64,000 nt of DNA from an archaeon (GTDB lineage Archaea; Nanobdellota; Nanobdellia; Parvarchaeales; Parvarchaeaceae): positions 1,634 to 65,633 of the forward strand of contig JBBIPE010000001.1 in the NCBI GenBank assembly GCA_037443005.1, read 5' to 3'. Positions 1 to 64,000 of this stretch are shown in pieces. Every line of letters begins with the position of its first letter. The stretch's first letter is position 1. Made by a program: the position numbers and the translations under genes. The notes under the pieces are model-generated. The model saw nothing but the letters and a program-made list of their open reading frames with translations. It ran no database searches and was not told the DNA's origin.

Positions 1-2
1 TT

Positions 3-341
3 CAGGAGAAAGTAGAATCTCCAGAAGTTTCACCATTTGAAGAGATTTCATTTGAGAAGCAGTTCAGTCCGCAGTCGGATTTACAGAAAAAAATGTTTGA
101 AACGGTTAATCCTAATCTTGAAGCGGATCAGGCCGCAGAAGAGGGTGATGAAATCATCAATAATCCAATAAATCTTTTACTGAAATTAGTTAAGGAAAAA
201 CGTGCAGTGACACTACCTCAGGCCGCACAAACTTTAAATGTAAGTAAAGACTTAATAGACACATGGGCTAAGATATTAAGCCAAAGCTCTCTTATAAGGA
301 TAAGATACCAGCTTATGGGAGACACGATACTTGAAGCATGA
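3..341 (+). CDS. C-terminal part of a protein that runs off the window start; helical, HTH-like tail; family not recognised
   Basis: Reading frame is open from nt 3 with no stop; ends TGA 339-341 overlapping the next gene start (ATGA). Confidence 0.35.
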   Translation, partial: QEKVESPEVSPFEEISFEKQFSPQSDLQKKMFETVNPNLEADQAAEEGDEIINNPINLLLKLVKEKRAVTLPQAAQTLNVSKDLIDTWAKILSQSSLIRIRYQLMGDTILEA

Positions 342-1054
342 AAATGGAAAAAAACTCAGATATCAAAGTGGAAAGAGAAACGACAGGCATACCTGGTTTA
401 GATGAGGCACTTAATGGTGGATTCCCTAAGAACAGTGTAATTCTCCTGACGGGAACACCTGGGGCCGGCAAGACAACTTTTTCTATGCAATTCCTAGTAG
501 ATGGCGCAAAAAAAGGGGAAAAATGCCTTTATTTTACGTTGGAAGAAAGCGCTGATGATATAATTGAGCAATTTCAGCTTTTCGATCCAAAGTTAAAGGA
601 GTACATTGAGAATGGGTTAATAAAGATAGTTACAATACCTCTGGTGGATTACGATTCATTAAAGGAAGTTGTTTCATCCGAGCTTGACGCTATGGGAGCG
701 CAGAGATTAGTAATAGACTCCGTTACATACCTACAGATGTTCTTTTCTGATGTGATGTCGATAAGAAAGGCGATAATAGAGCTTTCGACCATAATAAAGG
801 CAAGGAACTGTACTTCAATATTCATAGGGGAGATGCCTTACGGGGAAAACAAGCTTTCTTCCTTCGGTGTTGAGGAATTCGCGTCAGATGGAGTTATTGC
901 CGTGTATATGGTAGAGAAGCAGGGTTCTTTTATAAGAGCTTTAAGAATAGTAAAAATGAGGCTTACAGACCACTTGACTAAATTTATACCTCTTGATATA
1001 AAGCCCACAGGCGTAGTTGTTTATCCTTCTGCAGAGCTCTTCGCAGAGATTTGA
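338..1054 (+). CDS. KaiC-like RecA-superfamily ATPase (single KaiC domain)
   Basis: Walker A GTPGAGKTT; Walker B RLVIDSV; KaiC-type YFTLEES motif; 238 aa. Confidence 0.7.
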   Translation: MKMEKNSDIKVERETTGIPGLDEALNGGFPKNSVILLTGTPGAGKTTFSMQFLVDGAKKGEKCLYFTLEESADDIIEQFQLFDPKLKEYIENGLIKIVTIPLVDYDSLKEVVSSELDAMGAQRLVIDSVTYLQMFFSDVMSIRKAIIELSTIIKARNCTSIFIGEMPYGENKLSSFGVEEFASDGVIAVYMVEKQGSFIRALRIVKMRLTDHLTKFIPLDIKPTGVVVYPSAELFAEI

Positions 1055-1055
1055 T

Positions 1056-1997
1056 ATGGCTCTCTGGATTGAAAAATACAGGCCGCAGTCTTTTGATGAG
1101 ATAATAGGACAAAAAGAGATTATTGAAAAATTAAAAGCAATGGCTGATAAAAAGGAGATACAGCACATGATACTTTCTGGTCCACCTGGTGTAGGCAAAA
1201 CAACCTGTGCCGTTGTTCTCGCGAAGGAAGTCTTTGGAAATACTTGGAACCAGAATTTCATAGAATTAAACGCATCAGACGATAGAAAGCTTAGTGTTAT
1301 ACAAGGCAAAGTAAAGGAATTTGCAAGGACAAAACCAATAGACTCTCCGTTTAAGATTATACTTTTCGATGAAGCCGACTCTTTGACGCAGGAGGCGCAG
1401 CAGGCATTAAGAAGGATGATGGAGGAGTACAGCGCAACATGCAGATTTCTTTTCAGTGTTAACTACCAAAGCAATATAATAGAGCCTTTGCAGTCAAGGT
1501 GCGCAATATTGAGGTTCCAGCCACTTTCAAAGGCTGATGTAAACAAATTTATAGACAGAATAGCCAAAAGCGAGAAACTTGAAGTTGATACTGAAGCCAA
1601 GGATGCATTAGAATATGTTTCAAGAGGAGATTTAAGAACGCTTGTGAATTTGATACAGTCACTTGCCAATGTATCAAATAAGATAGATGCAAAGGCCATT
1701 TTGCAGAGCAGCGGGCTTATGGACGTCTCTAAAACTATAGATGGTCTTAAGGCTGCATTATCTGGTGACTTCAAAAAATCAAGGGAGATATTCTCAACAA
1801 TACTTGAAAGTGGAATAAACATGAAAGAGCTCCTTATATCCATATTCAATATAATCTCAACAACCGATATAGTAAACGATAAAGTCAAGAATTATGTATT
1901 TGAAAAGCTGGCTGAAACGGATTATAGGATAGTTGAGGGAGCAACGCCCTTTATACAGTTTCAGGCTTTTTTAGCTTTTCTATCAAGCTTAAAGTAG
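1056..1997 (+). CDS. rfcS: Replication factor C small subunit
   Basis: MALWIEKYRPQSFDEIIGQ, GPPGVGKTT, DEAD box, SRC motif; start taken at ATG 1056 just after KaiC stop. Confidence 0.9.
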   Translation: MALWIEKYRPQSFDEIIGQKEIIEKLKAMADKKEIQHMILSGPPGVGKTTCAVVLAKEVFGNTWNQNFIELNASDDRKLSVIQGKVKEFARTKPIDSPFKIILFDEADSLTQEAQQALRRMMEEYSATCRFLFSVNYQSNIIEPLQSRCAILRFQPLSKADVNKFIDRIAKSEKLEVDTEAKDALEYVSRGDLRTLVNLIQSLANVSNKIDAKAILQSSGLMDVSKTIDGLKAALSGDFKKSREIFSTILESGINMKELLISIFNIISTTDIVNDKVKNYVFEKLAETDYRIVEGATPFIQFQAFLAFLSSLK

Positions 1998-2000
1998 TGT

Positions 2001-2978
2001 ATGCTGTCTCTTTTTAAACCGGAAATTAGAATGTTTGCTGAGAATTACTCAAATAGTATATCCTCAAAAGTTCTATCTCTCGTAAAATCCGGCAAATCTA
2101 GGATAATATTTAACGGGCCTGCAGGAACTGGCAAGAATTTTTTAGCTGAGGCAATTGCCAATCAGATTGGCGCATCATTTGAAATCATAAATCTCTATGA
2201 GCTTTACGATGATACACAGAGCGTGGGCTCTCTTATCCGAGATAGCATAAAAAAATCAGCAGTCTCGAAATCTCTTTTTCAGTCAAATAGAAAAGTGATA
2301 TATATAGAGGATATGGAAAAGCTACTTTCTGTAGATCCATCAATAGCTGCTTCTCTGAATTCTCCTATTGGTGATTCCATTATAATATTTGAATCGGAAA
2401 GCGGTGATATATTTCGTAGCAAATACAAAAGGTACCTTTCAGGCTATGATATAGTAAAGTTCTACAAAATAAATAGCAGAGTATTAAAGGTTTTTGCCAC
2501 AAAGCTTGCAATATATAATAAATTAGCTATAGACGATTCAATTATTGACAGCATAGTAAGGAATTCAAATGGGAATATATCAAGCATAATAACAGATTTA
2601 AACACAATTGCGATAGCAGGGACTGAATACAGCGAGGCATTCCGCAATTCAGAGGATTCAATATTTGAAAAGCTGAATGCCGTATTCTCTGGCAAAGTAG
2701 AAAATATAGATATCTATTTTTCATCAGACATGGAAGCCAAGAACTTTGAGATATGGCTTGCTGATAAGGCCCCTCAGGTACTTAAAAGAGAGCAGCTTTA
2801 TCATTTTTTTGAGTCTTTATCCTCCGCGGATATAGTTTTAAACAAGATACGGAAACAAAACTGGAGTTTATTGAAGTACACTAGGAACATAATGGCCTAC
2901 AGCTGCTATGCATTTAAAGTTCAATCACCAAAAATAGACTTTTACGCCCCAAGATGGGATCTATACTACTCAAATTGA
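2001..2978 (+). CDS. rfcL: Replication factor C large subunit-like AAA+ protein (short, divergent, P-loop GKN)
   Basis: 3-bp gap after rfcS; AAA+ fold NGPAGTGKNF, Walker B VIYIED; only 325 aa. Confidence 0.55.
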   Translation: MLSLFKPEIRMFAENYSNSISSKVLSLVKSGKSRIIFNGPAGTGKNFLAEAIANQIGASFEIINLYELYDDTQSVGSLIRDSIKKSAVSKSLFQSNRKVIYIEDMEKLLSVDPSIAASLNSPIGDSIIIFESESGDIFRSKYKRYLSGYDIVKFYKINSRVLKVFATKLAIYNKLAIDDSIIDSIVRNSNGNISSIITDLNTIAIAGTEYSEAFRNSEDSIFEKLNAVFSGKVENIDIYFSSDMEAKNFEIWLADKAPQVLKREQLYHFFESLSSADIVLNKIRKQNWSLLKYTRNIMAYSCYAFKVQSPKIDFYAPRWDLYYSN

Positions 2979-3131
2979 TTTTATACTCCTGCTCTCAATT
3001 AGATTAAAAATTACAATTTATTCGATAATACTGATAAACTATATTTTTCAAGCTTTGTAGAAGGAGTCCAAATTAACTAGTATTAATCATGAATTAAAAT
3101 CATTTTTCTCTTTGTTTGAATCATTATTCAA

Positions 3132-3920
3132 TCAATCTTTTTTTATCTTTATATCAAAACAGACTCTCTCAAGATATGGTGCAACTTCTCCCGCATTTAC
3201 AGGCTTTATGTTTATCACTTTAAATCCCTGGTTTAAGCTTTTATTTATTCTTTTTATTATCTCTTCTCTTCCGCTTTCAGCGTCTGTTTTTATAAATGAA
3301 TAAAGGTGTATAGTACATTTTTTATTTGCTGCATAAAGCGCGGAATCAAGAAATTTATAAGCATAAAGCGGAAAATTCATTATTATTCTGTCAAATCCTC
3401 CACCTAACTTTTTCACTATTTTTTTTGAATCACCGCGGTAATAGTTTATGTTGTCTGTTTTGTTAAGTTTTATGTTCTTTTCGAGAAGTTTTATGGCCGT
3501 TTCATTTATATCCATTGCCGTTACATGCTTGCATTTTTTTGCAATTGGTACAGCGAATGGCCCAACTCCACAGAACATATCAAGTACACTCTCTTCTCTT
3601 CCTACTAGATTTGTTACCCTAAGTCTTTCATTTGACATTCTCGGGGAGAAATAGACTTTTTTTACGTCTACATAAAATAACGCTTTGTTCTCCTTATATA
3701 ATGTTAAACTCCCCTTGCCGATAAGTTGCCTTAGTTTCGGGAGTCTTTCCTCTCCGCTTATCATCCCTACTTTTTCGAAAACTCTCTTCACGCTTTTGTT
3801 TTTGGAAAGCAGCTCATTCAACTCTCTTATTTTTTCCTCTTTCTTCAACCTGCCTTCAAACTTGACTATAGCAATATCCCCTATTATATCAAAACCTTTT
3901 TTTATTTTTCCTTTTTCCAT
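3132..3920 (-). CDS. Trm5/Taw2-family (Met-10+ like) class I SAM-dependent tRNA methyltransferase
   Basis: VLDMFCGVGPFAVPIAKK SAM motif; Met-10+ architecture; start trimmed to MEKGKIKK. Confidence 0.7.
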   Translation of the reverse strand: MEKGKIKKGFDIIGDIAIVKFEGRLKKEEKIRELNELLSKNKSVKRVFEKVGMISGEERLPKLRQLIGKGSLTLYKENKALFYVDVKKVYFSPRMSNERLRVTNLVGREESVLDMFCGVGPFAVPIAKKCKHVTAMDINETAIKLLEKNIKLNKTDNINYYRGDSKKIVKKLGGGFDRIIMNFPLYAYKFLDSALYAANKKCTIHLYSFIKTDAESGREEIIKRINKSLNQGFKVINIKPVNAGEVAPYLERVCFDIKIKKD

Positions 3921-4049
3921 GTAAATTACTAAACAATCCAAAGAAGGGCAAGAATAAAAACAGTATAAACACGAAGATGTGGAAAACAAATATAAGTATA
4001 AGGCTTACTCCCAAAGTAAGTAAACTTATTGCAATCATATATTTGTTTT

Positions 4050-6779
4050 TCATTTTATGATAAGCATCGGTTTACCTGGCATGGCCTTGTCTTCTTTGCT
4101 TTCCTCTATTTTTATCTTAGATCCCAAATTCTTTTCGATTATTGTCTTTATCTCCTCAAATACTCTTATTTCTTTATCTCTGTCAAGTTTTTTATCCGGC
4201 AGTCTTTTCGGGTTTTTAAGCAGTCTGTTTACAAAGTCGTTTACGGGCAGGCCTTTCCTTAATTCGGAAGGATTTCTGTCTATACTCGCCTTTTCTCTTA
4301 TTTTATTGTATATATCAAACTTTTCCTCAGTTGCTATACCTATTATAATCTCTTTTGGATTACTTTTTGTTATTTTTATCAGACTGTTTATGTCATCGAT
4401 TGTTTTATTTGCAGTATCAAATTCGTTTTCTACTATCTCATTATCATACTCTTTTTTAGTCTCTGGCCAGCTTTTCTGTCTTTCCAGCAATTCTCCCCCA
4501 TTTATTACACTATTAATTTCCTCAGTTACGAATGGGAATATAGGGTGGTTTAGCTTTGAGAAGATAATAAGCGCGTATTTTATCGTTTCTTTGTTGTTTC
4601 CGCCGTAGTTTATATACTGCTTTATATCCTCTGTAAACTCGAAAAACGAGTAATTCACCGCATTTTTATATTTCATGTTCTCATATTCTTTTTCCGTATT
4701 CTTTATAAGGCGGTTTATTTTGGAAAGAAGGAATTCGTCTATAAGCTTTCTTTCTCCCTGAAAGCTTTCAATTATCTCTGTAAGATCCAATATGAACACT
4801 ATTTTCTGTTTAAAGCCGTTTATGTTGTCTAAATCCCAATCTGCATCATCCATACCGTTTGATGCGGATGCTATGAGCCTGGCAGAATCAGCACCGTATT
4901 CATTTACAACATAGTCTATAGTCATAGTGTTGCCCTTTGACTTGCTCATCTTCTGCTTGTTTACTGTCAACCAGCCGTTTATGCTTATCCCTCTTGGAAG
5001 TTTATCCTTGCTGAATATTGCTATATGGTTCATTATAAAGAAAGCTATATGATTTGTTATTAGCTCCTTTGCTGTAACTCTCAAGTCTAGAGGATACCAA
5101 TACTCGAATTCCTTTTTCATTTTCTCTATTTTTTCATCGAATTTCTTCCCGTTTTCCTTTCCAAGTAGGATATAATCGAAAATTTCATCTGTTATCTCTT
5201 CCTCCTTTATATCCTTTATTATATGGGAAAAAGTATAATACGCCATATATATTGTTGAATCACTTAAAGGCTCTATTAGCCAGTTATTATCCCATGGAAG
5301 AGGAGTTCCAAGGCCGCCTTTTCTTGTAGCAGCTTTATCCTCTAGATTATAAACTGCATTTGTAAGCTGGGCCCTTGCTTCTTCAGGCATTATGTTCATT
5401 TTTCCTATCCAATCAAGAGCTTTCTCCTTTAATTCTTTATCAGAATATCTTATGAACCATTGGTTTTCAACCAGCTTTACGACACCCTTTGCACCACATC
5501 TGCATATTACTTCTTTAGAGGGTTCATAGAATCTGTCATATGCGTTCTTTTTCTTTATTAATTCTATAGCACTTTCTTTCGCTTCTTTGACTGGCTTTCC
5601 ACTTAATTCGCCGTTTTTATCGTTTAATCTACCGTAATTAAACTCTGTTTTGTATACATATTTTGTAGCTTCCTGCAGTCCCTTTTCATCCTTTCCGAAC
5701 TTGTTAATAGCATTTTCAATAATGTTTTGATCTTTATCTACTTCTACTATCTTTATCGGATTATTTAGTTTCATATCCTTATTTATCTGATTATAGTAAT
5801 AATAATCCAGCGGAGCATGCATAGGTACGCTCATCACTATCCCTGTGTTTATATCGGTTTTTACAAATTTTCCATTTAGTACTGGAATGCTTTCTCCATT
5901 AATTGGGTTAGCTGCGCTTCTTCCTAAAATACTCTTTATATCAAAATCCTCTATTCTAATTGCATTTTTGCTCTGGTATCCCAGCTTTTCCGTAAACTCC
6001 TTTGAAACTATCCATTCTTCATTGTTTGACAGGTGTATTTTTTTGTAATCTCCATCCTGATTTATCCAGATATTGCTTACGCCGTATATTGTCTCAGGTC
6101 TAAGAGTTGCGGCAGGCAGGACTATATCACCAAGTTTAAACTTTATTATTGTAAATTCCACTGGGCTTTCCCCTTCTCCTTCTGCTCTGTCATGGTCACC
6201 TAGAGCAGTATCCTCATTCGGGCACCAGATTACAGGGTGGCTTCCTTGTTTTATATATCCGAGTTTTTTAAGTGTTCTGAATTGCCACTCAACGAATTTC
6301 GAGTATTGTTTTGTATACGAAAGTATAAAATTTCTCCTCCAATCGATTGAAGCGCCGATTAAATTGAAGTCGCTTTTATAAGTTTTGCCGAAAAACAACC
6401 CTAATTCAAGCGGGCTGCTTGCAAATCTTTCTATATCTGCATCTGTTGCACCTTGCCTTTTCATTAAGTCTATTGCCTTTTGATCCTTATTTTTCAGCCT
6501 CAATGACATGCCTGCCATAGGACCGCCTGTCATATGAAATCCCTGCGGGAAAAGAACATTCTTTCCTCTCATTTTCTGGAATCTAGCGAATATATCGGCC
6601 CTCACCCAAGTGTACATATGGCCTGTGTGCAGTCTTCCATCCGGGTACATTACCGGAACGGTTATGAAGAATTTTTCCTTATTCTCGTCAATATCTGCTT
6701 CATAAAGCTTTTTTTCATTGTATATCCTCCTCCATTTCTCTTCTATTTCCTTAGGCTCATATTTTGGCATATTCAACAA
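4050..6779 (-). CDS. leuS: Leucyl-tRNA synthetase, archaeal type
   Basis: HTGH (HIGH) and KMSKS motifs; 909 aa class I aaRS. Confidence 0.95.
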   Translation of the reverse strand: MLNMPKYEPKEIEEKWRRIYNEKKLYEADIDENKEKFFITVPVMYPDGRLHTGHMYTWVRADIFARFQKMRGKNVLFPQGFHMTGGPMAGMSLRLKNKDQKAIDLMKRQGATDADIERFASSPLELGLFFGKTYKSDFNLIGASIDWRRNFILSYTKQYSKFVEWQFRTLKKLGYIKQGSHPVIWCPNEDTALGDHDRAEGEGESPVEFTIIKFKLGDIVLPAATLRPETIYGVSNIWINQDGDYKKIHLSNNEEWIVSKEFTEKLGYQSKNAIRIEDFDIKSILGRSAANPINGESIPVLNGKFVKTDINTGIVMSVPMHAPLDYYYYNQINKDMKLNNPIKIVEVDKDQNIIENAINKFGKDEKGLQEATKYVYKTEFNYGRLNDKNGELSGKPVKEAKESAIELIKKKNAYDRFYEPSKEVICRCGAKGVVKLVENQWFIRYSDKELKEKALDWIGKMNIMPEEARAQLTNAVYNLEDKAATRKGGLGTPLPWDNNWLIEPLSDSTIYMAYYTFSHIIKDIKEEEITDEIFDYILLGKENGKKFDEKIEKMKKEFEYWYPLDLRVTAKELITNHIAFFIMNHIAIFSKDKLPRGISINGWLTVNKQKMSKSKGNTMTIDYVVNEYGADSARLIASASNGMDDADWDLDNINGFKQKIVFILDLTEIIESFQGERKLIDEFLLSKINRLIKNTEKEYENMKYKNAVNYSFFEFTEDIKQYINYGGNNKETIKYALIIFSKLNHPIFPFVTEEINSVINGGELLERQKSWPETKKEYDNEIVENEFDTANKTIDDINSLIKITKSNPKEIIIGIATEEKFDIYNKIREKASIDRNPSELRKGLPVNDFVNRLLKNPKRLPDKKLDRDKEIRVFEEIKTIIEKNLGSKIKIEESKEDKAMPGKPMLIIK

Positions 6780-6971
6780 AATACGTGCTAATTTTTATAC
6801 TTTAAGTTTATATAAATTTCTAAAATGCAGGCTTGCTGTCTTAATGTTTAAAAATAGCTGTAACTTACTATCTTTGTAATCTTTAAACTAATTTTTAGTT
6901 TAATTTCGAGCTATTTCAATGCAAAATTTTTGACATAAAACTTTATTAATTAAAATTCATTTTAAAGGATA
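6780..6971. promoter_or_regulatory. Divergent promoter region between leuS and proS, with several TATA-like TTTATATA boxes
   Basis: AT-rich 190-bp gap between divergent essential genes; palindromic TATA-like boxes. Confidence 0.4.
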
Positions 6972-8405
6972 ATGGTTGATGGGATAGAAGCAAAAAAAGA
7001 AGCGGATATAATGGCCTGGTACAATCAGGTCGTTCTAAAATCCGAAATGGTTGACTTTTCTATAATAAAGGGGTTTGCAGTTTATAGGCCATACGGTTAC
7101 CAAATGTGGGAAATGAGTGTATCATACCTTGATTCAAATTTTAAGTCTATGGGAGTAAAAAACGCTTACTTTCCTTTGTTGATACCGGAAAGCATACTAT
7201 CCAAGGAGAAGGAACACGTAAAAGGATTCAATCCAGAAGTTGCATGGGTTACTATGGGTGGTGATACAGAATTGGAGGAGAGGTTGGCTATACGGCCGAC
7301 ATCTGAAACCATAATGTATGACAGTTATTCAAAATGGATAAAAAGCTATAGAGATCTTCCGCTTCTTATAAACCAGTGGAATTCAATGGTAAGGTGGGAA
7401 ACCAAGGAGACTCGGCTTTTATTAAGGGGCAGAGAAGTTCTATGGCAAGAAGGCCATTGCGTATTCAGAACAGAGAAAGAGGCCGATGAAAATGCTAGGA
7501 AAATAATAGGAATATACAAACAATTTATGGAAGAAATGCTGGCTGTGCCAGTTCTTTTGGGTAGGAAAAGCGAGAGCGAGAAGTTTGCGGGGGCAGTCTC
7601 TACATATACAATAGAAGCGGTTCTTTCAAATAATTTTATGTCGCAGGCAGGCACTTCTCATTATCTTGGTCAGAATTTTTCAAAGTCATTTGATATAAAA
7701 TTCTTGGATGAAAACAATGAGCTAAAATATCCCTTTCAGACTTCATGGGGTATATCTATGCGTTCCTTAGGCGTAATGGTTTTAGTTCATGGTGACAATA
7801 ATGGTTTGGTTCTTTCACCTCATATAGCTCCTTACCAGTGCGCAATAATACCGATAATGAAGGAAGAAAAGGAAAAGGTGATCCAATACTCAAAGGAAGT
7901 AGAAAAAAGACTTAATGAGCTTGGTATAAGGACACTGCTGCTTGATAGGGAGGATGTTTCACCGGGATGGAAGCTAAATGAAAGTGATATGAAGGGCATA
8001 CCATTAAAAATACAGATAGGGAAAAAAGAGATTGAATCAAAATCTATCTTTGTGAAGACAAGGATAAACAGGGAGCAGTTTTCTGTTGATTTTAAAGATT
8101 TAAACAAAATAAAAGACAAACTTGAGGATATACATGGATTTATGCTTTCTAATGCAAGAAAACAATTAGAAGAGAAGATAAAGGTGGAAAACTCTAAAGA
8201 GAATATGATAAACGAGGTAAAGAATAATCTGTTTATAGTAAAAGCTTCATGGTGTGGAAGCCCAGAATGTGAGGAGAATATAAAGAATGAGACAGGGGCA
8301 ACCTCACGTTTAATACCTTTGGAGAAGGAGGAATTAATAAGCAAAGAATGCATATTCTGTGGTAAGCCAGCCATTTTCAATGCATACTTTGCAAAATCTT
8401 ACTGA
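6972..8405 (+). CDS. proS: Prolyl-tRNA synthetase, archaeal/eukaryotic type
   Basis: Class II core plus C-terminal Zn-binding domain CGSPECEEN...CIFCGKPA. Confidence 0.9.
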   Translation: MVDGIEAKKEADIMAWYNQVVLKSEMVDFSIIKGFAVYRPYGYQMWEMSVSYLDSNFKSMGVKNAYFPLLIPESILSKEKEHVKGFNPEVAWVTMGGDTELEERLAIRPTSETIMYDSYSKWIKSYRDLPLLINQWNSMVRWETKETRLLLRGREVLWQEGHCVFRTEKEADENARKIIGIYKQFMEEMLAVPVLLGRKSESEKFAGAVSTYTIEAVLSNNFMSQAGTSHYLGQNFSKSFDIKFLDENNELKYPFQTSWGISMRSLGVMVLVHGDNNGLVLSPHIAPYQCAIIPIMKEEKEKVIQYSKEVEKRLNELGIRTLLLDREDVSPGWKLNESDMKGIPLKIQIGKKEIESKSIFVKTRINREQFSVDFKDLNKIKDKLEDIHGFMLSNARKQLEEKIKVENSKENMINEVKNNLFIVKASWCGSPECEENIKNETGATSRLIPLEKEELISKECIFCGKPAIFNAYFAKSY

Positions 8406-8896
8406 TGGACTCTATAATATATTATGATGCAATAAAGAGCAGTTATGACAAGCTTTACTTTGAGGAGCAGATAAAGAAGATACGTTTTCTGCTTTCAAAA
8501 TTTGAAATACCAAAATCCGCGGAAATACTTGATGTTGGAGCAGGTTCAGGTATACTTGAAACCGTACTTACAGATAATAAGATAACTGCAGTTGAGCCTT
8601 CCGATATGTCAGAGATTATCGTACAAAGAAAACTTAAGAACGTTTCGCTTATAAGGAAGAAGATAGAGGATTTCAATACAGATGAAAAATTTGATTTTGT
8701 TTTTTGTATTACTGTTCTGCAGGATATAAAGGAGGAGGAGCGTGAAAATATTATAGAAAAGATGTTTTCCCTGGCTAAGGAGGGCGGTTTCATTGTAATC
8801 TCTGTTTTAAAAGCCTCAGGTATAGATCTTTCAGTTTTAAATCCCATTGAAACAGGCGAAATAGAAAATGACAGTTATTTCATATTCAAGAGATAG
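8405..8896 (+). CDS. Class I SAM-dependent methyltransferase
   Basis: ILDVGAGSGILE motif I; start overlaps proS stop (TGATG). Confidence 0.7.
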   Translation: MDSIIYYDAIKSSYDKLYFEEQIKKIRFLLSKFEIPKSAEILDVGAGSGILETVLTDNKITAVEPSDMSEIIVQRKLKNVSLIRKKIEDFNTDEKFDFVFCITVLQDIKEEERENIIEKMFSLAKEGGFIVISVLKASGIDLSVLNPIETGEIENDSYFIFKR

Positions 8897-9007
8897 AAAA
8901 AGAGCTTATAAATCCTTTATTTATTCCCATAAGTAAAGCTTTTTAAGTTTCAATTTCTACATCTATATTAAAGGTGAATCTTATTTAGGTTTATAAGGAG
9001 GTTGATT

Positions 9008-9280
9008 ATGACAGGAGTAACTAAGGGCGAAAAAATAGATGCGAAGACTATTGTTGGCAAAACCGTTGTCGGAAAAAGCGGTAAGAAAATAGGTGTGGTT
9101 CAGGATCTTATATATGAGGTTAGAACAGGTGAACTCGTTTATCTGTCAATAAAGAATGCTACTTCATATGCTAATACATTCCAGTTTGAAAAGGATGAAA
9201 GTGGCTATGAGGAAATCCCGTACAGTGCAGTTATCTCAATCGGAGATTTTGTAGTAGTTGCGGAAGAAGACATAATTTGA
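9008..9280 (+). CDS. PRC-barrel domain protein
   Basis: Strong SD AAGGAGG 6 nt upstream of ATG 9008; PRC-barrel-like small beta protein. Confidence 0.5.
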   Translation: MTGVTKGEKIDAKTIVGKTVVGKSGKKIGVVQDLIYEVRTGELVYLSIKNATSYANTFQFEKDESGYEEIPYSAVISIGDFVVVAEEDII

Positions 9281-9594
9281 ATGATGCCTTAGTTTTCTGT
9301 CGAATTAAGGGATGGTTTAATCATTATTCTAATATTTTATACTTTAAATTGTTCCTCTTTAAACAGGCGTATTTATTGTATACTGCAGTAAAAGATTCTT
9401 ATCGAGCAGATTGATAACTGGAGCAGCAAGCTTATAGAGAATAGCTGGAACTCTCAAAATATGTATACAATTATATTTGATGCATTTGATCTTCTGAAAT
9501 ATGAAATAGTTGGTTGATTTTGATAGCTCAAATCTATCTTTTGTAGACCTTGATAAATTATCTGGCTGCAGTTGATTTTTAATAAATATAAATT

Positions 9595-10380
9595 CTATTT
9601 TTTAAGCAAAGAACTGAAGGATATGGATATTACGAAACCGCTGTAAGTTACTTTTATATTGCCGTAAACTGGCAAACCAAGCGATTCTGATACACATATA
9701 TCCCCGTTTAAGCTTAGTCCTCCACTGTTTTTTGTGAACGAAGCTGTAGAGTTCATATCCATATAACCGCATTTTTCCCCATTGTAATCCTGAGTATATT
9801 TATAGGAAAATACAAAGTCATTAGTGTTGTTTATAGTGTAATTCTCCGACATAATCTTTAAATAAGGGCTGAAGAGGAAATTCTTATTTAACATGCCTGA
9901 AATGGCAGATGCTATCTCTGTTGAAAAATTATCATCTTGAGCTGCCTTTTTGTATACGCATTTTGTATTACCAGAAGTGCATAGAACAAAACCGGAGCCG
10001 TTGTATAAAGAGGTTGAATTGAATGTTTCATTTACAGAGGATTGCCCTATCAACTCCGCAAGGTTTTCAGTTACAAATGACATCCTGATAATGCTGCCGT
10101 TCCTGTAGATATCCATGCTGGCGGTATATACCACTGGTATCGGAACTGCAAGTTTAGCCTCCGCTGAATACTCTAGGTAGAATTTAGAATGGTTTTCAAC
10201 CCCTTTCTGCACTGCTTGCATTAGTCCAGTGCTGTTTTTTATGGAAGTAACATTTATTATCGGTTGGAATATATTCACAGGGTGATATCCGGTCAAATAA
10301 ATAAAAAATATGATTATAATTACAACCGACAATGGTATTATAACAAATTTAGCATTAATCTTGTATATTCTCATATACAA
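9595..10380 (-). CDS. Membrane-anchored extracellular protein with many N-glycosylation sequons
   Basis: N-terminal signal anchor; at least 10 NxS/T sequons; no family recognised. Confidence 0.5.
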   Translation of the reverse strand: MYMRIYKINAKFVIIPLSVVIIIIFFIYLTGYHPVNIFQPIINVTSIKNSTGLMQAVQKGVENHSKFYLEYSAEAKLAVPIPVVYTASMDIYRNGSIIRMSFVTENLAELIGQSSVNETFNSTSLYNGSGFVLCTSGNTKCVYKKAAQDDNFSTEIASAISGMLNKNFLFSPYLKIMSENYTINNTNDFVFSYKYTQDYNGEKCGYMDMNSTASFTKNSGGLSLNGDICVSESLGLPVYGNIKVTYSGFVISISFSSLLKK

Positions 10381-10649
10381 TCTCTACAAGCTAATACTAA
10401 AAATAGTTTCTTAATAGATAGTATAGCTAAATGTGTAAAAACGCCAATGAACTCTGCAAACTTTAAGCAGTAAGCCTTTAAAGGCATTCTACAAGAGTCA
10501 ACCGCCTACACTCACACTATCGAAGTTTTTAGAAATGCCAACAGTATATTCACCTTAAATCAATACAAACAACTGCCTTTTGTTGATGAACTTCTACGAA
10601 ACCAGCGGCGGGGATAAGTTTATATAGTATATAATTCTATATAATAGTC

Positions 10650-10922
10650 ATGATAAACACTAAAACGAAGCCGATTCACTACCCAAGACTTGATACGGTA
10701 TTGATGGTAGAAGACGCGATAAGAACAGCGAAGGAGTATCCATCGAAAAGACAGCTATGGCTATCGCTGAAGAAAAAAGTTATGTATCAGACATTTAATA
10801 TAATAATAGAATATCTTGAAGAGGCTAACAAGATTATAATAGATAGAGACGGTACCATAGTTTGGATTTGGAATCCTAAATTAGTAAAAAGATACGATAA
10901 AAAAGAGCTGCTTATAAGATGA
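10650..10922 (+). CDS. Putative antitoxin / small DNA-binding protein upstream of a RelE-like toxin
   Basis: 90-aa ORF 21 bp upstream of RelE/ParE-like ORF; TATA-like box upstream. Confidence 0.35.
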   Translation: MINTKTKPIHYPRLDTVLMVEDAIRTAKEYPSKRQLWLSLKKKVMYQTFNIIIEYLEEANKIIIDRDGTIVWIWNPKLVKRYDKKELLIR

Positions 10923-10943
10923 AAACAAATAAAGAGATTAAAC

Positions 10944-11255
10944 TTGTTTTTGCGGAAGAGTCGACTTGAAAAAGAACTTGAAAATGTTAAGAGTGAAAAT
11001 CCAAATTTGTATAAGTCTATAGGAAAGGCATTTTATGACATAAGAAAAAATCCAGAGTGCGGTATTCGCATACCAAACAGGCTTATACCAAAGATATATA
11101 TGGAAAAATATGGCATAGACAACTTAAGAAAATATAATCTTAGTGGCGCTTGGAGACTGCTGTATTCTATTGCCGCAAATGAAGTAGAAGTTCTAACAAT
11201 AGTACTTGAATGGCTACCACATAAAGAATATGAAAGAAGGTTCGGATATAGATAA
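10944..11255 (+). CDS. RelE/ParE-family type II toxin-like protein
   Basis: Pattern NPECGIRIP...LSGAWRLLYSI..VEVLTIVLEWLPHKEY matches RelE/ParE consensus (G-x-x-L, RllY, v-L-i-HR/Kxx-Y). Confidence 0.5.
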   Translation: MFLRKSRLEKELENVKSENPNLYKSIGKAFYDIRKNPECGIRIPNRLIPKIYMEKYGIDNLRKYNLSGAWRLLYSIAANEVEVLTIVLEWLPHKEYERRFGYR

Positions 11256-11629
11256 AGGCAAAATTGTCTTAATTTGATTTCTATATTTCGTGCTTTCAGT
11301 AATCTTATATAATTTCTGGGTGTTGATAAATTCGCTTGTGATTCTAAGTTTGGCCCTAAAGAGCACCAAGCCGATTGTATCGTCGAAGACGCTGGATGCG
11401 ATTTTATACAGCGTGAAGCTATTGGGCGTTACTTGATTTTTCTTATAAAATTATCTAAGCGCCATAGCCGTAAGTAGAGCAATTTCTTCGTTTTCTCGTA
11501 GAAAAGGTTAATGCGGTCGATTATACTGTATAACATACGATACAGAAACCGTAAAAAGTTGAGGTTTAAGTGATAATATGTCACATGGCTTTATTTCAAC
11601 TTAGCACTTTTCGCTCTACTGGAAGATTA

Positions 11630-11701
11630 AGCCTAGGGCGAGAATCGGACTCGCGATCTTCTCCTTACCAAGGAGACGCTTTGCCACTGAGCCACCTAGG
11701 C
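11630..11701 (-). tRNA. tRNA-Thr (anticodon GGU)
   Basis: Manual cloverleaf: 7-bp acceptor GCCTAGG/CCTAGGC, anticodon loop TTGGTAA, T-arm GCGAG-TCCGATT-CTCGC. Confidence 0.85.
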
Positions 11702-11790
11702 ATATAAATTAATTTTAAATTGCTCTTATATTTAACTTTGCTGATAAATATGGATGTTGGTTAAAGTTGTAAAAATACCCAAAATGAAAA

Positions 11791-11800
11791 TATTTAAATA
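11791..11800 (+). promoter_or_regulatory. TATA box for leaderless rps17e transcript
   Basis: TATTTAAATA centred about 26 nt upstream of ATG 11822. Confidence 0.35.
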
Positions 11801-11821
11801 TGCTATATACTATAATAACGG

Positions 11822-12040
11822 ATGGGAAGAATAAGGGGAAAAGAGATAAGGAACGCTACTTTAGAGGTACTGAGAGACTACAAAAATCTTTTCACTGATG
11901 ATTTTGAAAGCAACAAACTTGCATTGAACAAAGTGGTTTCAGCACAGAAGAGAAGCAGGAACAAAGTTGCTGGTTTTATAACAAAGCTTGCTAAGAAGAA
12001 AGCCATAGAAGAGTTTATAATAGAACATTCATCAAAATAA
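11822..12040 (+). CDS. rps17e: Ribosomal protein S17e
   Basis: MGRIRGKEIRNATLEVLRDY...RNKVAGFITKL matches eS17 family. Confidence 0.85.
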   Translation: MGRIRGKEIRNATLEVLRDYKNLFTDDFESNKLALNKVVSAQKRSRNKVAGFITKLAKKKAIEEFIIEHSSK

Positions 12041-13795
12041 TTTGACTTTTTCTATAAATGATTTGCCCTGTGGCATTAATCTATCTATATAATCTGCGTT
12101 GACTTCAAAATTATATTTCTGTGAAAGTGATCTATTAATCTTTCTTATTATCTCATCTCTTCTTTTGCTTCCCGGCCTAAGGAAGAAAAAAGGTTTGTCA
12201 GGATCATAAGGCGTTACATTTATACGCACCGATTCCTCATCAAAGTCAAATGATATATACACGCCTAGCTGTGTATTCTTTATATAATCTCTTTTTCCAT
12301 CTATGTAGAATGCTCCTTTTTTGAGGGATTCTCCCGAAGGAGGGTTTTTAGTAACCTGTTCTGGCTTAATAAAGTAGACATCAAGATTTGCAGCACCTGT
12401 TCTCCATGCAGATGAGTATGAGGCTATCATAGAGGCCATCTCTTCAATCTCCTTTTTCTCTATCTCTTTATTGTTTGATTTTATCACTCCAAACGGACTG
12501 CCGAATATATCTGCATGGCCGACAATATCCCCTTTTTCAGTATGTTTTTGGATTAGCGCTTCATTCTGATTTAAGTCTTTACCGATTACTCCTAGTTTAC
12601 CCCTTGAAGTCTTGAAATATCTGAACTTAGAGTACCAGTCATTGCCTGTGATAACCTTTAACCTTCTTACAGTGTTTACTTTGTTTTTTATCTTTTCTAT
12701 GTCTATCTTTTTCAGTCTTTTTGCCTTATCATAAAGCCCAGAAAGTATATACCTCAGGTCTTTTGTGATATCAATCTGCAATTGCGGCATTTCTGTAGAT
12801 ATGATGTTTTTGCCGTTTATCTCAAAACCTGCCTCTTTGAGTTTAATTTTTCTTTCCTCTAGAGTTTTGGATGAATCCCTTATAAGAGTTATGGCGTTTT
12901 GAAGCTTTTCGTAATTATCGTTTATGTAATCTATAGTTTTCTGGTAATCCTCAAGCTTCTCCTTTGCCCTGCCAATCTCGGCTTTTATAGGGTTGTAACT
13001 GTTTTTGATTTCATCTCTTTTTTCAAATAACCTACTTACAGCTTCATTTATACTTCCAAAGTACTCTCTATCTCCGCTCAAATGCCTAAGCTCTATGACC
13101 GAAAAAATTCTTCCGTCGATTATGTTTGGTTTCTTTTCATCTAAAATCTCTGCAAACGCTTTTTTTAGTCTTGACACATCTTCTTCTGTTAAGTCAGCTA
13201 GTTTTTTCGATTTTTCTGTTTCAGATCTGAAACACACTTCCTCGGCATATTCTCCTCCTAAAGAAAAATCTATAGCAAGACATTTTACCGTGCTTTCCTT
13301 GTCCGAGGAATACAAAATATCAGAAAATGTATTTAGCATTTCTGAGAAGCTGTGTTTTCCTCCTGGAGGATAGATGTATTCGCTGCCGCTTTTTATTGTC
13401 CTGCTTTCAAAGCTTCTCTGAAAAAGGGCTCTTTCAATCTTACCAGCGGTTACAAGTATTACGTTTCCTCTTGAGAACATCTCTATTATGAGCGTATTTT
13501 TATCAGTTTTTATCTCAAGGATCCTATCTGAATTGTGCATTGAAAAAGCCATTTTTTTGCCTTTGAGTGCGTTTTTCAATGTAACAGTAAACCCAAAATC
13601 AATGGTTTCTTCTGGCTTTGAATCCACTATACAAAGATAGCTTCCCGGTACTATTTTTAACCAATATTCCTTTCCTCTATAAATGAGAAAATAGATCTCA
13701 TTCTTACCGCTTTTTATGTTTCTTATAAAGCCGTTGTTTATGTAGGAAATCTCATCAAGAAGATTCTTTATATCCAGTGAGACAAGGCTTTGCAT
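12032..13795 (-). CDS. NFACT-family protein (FbpA/Tae2/NEMF homologue, RqcH-like)
   Basis: NFACT-N and NFACT-R (DUF814) blocks; 587 aa typical archaeal length. Confidence 0.75.
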   Translation of the reverse strand: MQSLVSLDIKNLLDEISYINNGFIRNIKSGKNEIYFLIYRGKEYWLKIVPGSYLCIVDSKPEETIDFGFTVTLKNALKGKKMAFSMHNSDRILEIKTDKNTLIIEMFSRGNVILVTAGKIERALFQRSFESRTIKSGSEYIYPPGGKHSFSEMLNTFSDILYSSDKESTVKCLAIDFSLGGEYAEEVCFRSETEKSKKLADLTEEDVSRLKKAFAEILDEKKPNIIDGRIFSVIELRHLSGDREYFGSINEAVSRLFEKRDEIKNSYNPIKAEIGRAKEKLEDYQKTIDYINDNYEKLQNAITLIRDSSKTLEERKIKLKEAGFEINGKNIISTEMPQLQIDITKDLRYILSGLYDKAKRLKKIDIEKIKNKVNTVRRLKVITGNDWYSKFRYFKTSRGKLGVIGKDLNQNEALIQKHTEKGDIVGHADIFGSPFGVIKSNNKEIEKKEIEEMASMIASYSSAWRTGAANLDVYFIKPEQVTKNPPSGESLKKGAFYIDGKRDYIKNTQLGVYISFDFDEESVRINVTPYDPDKPFFFLRPGSKRRDEIIRKINRSLSQKYNFEVNADYIDRLMPQGKSFIEKVKLF

Positions 13796-13797
13796 GA

Positions 13798-14268
13798 TTA
13801 CTGGTTGAAATTTGACTGGATTGAGCTTTTTATGCTTTCAATGTCGCTTTCAAATGCTGTTTTTCTCTGTGTCAGGACTTCTTCATTCATCTTATCATAA
13901 AGCGGCCTTACGAGCTTTGATACACCCTTTGTCCATTTGTTCAAATAGTCAACAAGTATATCCGCTACAAGCTGTACCTGAACCGTTCCAGTTTTGGCTT
14001 TTACCTGCTTGCCGTCTTTCGTTGCCATGATTTCCTGTATATTCCTGTAATCCAGGTTGACTGTTATCCTGTATGCCATGTAGTCATCTATAACCTTCAT
14101 AGCTATCCATTTTATAACATAATTTGCACCAGAAAACTGAACATAATTTGTTTCCTTTACAGAGTATCCTGCCGAAATAAACAGATCTTTAAGAAAATTA
14201 TAGAACTTCTGATCGTCAAGTATGCCCTCATACTGGACAGTAGTGTTTCCCATCGGTATTATTTCCAT
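13798..14268 (-). CDS. Hypothetical protein
   Basis: 156-aa ORF with 3-bp gap to downstream gene; no family recognised. Confidence 0.45.
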   Translation of the reverse strand: MEIIPMGNTTVQYEGILDDQKFYNFLKDLFISAGYSVKETNYVQFSGANYVIKWIAMKVIDDYMAYRITVNLDYRNIQEIMATKDGKQVKAKTGTVQVQLVADILVDYLNKWTKGVSKLVRPLYDKMNEEVLTQRKTAFESDIESIKSSIQSNFNQ

Positions 14269-14306
14269 ATCTTTTTTAGATTATTGCTAAATTTAACTCT
14301 TTCCAG

Positions 14307-15350
14307 TTAAGCTCCCCAGAAAACAAATAAACCTATAATGGCTATAAAAATCTCGATTAATGTTAGGAAAAATGAAATCTGCCATTCTTTGTATTTTCCG
14401 GTTCTCAGGAAAATATGTGTGAGAGAGTATATATTTCTACCATAAGATGACTTCAACCTGCCATCCTTCTGTATTAATCCCCAGGAACTTGCATGGAACC
14501 TCTTTCTTGCTTTAAGGAAAAATTCTATAATCCAAGGTATCAAAAGAACTAGGGCGAATACTTGCATGTTACCTATTATTGCAACTGCTGCTACAGCTCC
14601 TCCAATAAGGTATGTAAGGCTGTCTCCAGGTATTATTTTTGCAGGGTATTTACCGTAATACATGTACCCTGCAAGCACTGCGAACATGATGACAGAAAGA
14701 GCAAATCCATTGTAGTTTTGTGTATGGTAAGCCATTATTGAGAAGGCAGCGAAAACCACTAAACCCATTTGAACAGCAATGCCATTCAACCCTTCAAGCA
14801 TGTTGTATGCATTTGAAGCAAATACAACTGCGATAGGTATTAAAAATACTATATATATAGTAGGATTTATTGTGAAGTTTCCTATAAATGGAATATAAAC
14901 CGTGCTTCCTAAGAAAAATACCATAAGTGGTATTGCGCCTATTAGTGTAAGTATTGGCTTCTGCCATTGTCTTATCCCTCCATTAAATAAAGAGTAATTT
15001 TTTGCCATTCTTTTTATATCGGCCATTGAAGTCCTTATTTTTCCGCCGGATATATCATCCACAAACCCTATAAGGGAAATTATTATTATTGAGGATAGAC
15101 CAAGCAGAAGAATTTCCGGGTTAAAATCTGCTTTTATTATATAATTAAAGGCAGCAATCAACGACATTATGCCGCCAAATAATCCTATAATCAAAAGAAA
15201 TCCTCCGCTTGCCGGTAAAATAGGCCGTTTAATCTTGTTTATATCCTGTGCTACAAGGCCTGCCCTTACAAGCAATGGGATTATGAATCTTCCGCTTATC
15301 AAAGTCGCTGCAAATGCTATTACTGCAGAGAGCAATATTTCTAATAACAT
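14307..15350 (-). CDS. UDP-GlcNAc:dolichyl-phosphate GlcNAc-1-P transferase-like (MraY/WecA/GPT family, AglH-like)
   Basis: NAYNMLEGLNGIAVQ motif; about 10 TM helices. Confidence 0.8.
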   Translation of the reverse strand: MLLEILLSAVIAFAATLISGRFIIPLLVRAGLVAQDINKIKRPILPASGGFLLIIGLFGGIMSLIAAFNYIIKADFNPEILLLGLSSIIIISLIGFVDDISGGKIRTSMADIKRMAKNYSLFNGGIRQWQKPILTLIGAIPLMVFFLGSTVYIPFIGNFTINPTIYIVFLIPIAVVFASNAYNMLEGLNGIAVQMGLVVFAAFSIMAYHTQNYNGFALSVIMFAVLAGYMYYGKYPAKIIPGDSLTYLIGGAVAAVAIIGNMQVFALVLLIPWIIEFFLKARKRFHASSWGLIQKDGRLKSSYGRNIYSLTHIFLRTGKYKEWQISFFLTLIEIFIAIIGLFVFWGA

Positions 15351-15421
15351 TTAAATGCTTGCGTTTCAATCTATTTAAGTTTTATATTTGCGCCGTATAT
15401 AACTTGTATTGTGCCTGTTAA

Positions 15422-15494
15422 AGCCCTGTAGTGTAGCGGCCAAGCACGAGGGCCTTTGGAGCCCTAGACACCGGTTCAAATCCGGTCAGGGCTA
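15422..15494 (+). tRNA. tRNA-Gln (anticodon UUG)
   Basis: Manual cloverleaf: A1-U72 acceptor typical of archaeal tRNA-Gln, anticodon loop CTTTGGA, T-arm CCGG-TTCAAAT-CCGG, discriminator A; TATA-like box about 30 nt upstream. Confidence 0.85.
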
Positions 15495-15632
15495 TATTAT
15501 AAATGGGATAATGATATCTTCCAGAAATTGGACTAATTTATTAGTCTAAATCCTAACGGGTCTAGTTTTTAGTAAGTATAATAGGATTTTCAGGAAATTA
15601 TACTAACTAACTCTTTAACTTTTTTAACGGCA

Positions 15633-15697
15633 GGCGTCTTCCCGGCGTCAAAACATTTAAATAAAAAAAAACATAGAATGTGCATGGGAAGACGTCC
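15633..15697 (+). promoter_or_regulatory. Inverted repeat GGCGTCTTCCC / GGGAAGACGTCC bracketing the TATA-like box and 5' end of the pilin gene
   Basis: 10/11-bp inverted repeat separated by 42 nt; encloses TTTAAATAAAAAAAAA and the first ATG. Confidence 0.35.
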
Positions 15698-16868
15698 TAA
15701 GCATGCCATCATGCGCAATCAGATGACTGGTATAAGGAAGTCTCAGTCTGCTTTAGAGTATATGATGACCTATGGCTGGGCTATACTAATAATAGTCATC
15801 GTAGCCGTTATTCTTTACTCTTTTGGGATATTCAATCCCTCATCAAGTATCTCTACAACGATAACAGGATTCTCTGGTTTGGGCAGCGTGACAGCACAGT
15901 GTATGATGAACAGCGGATTGAGAATTGAACTTGGAGATAATCTAGGCTATACAATTAATATAACGGAGATAAATATTACATCCAATGGAGCCATTCAAAT
16001 AATTCATCCAAATAAGATTATTACTCCCCAAGGAACATACATCTTTTATATTCCAAATGTATGTACTGGGGGCGCAGGTTCAAGATTTTCTATTAAATCT
16101 ACAGTATACTACACAGAGCCTACGCAGGTATTAGAAGGGCCTTATACTTCTACAGGGACGATAACCGGAACGGTCTCATCTAATATTATTCCTTATCAGG
16201 GAGTTTCTTCCATTAATTACAGCTCTTATGTATCTTTTTCAAATATTCCAATAAATGCAAATCAGACCTCCTTTACAGTCCTTTTGTGGATTAAAGCGAA
16301 TACCAACAGCGATGGTAATGACTTTGCTTGGGGCACAACTGGTTGTACTGATGGGGTCTATATGGCTGGCGGTACAAATTCCATAGGCTTTGTGGGTCTT
16401 GGCTGGACGCTGACAAATGTAAGCGGTAGTTTTGCATGTCAAAATGTTGTTGGATCAGCTTTCTCACAACAAAGCCACGATCAATACACGTGGGCTTTTT
16501 ATACGATAGATTATAACGCTCCTTCTAAGACATTTAATTTTTATGTGGATGCACAAAATATTGGAACTCAAGTCTTGACAAGCACACAGTTTCCCGAGAA
16601 TGATTTTAGTTTTAGTGAGTTATTCTGGACTGAAGGGGGCTGTACATCACCAGGCTGTTGGTTTAACGGGCAAATATCCGACTTTCAAATTTATAACACT
16701 TCGCTTTCACAGACACAGATAAATGAGATATACCTAAGCCCAACTTTCTCTCCGCTGCCTTCAAACAACCTAGTAGCTTATTACCCATTAAATGGAACGG
16801 CTAAGGATTTTAGTGGACATAACTTAAACGGTAATCCACATGATGTAAATTTTGGAGTTATTAGCTGA
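15678..16868 (+). CDS. Archaeal type IV pilin-like protein (class III signal peptide) with C-terminal LamG/concanavalin-like domain
   Basis: QSALEYMMTYGWAILIIVIV class III signal/TM; LamG-like C-terminal domain; true start may be ATG 15723 (MTGIRKS). Confidence 0.7.
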   Translation: MCMGRRPKHAIMRNQMTGIRKSQSALEYMMTYGWAILIIVIVAVILYSFGIFNPSSSISTTITGFSGLGSVTAQCMMNSGLRIELGDNLGYTINITEINITSNGAIQIIHPNKIITPQGTYIFYIPNVCTGGAGSRFSIKSTVYYTEPTQVLEGPYTSTGTITGTVSSNIIPYQGVSSINYSSYVSFSNIPINANQTSFTVLLWIKANTNSDGNDFAWGTTGCTDGVYMAGGTNSIGFVGLGWTLTNVSGSFACQNVVGSAFSQQSHDQYTWAFYTIDYNAPSKTFNFYVDAQNIGTQVLTSTQFPENDFSFSELFWTEGGCTSPGCWFNGQISDFQIYNTSLSQTQINEIYLSPTFSPLPSNNLVAYYPLNGTAKDFSGHNLNGNPHDVNFGVIS

Positions 16869-16915
16869 TTATTTTATACCATAAATTTGAAATTTTCTCT
16901 AATCTGTCGTCTGAC

Positions 16916-17101
16916 TTAATTGCGTTTTTTTGCTATTCTTCTCAGATATACCCAGTCAAAGAAGTTTCTTATCTTCCTGATAATATAATCTATCCCTAGT
17001 ATATACAAGACGAACAGCGCTATAGATGCTATCAATGGGATATAAATCCAAGGTATAAACAAAGCGCCGTAGTAAAATATCGCAGATGTAATTGCGGTCA
17101 A
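16916..17101 (-). CDS. Small predicted membrane protein
   Basis: 61 aa, two hydrophobic helices; no family recognised. Confidence 0.3.
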   Translation of the reverse strand: MTAITSAIFYYGALFIPWIYIPLIASIALFVLYILGIDYIIRKIRNFFDWVYLRRIAKKRN

Positions 17102-17228
17102 TGCCAGACCTATCTCGACCCGCTAACTTGTGAAAGGGGTATATGATGTCTCATTCTTAAACGGACTCCTGCCTACCCAGATCCCAAAGAAAAGCCTAAT
17201 CCCTGCCTAAGCTGTGGCCCAAGCATGC

Positions 17229-17283
17229 GGGGGTAATGCGGGAGTCATTTGGGAGTAGAGTGGGAGTAATCTGGGAATCATCT
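17229..17283. repeat. Five tandem 11-bp units GGGRGTNNNNN (GGGGGTAATGC, GGGAGTCATTT, GGGAGTAGAGT, GGGAGTAATCT, GGGAATCATCT)
   Basis: Direct inspection; one helical turn periodicity, GC-rich island in AT-rich non-coding DNA. Confidence 0.7.
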
Positions 17284-17414
17284 ACCACAGAATGATTATG
17301 ATACTATTAAGACGCTAAAAAAGATTAAAATGTTAAAATAAATTGACTACTTTAGCCTTTTCTATGTTGTAGTACTCAAGCGGTTACAAGTTATATATTT
17401 TATACCGAAGTTAT

Positions 17415-17446
17415 ATTTATATATAACATCAGTATATAACACTGAT
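17415..17446 (+). promoter_or_regulatory. TATA box plus perfect palindrome ATCAGT-atataac-ACTGAT abutting the ATG of the AbiEii-like gene
   Basis: TTTATATATAAC then ATCAGTATATAACACTGAT immediately before ATG 17447. Confidence 0.5.
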
Positions 17447-18097
17447 ATGACAGCTTTGCCGATAACTAACAGGCTAAGGATAGCCAGACACAGAAAGGTG
17501 GCGGTAGCACAGGATATTCTTGTTGTATCGCTGTATGCACATTTTCCAAATGCGGTTATACACGGTGGCACTGCCCTTTGGAGATGCTACGGTGGAAATA
17601 GGTTCTCGGAGGACATTGATGTTTATCTGGATCCAGATGATAAGAACGCCAATTTTGGTGTGTTTGTTCATGAACTTGAAACACGTGGATTAGAAAAAAT
17701 AAAATTCAAAAAATCAAAGACTTCCATCTTCTCAGCCTTCGCATATGATAGAGAGCATGTTGCTTTCGAGGCCGTATTCAAGCATGTAGTGGGAACGCCT
17801 GTGAAATATGAGATGAGCGATGGGACGTTTATCTTTGTACGCACGCTTACTCCAAAAGAGCTCATGCTTGAAAAGATTGTCACTTATCTTGACAGAAAGA
17901 AAATCAGGGACCTTTATGATATGTATTTTCTATCTAGTATAGCGGATGCGGACGAATCTCTGCGGAGACATATAAATCCACTCACCTCAAGATTTATCAT
18001 GCCAGTCGATACTGATACATTGTCTTCATTAGTACTTACTGGTGCTGTGCCGACCGTGGATGAGATGGTAGGAAGATTGAAATTATGGGCAAAATAG
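17447..18097 (+). CDS. AbiEii/DUF1814-family nucleotidyltransferase (type IV TA toxin-like)
   Basis: GGTALWRCYGGNRFSEDIDV matches AbiEii GGTAL...RFSEDIDF signature; C-terminal RDLYDM. Confidence 0.75.
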   Translation: MTALPITNRLRIARHRKVAVAQDILVVSLYAHFPNAVIHGGTALWRCYGGNRFSEDIDVYLDPDDKNANFGVFVHELETRGLEKIKFKKSKTSIFSAFAYDREHVAFEAVFKHVVGTPVKYEMSDGTFIFVRTLTPKELMLEKIVTYLDRKKIRDLYDMYFLSSIADADESLRRHINPLTSRFIMPVDTDTLSSLVLTGAVPTVDEMVGRLKLWAK

Positions 18098-18660
18098 TAC
18101 ATATCAAAGAACTAAGAGAATTTTTTTCTAGTACGCCGGTTTTTAGCACCAGGGACGTGGAAACTGTCGCAGGCAGTGGCTATAGCAGACTTATGCTTCA
18201 TAATCTCACGAAAAGAGGCGAAATAAAGAGATTAGTGCGAGGTTATTACACCAAACTGGATGACCCGATGATTTCAGTATTCTGTTTCAGACCTGCTTAC
18301 TTGGGTCTTTATACCGCCCTCAGTTTACACAACTTATGGGAGCAGGAAACTAATGTTAATATAATCACATCCAGGAATGTTCGTATTGGTATGAGAAAAA
18401 TACTGGAAAGCAATGTGAATATACGCAGGATTAACAGCAGATACATGTTTGGCTTCGATTTAATCAAGTATGAAAATATATACTTGCCTGTTTCTGATGT
18501 GGAAAAAACTATATTGGATTTCAAGTATTTTGGTCTTAAACTAGACAGAGATATACTGAAGAATGCGGCAGAAAGGATAGATAAAAAGAAACTGGCAGCC
18601 TATTCTGCTAAATTTGATAAGGATACTGCAGAAACTGTTTTTACTTCATTAAAAGCTTAG
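18085..18660 (+). CDS. AbiEi-like wHTH protein (type IV TA antitoxin/regulator-like)
   Basis: N-terminal FSTRDVETVAGSGYSRLMLHNLTKRGEIKRLVRGYY matches AbiEi_4 domain; overlaps upstream gene by 13 nt. Confidence 0.6.
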   Translation: MGKIVHIKELREFFSSTPVFSTRDVETVAGSGYSRLMLHNLTKRGEIKRLVRGYYTKLDDPMISVFCFRPAYLGLYTALSLHNLWEQETNVNIITSRNVRIGMRKILESNVNIRRINSRYMFGFDLIKYENIYLPVSDVEKTILDFKYFGLKLDRDILKNAAERIDKKKLAAYSAKFDKDTAETVFTSLKA

Positions 18661-18919
18661 ACAGAACATATAATACGTATTTATACTTCAAGAATAAGAC
18701 AACTATTCTTTCATATTAAATCAATGATAATCTAAAGACTATGGAAGAATAGTATCAACGGACTTATTGCAAATGCTATATTTAGTACGACCCATACTAG
18801 CTGCAATTTTATGCGATAAAAAAAGAACGCTGTCGCCGAGTATATGACTATAGCTATAGCTCCAAAACCCAATGCCGCACCGGTAATCAATGGATTTGAG
18901 CCAGTATTGAACGAAAGTC

Positions 18920-19285
18920 CTATGCTAATAGGATGAAACCGAAACTACCTATGGTGCCGATTGGCTCCTTTTTATAGTGCTCTATCGAAAACAGATAAAT
19001 TACCATCAATACAGCGATAAACAGCATTATTATGAGTGCGTAGACTGGTTGCAGCTGTAAAAATCCAACTGCCGCGCCGGCTACCACTACAAATTGAAGG
19101 GCCATTAAAACCTTTTGGATGCTTATCACAGCAACTAGGAAAAGCACGAAAGCTCCCAGGAGTATACTAGATTTCTGTAGGATTGAGCCGAAACTAATGA
19201 ATGAGATAGCGTATACCAGCAACAACATTGCAGCTACCGCGGTGTATAGAAGTGCACTGCTTTCTTTCTTCGACCGTTTGACCAT
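18920..19285 (-). CDS. Predicted membrane protein
   Basis: 121 aa with 3-4 TM helices; preferred over overlapping plus-strand ORF. Confidence 0.4.
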   Translation of the reverse strand: MVKRSKKESSALLYTAVAAMLLLVYAISFISFGSILQKSSILLGAFVLFLVAVISIQKVLMALQFVVVAGAAVGFLQLQPVYALIIMLFIAVLMVIYLFSIEHYKKEPIGTIGSFGFILLA

Positions 19286-19401
19286 TGTAAAACTAATATA
19301 CTATACTATTTAAAGAAATTATCCCAAATCGGGGTTACAGACTGCTGCCTTTTCAAGGCGCATGAATTTATCGTTTAGTTGTCATTCAAATTCTTATTGC
19401 T

Positions 19402-19800
19402 CTAGCTTATCTTCTTGAGCATTTCATCAATGTTAGAATTATTTCTATGGTCACCGTGGAACCATAGATCTAAACCGTCATTTTCATGTCTCGGAATTAT
19501 GTGGAGATGAAAATGAAAGACGCTCTGTTGCGCACTTCTGCCGGAAGCATTTAGCAGGTTTACAGCATCAATTCCCAGTGAATTATTGTATATCTTTGTT
19601 ATTTTCTTGGTTACAGCAGCTATCCTTTCGATGGTTTTTGTGTCTATACCGAAAATGTCTTCATAATGCTTTTTTGGTATAACTAATGTATGCCCATCGC
19701 TGACCGGATTCGCATCAAGAAAAGCAATAACAGCGTCATCTTCATATATAATCTTAGCTTCTGCGTTGTGGCTGGCTATCATGCAAAAAATGCATTCCAT
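19402..19800 (-). CDS. HIT-family (Hint-like) nucleotide hydrolase
   Basis: Canonical HFHLHIIPR histidine triad; start trimmed to MECIFC. Confidence 0.8.
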   Translation of the reverse strand: MECIFCMIASHNAEAKIIYEDDAVIAFLDANPVSDGHTLVIPKKHYEDIFGIDTKTIERIAAVTKKITKIYNNSLGIDAVNLLNASGRSAQQSVFHFHLHIIPRHENDGLDLWFHGDHRNNSNIDEMLKKIS

Positions 19801-19893
19801 AATATAAGTGTATGCTAACAATATTTAAAATAATGCCATCTTTTAGTTAACATCATCCAGATATATATAAATGATTATCTCTTTCTATAATTA

Positions 19894-20358
19894 ATGAAAG
19901 GGGAAAATGTTATAGGTTATATAGATAATCTGACTTCTTTCGGTATAATAGCACCGAAAAGAAAAAGCATCGTTTTTACTGACAAAAGGACATTTATACT
20001 TGATGCGAGCAGTATGTCGTCAACTGCGGTGTCTGTCGGGTTTTCTTATGTTTTCGGAGCTTTCGGGAGAAAAGCGGCGAATAAAATCTCAAAGGAGGAC
20101 ATTGAAGAGACAACAAAGAAGTTAGCAGAATCTGATCTTGATTCTTTAATAGCCCAAAAACCTGATAATGTGGTTCTGGGTAATGCCAGCGTAGAATCCG
20201 TAATAATAGACAGAAAACAGATAGTTCTGAAATCTGGTGGGAAGTCCTTCAAATATAAGCTGGCGAATCCAGAGGTCAAGAAAAAGAAGCTTGATACCTA
20301 CCAGAGGTACGTGGGTATATTGACAACGGCATTCGGAAATAAAGTCAAAGCAAAATGA
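19894..20358 (+). CDS. Hypothetical protein
   Basis: 154-aa ORF; no family recognised. Confidence 0.45.
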   Translation: MKGENVIGYIDNLTSFGIIAPKRKSIVFTDKRTFILDASSMSSTAVSVGFSYVFGAFGRKAANKISKEDIEETTKKLAESDLDSLIAQKPDNVVLGNASVESVIIDRKQIVLKSGGKSFKYKLANPEVKKKKLDTYQRYVGILTTAFGNKVKAK

Positions 20359-20531
20359 CTGTGGGATCTCCAGATTCAGTAATTAGAGTCAGGGCCAGTC
20401 CTCTTTGGATTTTCATATCCGCAGTACCATTTTTTGTAGGTACTTTAATAGCGGTTTTGTATACTCTTACTTTGAAGGATGAAAATAAAGCATACTCTCT
20501 TCTGATGTTGATCCCTTTCATCGGCCAATAG
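20355..20531 (+). CDS. Small (58 aa) single-TM membrane protein, 4-bp coupled (ATGA) to upstream ORF
   Basis: Below ORF-track threshold; MTVGSPDSVIRVRASPLWIFISAVPFFVGTLIAVLYTLTL. Confidence 0.3.
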   Translation: MTVGSPDSVIRVRASPLWIFISAVPFFVGTLIAVLYTLTLKDENKAYSLLMLIPFIGQ

Positions 20532-20682
20532 TAACATTCGTTCTTATGTCATCAAAGGACAGATATATCTCCACTATGGCAAGTTTGGTTTTTTTTAGGT
20601 CAGATACTTGAATCTGTAGTGTCCTCACTTATATTATATTTTATCTGAAATCAGCCTGCAGAGCAGAGGAATACTGTGATGT

Positions 20683-21881
20683 CTATTTCTTTCTTTCTTC
20701 CAGTGGCTTTATTTTCCTGAAACTTAGAAAGATAAGGACATCATAAAATAGCTTTATCGAGCCGGATAGAAAGAACGGGAGAGCATACTGAAAAGTCCCT
20801 ATAAAATAACTTGAAATAGCAGGACTTATGCCCTGGGCTATGCTTCTCGGCGTGTTTGTTATACCTGCAGTTGCGGTCCTTTCATTGGGCTTTACTATCG
20901 CCATAGTGTATGATTGCCTTGTGGGCACATCCATCTGTGACAGGCTCTGTCTTAAGAATAGAAAACCAACTGCGTAAAAAAGGGAAGGCGCAAGCGGTAT
21001 TATTATCAGTGCAACATTTGATATCATGTGGGTAAATACCATGGTTTTCAAAAGACCTATTCTTTTCGCGACGTAAGGTGCGAGAAGAATCGATATTGCA
21101 GTTATAATATTAGTTGTAAGGAAAAGCAAGGCCAGAGAATTCAGGTTAAGGCCGTATCTGGAATTGAACCACAGGGTAAGCAGGCTTTGAAGTATGAAAC
21201 CGCCACCGAAGGCATCGATTGAAAACAGCGCTGATAATTTGATTATTGTCTTTCTTGTTTCCCTTGATATTTTGATATTTACCGCTTTTTTCGGAGTCTC
21301 TATGGTTTTGCTTAGCGGCATATAAACTAAGATCAATGCGATTGATATGGCAAAGTAAATATAAAGTGCAATGTGGTATCCAAATAGCGGATTTTTAAAC
21401 AAGGTGGGGACTGCGCTGAACAGCGCACCTACAGCAGCCGCAGAGTAACCCAGGAAGTTGTAAATCCCATATGCCTTTGTCCTTTTTTCTCATCAACTTG
21501 AGTAGCTATGGAGGACTGTTCTATTGCCAGGAAAGGTCCTGTTTCCGTTCCCGTAACGCTTACAGATCCGATGAACGCTGCAAGTATGAAGAGAGCAACA
21601 TCAATATCTGCTACCATTAACAGCGCAGAAACGGCCATAAGTGCTGATAACAATATCAAAAATCTCCTTTTTCCGAAAGAATCCGAAAATTTGCTTATTA
21701 TCAAATTAAATGACACGCTGCCTAAAACTGCAGATGAAAGGACTATACCAATTATTAAGGCAGAATATCCGAGATGCAGCATGTATAACGGAAGGATTAT
21801 GCTCAGAAAACCGAATCCGAAGACCCTCAATGATTTTGCCAGAAAAAGCAGCCTATTATTTTTTGATAACCACTCTAACAT
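20683..21881 (-). pseudogene. MFS transporter split by a frameshift in an A/T homopolymer (two ORFs, 21429-21881 and 20683-21402)
   Basis: N-terminal 150 aa and C-terminal 239 aa halves rejoin across the T6 run at 21483-21488 in another frame (…DEKKRTKAYGIYNFLGYSAAAVGALF…). Confidence 0.6.
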
Positions 21882-22014
21882 TATTTTTTGAATATAGCAT
21901 CCAATTTAAGCCTTAACAAAGTAAATTAGAGATCCCATATCCTGAGCTAAATAGCTTCATCGCATTGTATGATGGAACAAAATAGCCTAGTCTCTTTAAT
22001 TGAAATTTATACTA

Positions 22015-23937
22015 TTATTTGTTTTTAGCGTATATATTGCCAGTGTTTTTTCGTTCTATCTTAAACGGCCTGAACATGTTACCATTCCCTTCGTAGAACT
22101 TTGAAAAGAACTCTACATAAATAAGCCTTGCGCCCTGTATACCTCCTTCAAATAAGGCTATTACAATGTTGAACAGCTGTCCAAACACCAGTATAACAAC
22201 CCCGCCGATTATGAAAGGTATCGAACCGCTTAAACTTGATACAAATATCAAGTTTATCACCTGTGCAAGTATAACGGAAGCCAAAAGTATGCCGACAAGC
22301 CTTGTATATGATAGTATATGGCTTATTACAGAAGGTATCTCCATCAAAGACTGCACACCCTCAGATCTAAGTACCAATACTATCCCTATTATTATTGAGA
22401 TGTAACTACCTACTGCTTCAAGATTTGAAAGTCCTATACTCTCCTTGTGAAGCACGGCCAAACCAACTATCACTATGCCCCATGCTACAAGAAGCCAGCC
22501 TATCCTTCCCACAGCCTTTTTCAGATTTTTGTTGTATATGTGGTTTATAGCACCGAGAACAAAGCCAAAGGAAACCATCCCCACACCTATCCATCCTGAT
22601 ATCAGAAGGAGTGTTGCAACGCTTTTTGTGACGCTGAAAATAGGGGTGTATGGAAGGGCGAATCCGAAATATTCGTTGAATATAATACCCAATGCTATTG
22701 CGATTATCGATCCAGGGATTATAGCTTTCATTATCATCATCAGGCTGTTCTTACTGATTATTGTCCTGACAAATTTCGCAAGTTTTCTGGGTATATGGCT
22801 TTTTTTAGGAGGGTGATTTGTTCTGTGTATAATCCATAAGCTAAGAATAAGAAAAGTCGCACCGTAACCTGCATCTCCCACCATCAGGCCGAAGAATATA
22901 GGAAAGGCTATTCCGAAGAATATTGTAGGGTCTATCTCGCTGCTTTTAGGAATGGAATAAAAGCGTATGAAAAATTCGTATAGCTTGAAGGAAACGGGGT
23001 TTTCCATCTTTGTAGGAGGTTCCTCTTTTGTTTTTATGTTCTCAAGAACGAAGTTTCCATTGCTTATTCGGTCAAGTTCCGCTTCTGCTTCTGTTACTCT
23101 TTTATTCTCTATCCACCCTTCTATTACAACAGTGTAATTTGTTGATCCTACCTTTGGTATAATACTCGCTTTTTTCATTTCTATATCCAGATATTCCTTA
23201 AGTGCTGCAACCATTTTATAATGTGCTTTTGAGATCTTGTCCAGTCTTTCATTTATTTTTCCAAGTTTTTCCAGAGCCTCTTTTACTGTCTTTTTCTCTT
23301 TTTCCTTTATCTCTACAGGTTTTCCGTTTAAATCAGGCACTTTTATAAGGCTTACACCTATTTTCTTTGCGATGGCAGCTATCTTTTCTCTGTCATGTTT
23401 TTCTATCGTTACTATGAATGATTTTGACAACTCCGATAACTCACATTCCACATCGTTCTTTAATATTTCAATGAAAGAATTGTCCTTTTTCTTTGCTATA
23501 ATAAAGGATTCAAGCCGGTTTCCGTTTAGTATTTTTAAATCTTTGTTGAAATCCTCTATCATCTCTATGATAGAGAGTATTGAATCGCTTGCGTTTATCT
23601 CCACGTTTATTTTTTCTTCCTCTTTTTTAATCTCGTTTACTTCATCGTATATCTTTATTTTGTCCGCCTCACGGAAAATTTCATCTATACTGTCTAATTT
23701 TATGTTTCCCGCGCTTTTCTTTATAAGGCTTCCTTCAAGGCTTTTTATTTTCTGTGCGTATTTGTTTATCCTGTCATAATCAAGCTCTTTGTAATCATTT
23801 AATATTTTTTTGCTCTCATTTTCAAGTATTTCTATCTGAAGGAATCCCAATTCTCCGAGTAAAGTAACTACGGCATCATAATACTTTTTTGAGATCAATA
23901 TCCTTATCTTTTCTATTTTACTTGGAAGAAACATCAC
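22015..23937 (-). CDS. atpI: A-type ATP synthase subunit I
   Basis: 640 aa, N-terminal soluble domain plus C-terminal multi-TM domain. Confidence 0.85.
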   Translation of the reverse strand: MMFLPSKIEKIRILISKKYYDAVVTLLGELGFLQIEILENESKKILNDYKELDYDRINKYAQKIKSLEGSLIKKSAGNIKLDSIDEIFREADKIKIYDEVNEIKKEEEKINVEINASDSILSIIEMIEDFNKDLKILNGNRLESFIIAKKKDNSFIEILKNDVECELSELSKSFIVTIEKHDREKIAAIAKKIGVSLIKVPDLNGKPVEIKEKEKKTVKEALEKLGKINERLDKISKAHYKMVAALKEYLDIEMKKASIIPKVGSTNYTVVIEGWIENKRVTEAEAELDRISNGNFVLENIKTKEEPPTKMENPVSFKLYEFFIRFYSIPKSSEIDPTIFFGIAFPIFFGLMVGDAGYGATFLILSLWIIHRTNHPPKKSHIPRKLAKFVRTIISKNSLMMIMKAIIPGSIIAIALGIIFNEYFGFALPYTPIFSVTKSVATLLLISGWIGVGMVSFGFVLGAINHIYNKNLKKAVGRIGWLLVAWGIVIVGLAVLHKESIGLSNLEAVGSYISIIIGIVLVLRSEGVQSLMEIPSVISHILSYTRLVGILLASVILAQVINLIFVSSLSGSIPFIIGGVVILVFGQLFNIVIALFEGGIQGARLIYVEFFSKFYEGNGNMFRPFKIERKNTGNIYAKNK

Positions 23938-24251
23938 AGATCAAAGGCCTCCTTTAGTATTTCATTGAATATCTCAAGCATTTCATCTTTTTCTAGCGGC
24001 TTTATCTTCTCCGCTTTTTTCTTTGCTTCTGCTATCTCAGTCTCTCTTTCATTTAATGCCGCCTTTTCCTCTTTCTCTACTTTATTATTTATAATATCCT
24101 TTGCCTCTTTCTCTGTATCTCTTATCTTTTTCTGGCTTTTATCAAGGCTTTCTTTTATTATCTCTGCAGCTTTGTCTTCGGCCTGTTTTACCTTCTTTTC
24201 CGAATTTTCCTCTAATTCCTTTATCCTTTGCAGAGTTTCTATAGATTCCAT
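23934..24251 (-). CDS. atpH: A-type ATP synthase subunit H (peripheral stalk)
   Basis: 105-aa E/K-rich coiled coil between atpD and atpI. Confidence 0.65.
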   Translation of the reverse strand: MESIETLQRIKELEENSEKKVKQAEDKAAEIIKESLDKSQKKIRDTEKEAKDIINNKVEKEEKAALNERETEIAEAKKKAEKIKPLEKDEMLEIFNEILKEAFDL

Positions 24252-24252
24252 A

Positions 24253-24864
24253 TCAGCTGTGAATCTTCTTGATAAATTTTATGGACACTAATCTATCTCT
24301 TTCCATATCATCAAGACTTTGTTTTATGTATTTTATCTTTTCCTGCCATCTTGGTATTATGACATTCTCTAGCGAGTTTGTCCTTCTATTAAGCTTGTAG
24401 ACTTCATTTAGCAGTTTTCGCATTGCAGTTTCTTTCTCAGCTATCTCTATAAGCATTGACAGGAATTGAGAGTAAAGGCTCTTTGCGTCATATACTGGTG
24501 TTGGTATAGTAATACTGTCATTTTTATTAAGTATATCCATATTTTCATTCATGCTTATATTAGGTATAATCAATCCCATAACATTTCTAGCCTTGAGGTT
24601 TGCCATTTTTTCGCTCTGTTCCTGTGCAACTCTTTCTATGGTTATCCTACCACTAAGTGCATCTGCTATCTCTATGCTTTCCCTGCTTTTTGCCTGCAAT
24701 CCATTTAGATCCATTTTCATGCTTTGGACCTGTTTTGCAAGCTCGAAGAACTCAAGTATAAGCGATGATCTCTTCATTTTCAGCAACTGAAGTCCACGAT
24801 CCGCCATTTTAATCTTGCGCTTTGTCTCTATTAACTCCCTTCTGGTAACCTTTATTGTTTCCAT
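24253..24864 (-). CDS. atpD: A-type ATP synthase subunit D
   Basis: 203 aa, family match. Confidence 0.85.
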
Positions 24865-26231
24865 TTTCCGTATTTCTCGATGAATTCTGGCTTTAATCTT
24901 TTCATTTCGGATTTATCTATAGAGCTTAGAAGTTCCCACCCTAAATTAAGGGTCTCTTCTATGCTCCTGTCTTCGTTGAAATCCTGTCTTATGAATCTAT
25001 TTTCAAATTCATCGGCAAAATGAAGATACTGTTTGTCTATAGTACTAAGTGCATCCTCTCCCACTATTTCAGTAAGGCTTCTAAGCTCTTTTCCTCTTGC
25101 GTAGGCAGCATACATCTGGTCGGAAACATTCTTGTGGTCTTCCCTTGTAGAATCTTTTCCTATGCCCTGATTCATAAGTCTTGAAAGCGAAAGCAGCACA
25201 TCAACTCCAGGGTATATTCCGCTCTTATCAAGGGATCTGCTGAGAACTATCTGGCCTTCTGTAATGTAGCCTGTTAAATCTGGTATAGGGTGCGTTATAT
25301 CATCACTTGGCATTGTAAGTATAGGCAGCTGTGTAACAGAACCTTCTTTTCCCTTTACTTTACCCGCTCTTTCAAACAGGCTTGCAAGGTCCGTATACAT
25401 GTACCCTGGATAGCCTCTTCTTCCCGGGACTTCATCTCTTGCTGCGGATATCTCACGCAGTGCTTCTGCGTAATTTGTCATATCAGTAAGTATAACAATT
25501 ACATGCGCATTTTTTTCATAAGCAAGATATTCTGCAGTGGTAAGTGCAAGTCTCGGAAGGATTACTCTCTCCATAGACGGTTCAGCTGCAAGGTTGAGAA
25601 ATATAACAGATTTTTCAAGTGCTCCGCTGTTTTGAAATTCATCCATAAAAAAGTTTGCATCCTCACTGTTTATTCCTATTCCTCCAAAAACAACATAGAA
25701 TCCGCTTTTTTCTGTAAGTATCTTTGCCTGCTTTACTATCTGAGCAGCTAGTTTGTTGTGTGGCAATCCGGATCCGGAGAATATTGGTAATTTCTGCCCT
25801 CTTACAAGCGTATTCATACAGTCTATGGAAGATATACCTGTCTGGACGAATTCCGAAGGTTCCTCTCTTGCATAAGGGTTTATAGGGCTGCCATTTATGT
25901 CTATTTTCTCATCACTGAATATTGGAATACCGCCATCTCTTGGCCTTCCCAGACCATCAAATACCCTTCCAACCATATCCATGCTTACTGGCATCTTGAA
26001 AGTGGTTCCTTTAAATCTAACTTTTGTATCCTGAGTATTCATACCAGTGGTTTCACCGAAGACTTGGACTATTGTAACTTCTTCATTTGTAGCCAAAACC
26101 TGTCCGCTTACCTTCTTGCCGTTGTCTAGCTCTATCTCCACCTGCTCATTGTACGCTGCATTCTTTACTCCTTGTACAAAAAGCAGCACGTTTGTTACCT
26201 TTTCTATCGTTTTATATTCTACTTCTTCCAT
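24852..26231 (-). CDS. atpB: A-type ATP synthase subunit B
   Basis: 459 aa regulatory subunit. Confidence 0.95.
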
Positions 26232-26232
26232 A

Positions 26233-27984
26233 TCATTTCTCCCCGTTTAGCTTCTTTATATCCTCCATATCTTTTTCTATCTCCTTTATCTTATCATCAA
26301 TTTCCTCTTCCTTTGTATATCTCAATCTGGATATTTTTGGTTTTATTGGTATCTCTTGTATCTTTTGGATAGGAACGTTTCTTTTTAGGGCTTCCTGCTC
26401 ATAATCAAATACTTTATTTATAAGTTTTAGCATCTTGTACTGCTTTTGCATTGATGCGTAAGTGTCTATGTCATCAAATGCATTCTGCTGCAGGTAATCT
26501 TCCCTTAGCATTCTCGCTATATCAAGTATAAGTTTGTCGCTTTCAGGAAGTGCATCATACCCGACAAGTTGTACTATCTCGTTTATGTCTGCTTCTTTTT
26601 GCAGAGTAGCAAGCGCCCAGTTTCTAAGTTCCGGCCAGTCTTCCGCTACGTTTTTCCTGTACCAATTATCCAATTCATCATTGTAAAGCGAATAGCTGTT
26701 AAGCCAGTTTATTGAGGGAAAATGTCTTGCGTTTGCCAGCGAAGCATCAAGCGCCCAGAATACTCTTGTAACTCTTAATGTATTCTGTGAAACAGGCTCC
26801 GATATATCTCCACCAGGTGGGGAAACTGCTCCAACTAAAGTTGCAGCTCCAATCTTTCCATTTAATAGTCTCGCTCTCCCAGCTCTCTCATAAAATTCTC
26901 CTATCCTTCTTCCTAAATATGCAGGATATCCTTCTTCACCTGGCATTTCTTCAAGTCTACCGGAAAGCTCTCTCAGAGCTTCAGCCCATCTTGAAGTACT
27001 GTCGGCCATTACAGCCACGCTGTATCCCATATCTCTGTAATATTCTGCAAGTGTTATCCCTGTGTAAATGCTTGCTTCCCTTGCGGCAACAGGCATGTTT
27101 GAAGTGTTTGCGATAAGTATTGTTCTGTCCATAAGCGGTTTGCCGCTCTTTGGATCCTTTAGCTCTGGGAATGTAGTCAGTATCTCTGTCATCTCGTTTC
27201 CTCTTTCCCCGCAACCAACGTAAACTATAACATCGGCATCTGACCACTTCGCAAGCTGATGCTGAATTACTGTTTTTCCCGACCCGAACGGCCCTGGCAC
27301 TGCAGCTGTTCCCCCCATTGCGATTGGGAACATTGTGTCTATTACTCTCTGGCCTGTTAACAAAGGAATGTTTGGTGCAAGTTTTTCTTTTACGGGTCTC
27401 TGTGTTCTGACAGGCCACTTTGTCATCATCTTTATTTCTTCTTTTTTGTTTTCATTCTCAATAACCGCTATTGTTTCATCTATTGTATACTCTCCTTCTT
27501 CAACTATGCTTTTAATGGTTCCTTTTTTATTTACAGGCACGAGTATTTTATGTTTTATAAGAGAGGTCTCCTTTACTTCCCCGAGTTCTTCTCCCGGCAT
27601 AACTTCCTTTCCTACTTCAGCCTTTGGCTTGAAATGCCATTTCTTTTCTCTGTCAAGTGAATCAACCTTTACTCCGCTTCCTATAAACGTGCCTTCCTTG
27701 TTGAGTATCTTGTCAAGCGGCCTCTGTATACCGTCAAATATCGAACCTATAAGTCCTGGGCCAAGTTCAACAGAAAGAGGCTCTCCTGTGTCTTCTGCTG
27801 TTTCCCCGACTTTTAATCCGCTAGTATCCTCATATACCTGCACTATTGCATTGCTTTCTTCTATTTTTACAATTTCACCAACAAGATTGTTCTTCCCTAT
27901 AAAAACGATGTCATTCATCTTTGGCTTATCAAGATTTGTAACAGTCACAACAGAACCAGATATTCCTATAACTTTTCCTTCCAT
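26233..27984 (-). CDS. atpA: A-type ATP synthase catalytic subunit A (no intein)
   Basis: [10 protein letters not shown]-loop, 583 aa. Confidence 0.95.
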
Positions 27985-27985
27985 T

Positions 27986-28309
27986 TTATTTTAATTTGGT
28001 TATATCCACCCCCAATACTCTTTTTGCTAGACTTTCCAAAGATTCACTTCCCTCCAAAACTTCCTTTGAAGGTATTAGCAGTACAAGCGGGTCAACGCTG
28101 GTGTTTATCAGGTTGATCTCATTCTGATCTGCATATTCCTTTATGCTTTCTTCTGCTATTATAAGATTATACTCTTTGTTTTTTATTAATTTAATTACTT
28201 CATTTAGGGCTTCTTTTCCAGAAAGTGACAGTGTTTTGTCTATACCTGCCAATTGAAGCCCCAGCGCATCCTGTCTTTCCCCTATGAAAACGATCTTTTT
28301 AAATTCCAT
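27986..28309 (-). CDS. atpF: A-type ATP synthase subunit F
   Basis: 107 aa. Confidence 0.8.
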   Translation of the reverse strand: MEFKKIVFIGERQDALGLQLAGIDKTLSLSGKEALNEVIKLIKNKEYNLIIAEESIKEYADQNEINLINTSVDPLVLLIPSKEVLEGSESLESLAKRVLGVDITKLK

Positions 28310-29339
28310 ATCCTATATCTATAATCCTTTTTTCAATTCCATAATATTTTTTAAACCAGCTTAACCTTATTATATCTCTTTCTATTTCTGCGCTTATTAT
28401 AAATGAAAGCACTGCGCCAATAGACAAGGAGTTTGCCCTGAAAACTGTGAGATACTTGTCGTGTATGATCCTCTTTAATTCTACTTCAAAGTTTGATATC
28501 AATCTGTCCTCATTGTAAAGTTTGTTTGCTTCCTCTAGATCATATGGTATATTTTTTATCATATCCTCAATATTCATCTTTGAAAGATCCGAAAATTTTT
28601 CCAGAGATATTGTTCCCCCTTTCACAAGCAGTTCATTTGACGGCTTTTTCAATTCTATCTCCTTTATAACAGTCATTATGTTTCTGAGGTCTATAAGCGA
28701 CTGGATAAATCGAAGTACCGGTCCTTCATCTCCATTGTAAAATTTAAAGTTTTTCAGTAATTCATTATAATACTCTATATCAAGAGCAAGCGACATGCCG
28801 GATACATTTCTGCTAAGCTCAGCCGAAACCGAGAAGGGAAGCAGAATAGTTCCGTAAGGGTATCTTGTAAGATAGTTTATTGTCTCTACTATGTCTTTCT
28901 GTGCGATTATATTAGCATAATCCTCTTTGCTTATTAACGGACTTGATAATCCTGCAGGGAATCCTCTCCCTACAGTTAGCATGTTTTCTGTTAATTCAAT
29001 TTCCTTTCCTATAAGCTTTGCCGCTAGTATCAACTTTATGTTCTGTATATCTATTTTTGACAGGTAGCTTCTTACTAGATTTTTGCCGGTTGCAGGAAGT
29101 AGTGTCAGAGCGTTGTTGCAGTTCTTTATAAAATGTGTGTTTACCACTATATCAACTATATCAGGCTCCTTAAATCGGTTATAAAATAGATCTATCTCAT
29201 TTTTGTATGTCGTGGAGGAAAGCGTGGATATAAAATCTTCTTTCTTGCTTTCCTTTATTCTATCTATATCATCTTTTTTCAGTAAGTCTAGATAAAGCGC
29301 TTTTATATGGCCGTAAGACCCAGCATATGTCGAATCCAT
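28299..29339 (-). CDS. atpC: A-type ATP synthase subunit C
   Basis: 346 aa, position between E and F. Confidence 0.75.
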   Translation of the reverse strand: MDSTYAGSYGHIKALYLDLLKKDDIDRIKESKKEDFISTLSSTTYKNEIDLFYNRFKEPDIVDIVVNTHFIKNCNNALTLLPATGKNLVRSYLSKIDIQNIKLILAAKLIGKEIELTENMLTVGRGFPAGLSSPLISKEDYANIIAQKDIVETINYLTRYPYGTILLPFSVSAELSRNVSGMSLALDIEYYNELLKNFKFYNGDEGPVLRFIQSLIDLRNIMTVIKEIELKKPSNELLVKGGTISLEKFSDLSKMNIEDMIKNIPYDLEEANKLYNEDRLISNFEVELKRIIHDKYLTVFRANSLSIGAVLSFIISAEIERDIIRLSWFKKYYGIEKRIIDIGYGI

Positions 29340-29900
29340 TTATTTCTCCAGCCTATCTATAACCCTTTGAGCTATTTTATCTTCCATTTCTTGTATTAAT
29401 CTGCTTATAGACATATCAATTGAAAGCTTTCCGTCATTTGATTCAGCGTAAACGCCAAAAATTTTCTTTTTATAGATTTTTAAGTTCTTTTCCTTCTTTC
29501 CGAATTTCTCTAAGTCCTCTTTGTTCACGTATATTACCGCATCGTCTCCCAGTGATTTTTTTGCTTCTTTTATCAGCAATGGCATAAGCTTATCATATTC
29601 CTTGGTTTTGCTGAATTTGTCCTCAGATTTGTACAGGCTGTTTATGCTCTCTTTAAAAGCTTCACTGACTGCGGTTTTTATTATCTTCATTTTCTCCACA
29701 TTTGTTTTCGCTTTTTCTATATTGGTCTTTTCCGCTGCAAGAACAACTGCCTTTTCCCCCGCTTCTTTCATTATTAAATCTGCTGCTGCATTTGCGGATT
29801 TTATTTCCTGATTTGCCTTTACCTGCGCTTCAAGGATTATTCTTTTTATCTTTGTATCTGTCTCTTTCTCTATGTGCTCGGCTATCTTTTCAAGGCCCAT
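29340..29900 (-). CDS. atpE: A-type ATP synthase subunit E
   Basis: 186 aa. Confidence 0.8.
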   Translation of the reverse strand: MGLEKIAEHIEKETDTKIKRIILEAQVKANQEIKSANAAADLIMKEAGEKAVVLAAEKTNIEKAKTNVEKMKIIKTAVSEAFKESINSLYKSEDKFSKTKEYDKLMPLLIKEAKKSLGDDAVIYVNKEDLEKFGKKEKNLKIYKKKIFGVYAESNDGKLSIDMSISRLIQEMEDKIAQRVIDRLEK

Positions 29901-29912
29901 ATACTAATTTCC

Positions 29913-30146
29913 TCACAATATCTGCAGTAGCAATATTAATCCTAAAACGAATCCTATTATCCACAGTGTCTCTGGTATTACAAAGAAGAAAAGAACCTGT
30001 CCAAACTTCTCAGGTTTTTCTGCAATTATTCCCATACCAGCAGCACCTATTCCCTGCTGTGCCATTCCGGTACCTATTAATCCACCTGCTATTGCTATTG
30101 CTGCGGCTATAGCATATAAAGCACCTGCATCTGTCGCAATTACCAT
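29913..30146 (-). CDS. atpK: A-type ATP synthase proteolipid subunit K (c)
   Basis: 77 aa two-helix hairpin with conserved Glu (VIPETL). Confidence 0.85.
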   Translation of the reverse strand: MVIATDAGALYAIAAAIAIAGGLIGTGMAQQGIGAAGMGIIAEKPEKFGQVLFFFVIPETLWIIGFVLGLILLLQIL

Positions 30147-30349
30147 AGCACCTTTATCTTTTTTGTATTTTTAAGCTTTGCTATCTTGAATTTTTTTGAT
30201 ATATCTCCTATTTTAAAGCAAAATTTTATTAATGTTTAATGACTATAAAATAATAGCCTATTCATAAACAGAATAGTATAAAATTCAAGCAAGAACATTG
30301 AACCGAAAAGTATTTATATTAGTTTTTTCATACGGTTTATCGTAAACAT

Positions 30350-30835
30350 ATGGAAATAAACGAAATACCTGAGGAAGTAATCGACTGCCTTTTCGATGCA
30401 ATTGAGAAGGACAATAAGCTTTATGTTGTGCTCAAAGAGGACAACGCTGAAAATGAAAACAGGATAGAAAAGTTTTTTGGAAATGATGTTACATTTCTGG
30501 ACATGATGGAAATAATACAACGGAAAATGCTTTCGGATCTTATGGATGCGGTGAGTGTATTTGATAATGAGCCGTTTTTGAATAAACTTGGCTTTAATCA
30601 GATAACTGAGATATTTTATGATCTTACAAAGCTTCCACAGAGCAAAAAGATGCTCTTTAATTACGCTTTTTTGGGCAGAAGAGGCAAAGAAGGACTGCTT
30701 CAGAATATAGGCGGCGGAAGACTGACAAAGAGTGCGATATTTGTGCCTTCGTCAAAAGAGAAGGAGGTAGAAAATTTCATAAAAAAATGGAACGTAGACT
30801 ACTCTAAAAAGAGGGTTTTCGTTTTAGGAGGTTAA
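30350..30835 (+). CDS. Hypothetical protein, first gene of the cdc48-scpA-scpB operon
   Basis: 161-aa ORF ending 3 nt before cdc48 SD/ATG; no family recognised. Confidence 0.5.
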   Translation: MEINEIPEEVIDCLFDAIEKDNKLYVVLKEDNAENENRIEKFFGNDVTFLDMMEIIQRKMLSDLMDAVSVFDNEPFLNKLGFNQITEIFYDLTKLPQSKKMLFNYAFLGRRGKEGLLQNIGGGRLTKSAIFVPSSKEKEVENFIKKWNVDYSKKRVFVLGG

Positions 30836-30838
30836 AGT

Positions 30839-33124
30839 ATGGAAGATGACAATAGAATTGAAATAAGTCTGAAGGTTGCTGAAGCACAACAGGATGATAT
30901 AGGGCAGAATTCGGTAAGAATAGGCACGGCATGGATGAAACAGATAGGTGTCAGGCCTGGAGAATTCGTTGAAATAGAGGGAAACAGGAAAACCGTTGCA
31001 AAGGTTGATAGAGCCCACCCAGGTGATTTAGGTTTAAATATAATAAGAATGGATGGAACCACAAGAAAGAATGCTAAAGCTGCTATAGGTGAAAACGTAA
31101 TAGTAAGAAAAGCGGAAGTTTACGAGGCAGATTCTGTAAATCTATCACCACTTTCAAGCACGCAGCTTAGAGGCGCAGAGGAATTAATAGGCAGGATGCT
31201 TCTTGAAAGGGCCGTTTCAAAAGGGGATATAATAACACTTGGAAGCGGAGGAAGAACTTCATTTGCCTCTTTTTTCGGTGATGATATAATGAGGAACATA
31301 TTCGACAGTACCTCCTTTCCGTCATTCCAGTTTGGCTTTTCCGAGCTTCGCTTTCTCGTAACTTCAACTGGACCAAAGGGTTTTGTTATAATAACCGAAA
31401 ATACAGACATAAATGTTTCTCCTGAACCTGTAAAGCTTTCAGAGGAAGCGAGAGTAAAGCATGTAAGCTATGAAGATGTTGGAGGGTTATCAGATGAGGT
31501 TTCAAAGATAAGAGAAATGGTTGAGATACCATTAAAGCATCCCGAAATATTCATGCGTTTAGGCGTAACTCCTCCAAGAGGAGTTCTGCTTTACGGCCCA
31601 CCTGGAACTGGTAAGACTCTTCTTGCCAGAGCTGTTGCAGATGAAAGTGATGCGCATTTTATAACCATAAACGGTCCGGAAGTCATGAGCAAGTGGGTTG
31701 GTGATGCGGAAAAGAAACTTAGGGAGATATTTGATGATGCAGAAAAGAATGCTCCTACTATAATATTCATAGATGAAATAGATGCAATAGCAACCAAAAG
31801 AGAAGAAAGCATAGGGGAGGTAGAGCACCGTGTTGTTTCGCAGCTTCTTACATTAATGGATGGTTTGAAGAGTCGCGGAAAGGTAATAGTTATAGCCGCA
31901 ACTAACAGGCCAAATGCTATAGATCCAGCTTTACGTAGACCTGGAAGATTTGACAGGGAAATAATGTTCGGCGTTCCTAATGAGAACGGCAGAAAAGAGA
32001 TATTGAATATACATACAAGAAACATGCCAATGGATAAGGTAGACTTGCCTTACATATCGAAGATAACGCATGGGTTCGTAGGTGCGGATATTGAGTCTCT
32101 AATAAAAGAGGCAGCGATGAACGTTATAAGAAGAAATATAAATGAACTTAATGTAAAGGAGGGAGAAAACATACCTAAGGCAGTTCTTGAGAAACTTACG
32201 GTTACAATGGATGATTTCAGGGAAGCTCTGAGATTTGTCAGACCCAGTGCAATGCGTGAGGTTTTAGTTGAGAGGCCGAGTGTAGGATGGGCTGATGTAG
32301 GTGGATTAGACGAAGTGAAGACACAACTTAAAGAGGCTATAGAATGGCCTTTAAAGTACCCTGATTCATTCAGGAAGATAGGTATAACACCCCCTAAAGG
32401 CATACTTCTTTACGGCCCACCTGGAACTGGTAAGACTCTCCTTGCCAGAGCTGTTGCGCATGAGACGGAATCTAACTTTATTGCGATAAAAGGGCCTGAA
32501 ATATACAACAAGTATGTCGGAGAAAGTGAGAAGAGAGTAAGAGATATATTTGATAAGGCAAGGCAGGTTTCTCCATCGATAATCTTTATAGATGAGCTGG
32601 ACAGCATAGCATCATCAAGGTCTAACTATGAGGGCAATAACTCGACTGAACAGGTCGTGAACCAGTTGCTTACTGAGTTAGATGGTATAGAACCGCTTAA
32701 AAATGTAATAGTGATAGGTGCAACAAACAGGATAGATAAGGTTGACTCTGCAATACTTAGAACTGGCAGATTTGACAATATTGTCTTTGTTCCTCCACCG
32801 GATGAGAGCGGGAGGAAGGAAATCCTGAAAGTCTACATTGATAAAATGCCGATAGAAGGCAATAAAGAGGAGCTGATAGAGTATCTTATAAAGAAAACCG
32901 AAGGATATGTCGGATCCGACATAGAAAGGCTTACAAAAGAAGCGGGCATGAACGCCCTAAGGAGCAACATTTCCTCCACTAAGGTGACAAGGGATGACTT
33001 TGAAAGAGCGCTTGAGCTTGTAAGACCAAGTTTGAGTCCGGAAGACTCAAAGAAGTATGAGGAGATGGCAAAGAAGCTTTACAGTAAAAAGGAAAAGGCG
33101 AAGGAGCTAAACTACTTCGGTTGA
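30839..33124 (+). CDS. cdc48: Cdc48/VCP-like AAA+ ATPase (VAT)
   Basis: N domain plus two AAA modules (GPPGTGKT twice); SD GGAGG upstream. Confidence 0.95.
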
Positions 33125-33125
33125 A

Positions 33126-33788
33126 ATGGATCACGAGGACATATATAAGCTTATACTGAACGATGAGCTGGGCTGGGAGCATCTGATAACTACCATTATA
33201 AGAGATGAAGGAATGGACCCAATGGATATCGATCTAGTAAAGATAGCCGATAGGTTTGCTTCTCTTATATCGAAAATAAATCAAGTTGATTTCCGTTTTG
33301 GAGGCAAGTTTGTCTATACTGCAGCAATCCTTCTGAAAATGAAATCGGATACTATAATAGAGCAGATGCTGGAGTTGAACAGGAAAAAGGAGCATGAAAG
33401 CCAGCAAAAATACATAAAAGCAGTTCCTTTCAATATTGCAGTGACATCAAAGCTTTTCCTTTCAAGGAGCAGAAGGATAACTCTTACTGAGCTTATAAAC
33501 ACTATAAGAGAGTCGATGCGCTACAGCAGTAAACAGAAGATAAACTTTGAGCTTAAGTTAAAGGAGATAAAGATAGAGGACAGGATAAGGTTTTTACTGG
33601 AAAAGCTCTCCAAGCTTTTCGGGGTAAAGCAGACAGTTCTTTTCTCCGAGTTAATAACAAAGAAAAATGACAGGAAAGAGATAATTTATACTCTTCTGCC
33701 GCTGCTTTTTATATCAAACATGAATAAAGTGGAGATCTCACAGGACGAGCCTTTCAAGGAGATTTACATAATGAGTAAGGTTAAATAA
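33126..33788 (+). CDS. scpA: Segregation and condensation protein A (kleisin)
   Basis: 220 aa; 1-nt gap after cdc48; paired with scpB. Confidence 0.7.
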   Translation: MDHEDIYKLILNDELGWEHLITTIIRDEGMDPMDIDLVKIADRFASLISKINQVDFRFGGKFVYTAAILLKMKSDTIIEQMLELNRKKEHESQQKYIKAVPFNIAVTSKLFLSRSRRITLTELINTIRESMRYSSKQKINFELKLKEIKIEDRIRFLLEKLSKLFGVKQTVLFSELITKKNDRKEIIYTLLPLLFISNMNKVEISQDEPFKEIYIMSKVK

Positions 33789-33820
33789 GTTAATATTATC
33801 TGGCATGCTTTAATCTTATT

Positions 33821-34354
33821 ATGGCAAAGATAGCGGAATATGTAGAAGCTTTAATCTTTTCATTCGGTGATGGTATCACGCTGGAAGAGCTTTCAAAACG
33901 CACAAAATCGGATCCTCTTATAATAAAAAAAGCGATAGACTCACTTAATAGAGAATACAGTGAGAGAAAAAGCGCTTTTTACATACTAACAGAAGGAAAT
34001 ATCTATCGTATGAGGCTCAGAAGCGATCTTCTTTTCCTAGTTAATGACACGCTAAAAACCGATATGAGCAGAGGGGTGCTTATGACTTTAAGCTTAATAG
34101 CTATGAGCGGAAAGATGTTTCAGTCCGATATAGTAAAAAGACGCGGAAGTGTGTCATACCAGCACATAAAGGAGTTACAATCCAAGGGGCTGGTTTCAAC
34201 TGTGATTGAAAACGGGAAAAAAGTAGTCAGGGTAACTCCATTGTTCTATGATTACTTTGATGTTGATAAGAAGGAATTCAAGGAGATAAAGGACACTATA
34301 AAGGAAGAGATAAATAAGGAAAATGACAGTACCGTTGAATATCGCGGAAACTAA
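33821..34354 (+). CDS. scpB: Segregation and condensation protein B
   Basis: EALIFSFGDGITLEELSK ScpB wHTH signature. Confidence 0.8.
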   Translation: MAKIAEYVEALIFSFGDGITLEELSKRTKSDPLIIKKAIDSLNREYSERKSAFYILTEGNIYRMRLRSDLLFLVNDTLKTDMSRGVLMTLSLIAMSGKMFQSDIVKRRGSVSYQHIKELQSKGLVSTVIENGKKVVRVTPLFYDYFDVDKKEFKEIKDTIKEEINKENDSTVEYRGN

Positions 34355-34899
34355 AAAACCACTACCTTCTTTTTTATATCTATCTGTGGCGATGTTTCTT
34401 CAGTTTTTTTTGGTTCTTCAGTTTTTTTAATCTCCTGTACGGGCTCAGGGGTATGTTTTTCCATTTCGGATCCTTTTACTTTTTCTATTGCTGATTTTAT
34501 TGAGTTTCCTATAGCTATAAAATCGTTTTCCTCCATTTTTTGCGGCTGCCAAATGTGGTTTATAGTATCGTCCCCATATCTTGGTATCAAGTGTATTATC
34601 GCGTGTGGTGTTACATTCCCTTTAGTCAATTCCTTTGTATAAATCATCTCTACGTTGTTTGGTGCGAGGGCCAGCATTATCGCATAACCCACAGCTCTGG
34701 ATACGCTGACATACTGAAGGAATTCATCCTGCGGTATCTCATAGATATTGCTGTAGTGTTTTTTTGGTATCATTATTACATGCCCTTTCGACGCAGGGTT
34801 TATATCCAGCACTCCTATCATTGACTGGTCATTATAAACCTCCTTTGACGGGATTTTACCACTTACTATCATGCAGAAAACGCATTTTTCATCTTCCAT
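34351..34899 (-). CDS. HIT-like protein with degenerate triad (PHAIIHLIPR) and Lys/Glu-rich C-terminal tail
   Basis: HIT fold (CVFCMIVSG..., GHVIMIPKKH) but the middle His of HxHxH is Ile; about 40-aa low-complexity tail. Confidence 0.65.
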   Translation of the reverse strand: MEDEKCVFCMIVSGKIPSKEVYNDQSMIGVLDINPASKGHVIMIPKKHYSNIYEIPQDEFLQYVSVSRAVGYAIMLALAPNNVEMIYTKELTKGNVTPHAIIHLIPRYGDDTINHIWQPQKMEENDFIAIGNSIKSAIEKVKGSEMEKHTPEPVQEIKKTEEPKKTEETSPQIDIKKKVVVF

Positions 34900-34993
34900 A
34901 TTGATTATATCTGTTTAAAGTATTTATTGTTAAGTAATATCTCTCTATTTTGTATGTAAAAAGGTTTTTAAACATGGGTGTTATAAGTTATTT

Positions 34994-35254
34994 ATGAAAG
35001 CAAAAGTTGATACAAAGTTTGCCGTCGAGGAGAAGAGGATGGTGGATGCGGCACTCGGACTTATACTATTCACTTTTGGTGTAGTCCTTATAGTGATGGG
35101 CTTGTTATCCGTCGTTTCAACGGCAGTTCTGAGTGGTTATTTCTATAAAACCATTACAACTGCTCCCTCGCAATACATATACCCTTTGTTTGAGGTTATA
35201 TTAGGTATAATAGTGCTATCATTTGGAATGTGGGCACTAAGAGCAAGGGTATAA
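34994..35254 (+). CDS. Small membrane protein
   Basis: 86 aa, 2 TM. Confidence 0.4.
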   Translation: MKAKVDTKFAVEEKRMVDAALGLILFTFGVVLIVMGLLSVVSTAVLSGYFYKTITTAPSQYIYPLFEVILGIIVLSFGMWALRARV

Positions 35255-35344
35255 AGGATAATTATAATTTTTTTATTTTTTTTACTTTTATTTCTGGTGA
35301 AAAAGAAAGATTTATATACTTGTTTATGGCTTATTAATTGGTAG

Positions 35345-36151
35345 GTGATTAAAATGGTATTATCATTCAGTGAAGATTATATAGCGAAGATAAGGAGGAC
35401 TTTTGGCCTTAATCTTTATGAAGCTAAAGTGTGGCTTGCGCTTCTTTCGCAGGGAAAATCAACATCCGGTAAGCTTAGTGAGATAGCAAATATCCCAAAG
35501 TCAAGGGCCTATGACATTCTTGTTTCACTTGAAAATGGCGGTTTTATATTGAGAGACTTAAGCAAGCCTATAAGCTACACTGCTATCCCTCCAGAGGAGT
35601 TAATAGAAAAATTAGAGGAAAAAGCCCAGGAGTCCTTAACTCAGAAGCTAGATAAGCTAAGTAAACTTAAAGGAAGCACGGTTTTAGCAGATCTTCAAAA
35701 TCTTTACAATAAAGGAATAAAGTATGTTGATGAAGGGAAAGTCGCGAATGCTTATCAAGGGCTGGACAATATATACTTCAGAATAAAGAAAAGTATAGGA
35801 TCGGCAAAGAGTGAAATAGTTGTCGTTACAACCGAAAAATCTCTTGAGAAGAAGGTTTATGCGCTAAGTAGGGCCCTAAAAAAGGCCAAGGCTAATAATG
35901 TTACAGTGCATTTATACGCTCCAGTAAAGGATGTAAATGAGACTATAGCAAATGAGATAAAGCAGTTTGGAAAGCTTAACAAGACAAATCTGGACATAGG
36001 CAGATTTGTTATAGTTGACGGCAATGAGATATTTATATTCACAGAGAACGAGGAAGAAACACATCCAAGCAATGAAGTGGTTTTGCACATACGCGGTAAA
36101 TACCTGCCAGAAAAGATAAAAAAGCTTGTGTCATCGCATGTTGTTCCATGA
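35345..36151 (+). CDS. TrmB-family transcriptional regulator
   Basis: N-terminal wHTH LYEAKVWLALLSQGKSTSGKLSEIANIPKSRAYDILVSLE. Confidence 0.75.
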   Translation: MIKMVLSFSEDYIAKIRRTFGLNLYEAKVWLALLSQGKSTSGKLSEIANIPKSRAYDILVSLENGGFILRDLSKPISYTAIPPEELIEKLEEKAQESLTQKLDKLSKLKGSTVLADLQNLYNKGIKYVDEGKVANAYQGLDNIYFRIKKSIGSAKSEIVVVTTEKSLEKKVYALSRALKKAKANNVTVHLYAPVKDVNETIANEIKQFGKLNKTNLDIGRFVIVDGNEIFIFTENEEETHPSNEVVLHIRGKYLPEKIKKLVSSHVVP

Positions 36152-36175
36152 ATGACAGAGTAGTTAGCGTTTAAC

Positions 36176-36523
36176 AATGTGAGCGGGAAATCCCACATCC
36201 TTTAGGTGGGATGAAAGCGAATCCAAGAAAAGAATATAACAACGAAATGACAAAATAAAATTATGGAAGTAAGAAGAGCCTACAAATTCAGAATCTATCC
36301 GCTATCTGAAAGAGTATACTACTGCAATAGATGCGGATTGCAGATAGATAGAGACACAAACGCAGCAATAAACATACTCAAAAGAGCTATCTTTGGACAA
36401 AGTAGAAGTAACGCTCAGGGAGATTCAGTAAGACCTCAAAAAGAGGCAGGAATCAAAGAACCGAGAACATATCCTGCAATAGCATGGGAAGCCCACACGC
36501 TTTGGCGGTTTGGAGGACGTCAC
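36176..36523 (+). mobile_element. Miniature IS200/IS605-family element (copy 1): LE hairpin, in-frame TnpB N/C remnant, omega-RNA-like 3' region, RE ending GGAGGACGTCAC; inserted 3' of TTAAC
   Basis: Shares LE and 3' blocks with copies at 45198, 52500 and 57288; MEVRRAYKFRIYP plus CNRCG...DRDTNAAINILKRA TnpB remnants. Confidence 0.8.
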
Positions 36524-36529
36524 TATTAA
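36263..36529 (+). pseudogene. tnpB: tnpB remnant: in-frame fusion of TnpB N-terminus to C-terminal Zn-finger and RuvC-III motif
   Basis: MEVRRAYKFRIYP ... YYCNRCGLQIDRDTNAAINILKRA; 88 aa versus about 400 aa for intact TnpB. Confidence 0.75.
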
Positions 36530-36549
36530 TAATATTTTTAGTAGTTATT

Positions 36550-39500
36550 ATGACCTACATAAAGCAGATAGAGCTTGAGAATTTCAAATCCTTTGCAGGC
36601 CATGCAAAATTCTCATTTGTAAACGGTTTTAATGCGATAGCCGGCGCAAACGGTTCAGGCAAAAGCAACATAATAGATGCGCTACTTTTTGTGTTTGGCG
36701 GCTCGTCGAAAAAAGAGATGAGAAGCGATCTTCTTACTGATCTTATATTCAATGGTGGTAAAAAAAATAGGCCTGCAGATTTTGCCAAGGTAAATGTCAT
36801 ACTAGATAATTTGAAAAAGGAGTTCAAGAGCGCAAACGGCGATGAAATATCGATAAGTAGAAAAGTTGACAAAAGCGGAAAAAGCATGTATAGAATAGAC
36901 GGAAAAGCATCAACAAGAGAGGAAGTATTAAACGTCCTTGCAATGGTGAAATTCCGGCAGGATGGCTTCAATATAATCCCACAGGGAAGAATACTGGAGA
37001 TTATAGGGTCAACTGGGGATGAAAGACTTAATCTCATAAATGATATCTCTGGCATAAGCATATTTGAAGACAAGAAAAGCAAGGCAATGAATGAAATGAA
37101 GAAAGTTGAAGACAATATATCCAAGATAGAGACTGTTCTGAACGAGAAGAAAAAATTAATGGACCAGCTAGATAAAGAAAAAACTAGAGCGATTGAATTC
37201 CAGGAACTTAAATTAAAGCAGGCCTCAAATCTTTCAAAGCAGACATTCTTTAAGAGGGATTTGGCATACAAGGACTTAAGTTCTATACAGGAAAAGTTGA
37301 AGGATATAGAGAAAAACAATCAGGAATTATCTTCGGAAATAGATAGTATAAATTTAAGGTACAAGCGGATAAACGAAGAATTAGATAACATAAACACAAA
37401 GGCAGAAGCGGAGGGCGAGAAGGATATATCCGAGGCAGAGAAAAGGACAAAGGAGTTTGATTCAGAGCTTGCCAGGCTGAATGCAGTTCTTAAAAACGAC
37501 AATGAGCAGTTAAAAAGTATACTCTCTTCCATAGAGGATCTTTCAAAATCACAGGAAGACATCCGCCAACAGGTTAAGAAAGAAGAGGAGGAAAAAAAGA
37601 AGTTTGAAGAGAAGATGGAGCAGATAAACTCCAGAAAATTCATTCTCATAGAAGCGGATTCAAAGGCTCAGAATTACCTTAAAAGCAGGGAAACTCTCGA
37701 GAAGAGGCTATATGAAAATGAGAAAAAAATATATGATCTAAAGATAATACTTACAAATTATCCAAAAGTTGCGGATCTTGAGGATCAAATAACCAAGTTA
37801 AGGGAAACTAAATCCGAAACCGAAAAGAAGCTAAAGGACATCACATTGTCCTTTTCTGCACTTAAGCCTGAGATAGATAAGCTAAAAATACAGTCTAAAC
37901 GCGAGGGAGACTCAATTTATCTTTTCAGGGAGCAGTTGCTTAACCAGAGAAATATTCTTTCATCTCAGAGTAAGGTGATAGATGTTGTCAACAAGCTAAA
38001 AAAGGAGATAAAAGGGGTTCATGGTTCAGTATCGGAGCTTTTTTCATTAAAGGATGAAAAATTCAATGTACCAGTTATAAGAGCTATAGGCAGGAGGAGC
38101 GATTTTATAATTGTTGATGACGAAAACGTAGCAAGGCAGTGCATAGAAAAGCTTAGGGAGGAAAAGCTTGGCTTTTATACATTTATCCCGATGACAACTG
38201 TAAAAACAGTATACAATCTGGAGAAGATAAATCAAGAAGGTGTAATTGACTATATAATAAATCTTGTCACTTTCAGTGATTCTTATTCAAATGCAATGAG
38301 ATTCGTATTTGGTGATACCATACTTGTTGATAACTTTGAATCTGCAAGAAAATTTATAAACAGATACCGGATGATCCTTTCCGATGGAACAGTATTTGAA
38401 AAAACCGGAACAGTTTCCGGTGGACATTTTGAAATACCTAATATCCTGAATATAAACCGCAGAATATCTGATATAAACAAGGAGATAGAGGAACATTCAA
38501 AAATAAAGGAAAAATTAGATGAAGAGATAATAGAGAAGGAAGCCACGCTGAATTCAAGCATGTCCGAAATAAAATTACTGCAGAATGCAATAAACGAGGC
38601 AAATGTAAATCTTGATAAGGTAATAAAGGAAAGATCCAAATTCACCGGAACTGAATCAGAGGTTTCAGAGAAAATAAGGAATCTTGAGAATGAGGTACTT
38701 GAAATAAAACCAAAACTTTCTGATCTTGAACAGGGTAAACCTGAAATTTCTGATCATAAAAAAGAGATAGAATCTCTGGATAGGGAAGTAAACGATTTAC
38801 AAGTAAAAATAGCGACTTCTGGCGGCAGGCTTTCAACTATTTTTATGTCAGAGCTGTCAAATCTTGAGAAAAGGTTCACTCAGTTAACAAAGGAGAAGGA
38901 CAGGTTTGAAAAAGATATAGAAGATGTTGAAGATGCAATAAATGATACCAGAGAAAATTATGAAAAGGCGAGAAAGGAGCTGTCAAGCAAATCCGATAAT
39001 CTTACAATGTTAAGGAAGAGGAGAAATGAGCTTATAAATTCTCTTTCAGCATTACAGAAGGAAAAGGATGAGTTGCTTTCAAAGTCACAGAAAGTGGGCA
39101 ATGAGCTGAATTCGCTAAAAGTAAAGGAAGCAGAGCTGAAGGTAAAGTTTGACACTGCTGATGATGAGTTCAAAAAATACAGAGTAAATGGCGCGGAACC
39201 TGCAGAGGGAGAGACACTGGAAAAAGTTACAAAGGACCTTAACATAATAATAGCCAAAATAAATTCATTCGGGCCTATTAATGAGCTTGCCCTTAATACT
39301 TTTGTTGAAACACAAAAACAGTACGAGGATTTCTCTGGCAAGCTTTCCAGCCTTAACGAGGAAAAGGAAAGGATAATTGCCGTTATAACGGACATAGAAA
39401 ACAAGAAACTAGAGTCATTCAATAAAACGCTTTCGGATATAAATTCAATATTTACAAAGGTCTTTAATTCAATAACTGGTGGGAGTGCGGAATTTGTACC

Positions 39501-39870
39501 GGAGAATCCACAGGATCTGTTTTCTGCAGGGCTGGATATAGCAGTTGATCTGCCAAACAAGAAAGTAAAGAATGTCCGCGGGCTAAGCGGCGGAGAGCTA
39601 TCAGTTCTTGCAATTTCACTTATAATGGCACTTTCAAAGTACACTGATGCCATATTCTACGTTCTTGATGAAGTAGATGCAGCATTGGACTCCATAAATG
39701 CTGGCAATTTTTCTGCATTGGTCAAAGCCTACTCTGCAACTTCCCAGTTTATAATAATATCACATAATGAGACTACACTGATAAATGCTGATGTTATATA
39801 TGGTGTTACTATGAATAATGAGGGTCTAAGCAGGGTAGTTAGTGTAAAAATGCCGGAGCAGGCCAAATAA
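36550..39870 (+). CDS. smc: Chromosome segregation protein SMC
   Basis: N-terminal GANGSGKSN Walker A, long coiled coils, hinge, C-terminal LSGGE signature; start at MTYIKQIELENFKSF (upstream in-ORF residues are transposon-derived). Confidence 0.95.
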   Translation: MTYIKQIELENFKSFAGHAKFSFVNGFNAIAGANGSGKSNIIDALLFVFGGSSKKEMRSDLLTDLIFNGGKKNRPADFAKVNVILDNLKKEFKSANGDEISISRKVDKSGKSMYRIDGKASTREEVLNVLAMVKFRQDGFNIIPQGRILEIIGSTGDERLNLINDISGISIFEDKKSKAMNEMKKVEDNISKIETVLNEKKKLMDQLDKEKTRAIEFQELKLKQASNLSKQTFFKRDLAYKDLSSIQEKLKDIEKNNQELSSEIDSINLRYKRINEELDNINTKAEAEGEKDISEAEKRTKEFDSELARLNAVLKNDNEQLKSILSSIEDLSKSQEDIRQQVKKEEEEKKKFEEKMEQINSRKFILIEADSKAQNYLKSRETLEKRLYENEKKIYDLKIILTNYPKVADLEDQITKLRETKSETEKKLKDITLSFSALKPEIDKLKIQSKREGDSIYLFREQLLNQRNILSSQSKVIDVVNKLKKEIKGVHGSVSELFSLKDEKFNVPVIRAIGRRSDFIIVDDENVARQCIEKLREEKLGFYTFIPMTTVKTVYNLEKINQEGVIDYIINLVTFSDSYSNAMRFVFGDTILVDNFESARKFINRYRMILSDGTVFEKTGTVSGGHFEIPNILNINRRISDINKEIEEHSKIKEKLDEEIIEKEATLNSSMSEIKLLQNAINEANVNLDKVIKERSKFTGTESEVSEKIRNLENEVLEIKPKLSDLEQGKPEISDHKKEIESLDREVNDLQVKIATSGGRLSTIFMSELSNLEKRFTQLTKEKDRFEKDIEDVEDAINDTRENYEKARKELSSKSDNLTMLRKRRNELINSLSALQKEKDELLSKSQKVGNELNSLKVKEAELKVKFDTADDEFKKYRVNGAEPAEGETLEKVTKDLNIIIAKINSFGPINELALNTFVETQKQYEDFSGKLSSLNEEKERIIAVITDIENKKLESFNKTLSDINSIFTKVFNSITGGSAEFVPENPQDLFSAGLDIAVDLPNKKVKNVRGLSGGELSVLAISLIMALSKYTDAIFYVLDEVDAALDSINAGNFSALVKAYSATSQFIIISHNETTLINADVIYGVTMNNEGLSRVVSVKMPEQAK

Positions 39871-40659
39871 CTATTTGAAGTAATCTATAACCTTTTTAAT
39901 TTCTTCTAAATTCATGCCTTTGACCTGTACATTCTCCATATTTTTAATCTCATCCCCAATTTCAGAAAAAGACTCTTTGCCCTGCCTTTTTGTCTTTTTT
40001 TCTACGGCAATTAGCGCGTTTATTATCGCATTTTTAAGTGTCATCTCTCTTCTTCTGAAAATCTCCTGCAGTATATCATTATCCTTCTTCTTGAGTCTTA
40101 CCATAAGGCTTGTTACTCTCGGTTCCGGATAAAAGACTTCCTTTGGCACCGGCATTATATCTGAAAATTCGATAAATATTTTCTGAACTGAGGAAAATGC
40201 AGTTTTATTATCTTTCTCACAAAGCTGTTCCGCGATTGTTTTTGGTAATATCATCACGCCGGATTTAAAGCTGTAACTAGCCAGTTTTTCTATTATTCTA
40301 TCTGCTATGTTATACGGTGGATTTGATATAATTTTTGTGAACTTTGGGTATATGATATCAAGTGCATCAGCGTTTATTATCTGCACGTTTGGGTCTATTT
40401 CATATTTGTCTACAAGGTATGAATAACATTTTATTTCTTTTTCTATAGCTATAACCTTGCATATATTTCTGGCTTCTATCTCGATACTGCCGAATCCCGC
40501 GCCTATATCAAGGACCACATCACTATTTTCAAGCTCAGCTTCTGCTATTTCTCTTTTTAATATTTCCTCATCAACAAGGAAATTCTGTCCATTTTCATTG
40601 TCACTTTTTATGTTAAAGTCTTTTACAAGTTTTTTAATTGTGTCATTTAAAAGATTCAT
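39871..40659 (-). CDS. ksgA: 16S rRNA (adenine-N6,N6)-dimethyltransferase KsgA/Dim1
   Basis: GQNFLVDEEI, DIGAGFGSIE, NPPYNI motifs. Confidence 0.9.
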   Translation of the reverse strand: MNLLNDTIKKLVKDFNIKSDNENGQNFLVDEEILKREIAEAELENSDVVLDIGAGFGSIEIEARNICKVIAIEKEIKCYSYLVDKYEIDPNVQIINADALDIIYPKFTKIISNPPYNIADRIIEKLASYSFKSGVMILPKTIAEQLCEKDNKTAFSSVQKIFIEFSDIMPVPKEVFYPEPRVTSLMVRLKKKDNDILQEIFRRREMTLKNAIINALIAVEKKTKRQGKESFSEIGDEIKNMENVQVKGMNLEEIKKVIDYFK

Positions 40660-40660
40660 A

Positions 40661-40939
40661 TTATTTTCCCCTTCCGCGAGGGGGTTTAAGTCTTTCTATG
40701 TAATATTCTTGGTTGCAGTACTTGCAGCTGAAAACGTATGCCTCTTTTGATTTTCCGTTTAGTTTCCTTTTTTCAGTGGTTAGTTTACTAGAAAATTCAT
40801 TGTGCTTTCCGCATTTTGGACAATCAAACATGAAGTGAAACTCTTCTTCTCCTTGCTCTCTGTATATAATTACCTTTTCCAGTTTTCCTTCATAATCTAT
40901 AAATGATTTTTTTATAAAATTCACTTTGTTTATATCCAT
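40661..40939 (-). CDS. Zinc-ribbon protein (two CxxC pairs), co-operonic with ksgA
   Basis: CPKCG ... CKYCN; 1-bp gap to ksgA. Confidence 0.5.
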   Translation of the reverse strand: MDINKVNFIKKSFIDYEGKLEKVIIYREQGEEEFHFMFDCPKCGKHNEFSSKLTTEKRKLNGKSKEAYVFSCKYCNQEYYIERLKPPRGRGK

Positions 40940-40969
40940 ATAAAAAATAGCTTTTTCTGTTTTATATAT

Positions 40970-41620
40970 CTATTTAACTTTAATCTTGTTTAATTCATTG
41001 CTTTCTTTTATCCATATTGCCCAGCAAAACTGTGTGCGGCTTATATTCATTTTATCTGCGATATACTTTCCATATTCAATACATTCCTCAGAATTTTTTA
41101 CATAACGAAAGTTTTTGATAATCCATTTCTTTATTACCTTATCCGGCATTATCACATCCATGCCGCTTTGCATTCTTAAGTACTGGAAAGTGCTTATTCC
41201 AATCCCTTTTATGCTGCCAATCGGATCCTTTTGTATTTTTGAGGGATCGGCATTTTTCGCCCATTCTCTTAATTTATTAAATTCCTGTTTTTCGGTCATA
41301 GAAGACAGAAAACTGCAGATTCTGGACATTGCATTCCATACTCTTCTATTTCTAAAAAGGTAAATAAGCTCGCTTCTCTTTATTTTACTAAAATCTCTGC
41401 ATCTTTCCGCAATGCCGGTTTCAACGTATTTTTCTTCAAATTTTATTACCTTCGGCATAACTACTGTGAAATAGTTTAACCCAGAACTGTCAAGGCAGCT
41501 GTCAAGTACTATTAGAATTGGCTTTCCATTCCATCTTTTCCCCTTTGCGCATAAGCTTGAAAATTCCCCTGCTTCTGCCAATATCTCCTTTCCGAAAAGC
41601 TTTAATGCGTTATATTTCAT
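40970..41620 (-). CDS. HhH-motif protein, possibly the DUF655-type conserved neighbour of ksgA
   Basis: DPIGSIKGIGISTFQYL helix-hairpin-helix; gene neighbourhood. Confidence 0.4.
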   Translation of the reverse strand: MKYNALKLFGKEILAEAGEFSSLCAKGKRWNGKPILIVLDSCLDSSGLNYFTVVMPKVIKFEEKYVETGIAERCRDFSKIKRSELIYLFRNRRVWNAMSRICSFLSSMTEKQEFNKLREWAKNADPSKIQKDPIGSIKGIGISTFQYLRMQSGMDVIMPDKVIKKWIIKNFRYVKNSEECIEYGKYIADKMNISRTQFCWAIWIKESNELNKIKVK

Positions 41621-41719
41621 ATTTATGAATAGGCTTTAGATATTAATTATATCTTGTTATAAGCGCTATAAAAATATATTTAAAGCTGAAAAACATAAGT
41701 AGTGTATAATTTTGATAGT

Positions 41720-42421
41720 ATGAAAGTACCAAGGTCTAGGAGAAGAGGAAAAAGTAGGGTCTTTAGATTTGATGATTTCAAGGCCATAGCCGAAGTCAAG
41801 CTTCCAAGGCTTCAGGATCCTATGAATGCGAGAATCATGAAGATAATACATGATCCGTATAGGACGGCTCCTTTAATGCAGTTAAAATTTGAAAATGGAG
41901 TTACTGCTTTTATACCTGCGTTTACTGGCGCTTATGAAGGCATGTTAGTAACTTATATGAAAAGCGATTCCGCAAAAAATGGGTCTATGCTTAAGTTGGG
42001 AGATATACCAACTGGAACAAATGTTTATAATATAGAGATTAAGCCTGGTGATGGAGGCAAGCTTTCCAGGGCCGGCGGAAACAGCGCAAAGGTTACAGAG
42101 AACACTGGGAATGAAGTTGCATTGTCACTGTCAAGCGGAAGGGTGATAAGACTAAATCCTAAATGCAGGGCAATTATTGGCAGGGTAGCAAATGCCGGCC
42201 GTAAAGAAAAGCCATTCTATAAGGCGGGTAACAAGTTTCATCTTATAAAAGCTAGAAGCAAATACTGGCCTATGAATGCCGCAGTGGCAATGAACGCTTA
42301 CGAGCATAAATTCGGCGGGAAGAGAAGGAGTACGCAGCACAAGTCGAAGAGTTCTGCAAGGAATTCGCCTCCTGGTGCAAAGGTCGGATCGATTGCTCCT
42401 AAGAGAACAGGTGTAAGATAA
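41720..42421 (+). CDS. rpl2: Ribosomal protein L2
   Basis: HDPYRTAPL, PTGTNVYNIE, RAGG blocks; start taken at MKVPRSRRRGKS. Confidence 0.9.
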   Translation: MKVPRSRRRGKSRVFRFDDFKAIAEVKLPRLQDPMNARIMKIIHDPYRTAPLMQLKFENGVTAFIPAFTGAYEGMLVTYMKSDSAKNGSMLKLGDIPTGTNVYNIEIKPGDGGKLSRAGGNSAKVTENTGNEVALSLSSGRVIRLNPKCRAIIGRVANAGRKEKPFYKAGNKFHLIKARSKYWPMNAAVAMNAYEHKFGGKRRSTQHKSKSSARNSPPGAKVGSIAPKRTGVR

Positions 42422-42807
42422 TGGAAGAGTATAAATTCAGAGGAAAAAGCATTGAAGAGCTTAAAAAAATGTCGAATGAGGAGCTGTCAAAAATAGCAAA
42501 TGCCGATTTTAGAAGAGTAATAAAAAGAGGATTTTCCCCAGAAGAAAAGATTTTCCTTTCAAATATGAAAAAGAAGGCTATAAAGTCCAAGCCCATCAAA
42601 ACACATATGAGAGAGATGTTTATACTTCCGGATTTTGTGGGTCTTACAATACATGTTTATAACGGAAAGGAATTTGTGCCTTTGGAGATAAAGCCACAGA
42701 TGGTTTTTCATAGATTGGGAGAGTTTGCGCTTTCAACAAAGCAAGTCAAGCATGGCTCGCCAGGTATGAAAGCTACACGTTCAAGCGGGTTCGTCCCTAT
42801 TAAGTAG
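42421..42807 (+). CDS. rps19: Ribosomal protein S19
   Basis: YNGKEFVPLEIKPQMVFHRLGEFA; 1-nt overlap TAATG. Confidence 0.9.
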   Translation: MEEYKFRGKSIEELKKMSNEELSKIANADFRRVIKRGFSPEEKIFLSNMKKKAIKSKPIKTHMREMFILPDFVGLTIHVYNGKEFVPLEIKPQMVFHRLGEFALSTKQVKHGSPGMKATRSSGFVPIK

Positions 42808-42809
42808 AT

Positions 42810-43457
42810 ATGGCAGAAAAAACAATTACAAAAAGCAAGGAGGTAGCTGTTAAGAGTGTAAAAGCCGCAAGGCAGATTACACGGCTTCAAGTGAAAAGAG
42901 AAGGCATGCCTATCTCCCTTAAGCACACTCACGAAATAATAGAAGCTGTAAAAGGAAAGGATATTACAAAGGCAGTGAATCTGCTTAAAAAAGTACTTCT
43001 AAAGGAGGCTTATATACCTTTCAGAAAATATCCGAGCAAAGGACATAAACATGGTGTTCCATCAGGATTTCCGCAGAAAGCCACTAAACAGGTAATAGAA
43101 ATGCTTGAAGAACTAAAGAGCGATGCCAAGAATATGGGATTTGATGAATCAAAGATAACTATAAGCGGTTATTCCTTGGGGAGAGGTGGATACCCACGTT
43201 TTTCAGGTGGCAATATTTATAGACACGGGAAAAGAACCAATCTTGTAATTTATTCATTTATTGATCAGGAGAGAAAAGTGGTTGAGAAAAAGACCGAAAA
43301 GTCTGAAAAAACTGAAAAGCCCGAAGATACAGCTGGAAAGAATGAAGAAAAAGCAGAAGAAAATATTGAATCGTCAGAGGAAACAGTCAAAGAAGAGGGA
43401 GCTGTACAAGAAAAGAATAAAAGCGAAGATAACAATGATTTAAAGGCGGAGAAGTGA
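42810..43457 (+). CDS. rpl22: Ribosomal protein L22 with about 60-aa acidic/Lys-rich C-terminal extension
   Basis: uL22 core in first 150 aa; tail EKKTEKSEKTEKPEDTAGKNEEKAEEN... Confidence 0.85.
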   Translation: MAEKTITKSKEVAVKSVKAARQITRLQVKREGMPISLKHTHEIIEAVKGKDITKAVNLLKKVLLKEAYIPFRKYPSKGHKHGVPSGFPQKATKQVIEMLEELKSDAKNMGFDESKITISGYSLGRGGYPRFSGGNIYRHGKRTNLVIYSFIDQERKVVEKKTEKSEKTEKPEDTAGKNEEKAEENIESSEETVKEEGAVQEKNKSEDNNDLKAEK

Positions 43458-43458
43458 T

Positions 43459-44130
43459 ATGCTACCAAAGAAAATAATATCAAATAAAGTGAGTGAAGAA
43501 GCTGCTAGAGAGTATCTTTTCAAGAAATTCAGCAGATTTGGGATAAGTGATATAAAAATAGAAAAGACTCCTCTTGGGATGAAGATAGTGATAAAGACCC
43601 CTAAGCCTGGGACAATAATCACAAGAGCTAATCAGGTTCTAAAGGAGAGTTCGAAGGATTTAGGAGAGTATTTCAATCAGGAATCACCTAGAATAGAAGT
43701 AGAGAACTCCTCAAATCCTAATTTAGATCCTGCGATAGTAGCGGATTCAATAGCTTTTAAGATAGCAAAATACGGACCAATGAAATATAAGGTCGTCGCG
43801 CATAAGGCTATGGATGCAATTATGGGAGCAGGGGCCAAGGGCGTTGAAATAGAAGTAGGTGGAGTAATCAAGGAAAGAGCTGCACATTTTAAATTCAGGC
43901 CGATTGGTAGCGTGATGCCTAAAACCGGTCAGGTGGAACTTTTTGGGGTGAGAACTGCTAAGAAGCAGCTTGTCCTTAAAAGGGGATCTATAGGCATAAA
44001 AGTTACAATAGTCGTGCCGACTGAAACAATAGGAGGTATAAAAATAAATGGCGGAAGAGAATCTGAAGGATCTGGAGATGGAGCTCCTGAAAATGAACAT
44101 AAAGAAGACGCAAGGGCTACAGCCAGCTGA
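43459..44130 (+). CDS. rps3: Ribosomal protein S3
   Basis: KH domain; conserved position after L22. Confidence 0.9.
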   Translation: MLPKKIISNKVSEEAAREYLFKKFSRFGISDIKIEKTPLGMKIVIKTPKPGTIITRANQVLKESSKDLGEYFNQESPRIEVENSSNPNLDPAIVADSIAFKIAKYGPMKYKVVAHKAMDAIMGAGAKGVEIEVGGVIKERAAHFKFRPIGSVMPKTGQVELFGVRTAKKQLVLKRGSIGIKVTIVVPTETIGGIKINGGRESEGSGDGAPENEHKEDARATAS

Positions 44131-44218
44131 TGCTGGCAAATACAGACACCTTAAAAAGAAAGTTGCACAGCTTAAGAACGAACTTAGACAGAAAGAGTTG
44201 TCTCCTACTAAGAAGTAG
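44048..44218 (+). CDS. rpl29: Ribosomal protein L29 (56 aa), overlapping the rps3 3' end in another frame
   Basis: MAEENLKDLEMELLKMNIKKTQGLQPADAGKYRHLKKKVAQLKNELRQKE matches uL29; below the ORF-track size cut-off. Confidence 0.7.
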   Translation: MAEENLKDLEMELLKMNIKKTQGLQPADAGKYRHLKKKVAQLKNELRQKELSPTKK

Positions 44219-44266
44219 GCTAATGAACATTCAAAAAAGTTTTATTTTAATAGGTTCTTCTTAGGA

Positions 44267-45151
44267 TTATCCATTTATTAAGTCAAAGAGCGTATCTAAC
44301 TGCTGCCTTTTTGCCTCTATCTGTATCTTCATCTTCTTGTACTCATCTTCGCTTATTTTCCCTGCGGCAAAGTTCTTTTCAAGGTCCGCTGATTCTTTTT
44401 CTATATCCCTAAGCTTGTTGTTCAATTTCGTAGAACCCTGCGGTCCTATCGAAAGATTACTTGAAACAGCGTTTGCAAGCTGTCTTTTGTCAAGCTTGTT
44501 GCCGTACTTCCTAGATAATTCACTGTACATCTCTGTCATATCTCCTTCAAGTTTTGAATATGAATCCTTATCCTTGAATTTGCAGTCACCGGCCAGAACT
44601 ACCCTTACGTTTGCGGACTGTTCTGTAGGGTCATAGACACCTACCACTTTGGCCCATAAAAATATCGGAACTATCTTTTTTATCTCTAGAAACACTACAG
44701 TCAATATAAAAAACATTATCATACCGTATAAAATAAGTGCAGATGGAGAATAACTAAAATGAGTTATATTAGTGTATATATCTGAGCGGTAGGAGACAGC
44801 TAATAGCACTGCAAGTATTATACCTATTATAAGGCAGGCTTTCCATGCAATAGGGTATTTTGATCCTTTTTTGTTGTCTTTTGCGCTTTTTATAAGCGCT
44901 CGTATAGGCTTTGCATTACCACCGCGGAATGTTTCCTCAAGTTCATTATCCTCAAATTTTGAGAGTTCATTAAGAAGTATCTTGTAATCCATGTCCGTCA
45001 TATACTCGGAAATCTGGCTCCTAAGAATCTGCGGATCGTCGCTTTTTATGTAAAGATCATAGAAAACATGCTTCTTTTCAAGCTCAGAAGTGTCAAATTC
45101 CCTTTCATAATTCTTTATACTGAAACCTAACATAAAGATATATGATTTCAT
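44267..45151 (-). CDS. Membrane protein (2 TM) with C-terminal SHOCT-like motif
   Basis: Central TM pair; C-terminal AGKISEDEYKKMKIQIEAK resembles SHOCT. Confidence 0.45.
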   Translation of the reverse strand: MKSYIFMLGFSIKNYEREFDTSELEKKHVFYDLYIKSDDPQILRSQISEYMTDMDYKILLNELSKFEDNELEETFRGGNAKPIRALIKSAKDNKKGSKYPIAWKACLIIGIILAVLLAVSYRSDIYTNITHFSYSPSALILYGMIMFFILTVVFLEIKKIVPIFLWAKVVGVYDPTEQSANVRVVLAGDCKFKDKDSYSKLEGDMTEMYSELSRKYGNKLDKRQLANAVSSNLSIGPQGSTKLNNKLRDIEKESADLEKNFAAGKISEDEYKKMKIQIEAKRQQLDTLFDLING

Positions 45152-45197
45152 TTAAATAAATATGTATTATCGCAGTTTTTAGGCGCTGTGGATTAAC

Positions 45198-45497
45198 AAA
45201 GATAGTGGAAAATCTCACAGTCTTTAGAAGTGGGATGAAAGCGAACCGAAAAAACTATATAACAATAAAATACAATATTAAAAATATGGAGACAGTAAGA
45301 GCCTACAAATTCAGGATTTATCCGAGAGATGTAAACGCAGGAATAAACATACTCAAAAGAGCTACCTTCGGACAGAGGGGAAGTCACGCTCTACGAGATT
45401 CTATAAGACCTCAGGTTGTGGCAGGAATCAAAGAACTGAGAACATGCTCTGCAATAGAGGAGGGATCCACACGATTTGGCGGTTGGGAGGTTGTCAC
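45198..45497 (+). mobile_element. Miniature IS200/IS605-family element (copy 2), inserted 3' of TTAAC; RE GGAGGTTGTCAC ends 3 nt before the nuoJ ATG
   Basis: LE hairpin ATCTCAC-loop-GTGGGAT; METVRAYKFRIYP...RDVNAGINILKRA remnant; conserved 3' blocks. Confidence 0.8.
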
Positions 45498-45501
45498 TTA
45501 A
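45286..45501 (+). pseudogene. tnpB: tnpB remnant (N-terminus fused to RuvC-III motif remnant); stop TAA overlaps nuoJ ATG
   Basis: METVRAYKFRIYPRDVNAGINILKRA; TAATG junction at 45499-45503. Confidence 0.7.
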
Positions 45502-45977
45502 TGGATATAGGCAGCATAGGTTTCATTATAATCTCGTTAATGCTTATTATCACTGCATTGCTCATGGTTGCTACGAGAAACATGATACATTCTCTTCTCT
45601 ATATGTTCATGTTTATTATCTCTGTAACGGCTATGATCCTTTACCTTAATGCAGTTTTTTTAGGGGTAGCAGAGCTTATAATATACAATGGCGGTATAGT
45701 CCTGCTTCTAGCGATAGGTATCAGTTCAATGCCGGAAGGAAAAATAAACAGACTTAATTCAAAGCTTGCTTATGCTCTACCTGTTGTCTTTCTTGGAGTG
45801 ATATCTTTTCTGCTTCTTAAAATGCCGTCATCATCGTATGGCAATACACTTAATTACTCTACCTTTGGAGTATACTTTTTTCAGAATTATGGTGGTTTGC
45901 TGGTTGTGCTTGCATTTACAGCGATAGCCAGCGTATTCTCTACAATATATATAATCAGTAGGGGTGATAAGCTATGA
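45501..45977 (+). CDS. nuoJ: NADH-quinone oxidoreductase subunit J
   Basis: MDIGSIGFIIISLMLIITALLMV... NuoJ TM pattern; upstream in-ORF residues are element-derived. Confidence 0.8.
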   Translation: MDIGSIGFIIISLMLIITALLMVATRNMIHSLLYMFMFIISVTAMILYLNAVFLGVAELIIYNGGIVLLLAIGISSMPEGKINRLNSKLAYALPVVFLGVISFLLLKMPSSSYGNTLNYSTFGVYFFQNYGGLLVVLAFTAIASVFSTIYIISRGDKL

Positions 45978-46276
45978 TACCGGAATCTTATTTTTTACTG
46001 CTTACCACGGTTCTTTTTGCTATAGGCTTATATGGTATACTATCTAGAAGAGAAGGCATATCTATTATAATATCATCCGAGATAATCGTGAATGCTGCAC
46101 TGATAAACTTTGTATCCGCTGCAAACTTTTATTCGAAATTAAACGGGATAAGCTATGCGTTAATCACGCTTATAATGGTTGTATTTGAAACTGTCGTTTT
46201 CATAGCCTTGATAGTGGTATTCTCAAGGAGAACCAATTCGTTATCGATATCGAAACTTAGGAGGTATAAGGGGTAG
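45974..46276 (+). CDS. nuoK: NADH-quinone oxidoreductase subunit K
   Basis: 100 aa, 3 TM, NuoK-like. Confidence 0.8.
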   Translation: MIPESYFLLLTTVLFAIGLYGILSRREGISIIISSEIIVNAALINFVSAANFYSKLNGISYALITLIMVVFETVVFIALIVVFSRRTNSLSISKLRRYKG

Positions 46277-46277
46277 T

Positions 46278-48026
46278 ATGCTTTACTTTATAGTTATACC
46301 AATGCTTGTGTCGGCGGTTATTATTGCACTGCTCGGCGAGAAAAAGAGTTTGAGCTGGCTTATAGCGGTAACCGGCTCGGCTGTTTCATTTGTAATCTCT
46401 GCGGCCATGTTCCTGTTATATTTCAATAAAAATATTATAGAGAGTTATAACTGGTTTTCGGTTTCAGGCTTGAACTTCTCAGTTTCGTTTATAGGGAATA
46501 ACCTCACGCTTTTTATGGCCCTTCTTGTTTCATTTATATCCTTTATGGTGCTTATATTCGCTGGTTTTTACATGCGGAAGGAGAAACAGTCAAGATTCTA
46601 TTCAGAGATGTCATTTTTTATATTTTCAATGCTAGGCTTGGTTATCTCAAACAGCCTTCTACTGTTTTTTATATTCTGGGAGTTTGTTGGTGTGACCTCA
46701 TATCTCTTAATAGGCTTCTGGTATGATAGAGAAGGGCCAGCAGTTTCAAGCAAAAAGGCGCTGCTTATAACAAGAATAGGGGATCTTTCATTTCTCGCTG
46801 CAATAATTATACTTTTCTCCTCTTTTCACACTTTCTCAATATCAAATATACTTGGATCTTTATCCATTGTGCCGAATTATGTGGTAATACTTGCAGGATC
46901 TCTTCTTACGATTGCTGCGTTTTCGAAGGCTGCACAGTTCCCATTTTATACCTGGCTTATTGATGCAATGGAAGGCCCTACACCGGTAAGTGCGCTTCTC
47001 CATTCAGCAACAATGGTAGCAGCGGGTGCATATCTCCTTATAAGGGTCCTTCCCTTAATCTCAGCTGCAGGTATATCTGATTTTATAGTTGTGATGGCAT
47101 TCATAACTGCATTTATAGCGGCTCTTCTCGGACTTAAAGAAAGGCATTTCAAGAAGATACTTGCATACTCTACAATAGAAAGTCTTGCCTTTATGTTCAT
47201 AGCAATAGGAACATTGAATGCCGGCGGCGCTCTTTTCTATCTTTTCACACATGCAGTTTTCAAGTCTATGCTTTTCTTCATAAGCGGGGTTTTGGCTGTA
47301 ATGTTCGGTACATATGACATATACCAGCTTAGAAGCAAAGGAACTGGAAAGACCTGGGTGATAATACCTGCAATAATAGGTTTTGCCTCAATATCAGCAA
47401 TTCCACCATTTATGAGCTTTTTTGCGCACTCTGCGCTTACATACAATTTTAATGTGTACGAGAATATAGCATTCGTTTTTGTTTCCTTCTTTACAGCTTT
47501 GTTTTCCTTCAGAGCATTATTTGTAATATTTGGAAAGCCGGCCAAAAAACCACTTAAAAAAGAGTTCAATACTATCTTTCCGATAATCACTCTTGCGGTT
47601 ATATCAACTATTGGTGGAGTTTTGCTGTATTTCTTCAGCGGTATAATATACACTCCGCATTCATTCGATTATTTCTCATTTATATCCCTTGCGGCTGCGT
47701 TTCTTGGTGCTTTCGTTTCCTATGCTGTATTCTATAAAGGCAGGGCGGTTTATTATTCATCAAAATTACATGATATCTCAGTTAAGCTTGAAGATTACAG
47801 GTACGAAAGATTTATTATATTCCTTGGCAATGCAGTTTCCTTTTTTGGAGATTATACCGCAAGATTTGACAGTGTGCTTGCAAATTCGGCATCAGCAGCC
47901 GCGGAATCTACATTTCGTCTCTCATCAATGACAAGGGAGATCGAAAATGGAGATGCGTTCAGATACTTAACCGCAGTCATTATAGGGCTTATAGTGGTTA
48001 TAGTATTGGCGGTGATATTTATATGA
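46278..48026 (+). CDS. nuoL: NADH-quinone oxidoreductase subunit L
   Basis: WEFVGVTSYLLIGFWYDR antiporter-like motif; 582 aa. Confidence 0.9.
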   Translation: MLYFIVIPMLVSAVIIALLGEKKSLSWLIAVTGSAVSFVISAAMFLLYFNKNIIESYNWFSVSGLNFSVSFIGNNLTLFMALLVSFISFMVLIFAGFYMRKEKQSRFYSEMSFFIFSMLGLVISNSLLLFFIFWEFVGVTSYLLIGFWYDREGPAVSSKKALLITRIGDLSFLAAIIILFSSFHTFSISNILGSLSIVPNYVVILAGSLLTIAAFSKAAQFPFYTWLIDAMEGPTPVSALLHSATMVAAGAYLLIRVLPLISAAGISDFIVVMAFITAFIAALLGLKERHFKKILAYSTIESLAFMFIAIGTLNAGGALFYLFTHAVFKSMLFFISGVLAVMFGTYDIYQLRSKGTGKTWVIIPAIIGFASISAIPPFMSFFAHSALTYNFNVYENIAFVFVSFFTALFSFRALFVIFGKPAKKPLKKEFNTIFPIITLAVISTIGGVLLYFFSGIIYTPHSFDYFSFISLAAAFLGAFVSYAVFYKGRAVYYSSKLHDISVKLEDYRYERFIIFLGNAVSFFGDYTARFDSVLANSASAAAESTFRLSSMTREIENGDAFRYLTAVIIGLIVVIVLAVIFI

Positions 48027-49435
48027 TAAGCTTTGTTTTTCTCCTTTTAATCCCGTTTTTAGGCATACTGATTATACTGCTAAGGAATAGTATAAACAAA
48101 AAGATATCCGCAGAATTAGTTGCATTTTGCACTATGGTTGTCACGGCGGTAATTTTCGCAGCAGGCCTTGTTTTAGGCTTTACGTCTGTAAACTTTTCTA
48201 TAACTCCTGCAATAGACTTTTACTTCTCTCTAGGCTCCAATTTTATAACTATACCTTTTCTTATTTTGGCGACTTTACTGCCTATCCCCATTCTATTCTT
48301 TGCAAATAGAGAAATAAGACAGAATGGTGGGTTGTTCTATGTTTTTTATCTGCTGATCTATCTCTCTGTTATAGGAGTATTTATCTCTTCGAATCTTATA
48401 CTATTTTTTCTCTTCTGGGAGCTTGCGGTTCTATCACTTTTCTTCCTTACGAGTTTCTGGGGCAGCCGTAAAACCTCTAGAAAATCCGGCATGAAATTTC
48501 TTGTATTCACGCAGTTCGGGAGTCTTACTCTGCTTGCGGTGTTTATACTCCTTTTTGTATACACTGGCAGTTTTAATCTCTCTTCCATAGAGGCGCATAT
48601 GTCAGCAGTCCCTGCTTATATCGAGTATATCTCCTTTTTCCTTCTTCTTATAACAGTTATGATAAAGATGCCTGTTTTTCCGCTGCATGAATGGCTTCCA
48701 GATTCATACTATGACTCTCCAATGTCCGGCACTATGCTTCTTTCAGGTATTCTGTCGAAGCTCGGCGGATTCGCTTTTATATTATTCGGATTCGGCCTTT
48801 TCAGGAACGTCCTTATAAATCTCAGAATACCTTTGGTAGCACTGGGGGTTTTCACTGCTGTTTACATAGCCTTCACAGCTTCGGGACAGAGGGACTTAAA
48901 AATGCTTCTTTCATACTCAAGCATGTTTTATATGGCCCTGGTTTTCATTGGTATATCTTCAGGCATAACTACAGCTATAACAGGTTCGGTTATACTTATG
49001 GTAAGCCACGGATTTATAATAACAATGCTGTTCGGTATATCATACTTGCTTTTCCAGAAGACTGGAACTTATAAAACATCAGAAATGTCAGGCTTGATGT
49101 CAAGAATGCCCCTTCTGGCCTTTTTCCTTATATTTGGGGTTTTTGCAAGCTTAGGTGTGCCAGGACTCTCAAACTTTCCAGGAGAACTTTTGATATTCAT
49201 AGGCAGTTATTCCGTGGCAGGGATATCTCTTATAGCAATATTCGGCATAATGCTTTCTACAAACTATTATCTCAGGGTTATAAAGGAGGCTCTGTTCGGC
49301 CAGATTCAGAAAAAATTCTCAGGAATAAAGGATATAAACAAAATAGAATTAGTGGTCTTTTCATTTCTGTCTTTTTTCATCCTTCTTATAGGACTTTTCC
49401 CTTCACTGCTTATAAATGTTCTTGGGGGGCTTTAA
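48023..49435 (+). CDS. nuoM: NADH-quinone oxidoreductase subunit M
   Basis: Antiporter-like 14-TM; 470 aa. Confidence 0.85.
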   Translation: MISFVFLLLIPFLGILIILLRNSINKKISAELVAFCTMVVTAVIFAAGLVLGFTSVNFSITPAIDFYFSLGSNFITIPFLILATLLPIPILFFANREIRQNGGLFYVFYLLIYLSVIGVFISSNLILFFLFWELAVLSLFFLTSFWGSRKTSRKSGMKFLVFTQFGSLTLLAVFILLFVYTGSFNLSSIEAHMSAVPAYIEYISFFLLLITVMIKMPVFPLHEWLPDSYYDSPMSGTMLLSGILSKLGGFAFILFGFGLFRNVLINLRIPLVALGVFTAVYIAFTASGQRDLKMLLSYSSMFYMALVFIGISSGITTAITGSVILMVSHGFIITMLFGISYLLFQKTGTYKTSEMSGLMSRMPLLAFFLIFGVFASLGVPGLSNFPGELLIFIGSYSVAGISLIAIFGIMLSTNYYLRVIKEALFGQIQKKFSGIKDINKIELVVFSFLSFFILLIGLFPSLLINVLGGL

Positions 49436-49436
49436 A

Positions 49437-50789
49437 ATGGAATATTTAAATCCAGAATATGTGATCTTCGCAGGCATTCTCCTAGTTATAATACTTGATT
49501 TTATTAGACACAGCCTCGGCTCAAGTAAAAAGTATTTTATACATTATATTACTGTCTTTATACTAGGTTTAGCTCTTGTATCTGTGGTTCTCTACGGCAA
49601 CATGAACATAAGTATGTTCTCAGAGACACAGTATTCGCAATTTATAACTGGCTTCATGCTTTTCATATCCCTGTTTGTATATCTGTTTATTCTCTCCGAA
49701 AGAACAGAGCATAGTGCAGTACTTGACATATCATATCTTTCGTCGGTACTTGGGGCCATACTCGTAGTTATATCTAGTAATTTCATTTCATTATTCCTTT
49801 CAATAGAGCTTCTTTCGATATCATCATATTCCCTTGTCTATATGTACAAGTCGAATAATGCCCTGGAGGGGGCGGTAAAATATCTTTCAACAGGTATAGT
49901 TTCGATGGTTATACTTATCTTCGGTATATCAGTCATATATGCAGGCGCAGGAACACTGTCATTTTCTTCACTGCATTCAATTTCTTATATACCGTTCATT
50001 GCAGGAGTTGCGATAGTGATTGCAGGGCTTGGCTTTAAATCTACTCTTGTTCCGTTTCATATGTGGGCTCCAGATACTTATGAGGCTTCAAATAGCTCTG
50101 TTACAGCGTTTATATCCTCTGTTTCAAAGGCAGCTGGACTGGTTGCAATGATTAGGGTATTTTTCTTCGCTTTGCCAGTTTCATCCGGATTTGTTACGGC
50201 TTTATTCCTTTCAATAGCACTTATAACTATATTTCTCAGTGCATTTTTGGCATCTGTTCAAGACAGGGTTAAAAGACTTTTGGCTTATTCAAGCATATCC
50301 CAGGCAGGGTTTGCCTTTATAAGCCTTGCAGTATTGACAACCAAGGGAGTCAATGCGGCGGTCTTCTATATCTTTGCATTTGCTGTTGCTGATGCCATAG
50401 TTTTTCTTGCGTATAGCCTATTCGAGAGCAAAAAGATAATCTATAAAAAGGATATTGGAAAGATGTACGAAGTGTCTAAAGTAGGTGCGATCGCATTTTT
50501 CATAGGGATATTATCATTGGCTGGGTTTCCGCCTACAATAGGATTTTTCGGTAAGCTTCTCATATTCTATGCGCTTTTAAGCAGTGGTTATACTCCTATA
50601 GTAATCCTTCTGTTCTTCTCCCTTTTAGTTTCCACTTTTTATTACTTCAATCTGCTTGCAGGTATGCAGTTTATAAAAGGTATGGCTAAAAGCGGTTCAA
50701 AACAGAAAATAAACCGCGAGCAGAGAATAAAAGAAGTAATCCTTATAATACTTACTGTGTCGTTGTTTGTAGGGGTCATTTTTGCATAG
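49437..50789 (+). CDS. nuoN: NADH-quinone oxidoreductase subunit N
   Basis: Antiporter-like; start at MEYLNPEY just after nuoM stop. Confidence 0.8.
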   Translation: MEYLNPEYVIFAGILLVIILDFIRHSLGSSKKYFIHYITVFILGLALVSVVLYGNMNISMFSETQYSQFITGFMLFISLFVYLFILSERTEHSAVLDISYLSSVLGAILVVISSNFISLFLSIELLSISSYSLVYMYKSNNALEGAVKYLSTGIVSMVILIFGISVIYAGAGTLSFSSLHSISYIPFIAGVAIVIAGLGFKSTLVPFHMWAPDTYEASNSSVTAFISSVSKAAGLVAMIRVFFFALPVSSGFVTALFLSIALITIFLSAFLASVQDRVKRLLAYSSISQAGFAFISLAVLTTKGVNAAVFYIFAFAVADAIVFLAYSLFESKKIIYKKDIGKMYEVSKVGAIAFFIGILSLAGFPPTIGFFGKLLIFYALLSSGYTPIVILLFFSLLVSTFYYFNLLAGMQFIKGMAKSGSKQKINREQRIKEVILIILTVSLFVGVIFA

Positions 50790-50829
50790 GTATCCAAAGC
50801 AATATAATTGATGTTTACTCATTTATTTT

Positions 50830-51525
50830 ATGGATATAGATACTCTGCCATTTAGTTTCAAGAGGGGCTTCAGAGCGGTGTTCTTCGGAGAATACGCAGT
50901 TATTGGAGACATACATCTTGGTTTTGAAGAGGAGATAAACAGCAGGGGTTACAATGTATGGGAGAAAACCGATGAGATATCCCAGAATATACTCTCTCTG
51001 AAGACAAAAAAACTTATTTTACTCGGAGATATACGCAAGGAATATACCTATATAAAACCGAATGAAGGCGGAGTTCTGATTAAATTTTTTTCAAGGCTTT
51101 CAGATCATTTTGATGAAATAGTAATAACAAAGGGAAATCACGATGGCGGTATAGAGAAGATAACCTCAAGGTTCAGTAACATAACTCTCAAAAGTGAATT
51201 TTTATGTAATGGCGTCGGATTTATGCATGGGCATGCATTGCCATCAAAGGAGTTATCGGTTAAATCAAATATTATATGTATAAGCCACTTGCACCCGTTT
51301 GTTTTGATGAGGGACTCAAACGGAGTATCCTACAAGAAAGACTGTTTTTTCTTCTTTAATCTAAGTCTCCCTGAAAAATCTTATCCGAACTCAAAATTAA
51401 CTAAAGGTATAGTGATTCCAACGTTTAACCAATATATAGGTGGCTCAGCCGATTTTGAGTCAAGAGGGCTTATGCGCTACGCAACGTTGGAGGCCCGTAT
51501 GACAATAGATCTTGAAATATTATAG
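50830..51525 (+). CDS. Calcineurin-like metallophosphoesterase
   Basis: GDIHLG, GDIRKE, GNHD, HGH motifs. Confidence 0.7.
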   Translation: MDIDTLPFSFKRGFRAVFFGEYAVIGDIHLGFEEEINSRGYNVWEKTDEISQNILSLKTKKLILLGDIRKEYTYIKPNEGGVLIKFFSRLSDHFDEIVITKGNHDGGIEKITSRFSNITLKSEFLCNGVGFMHGHALPSKELSVKSNIICISHLHPFVLMRDSNGVSYKKDCFFFFNLSLPEKSYPNSKLTKGIVIPTFNQYIGGSADFESRGLMRYATLEARMTIDLEIL

Positions 51526-51565
51526 ATGGGAATCGTTATAAATCCAAACTATCATAAGTAATATT

Positions 51566-52498
51566 ATGAGTCCAGAAGAATTTTGGGGTTTTATAATTGG
51601 GGTTATAGCTCTTGTTTTATTGTTAGCATCCAGCATTTTCTTTTCGGCATTGTTTTATCTGTTTATAGCAATCTTTATAGTACTTCTTGGCAGCATCTTT
51701 TTCATCGTTTTCGTGAAGAAATACAGCCAGTTTGAAAGAGGAATAATATTCAGATTGGGTAAGTTCAACAGGATAACAGGACCGGGTTGGGCGGTAGTAA
51801 TTCCTTTCTTTGAACAAGAATACAAAAAGGTGGATGTACGTGTAAAGATGATGGATTTAAGTTCACAGAATATATTCACTGCAGACGACCTTAAACTCTC
51901 GATTGATGGTACTATATATTATCAGATAGTAGATCCGGAAAAAGCTACTTTACAGATTGATAATTATGGTCAGGGCCTTTCAAACCTTGTTCAGTCCGCA
52001 GTCAGGAATTCAATAGCTTCGCTTACAATGAGACAGGTTTTCAGTAGTCTTGACAGGCTGAATGATATACTTGCAGACGCTATAAGGCATATGACCTGGA
52101 AATGGGGGATAGATGTACCTTCTGTACAGATAAGGAGCGTTTCTCCATCCAATGAAGTTATACAGGCCATGCAGCAGCCTGAAATAGCTGCAAATCTTTT
52201 GCAGGCGCAGAGATTCAAGGCTGAAGCCCAAAAGATAGTAATAGAAGCCATAGGAGAAGGAGGTAAATCGCTTGATGACAAATCTATAATGTATCTTTAC
52301 CTACAGGCTTTGAAGCAAGTTGGGGAATCCAGCTCCTCAAAGATAGTGCTGCCTATGCAGTTCATGCAGGGTGCCGGAAATATGTTAGGAGGTATAGCAG
52401 GCCTTTCTGCAACGGCTTTAGCTTCTCTTGGAGGACAGGAAAACGTCCAGAACGTAATAGACAAGATAAAGGAAAAAATATCGCGCGCTGGCGGTTAA
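51566..52498 (+). CDS. SPFH/band-7 (stomatin/prohibitin-like) membrane protein
   Basis: N-terminal TM hairpin plus SPFH core. Confidence 0.8.
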   Translation: MSPEEFWGFIIGVIALVLLLASSIFFSALFYLFIAIFIVLLGSIFFIVFVKKYSQFERGIIFRLGKFNRITGPGWAVVIPFFEQEYKKVDVRVKMMDLSSQNIFTADDLKLSIDGTIYYQIVDPEKATLQIDNYGQGLSNLVQSAVRNSIASLTMRQVFSSLDRLNDILADAIRHMTWKWGIDVPSVQIRSVSPSNEVIQAMQQPEIAANLLQAQRFKAEAQKIVIEAIGEGGKSLDDKSIMYLYLQALKQVGESSSSKIVLPMQFMQGAGNMLGGIAGLSATALASLGGQENVQNVIDKIKEKISRAGG

Positions 52499-52499
52499 A

Positions 52500-52985
52500 A
52501 ATGTGAGCGGGAAATCTCACAGTCTTTAGAAGTGGGATGAAAACGAAATTCGGATAAAATATATATTAGCATGTTATTAGCATGTAAAACAACATAAAAG
52601 ATATGGAGGTAATAAGATCCTATAAATTCAGGATCTATCCAGACATAAAGAGACAGTCGGAAATAGACAATATGCTCGTTCTTGCGCAAAGGCTTTACAA
52701 CAAACTACTTGAGAAATCAATTCAGTCATACAAGAACGGAAATAGTAAAATCTCCATGTCGCAGTTCAATGAATTCGAGAAAGAGACAGATACAAATATA
52801 TCAGTAAATATACTCAGAATAGCTACCATCGGACAAAGTAGAAGTAACATTCAGGGAGATTCTGTTAGACTTCAAAAGGAGGCGGGAATCAAAGAACTGA
52901 GAACCGGTAAAACATATCCTTTGCATAATGCGGTAAACACATGAAACAAAGGAAGCCCATGGAATTTATTCGTGGGAGGATTCAC
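52500..52985 (+). mobile_element. Miniature IS200/IS605-family element (copy 3), inserted 3' of TTAAA (which contains the SPFH stop); RE GGAGGATTCAC contains the stop codon of the convergent HAD gene
   Basis: LE identical to copy 1 over AATGTGAGCGGGAAATC; longest TnpB N-terminal remnant; RE of copy-4 type. Confidence 0.8.
52603..52944 (+). pseudogene. tnpB: tnpB remnant retaining about 45 aa of the TnpB N-terminal region fused to the RuvC-III motif remnant
   Basis: MEVIRSYKFRIYPDIKRQSEIDNMLVLAQRLYNKLLEK ... TDTNISVNILRIA. Confidence 0.7.
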
Positions 52986-53701
52986 TTTTCCAGGTTAAGT
53001 GCTGTGTAAAGCTCCTTTATATCCTCTATGATATAATCTGGCTCGGATTTCTCCTTTCTCTTTTTATCTTTGTTGTATCTATCAAAAAGCACAGTAAGCA
53101 TACCTGCTTCCTTTGCATTGTCTATATCAACCTCCGGCATATCTCCAATGAATATAATCTCCTCAGGTCTTAAGCCGAGAAGTTTTGCCGTTTTTATGAA
53201 TGCATTTACCTCTTTTTTGCTTTCTTCTATACTTTCCATTGCTATAACAGTCAAGTCGAAATTTTTCATGAATGGCAGATTTTTAATTGTATTGGATTTG
53301 CTCCCTGGATACATCCCCTCACCGGTCAGTAAACCTATCTTTAATCCGTTATCCTTTAGTTTTTTTATCACCTCTTCAACGCCTTCGGAGAATTCTATCC
53401 TTCTGAAAAGGTACTCCTCAAAAATATCAGAATACTTGTCTAAATGGTCTTTTTTGAATTCAAAGCCAGATACCTTTCCAAAAAGCTCATAGAAAAGAGT
53501 CCTGTTCCTTTCCTTATAAGGCGTATTCTTGAATTCCTTATTTACTCTGTGATTGATTTCATTGAAAAGCTCTTTATTAAGGTCTTTAAAGTCTTTTTTC
53601 ATCTCATTTAAAACGGCTTCATCGGCCTTTTCTATTGTGCTGGATGCGTCTATTAGAGTGTTATCAAGATCGAATAGCACTCCTTTTATTTCTTTTTTCA
53701 T
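52982..53701 (-). CDS. HAD-superfamily hydrolase
   Basis: VLFDLDNTLID motif I; start trimmed to MKKEIKG (longer ORF would run through the tRNA); stop codon lies inside the element RE. Confidence 0.75.
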   Translation of the reverse strand: MKKEIKGVLFDLDNTLIDASSTIEKADEAVLNEMKKDFKDLNKELFNEINHRVNKEFKNTPYKERNRTLFYELFGKVSGFEFKKDHLDKYSDIFEEYLFRRIEFSEGVEEVIKKLKDNGLKIGLLTGEGMYPGSKSNTIKNLPFMKNFDLTVIAMESIEESKKEVNAFIKTAKLLGLRPEEIIFIGDMPEVDIDNAKEAGMLTVLFDRYNKDKKRKEKSEPDYIIEDIKELYTALNLEK

Positions 53702-53712
53702 AAAAAACAAAA

Positions 53713-53784
53713 AGCCTCCGACGGGTGCTGGCCCCGTGACCTTCTGCTTACAAGGCAGACGCTCTGCCGCTGAGCTACGGAGGC
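53713..53784 (-). tRNA. tRNA-Thr (anticodon UGU) with non-canonical T-loop GCCAGCA
   Basis: Manual cloverleaf: perfect 7-bp acceptor GCCTCCG/CGGAGGC, anticodon loop CTTGTAA, T-stem ACGGG/CCCGT. Confidence 0.65.
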
Positions 53785-53853
53785 TTATTAAATCCTTGAA
53801 TACCCTATTAACTTTTGATAAACTTATATATTTTATGTTTGAGTTATTTAACA

Positions 53854-54471
53854 ATGGAAGAATATGAAGTTATAGAGCATCTTAAATCCGGTGCAGAAGT
53901 GGATAATAAGTTTTTAATAGTTGCCCTAAATTACAAGATACCAACATATATAAAATTTGAAAGTATACTGGATTTTAAGGTGTGGGACAAAGTAAATTTG
54001 GATAAAAATGATGTGTTCTATAATAATTCAAAAGTTGGTGAGGTAAAGACCTTCAAAAGCGCAGACGATGTAAAAATAGATACAAGGTTTGATATAAAAT
54101 ACACCGGTGGTTACTCCCTTGACGGCAATAAAGTATACCTGGATGAGCATTTTCCAAAGGATATAATAGTTGACGGCAAGCCAGTAGATACAATTGAAAG
54201 TATAGACAGGCATCATGAAGTTACCGAAAAATGGCTTATAGACGATGCATATGAATATGCATATGCACATGAAGTTGCAACTAAGATTGAAAGAGAATAT
54301 ATAGAATCCATTGGAATAAACTGGGATAATTACTGTAAGGAAGTCAACAAGAACCTGCATGAGGTTTACAATACAAAGGCGGAAAAAACACCTAAAGACC
54401 TCGATCTAGCGCCGTATTTCTATTCCAAGGACGAGGAAGCGCTAAAAGAGATACGGGAAACAAAGCAATAA
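53854..54471 (+). CDS. Hypothetical protein
   Basis: ORF 53815-54471; start probably MEEYEV; no family recognised. Confidence 0.4.
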   Translation: MEEYEVIEHLKSGAEVDNKFLIVALNYKIPTYIKFESILDFKVWDKVNLDKNDVFYNNSKVGEVKTFKSADDVKIDTRFDIKYTGGYSLDGNKVYLDEHFPKDIIVDGKPVDTIESIDRHHEVTEKWLIDDAYEYAYAHEVATKIEREYIESIGINWDNYCKEVNKNLHEVYNTKAEKTPKDLDLAPYFYSKDEEALKEIRETKQ

Positions 54472-54480
54472 TCTATCTGA

Positions 54481-55230
54481 ATGGAAGTAAAATTTATCGA
54501 TGTACACGCACATCTATGCGATTCATTGTTTTTAAATAATATAAAAGAAATTGCCAGCAGGCTAAGCAGAGATTATATTGTTCTCAATACAGGTGAAAAC
54601 TCGCTTCAGAATACCGAGATACTCGAATGCTCAACGGTATACCCGTTTATTATGCCCTGCATAGGCCTGCACCCGAATGAGATCGCAAAAATGAGCTATG
54701 ACATGGCAATGAAGGAGCTGGAATACCTATCAGATAACGTTTCAAAGGCGTATGCAATCTCGGAGGTTGGTCTGGATTATAAAGGAAAAGATATATACCA
54801 GATTGAGCAGGAAAAGGAATTTTTATATAAAATATTTGAAATCGCACAGAAAAATAAGAAAGTATGCATAATTCACAGCCGCAAGTCAATTGAAGATGTA
54901 TTTGAGATGTTATCAAGCTTTGATATTAAAGTTATAACCCACAATTTTGAGGGTAACTTAAGGCAGTTAAGGCATGCACAGGATATCGGGTTAAATATAA
55001 GCATATCCACCGGATTTATGCGCTTTAAAAAGGATAATATAATAAGGAACGTAGAACTCGAGAAGCTTTTTACGGAAACAGATTCTCCTGTCTTAAGCCC
55101 GGATGACAAAACAAATACTCCGTTGAATATCCCAAAGCTTTTAAATTATATAGCAAGTCTAAGGGATATGAATATTGAAGAATTAAAGTCCGTAGTATAT
55201 TCGAACTTAAGGAGGGTATTTAATGATTGA
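54481..55230 (+). CDS. tatD: TatD-family metal-dependent hydrolase
   Basis: IDVHAHL, SEVGLDY motifs. Confidence 0.8.
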   Translation: MEVKFIDVHAHLCDSLFLNNIKEIASRLSRDYIVLNTGENSLQNTEILECSTVYPFIMPCIGLHPNEIAKMSYDMAMKELEYLSDNVSKAYAISEVGLDYKGKDIYQIEQEKEFLYKIFEIAQKNKKVCIIHSRKSIEDVFEMLSSFDIKVITHNFEGNLRQLRHAQDIGLNISISTGFMRFKKDNIIRNVELEKLFTETDSPVLSPDDKTNTPLNIPKLLNYIASLRDMNIEELKSVVYSNLRRVFND

Positions 55231-56137
55231 TACTGTTTTTCTTGGTACTTCTTCTGCCTTTCCGACTGTAAAGAGAAATCATCCTGCTGTGTACATCTCT
55301 TTAAACGGGGATAGGATGCTTTTTGACTGCGGTGAAGGGACTCAGAGGCAGATAAGAAAAGCTGGATTAAGTCCGTCCATAGATTTTATCTTTATAACCC
55401 ACTGGCATGGCGATCATTCGCTGGGAGTAGGAGGGATTATACAAAGTCTTAATATGCTGAAAAGCGACAAACCTCTTCATATTTTCGGACCGCAGGGCAC
55501 GCGGGAAAGCGTTGATAACATAATAAATTCCTATAAATTTTACAACAAAGTACTAGTTAAGAAATCACCAATAAATGCGGTGAAGGAAAGAACTATTCTT
55601 GATGGAAAAAGTTACTATATATCTGCATTAAATGTCAAACATTCTGTAAAATGTCTTTCATACAAGATAAAAGAAAAGGACAGTAGAAATATACTAGTTC
55701 AAAAATTGCCAGAGCTGGGCCTAAAGCCGGGAAAGCTTCTAAGCAAGCTTAAGGAGGGTAAAGATATCATTTATAACGGGAAAAAACTGAAATATAAGGA
55801 TTTGACGTATGTAAAGAAGGGAAAAGCGCTTGCTTATGTAACAGATTTAAGGTATGAAAAGTCTATACTTCAATTTGTTAAAGGAGTGGATACACTTATA
55901 ATAGAAAGCACTTTTGCAGCCGACTTCAAAAAATCCTATGATTTCTTTCATCTTAATATAATTGAAGCAATGAAAATTGCAAAATATTCAGGTGCGAAAA
56001 ACGTTTACTTTGTCCATACTAGCCAAAGATATGAGAATACGGACACATTAGAAAAAGACGCAGACAAGGTATTTAAGACGCTTGGCTGCAAATTTAATTA
56101 CTTTTTTCCAAATGATCTTGACAGGATAACTATCTAA
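55223..56137 (+). CDS. rnz: Ribonuclease Z (tRNA 3' processing, MBL fold)
   Basis: HWHGDHSLGVGG motif; 304 aa. Confidence 0.85.
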   Translation: MIDTVFLGTSSAFPTVKRNHPAVYISLNGDRMLFDCGEGTQRQIRKAGLSPSIDFIFITHWHGDHSLGVGGIIQSLNMLKSDKPLHIFGPQGTRESVDNIINSYKFYNKVLVKKSPINAVKERTILDGKSYYISALNVKHSVKCLSYKIKEKDSRNILVQKLPELGLKPGKLLSKLKEGKDIIYNGKKLKYKDLTYVKKGKALAYVTDLRYEKSILQFVKGVDTLIIESTFAADFKKSYDFFHLNIIEAMKIAKYSGAKNVYFVHTSQRYENTDTLEKDADKVFKTLGCKFNYFFPNDLDRITI

Positions 56138-56186
56138 TAACTTGAATAGAAATATATTTAAATGTCTTACTCTTTATTAAAGAAAT

Positions 56187-57218
56187 ATGAATTCAATTAC
56201 TGTAAGCGTGATAGGCCCATATAGATCCGGAAAATCTACTCTTGTAAACAAGCTACAACAGAGAAAGGGTATAGAAGAGGATGTTTCCTTCTTTTTCTTT
56301 AAATATGGAGGAAAGAATGTAACTCTTATAGATACTCCTGGAGACATGGATAATCCTACATTACTGGCGTCTGTTCTTACAGTTTCAGATGCAATAATAT
56401 TCTGTGTTTCAACTGAGAACGGTGTAAATCCACAGGTAGGTGAGCAGATAATTATGGCCAACACTGCAGGGATAAAGCACGGCATGTTCTGTGTAACAAA
56501 AGCGGATATATCAACTGCGGATGAGATAGATCAGCTTAAAAACAATCTTTCTGCGATAATAAAAAATACAAATTTGCAGAGTTTTGAGATAGTCATTATA
56601 GACATAAACAATGACCAGAGCATAGCCGATATAAGAGCGAAGATATCGGCTTTTCCTTATTACCAAGAGAATATAAGCAAGCCTTTTAAGATTCTAATAG
56701 ACCACGCATTTGAATCAAAAGGGATGTCAGTTGCAGTGGGAATCATGCCTTCTGGAAAGATAAGCATTCATTCGGATGGAATTATAACACCGGAGCCTTT
56801 TACAAAGGAGATTTCAATAAATTCAATCCAAATCAATCAAGAAGATATAAATTCTGCGGAGGCAGGCGACAGAGTCGGAGTTTCAATAAAAGGAATATGG
56901 CCCTGGGATCTTCCGAGAGGAGTTGAGATTAGGACAAAGAATTCCTACAAAGACATCAAAGAAGGAAACATGTCAATAGATCTTATACCTCTGTACAAGC
57001 AGGAGATAAAAGATGATACTAAACTTATCTTAGTCTGTAATTGGCAGAATGCCGTTATAACATTAAGCGATGTAAAACATGAAAACAATAGGATAACTGC
57101 CCACTTTACCTCTGATAAAAATGTATGTTTTGATGAAAATGATAGGATGCTTTTGATAAACAAAGACCTACCTATAAGATTTCTAAGGGTAGTGGGAAAG
57201 CCAGTAATAAGCGATTGA
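56187..57218 (+). CDS. Divergent EF-Tu/SelB-like GTP-binding protein (G domain plus beta-barrel domain II), 343 aa
   Basis: G1 GPYRSGKST, G3 DTPG, G4 TKAD; domain II GDRVGVSIKG. Confidence 0.55.
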   Translation: MNSITVSVIGPYRSGKSTLVNKLQQRKGIEEDVSFFFFKYGGKNVTLIDTPGDMDNPTLLASVLTVSDAIIFCVSTENGVNPQVGEQIIMANTAGIKHGMFCVTKADISTADEIDQLKNNLSAIIKNTNLQSFEIVIIDINNDQSIADIRAKISAFPYYQENISKPFKILIDHAFESKGMSVAVGIMPSGKISIHSDGIITPEPFTKEISINSIQINQEDINSAEAGDRVGVSIKGIWPWDLPRGVEIRTKNSYKDIKEGNMSIDLIPLYKQEIKDDTKLILVCNWQNAVITLSDVKHENNRITAHFTSDKNVCFDENDRMLLINKDLPIRFLRVVGKPVISD

Positions 57219-57287
57219 ATAATCTGAAATGATTATTAAAAAAGGACAATACAATAATATTCTGAAAAGTTATATTAAAAATTTAAG

Positions 57288-57452
57288 TTGGAAATCTTTC
57301 ATCCTTTAGAAGTGAGCTGAAGGCGAACTTCTAACAAATAAAATCTCCAAAATTATCGGCTTGTCAGTCTCGCTGGGAATGCACATTGTGTTTGTGGTAT
57401 CATTCATCATCAAACATGAAGCCCATAGAATTTATTCGTGAGAGGATGTCAC
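57288..57452 (+). mobile_element. Minimal (165 bp) IS200/IS605-derived element (copy 4): degenerate LE plus copy-3-type RE GAGGATGTCAC, no ORF; 3' of TTAAG
   Basis: LE core TTTCATCCTTTAGAAGTGAGCTGAAGGCGAAC and last 45 nt align to the other copies. Confidence 0.7.
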
Positions 57453-57529
57453 TTAATCGGCGTTTGTTTTAATATAAGTATCTCTTAAAACCTGCTTAAA
57501 TGTTAATCCGCTAAATTTTTAATACATTC

Positions 57530-58537
57530 TTGTTTTATACTATCATGGCTGAAAAACTTAGAAACAATGAAATAAGAGTTGATTACAGGACGGGAATAGA
57601 GATACTATTTTCAAGTATAAGAAATGATAGGCCCGCAGATTTTTATAAAGTAAATAATGAATGGAAATCAGATCCCTCAAAATGTCCTTTTGAGTATGGA
57701 AAGGAAGCCTTAAACAAAACAATAAAACTTGTCGGAGGAGATGAGCATTCATGGAAACTTAAGGTAATAGAAAATAAATTTCCCATAGTCTCCCCAAATT
57801 TTGATTTTACGGCTTCAGATAGTTTCTTAATAGAAAAACCGGCTTTTGGTTACAGCGAAGTTATATTTGAGACTCCTATACACAATTTAAGATTTTCGGA
57901 GCTGAAAAAAGAGGATTACTTGAGATGGCTGGACATAATTATAGAAAGGGAAAAATACTTATACTCAAAGGATAGGGTAAAATACGTTTACATCTTCAAA
58001 AATGAAGGCCCAAGAAGCGGAGCAAGCCTTTCTCATACCCACAGTCAGATAATAGCTTTTGAGGAAGTGCCAGAGAGGATTAAAACCGAACAGAAAAATA
58101 TAAATTATTTCTTAAAATCAAAAAATCAATGTCTTTATGAATATGCACTAAATTATGAACAAGACAGGGTTCTTGTTGAAAATAGTACATTCATAGCATT
58201 TGCGCCTTTTGGATCTACTATGACAGCAGAATCAGTAATTATGCCTAAAAGACATATTAATTATATAGGTATGCTTTCACAGCAGGAAAAGATTGACTTT
58301 GTGGATGTACTTTCAAAAGTTATTAAAACGAATGAAACATTGTTTGGAAAATTGTCTTATAATATACTTTTTCACGAACTGAAATCCGATAGTAACTTCC
58401 ATTTTCATGTTGAAATCTATCCAAGAGTGATAACATTCGCAGCGGCCGAATTTGCAGGTTTTAATACCAATCAACTTTTTCCTGAAAAATACACTGACAT
58501 GTTTGTAAACGCTGATAAAGAAAGAGAAATAAATTAA
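57530..58537 (+). CDS. GalT-like nucleotidyltransferase (HIT superfamily, HxHxQ branch)
   Basis: SHTHSQIIAF motif; about 335 aa. Confidence 0.65.
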   Translation: MFYTIMAEKLRNNEIRVDYRTGIEILFSSIRNDRPADFYKVNNEWKSDPSKCPFEYGKEALNKTIKLVGGDEHSWKLKVIENKFPIVSPNFDFTASDSFLIEKPAFGYSEVIFETPIHNLRFSELKKEDYLRWLDIIIEREKYLYSKDRVKYVYIFKNEGPRSGASLSHTHSQIIAFEEVPERIKTEQKNINYFLKSKNQCLYEYALNYEQDRVLVENSTFIAFAPFGSTMTAESVIMPKRHINYIGMLSQQEKIDFVDVLSKVIKTNETLFGKLSYNILFHELKSDSNFHFHVEIYPRVITFAAAEFAGFNTNQLFPEKYTDMFVNADKEREIN

Positions 58538-59475
58538 AGATTCTTCTCCAGATACTTCGATATCTTTGGATATATAACTTCTAATAGTTCCGGCGGATAA
58601 CTTTTTATAGCGGTCATAAATTTATCACGGTTTTCTTTTGTTAGATTAGCTTTAAGCCAATTCTCTATATTTCCAAAGTCAAGCGTTTCATATTTATTTT
58701 TATCTATATCTAAACCATAGGCATTCCTTTTTTCTTCTTTTATTTGCAGGTTAATTGCGTCCACAATGTGTTTCTCATTATTTGCTCCAGCAGGTGATTT
58801 TATTATGTAATCCATACTTTTTTCATTTAAAGCGTATAATCCACCATAAGTCACAGCATATTTTTCATGTTTTCCAAAGTATTTTTCAAGGTCATCTGAC
58901 GAAGGCTTTTCCTTTAATTCTGATATTTCAAGCATATCATCTAATTTTCTGTGTTTAAAGACTCCACATTTTAACGCTTCATCCTTATCCACTTTAGTCG
59001 TTGAAAACATTACTTCTCCATTGAATTTTTCTATGAAGTAAGAAAGAAAATTTCTGTCTGTATTTTTTTCTATTATTATATTGTCTCCGTTTATAACCAG
59101 GTATTTTTTCCCAATAAGTTTGTCTTTTGCCGCTGCAAGAGCATCTGCTGGGCCTCTTGGCTTATTAATAGAACTGTCTACGTTTTGATAAACAAGCTTT
59201 ATACTTATATTTTTGTCATATTGTTTTAGTTCTTTTTCTAGGCCCTTGACGTAATCATTTTGTACTTTAAAACAGTAATTGTTATCTTCATCTTTTCTGC
59301 TAATAATTATTATATCTTTTATGCCGTTATCAATTAGATTTTTTATGTGGTGATATAATATCGGTTTATCCTTATATAGAACCATTGTTTTTGGTATGAA
59401 GTTGGTGACAGGTTGTAGACGGCTACCGTTTCCAGCAGCTAAAATTACTGCACTTTCTAATTTTATGTACGGCAT
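58534..59475 (-). CDS. Sugar-phosphate nucleotidyltransferase
   Basis: AVILAAGNGSRLQPVT signature. Confidence 0.7.
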   Translation of the reverse strand: MPYIKLESAVILAAGNGSRLQPVTNFIPKTMVLYKDKPILYHHIKNLIDNGIKDIIIISRKDEDNNYCFKVQNDYVKGLEKELKQYDKNISIKLVYQNVDSSINKPRGPADALAAAKDKLIGKKYLVINGDNIIIEKNTDRNFLSYFIEKFNGEVMFSTTKVDKDEALKCGVFKHRKLDDMLEISELKEKPSSDDLEKYFGKHEKYAVTYGGLYALNEKSMDYIIKSPAGANNEKHIVDAINLQIKEEKRNAYGLDIDKNKYETLDFGNIENWLKANLTKENRDKFMTAIKSYPPELLEVIYPKISKYLEKNL

Positions 59476-59529
59476 AATCTACAATAATAGATACAAGAAT
59501 ACATCTACTATTAATACTTATTTTTAGTT

Positions 59530-60180
59530 TCAGCCTAGAAGTATATTCTCTGTTATCAATGCAGGGATCGTTTTTATCTTCTCTATATCAAAGTCTGTTT
59601 CCTTTAAAAGCAATTCAAGTAAAATCTTCTCGGCTTCCTCTTTCTTTATATTACCATCTGATAAGTCTTTACTTATTTCTCTATATCTTACTGAGTCTAT
59701 CATTGGAAAATTCTCATATTTTTTAATGTAGTCGTTAATTTCTTTGGAATAATCCTTTTTCTCATCTATATTCAACATCTCTTTCCAGAGACTAACTTCT
59801 TTCTCTCCAGTTTCCTTGCTGTCTGATGCATGTACTAGGTTTATCCCTTTTGTAGTTCCATACCTCCCTCTTATAGATAAGGGATCAGCTTTTTCACAGA
59901 TTGTTTTACCCAAAAGATTTCTTACTTTTTCCGTTACATTATCCCCAGCTGCTATTATTACTGCAAGTTCTGTGGAGCTCATGAAGTTTACTAGATTATC
60001 ATAAAAAAATTTGCCCTTATGTTCTCCATAGTGTTTATCCGCAAGAAAGCTTTTTTCTGGTTTAAGTACGTTGAAGAATTTTATTTCTACACCTAATCCC
60101 ATTATACTTTTAAGGGCCCTTGCACCCGAGTATCTTCTTATAATTCCATCTGGCTTAAGCAGTATTAGCATTTCTTCCAT
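59530..60180 (-). CDS. ndk: Nucleoside diphosphate kinase with about 70-aa C-terminal extension
   Basis: NLVHASDS active-site region; 216 aa versus about 150 typical. Confidence 0.85.
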   Translation of the reverse strand: MEEMLILLKPDGIIRRYSGARALKSIMGLGVEIKFFNVLKPEKSFLADKHYGEHKGKFFYDNLVNFMSSTELAVIIAAGDNVTEKVRNLLGKTICEKADPLSIRGRYGTTKGINLVHASDSKETGEKEVSLWKEMLNIDEKKDYSKEINDYIKKYENFPMIDSVRYREISKDLSDGNIKKEEAEKILLELLLKETDFDIEKIKTIPALITENILLG

Positions 60181-60308
60181 TATCTTTTTTATCTATGATA
60201 TAATATAAATCTTCTCTTAAATTATAAACAAAAGTATTTTATAACGAAAGATTACAAAACCTTATAATGTATGTGCCCTTATAATCTATAAAAAAGGGAG
60301 TAAAATTT

Positions 60309-62021
60309 ATGAGATCACCTATCTGTGCTTTTTTAGGGCATGTTGACGCTGGGAAAACCAGTATAATGGATTCGATAAGGAATACAATGTCAGCTTATAA
60401 GGAAAGCGGCGGCCTTACTCAGAACATTGGCGTTACTGAAGTACCGACTGACAGGATAAACCAGATAGCAGAGGATTTACTTAGAAAATTCAATATAGAC
60501 ATAAAAGTGCCAAGCATACTTTTTATAGACTCTCCAGGCCATGAAGCTTTTGTTACATTAAGAGAAAGAGGGGCTTCTATAGCAGACATAGCAATACTAA
60601 CAATAGATGTAATGGAAGGAATACAGAATCAGACAATAGAGTCAATAGAGATTCTTAAATCCTATAAAACTCCATTCATAATTGCACTTACAAAAATAGA
60701 TACTATAAGAGGATTCTTTAATATGGAAGGTTCATCTTTTCTTGAGTTTATAGCAAAGCAGCCGCAAAGTTATATAGAGCTTATAGATGAGAAGATTTAC
60801 AAGCTTATTACTGACCTTTCAATTTATAATTTTCAGGCCGAAAGATACGACAGAGTAAAGGATTTCACAAAAGAGGTTGCGATAGTCCCTTTATCCTCTG
60901 TAAAAGAGATAGGTATAAAAGACTTAATTGTAATGTTGATCGGGCTCAGCCAGAGGTATATAGGACTGGATAAGCAGGAAAGAAGCAGTGCCGCTGTGCT
61001 GGAAGAGAAAAATGTAAAGGGATTAGGAAAGGTTTATGATGCGATAGTATATGCAGGTGTACTTAAAGTAGGTGATAAAGTTATTGCAAATACAGTTGAT
61101 GGGCCTATAGAAAACAAGGTTAAAGGAATAATGCGCTTGGTACCACTTGAAGAGAGTAGGGAGAACTTTGGGAAATATGAAAGTCTTCAGGAAGTTAACG
61201 CAACTACCCCTATACGGCTTATCCTGCAGGAACCGAATGTTATGCTTGGAACATCAATAACAGTCTTTTCAAATGAGGAGGAAAAGCAGGATTTGATACA
61301 GAAGATAAAGGAGACTGTAGGATACACAGGTGATGATAGTAAAGGGTTAGTCATATGTGCCGATTCTTTGGGAAGTATAGATGCGATAAGGAAGATTGCA
61401 ACTTCACAGGGTATAGAGATTGGTAAATCAAAGGTGGGAGAACCATCAAAAAATGATATAACTACAGCAAGTTTAAATGGCGGCGCCATTCTGTGCTTTA
61501 ATGTTCCTGTTTCAAAGCAGACGGCTTCTATAGGTGATGAATATTCTGTAAGGATAATAAACTCAAATTCAATTTACACACTTTTTGATATGTACAACCA
61601 GTTCCAGCAGGAGTCTAAAAATATGAGCTTGGAGAATAGGAAAAGCAAGCTAAGGCTGCCTTCAAAGTTTACTTTCCTTAAGGGTAATATTTTTCGCAGA
61701 TCAGACCCCTGTGTTTTCGGAGCCGAAATTCTACTCGGAGAATTACGGCCAAATTACCATATTATAAATTCAAAAGGCCAAAGAATCGGCCAAATAAAGG
61801 ATATTCAGTCGGATAAGATTAAACTTTTAAGTGCAGTCAAAGGTGATAAAGTGGCAGTAAGCATAGACAATGCAGTTTATGGCAGAACCATCTTCGAGGG
61901 AGATATACTGTATACTGATATGGAGCTTTCTGATATAATGAAGTTCGATGACATTGCTAAGGATTTGCCGATGGATTATTCAGAAGCTCTATCTGATATA
62001 AGAAAAATAAAAATGCTTTAA
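60309..62021 (+). CDS. infB: Translation initiation factor aIF5B (IF-2 homologue), no intein
   Basis: GHVDAGKTSIMDSIR G1, DSPGH G3; 570 aa; SD GGGAG. Confidence 0.9.
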   Translation: MRSPICAFLGHVDAGKTSIMDSIRNTMSAYKESGGLTQNIGVTEVPTDRINQIAEDLLRKFNIDIKVPSILFIDSPGHEAFVTLRERGASIADIAILTIDVMEGIQNQTIESIEILKSYKTPFIIALTKIDTIRGFFNMEGSSFLEFIAKQPQSYIELIDEKIYKLITDLSIYNFQAERYDRVKDFTKEVAIVPLSSVKEIGIKDLIVMLIGLSQRYIGLDKQERSSAAVLEEKNVKGLGKVYDAIVYAGVLKVGDKVIANTVDGPIENKVKGIMRLVPLEESRENFGKYESLQEVNATTPIRLILQEPNVMLGTSITVFSNEEEKQDLIQKIKETVGYTGDDSKGLVICADSLGSIDAIRKIATSQGIEIGKSKVGEPSKNDITTASLNGGAILCFNVPVSKQTASIGDEYSVRIINSNSIYTLFDMYNQFQQESKNMSLENRKSKLRLPSKFTFLKGNIFRRSDPCVFGAEILLGELRPNYHIINSKGQRIGQIKDIQSDKIKLLSAVKGDKVAVSIDNAVYGRTIFEGDILYTDMELSDIMKFDDIAKDLPMDYSEALSDIRKIKML

Positions 62022-62839
62022 GGCCAATTCTTTATTGCCTTCTCATAAAGATTCATATTATCACAGGGAAACCATTTCCCAGAATATATGAATCCGTCTA
62101 TGACTCTTTTTTCCGCAACCTTTTCAAATATTTCCGATATATTGGATTCGCCAGACGGTATAAGACTCACAAACGAAGGATTCAAAACATATATGCCCGC
62201 ATTTACTAAATGTGAGACCTGTTCTGTCTTCGGCTTTTCAATGAATTTAACTATTTTATTCCCTTCCATCTCAACTACTCCAAACTGTGATACATCGTCC
62301 TGCGATACCAATGCTATTGTTGCAAGTGATTTGTCTTTCTTGTGGAATTCAAAGATCTTATTTAGGTCAAAATCAAACAGATTGTCACCATTTAATACTA
62401 TGAAATCATCATGGAACATGTTCTGGTTCTTTTTTACCGCACCGCCTGTCCCCATTGGTCTGGTCTCTTCCGAGTATTCTATTCTTACTCCGAATTTGCT
62501 TCCATCGCCGAAATACTCGTGTATCTTGCTACCAAGATATCCTACCGATATTATTATGTCCAGAAAATCCGCTTTTTTAAGCTGTTCTATTACATGTTCG
62601 AGTATAGGCCGGCCATTTACTGGCATCATTGGTTTTGGTATTTCATAAGTAAGCGGTCTCAATCTTGTTCCAGATCCTCCTGCAAGTATAAATGCTATTT
62701 TGCTTTTCACAGGCTCAAAATGATCTTTTATTATCCTTTCTATTGCTATTGACCTGTTTGGTATGTTTATACCATCTATTGTTTTATCTATTTTTTCAAG
62801 GGTTTTTTTATTTATTGTTATGGTTATCCTATCCTTCAT
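62018..62839 (-). CDS. Sugar nucleotidyltransferase with N-terminal ribbon-helix-helix-like domain
   Basis: N-terminal RITITINKKTLEKIDKTIDGINIPNRSIAIERIIKDHF then ILAGGSGTRLRPLT. Confidence 0.7.
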   Translation of the reverse strand: MKDRITITINKKTLEKIDKTIDGINIPNRSIAIERIIKDHFEPVKSKIAFILAGGSGTRLRPLTYEIPKPMMPVNGRPILEHVIEQLKKADFLDIIISVGYLGSKIHEYFGDGSKFGVRIEYSEETRPMGTGGAVKKNQNMFHDDFIVLNGDNLFDFDLNKIFEFHKKDKSLATIALVSQDDVSQFGVVEMEGNKIVKFIEKPKTEQVSHLVNAGIYVLNPSFVSLIPSGESNISEIFEKVAEKRVIDGFIYSGKWFPCDNMNLYEKAIKNWP

Positions 62840-62880
62840 ATTAATTCATACAAAGTATTATTTATAAGCTTTATTATGCG

Positions 62881-64000
62881 TCAATTTTTAAGTATCTTTG
62901 AAATTGCTTTGTTGAAGTTGTTCATAAATCTTTTTTCGTCGTGTCTTTTTGATTTTCTAGCGCCTGCAGCAAGCCTAGAATAAAATTTATTGTTGGTTAC
63001 GCTTTTCAATGCCGTGGCTATGCTATCCTCATCAGCATTTACAAGCAGGCCATTTTTTCCGTTATTTATAAATTCAGTAGGTCCTCCTTCATTTACCGAT
63101 ATTACAGGTTTGCCGTAAGCAAGAGATTCCAGCGGTGTTAATCCAGTATCCTCATTTATGGCCAAAAAGATAGTCGCATAGCAGCTGCTGTACAACCTGC
63201 TTATTTCATCTTCTGAAAGATTTTCTTTTACTATTATATTGCTGTTTTCCATTGACTTTATATATTGGAAATACTTTCTATCCTCCGGAAAACCGGCTAT
63301 CACAAGCTTAAAACCTTGTTTTGCTATCTCAGAAACGTTAAAAGCCCTTACTGCCAAATCCTGGCGTTTATATTTTATAAACCTACTCGGGTAAAATATG
63401 ATTTTCTCCGTTTTAATAGCCTTCTTTTTTGTTTTTGGATAATCTGCATATGGGCCAATGTCAAGTATTTTTTCTCTTTTTAGAAGGCCATAGTCAGTTA
63501 TCCTTTTTTCTACTTCTCTGCTAAGTACAATGGAGTAATCTAACTTTCTCCAGCTTTTCCTTTCAAGTAATCTATACACCGGTACTGCCAATGGTAAAAT
63601 TATTTTGTTTCTAAGGCTTTGATTTCTGTAATAATCATACATTGTATGAGCAACTCTTAAAGGAGTATGACATATCGCAACAGTTCTTTTATGTTTGTTT
63701 CTAAAAGTTATAAACTCGGCTATTCCTGCAGTTGATATCATAAATATATCATAATCCCCTAAGTCATTTATTTTGGTAAATATCAATCGCAGGAAAAGTC
63801 CTGCCCCTCTCCCGATAAATCCTTTCGGTTCGGAATCTCCAAGTACTTTTATTCTGCATTTTTTAAACTCCTGAAATGTTTTTTCTTTATCATAAAAAAA
63901 AGTGTAGATATCACATTTGTATTTTTGATTTTTTGCTATGGATAATACAATTCTTTCAACACCGCCCTTACTTTTTATCCATGGTATAAACAATGCTATC
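62881..64000 (-). CDS. GT4-family glycosyltransferase, 5' end truncated by window edge
   Basis: EGGPTEFINNGKNGLL C-terminal GT4 motif; reading frame open to window end. Confidence 0.75.
   Translation of the reverse strand, partial: IALFIPWIKSKGGVERIVLSIAKNQKYKCDIYTFFYDKEKTFQEFKKCRIKVLGDSEPKGFIGRGAGLFLRLIFTKINDLGDYDIFMISTAGIAEFITFRNKHKRTVAICHTPLRVAHTMYDYYRNQSLRNKIILPLAVPVYRLLERKSWRKLDYSIVLSREVEKRITDYGLLKREKILDIGPYADYPKTKKKAIKTEKIIFYPSRFIKYKRQDLAVRAFNVSEIAKQGFKLVIAGFPEDRKYFQYIKSMENSNIIVKENLSEDEISRLYSSCYATIFLAINEDTGLTPLESLAYGKPVISVNEGGPTEFINNGKNGLLVNADEDSIATALKSVTNNKFYSRLAAGARKSKRHDEKRFMNNFNKAISKILKN

What the first reader, a model, noticed from the sequence alone, without database searches (positions are those of the whole stretch)
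52495..52985. Copy 3 exactly fills a convergent intergenic gap: the target TTAAA contains the SPFH stop, and the RE supplies the HAD hydrolase stop
The SPFH gene ends TAA at 52496-52498, inside the TTAAA target immediately before the LE. The convergent HAD gene's TGA is the reverse complement of TCA at 52982-52984, inside the terminal TTCAC of the RE. Removing the element and assuming a simple insertion would leave the HAD frame open for about 28 more codons, antisense into the SPFH 3' end. The insertion therefore probably truncated or redefined the HAD C-terminus. Terminators of both genes must now also lie inside the element.
Basis: seen in the sequence. Interest (0 to 1): 0.6.

Follow-up and report, generated by a model that had tools for sequence, protein, structure and literature searches.

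The report
Transposon remnant splitting two shared stop codons
A 487-bp dead copy of an IS200/IS605-type mobile element landed on the TTAA where two tail-to-tail genes of a tiny acid-mine archaeon shared their stop codons, and the element's last bases recreate the lost stop in the same position, so neither protein changed length: a tidy but ordinary result of this transposon family's known target preference.

Summary
The sequence facts are correct. The SPFH stop (TAA, 52496-98) lies in the target motif. The HAD stop (TGA, reverse complement of 52982-84) lies in the element's terminal TTCAC. All DNA between the two genes is element.

HAD orthologues at 49-66% identity are also 239 aa and end in the same alignment column. 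In six related lineages the convergent genes overlap by 4 bp and share their stops in one tetranucleotide (TTAA, CTAA or CTAG).

The family inserts 3' of (T)TTAA and ends at (G/T)TCAC. This rests on 41 right ends in related loci and on published SisTnpB7 experiments. Removing 52499-52985 (487 bp) restores ...GGTTAA|TTTTCC..., a 239-aa HAD (...LNLEN*) and the 4-bp overlap.

The insertion therefore changed only the last residue (inferred N to K) and the stop codon (TAA to TGA). TCAC replaces TTAA in the same register. A second case in L070 behaves the same way.

The element is an internally deleted, TnpB-derived PATE/MITE, one of four in the window. A site census shows such a hit is expected by chance (about 15%). 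The finding is ordinary and of low interest.

The parts
51566..52498 (+). SPFH/Band 7 gene (310 aa). Its native stop TAA at 52496-98 was untouched by the insertion.
   Evidence: ORF; Pfam Band_7; orthologues are also 310 aa.
52494..52498 (+). Target pentanucleotide GTTAA (NTTAA), with the insertion point 3' of A52498. Ancestrally TTAA held both stops: TAA for SPFH, and the reverse complement of TTA for HAD.
   Evidence: All four window copies are preceded by NTTAA. In the family, TTTAA outnumbers nTTAAC 40 to 18. SisTnpB7 has TAM/insertion site TTTAA with a free -5 position (PMC11043419). Relatives carry TTAA, CTAA or CTAG shared stops.
52499..52985 (+). Copy 3: a 487-bp non-autonomous IS200/IS605-family element (PATE/MITE-like internal-deletion derivative of a TnpB element).
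   Evidence: Alignment of the four copies. Ends match 115 or more loci. The 487-bp excision restores the ancestral gene arrangement.
52499..52547 (+). Left end (LE): hairpin GTGAG-CGGGAAAT-CTCAC at 52503-52520, followed by the conserved core CTTTAGAAGTGGGATGAAAACGAA.
   Evidence: ssDNA fold z = -2.65. On the - strand the hairpin followed by TTTTT reads as terminator-like.
52603..52944 (+). 113-aa TnpB remnant ORF, an in-frame fusion of TnpB residues ~4-68 and ~361-411. It lacks the RuvC core and is non-functional.
   Evidence: Pfam HTH_OrfB_IS605. BLASTP against the L079 TnpB gives 58% and 51% identity for the two segments. tblastn.
52811..52985 (+). reRNA/omega-RNA scaffold-like region and right end (RE). 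The RE hairpin is at 52956-52976. The terminal motif TTCAC at 52981-85 lacks the G of the family consensus GTCAC.
   Evidence: Conserved 133-nt block D1. Consensus fold with compensatory changes in 19 of 34 pairs. The RE terminus is family-wide ...GGGAGGATGTCAC, with a variable next base. UUCAC precedes the guide in SisTnpB7.
52982..52984 (-). Present HAD stop codon TGA, supplied by the element's terminal TCAC. It replaces the ancestral TAA in the same register.
52982..53701 (-). HAD-superfamily hydrolase gene (239 aa, ...LNLEK*). The third base of the last codon (C52985, giving AAG) comes from the element.
   Evidence: Pfam. P0001 is called as 239 aa. Orthologue alignment.
52986..53005 (+). 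Right flank, which would be the guide segment of any reRNA read out of copy 3. It matches the empty donor site and is antisense to the last HAD codons. This role is inferred.
   Evidence: By analogy with SisTnpB7, where the guide begins immediately after UUCAC (PMC11043419). Not tested here.
36175..36523 (+). Copy 1 (349 bp), preceded by TTTAA 36170-74. It is intergenic, upstream of the SMC gene.
45197..45497 (+). Copy 2 (301 bp), preceded by ATTAA 45192-96. Its RE ends 3 nt before the nuoJ ATG (45501).
57279..57452 (+). Copy 4 (174 bp, ends only), preceded by ATTAA 57274-78. It lies between the GTPase and GalT genes.

Best explanation
Copy 3 is a 487-bp non-autonomous derivative (PATE/MITE type) of an IS200/IS605-family TnpB element. 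The family inserts as single-stranded DNA 3' of (T)TTAA, makes no target duplication, and ends in (G/T)TCAC. In the ancestor, SPFH and HAD were convergent and overlapped by 4 bp: ...GGT TAA on the top strand, and TTA read as TAA on the bottom strand, within one TTAA. The element inserted between A52498 and T52986. SPFH kept its own TAA. HAD lost its TAA, which is now 487 bp away, but the element's last four bases TCAC took the place of TTAA in the same register. HAD therefore now reads ...GAA AAG TGA where it is inferred to have read ...GAA AAT TAA. It keeps the same length (239 aa) with one terminal substitution (N to K, inferred) and a TAA-to-TGA change. The insertion was tolerated because it was nearly neutral. 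In an 88%-coding genome the only survivable TTAA sites are intergenic ones and stop-codon ones. Shown: the element's identity, its ends, the orthologue lengths, the 4-bp overlap in relatives, and the frame restoration. Inferred: the exact ancestral bases, mobilisation by a TnpA supplied in trans, neutrality, and any reRNA or terminator role.
For: Element identity: there are four copies in the window with shared ends. A TnpB N-terminal remnant is present. Copy 3's ORF matches the two ends of the 413-aa TnpB of the full-length element in L079. Ends: the LE motif is preceded by TTTAA/NTTAA in about 90 loci, and the RE ends at GTCAC with a variable next base (+1 = A17, T7, G6, C1). Published experiments on the Sulfolobus IS605 SisTnpB7 show insertion site/TAM TTTAA with a free -5 position, the RE motif TTCAC, and a guide starting immediately after it (PMC11043419). 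Ancestral state: HAD orthologues are 239 aa and end in the same column. HAD and SPFH overlap by 4 bp in L002 (CTAA), L006 ARMAN-5 (TTAA followed by A), L010 (CTAG) and L129 (TTAA). HAD and LigT overlap by 4 bp in L128. Three other convergent pairs in the window share CTAA, TTAA and TTAA. Frame test: a 486-bp excision gives a 265-aa HAD, while a 487-bp excision gives 239 aa and the 4-bp overlap. Independent replicate: in L070 an M24 peptidase ends ...GAEIL on the RE's TGA. Excision at TTTAA| restores CTT TAA at the same codon. Its Pfam domain reaches 208/208, 6 residues before the stop. Both junctions are real in a second assembly.
Against: No empty-site allele of this exact locus was found. 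The closest HAD is 66% identical, and metagenome scans for both the empty and the filled junction returned nothing, so the ancestral bases are inferred. An alternative 487-bp excision (52500-52986, target TTAAA, RE ending CACT) restores the frame equally well (...LNLEI*). All four window copies have T after CAC, which happens by chance about 1% of the time at 32% T, and TTCACT is partly conserved in Sulfolobus. No TnpA or full-length TnpB was seen in the window, so mobilisation in trans is assumed. Copy 3's RE lacks one base of the consensus (GGAT-TCAC).
Confidence: 0.85

Rival explanations
1. The element spans 52500-52985 with target TTAAA. Before insertion HAD ran about 26-28 codons further, antisense into the SPFH 3' end, and the insertion truncated it.
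For: A literal 486-bp excision gives a 265-aa ORF. TTAAC/TTAAA looks like a conserved pentanucleotide next to the LE.
Against: Every orthologue cluster from 49 to 66% identity ends at the same column or within 4 residues of it. All relatives show a 4-bp overlap, or a 16-bp one in a single lineage, and never about 85 bp. The published target for the homologous Sulfolobus element is TTTAA, not TTAAN. In L070 the TTAAC| model would make the peptidase read on into a tRNA-like sequence.
Confidence: 0.03
2. The same event with boundaries shifted by one base. The target is TTAAA (as in ARMAN-5's TTAAAT), the element spans 52500-52986 and ends CACT, and the ancestral HAD ended ...LNLEI* (ATT TAA). HAD length is again unchanged.
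For: It restores 239 aa and the 4-bp overlap. ARMAN-5 and P0003 end in Ile, and ARMAN-5 has TTAAAT. T follows CAC in all four window copies. TTCACT is partly conserved in Sulfolobus.
Against: Family-wide, the base after GTCAC is variable (A17, T7, G6, C1). In SisTnpB7 the guide starts right after UUCAC, and the g(1) construct is much less active on the cognate TAM. L070 fits TTTAA|...GTCAC| exactly.
Confidence: 0.1
3. The insertion was positively selected. Separating two overlapping convergent genes by 487 bp, or importing terminators or a hairpin, would relieve transcriptional collision or antisense overlap.
For: In the ancestral state each gene's transcript had to end inside the other gene. 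On the HAD-sense strand the element offers T4 runs and an LE hairpin followed by T5.
Against: The 4-bp overlap is conserved in all relatives and is common in this genome, so it is evidently not costly. The SPFH-sense strand of the element has no T run of four or more. The rate of stop-site insertions matches neutral expectation: about 4% of tolerated sites, against 1 of 4 in the window and 2 of 41 family-wide.
Confidence: 0.05
4. Assembly artefact: a repeat was collapsed or mis-joined between two contigs, so the stop-codon placement is not real.
For: The element is multicopy, and the Logan contigs break inside it.
Against: Both junctions (SPFH-LE and RE-HAD) are reproduced base for base in independently assembled contigs that extend 43 and 128 nt into copy-3-specific sequence. 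Copy 3 is only 63-84% identical to the other copies, which is too divergent to be collapsed.
Confidence: 0.01

Closest known systems
PATEs (palindrome-associated transposable elements), the MITE-like ends-only derivatives of IS200/IS605 elements. First named in Haloquadratum walsbyi (PMC3119063); also described in Halanaerobium (PMC7290912).
   Same: Short and multicopy. It keeps the LE and RE hairpins and the tnpB 3' end plus the RE. It has no functional transposase, no inverted terminal repeats and no target duplication, and it sits 3' of a fixed pentanucleotide.
   Different: The host is an ARMAN/Parvarchaeum-like archaeon. Copy 3 still holds an in-frame N-terminal plus C-terminal TnpB remnant. 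This copy sits on a shared stop tetranucleotide rather than in ordinary intergenic DNA.
Sulfolobus islandicus REY15A IS605-type elements / SisTnpB7 with its reRNA (PMC11043419).
   Same: Insertion site/TAM TTTAA with a free -5 position (NTTAA). The right-end motif is TTCAC, which is identical in copy 3. A partly conserved T follows it. The reRNA spans the tnpB 3' end and the RE, with the guide starting after UUCAC.
   Different: Other copies here end GTCAC. No active TnpB or TnpA is present in the window. Sequence-level relatedness to the Sulfolobus element was not measured. Activity was not tested.
Full-length IS1341-type (TnpB-only) element of Candidatus Micrarchaeum sp. A_DKE (locus L079, NZ_CP060530.1).
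   Same: Same LE core, same RE hairpin and GTCAC terminus, TTTAAC on the left, and a TnpB 51-58% identical to copy 3's remnant.
   Different: It is 1.4 kb with an intact 413-aa TnpB. Copy 3 has lost about 290 codons of it.
IS608 of Helicobacter pylori, the mechanistic paradigm for the family (from background knowledge: target TTAC, RE cleavage site TCAA).
   Same: Single-strand 'peel and paste' insertion 3' of a short target, with a right-end cleavage motif that resembles the target. In both elements the target and the terminus carry a reverse-strand stop in the same register (rc TTAC = G-TAA, rc TCAA = T-TGA; here rc TTAA = T-TAA, rc TCAC = G-TGA).
   Different: Different target and hairpins. 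The register observation for IS608 is my inference from recalled motifs and was not tested here.

Membership tests
IS200/IS605-family non-autonomous element (PATE/MITE) | Subterminal hairpins at both ends and no terminal inverted repeats | tested here: met
   The LE hairpin GTGAG/CTCAC folds as ssDNA with z = -2.65. The RE hairpin is kept by compensatory changes across 12 family members. The ends are not inverted repeats of each other.
IS200/IS605-family non-autonomous element (PATE/MITE) | Inserts 3' of a specific tetra- or pentanucleotide | tested here: met
   NTTAA precedes all four window copies. TTTAA or nTTAA(C) precedes most family loci.
IS200/IS605-family non-autonomous element (PATE/MITE) | No target-site duplication | tested here: met
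   The bases after the RE are variable family-wide. Copy 3 has TTAA on the left and TTTT on the right, and copy 1 has TATT on the right. Copies 2 and 4 do have TTAA on the right, which is taken as chance in a 37% GC genome.
IS200/IS605-family non-autonomous element (PATE/MITE) | Derived from a full-length element encoding TnpB, with or without TnpA | tested here: met
   The L079 element has the same ends and a 413-aa TnpB (OrfB_IS605, Cas12f1-like_TNB, HTH_OrfB_IS605). Copy 3's ORF aligns to its two termini.
IS200/IS605-family non-autonomous element (PATE/MITE) | Lacks its own functional transposase or nuclease | tested here: met
   Only a 113-aa remnant without the RuvC core is present. tblastn finds only fragments in the window.
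IS200/IS605-family non-autonomous element (PATE/MITE) | Mobilised in trans by a Y1 (HUH) TnpA | not tested
   No TnpA was looked for outside the window, and none is evident inside it. Mobilisation would need the whole genome or an experiment.
TnpB-reRNA (omega-RNA) system with TTTAA TAM (SisTnpB7-like) | A TAM equal to the insertion site lies next to the LE, and the RE ends in UUCAC followed by the guide | tested here: met
   GTTAA lies at 52494-98 and TTCAC at 52981-85, compared with PMC11043419.
TnpB-reRNA (omega-RNA) system with TTTAA TAM (SisTnpB7-like) | A conserved structured RNA scaffold spans the tnpB 3' end and the RE | tested here: inconclusive
   The RNAalifold consensus has compensatory changes in 19 of 34 pairs, and copy 3 fits it. 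However, no Rfam family matches, and no expression data were available.
TnpB-reRNA (omega-RNA) system with TTTAA TAM (SisTnpB7-like) | An active TnpB that binds the reRNA and cleaves TAM-flanked targets | not testable with these tools
   There is no intact TnpB in the window. Activity needs biochemistry.
Convergent gene pair sharing a stop tetranucleotide (4-bp overlap), as the ancestral state of this locus | Orthologous pairs overlap by 4 bp with both stops in one NTAN tetranucleotide, and protein lengths are conserved | tested here: met
   L002 CTAA, L006 TTAA, L010 CTAG, L129 TTAA and L128 CTAA. HAD is 239 aa and SPFH 310 aa throughout. The 487-bp excision recreates this arrangement in the window.

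The most novel reading that the evidence does not exclude
The right-end terminus (G/T)TCAC of TTTAA-targeting IS605-family elements may be maintained partly because it carries a replacement stop codon (TCA, read as TGA on the other strand) in exactly the register of the TTA it displaces. That would make insertions into the TAA stops of convergent genes systematically harmless. Such a built-in 'stop-codon patch' would widen the set of safe landing sites in very compact genomes such as those of ARMAN/DPANN archaea. A related possibility is that reRNA read out of such copies, whose guide is antisense to the last codons of the convergent gene, has a regulatory effect.
Probability: 0.08. Interest if true: 0.5.

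Novelty: new member of a known kind. Interest (0 to 1): 0.22.

Why it matters
The main value is as a correction. The HAD hydrolase is intact, not truncated, and no unusual mechanism is needed. There are three smaller points of value. First, comparison with the orthologous empty sites gives natural, base-resolution evidence that this uncultivated-archaeon subfamily inserts 3' of TTAA and ends at TCAC, the same as the experimentally characterised Sulfolobus element. Second, it is a clean example of how target specificity (TTAA contains TAA on both strands) combined with extreme gene density sends surviving insertions onto stop codons. Because the terminus resembles the target, the displaced stop is regenerated. 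Third, it warns annotators about three things: element boundaries that are off by one base, ORF starts wrongly extended into these elements, and a tRNA read through as protein.

Tried and rejected
(1) RE ending in CACT. I considered this because all four window copies have T after CAC, but the family-wide +1 base is variable and the SisTnpB7 guide starts right after UUCAC. I kept it only as a minor rival.

(2) TTAA target-site duplication of the piggyBac type. Copies 2 and 4 have TTAA on both sides, but copies 1 and 3 and the wider family do not.

(3) RE truncated at ...GGAT with TCAC as native flank. This excision destroys the SPFH stop, and TCAC is conserved in every copy.

(4) Empty-site allele search. 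The closest HAD protein is only 66% identical and P0001's cluster has a single member. Metagenome scans for the predicted empty junction and, as a control, for the filled junction both returned nothing, so the negative is uninformative.

(5) Rfam match for an omega-RNA/reRNA. There was none.

(6) The bacterial-type promoter/terminator scan. It is of little value for an archaeon. I used it only to note the LE hairpin followed by T5 on the minus strand.

(7) Provenance of the source genome. The cluster look-up gave no accession or name. The organism is inferred as ARMAN/Parvarchaeum-like from the best named homologue, ARMAN-5 at 61% identity, and from conserved gene order.
Full report
OBSERVATION. 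An SPFH/Band 7 gene (51566-52498, + strand, 310 aa; Pfam Band_7 E=2.6e-34) ends with TAA at 52496-98, inside ...GGTTAAAAATG.... A HAD-superfamily hydrolase lies on the minus strand at 52982-53701. It is 239 aa when started at MKKEIKGVLFDLDNTL, the start used by the public gene call P0001 (HAD_2 E=5.6e-20). It ends with TGA, the reverse complement of TCA 52982-84, inside the terminal TTCAC of a repeat. Every base between the two stops belongs to that repeat. Both junctions are reproduced exactly in independently assembled Logan contigs of run SRR11582165. Those contigs extend 43 nt (L001) and 128 nt (L127) into copy-specific sequence before breaking, so the arrangement is real.

WHAT THE ELEMENT IS. 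The window holds four copies with the same ends: 36175-36523, 45197-45497, 52499-52985 and 57279-57452. The ORF inside copy 3 (52603-52944, 113 aa) carries the HTH_OrfB_IS605 domain. It aligns to the two termini of a 413-aa TnpB (residues 4-68 at 58% identity and 361-411 at 51%). That TnpB sits between the same ends in Candidatus Micrarchaeum sp. A_DKE (L079), and it has the OrfB_IS605 and Cas12f1-like_TNB domains. A scan of one genome per species with the LE core found more than 115 loci. Most are in Micrarchaeota, Parvarchaeota, Nanoarchaeota, Thermoplasmata and other archaea, and a few are in Bacillaceae. The copies are therefore internally deleted, non-autonomous IS200/IS605-family elements, the type the literature calls PATEs (PMC7290912; PMC3119063). 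No intact TnpB is in the window. The last ~175 nt fold into a conserved multi-helix structure with compensatory changes in 19 of 34 pairs, and copy 3 fits it. This is what a retained reRNA/omega-RNA scaffold plus RE hairpin would look like. Rfam has no matching family.

WHERE THE ELEMENT ENDS. Across 41 right ends in the family, conservation stops at ...GGGAGGATGTCAC, and the next base is variable (A17, T7, G6, C1 in the strict set). Copy 3 therefore ends at C52985. Its terminus TTCAC lacks the G of the consensus. On the left, the hairpin GTGAGCGGGAAATCCCAC is preceded by TTTAAC in 40 loci and nTTAAC in 18. Sister subfamilies show TTTAT, TTTAC and TTTAG, which fits a TTTAN pentanucleotide followed by the first base of the element. 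The homologous Sulfolobus islandicus IS605-type system has been tested experimentally (PMC11043419). Its insertion site/TAM is TTTAA and the -5 T is dispensable (NTTAA). The fully conserved right-end motif is TTCAC, TTCACT is only partly conserved, and the guide starts immediately after UUCAC. By that standard copy 3 has target GTTAA (52494-98) and spans 52499-52985, which is 487 bp.

THE KEY TEST: THE HAD C-TERMINUS. A protein search returned orthologues at 49-66% identity. P0002, P0003, P0004 (ARMAN-5), P0005 and P0007 are exactly 239 aa. Together with P0008 (237 aa, shorter at the N-terminus) they end in the same alignment column as ...LNLEK. Seven of the remaining clusters run 4 residues longer.

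Genomic context makes the reason plain. In L002, L006, L010 and L129, HAD and SPFH are convergent and overlap by exactly 4 bp, with both stops in one tetranucleotide: tcCTAAat, aatTTAAAtat, tcCTAGgc and gaaTTAAgaa. In L128, HAD has the same 4-bp overlap with a different convergent neighbour. In L130 the overlap is 16 bp because HAD runs 4 codons on. SPFH is 310 aa wherever it is the convergent neighbour. Three other convergent pairs in this window share CTAA, TTAA and TTAA (34351-54, 58534-37 and 62018-21).

In silico, removing 52500-52985 gives a 265-aa HAD. Removing 52499-52985 gives ...GGCGGTTAA|TTTTCCAGG..., a 239-aa HAD ending ...LNLEN*, an unchanged 310-aa SPFH and the 4-bp TTAA overlap.

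MECHANISM. The element inserted 3' of the TTAA that held both stop codons. SPFH keeps its TAA. HAD is cut off from its TAA, but the last four bases of the element, TCAC, occupy the place of TTAA next to the right flank. On the HAD strand TTAA reads T-TAA and TCAC reads G-TGA. A stop therefore reappears in the same codon position, and only the third base of the last sense codon changes (AAT to AAG, N to K, inferred). This is a built-in consequence of the terminus resembling the target. I treat the reason for that resemblance as inference: TnpA recognises both cleavage sites in a similar way.

An independent replicate exists. In L070 (a Micrarchaeota MAG) a 289-bp copy abuts an M24 peptidase whose ORF ends ...GAEIL on the RE's TGA. 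Excision at TTTAA|...GTCAC| restores ...ATA CTT TAA, which gives the same length and the same residue. The TTAAC| model would instead let the frame run on into a tRNA-like sequence. The Peptidase_M24 domain reaches profile position 208/208, 6 residues before the stop.

IS IT MORE THAN CHANCE? No. With rough gene calls (88% coding), TTAA-adjacent insertion points in the window divide into 661 that would disrupt a CDS, 196 intergenic and 7 stop-neutral. Among tolerated sites, about 4% are stop-neutral. The chance that at least one of four copies sits on such a site is about 15%. The family-wide rate, 2 of 41 right ends with a long convergent ORF ending on the RE's TGA, agrees with this. The other three window copies are intergenic.

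TERMINATORS. On the SPFH-sense strand the element has no run of four or more T. The first is TTTT at 52986-89, just past the RE. On the HAD-sense strand there are T4 runs about 70 and 105 nt past the stop, and at the far end the LE hairpin is followed by TTTTT (52521-52497), which the scan reports as terminator-like. In the ancestral arrangement each gene's transcript necessarily ended inside the other gene.

UNCERTAINTIES. No empty allele of this very locus exists in the data I could reach. P0001's cluster has one member, and scans of the metagenome collection for both the empty and the filled junction found nothing, so the organism is simply absent there. A boundary variant (target TTAAA, RE ending CACT, ancestral ...LNLEI*) fits the orthologue lengths equally well. 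The T after CAC in all four local copies favours it, but the family-wide terminus and the Sulfolobus experiment count against it. It leads to the same conclusion. TnpA, mobilisation in trans, reRNA expression and neutrality are inferred.

VERDICT. The sequence observation is correct, but its interpretation as a truncation is wrong. The locus is a known kind of element (an IS200/IS605 PATE with a TTTAA target and a TCAC terminus) at a site where its known specificity makes the insertion almost silent. It is a neat illustration and a useful annotation correction, and it is not a new mechanism.

Noticed in passing
window 45197-45503: Copy 2's right end (GTCAC, ending at 45497) lies only 3 nt before the ATG of nuoJ (45501), the first gene of a nuoJ-K-L-M-N run. 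Copy 2 sits in a divergent intergenic region. The promoter or 5' leader of this operon must therefore now lie inside the element or read through all 301 bp of it. The mechanical ORF list also extends nuoJ (45444) and SMC (36484) into copies 2 and 1, which is a risk for start-codon misannotation.
   Followed up: partly
window 53713-53784 (- strand): Rfam finds a tRNA gene (57.5 bits) that ARAGORN missed, 11 nt upstream of the HAD start and followed by a T-rich run. It explains the 'conserved' N-terminal extension (…LRSSA(A/V)ERLPCKQKV(T/A)GPAPVGG…) in the long HAD ORF here and in the 273-aa gene calls P0009, P0010 and P0012. Those are probably gene calls that read through the tRNA.
   Followed up: partly
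window 34351-34354, 58534-58537, 62018-62021 (and 39868-39873): Three more convergent gene pairs overlap by exactly 4 bp and share their stops in CTAA, TTAA and TTAA, and one pair abuts with zero gap. The site at 58534 reads aTTAAa, an unoccupied stop-neutral target for the same element family.
   Followed up: yes
L070 (JAJZLT010000016.1, Micrarchaeota MAS3.bin136), element about 4373-4690 on the - strand of the locus: A second natural case: a 289-bp copy whose RE supplies the TGA of a convergent M24 peptidase (...GAEIL*). Excision at TTTAA| restores CTT TAA at the same codon. The left flank of this copy looks like a tRNA gene.
   Followed up: yes
loci L012, L023, L026, L043, L046, L051, L059, L061, L085, L088, L101: The 24-nt LE core (CTTTAG..GTGGGATGAAAGCGAA) and the preceding GCGGGAA(A/T)GCCCAC hairpin are nearly identical in Bacillaceae and Prevotellaceae genomes, where the adjacent target is TTTAC/TTAC. 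A transposon end is thus conserved across the archaea-bacteria divide while target specificity varies between subfamilies (TTTAA, TTTAT, TTTAC, TTTAG).
   Followed up: no
window 52497-52521 (- strand): Read on the minus strand, the LE hairpin is followed directly by TTTTT (from the target TTAA plus the element's AAA), forming an intrinsic-terminator-like structure at the far end of the element for HAD-sense transcripts. Each copy preceded by TTAAA(A) would carry the same feature.
   Followed up: no
L130/L131 3211-3226 (P0006 lineage): In one related lineage the shared stop is gone. SPFH ends in TGA, and HAD reads 4 codons further (…LNQEVA*), giving a 16-bp convergent overlap. This is a natural example of what loss of the shared stop costs: only a few residues.
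   Followed up: partly
window 52971-52985: Copy 3's right end reads GGGAGGAT-TCAC, one base shorter than the family consensus GGGAGGATGTCAC, and its target is GTTAA rather than TTTAA. Together with 63-84% identity to the other copies, this suggests an old copy that may no longer be mobilisable.
   Followed up: no
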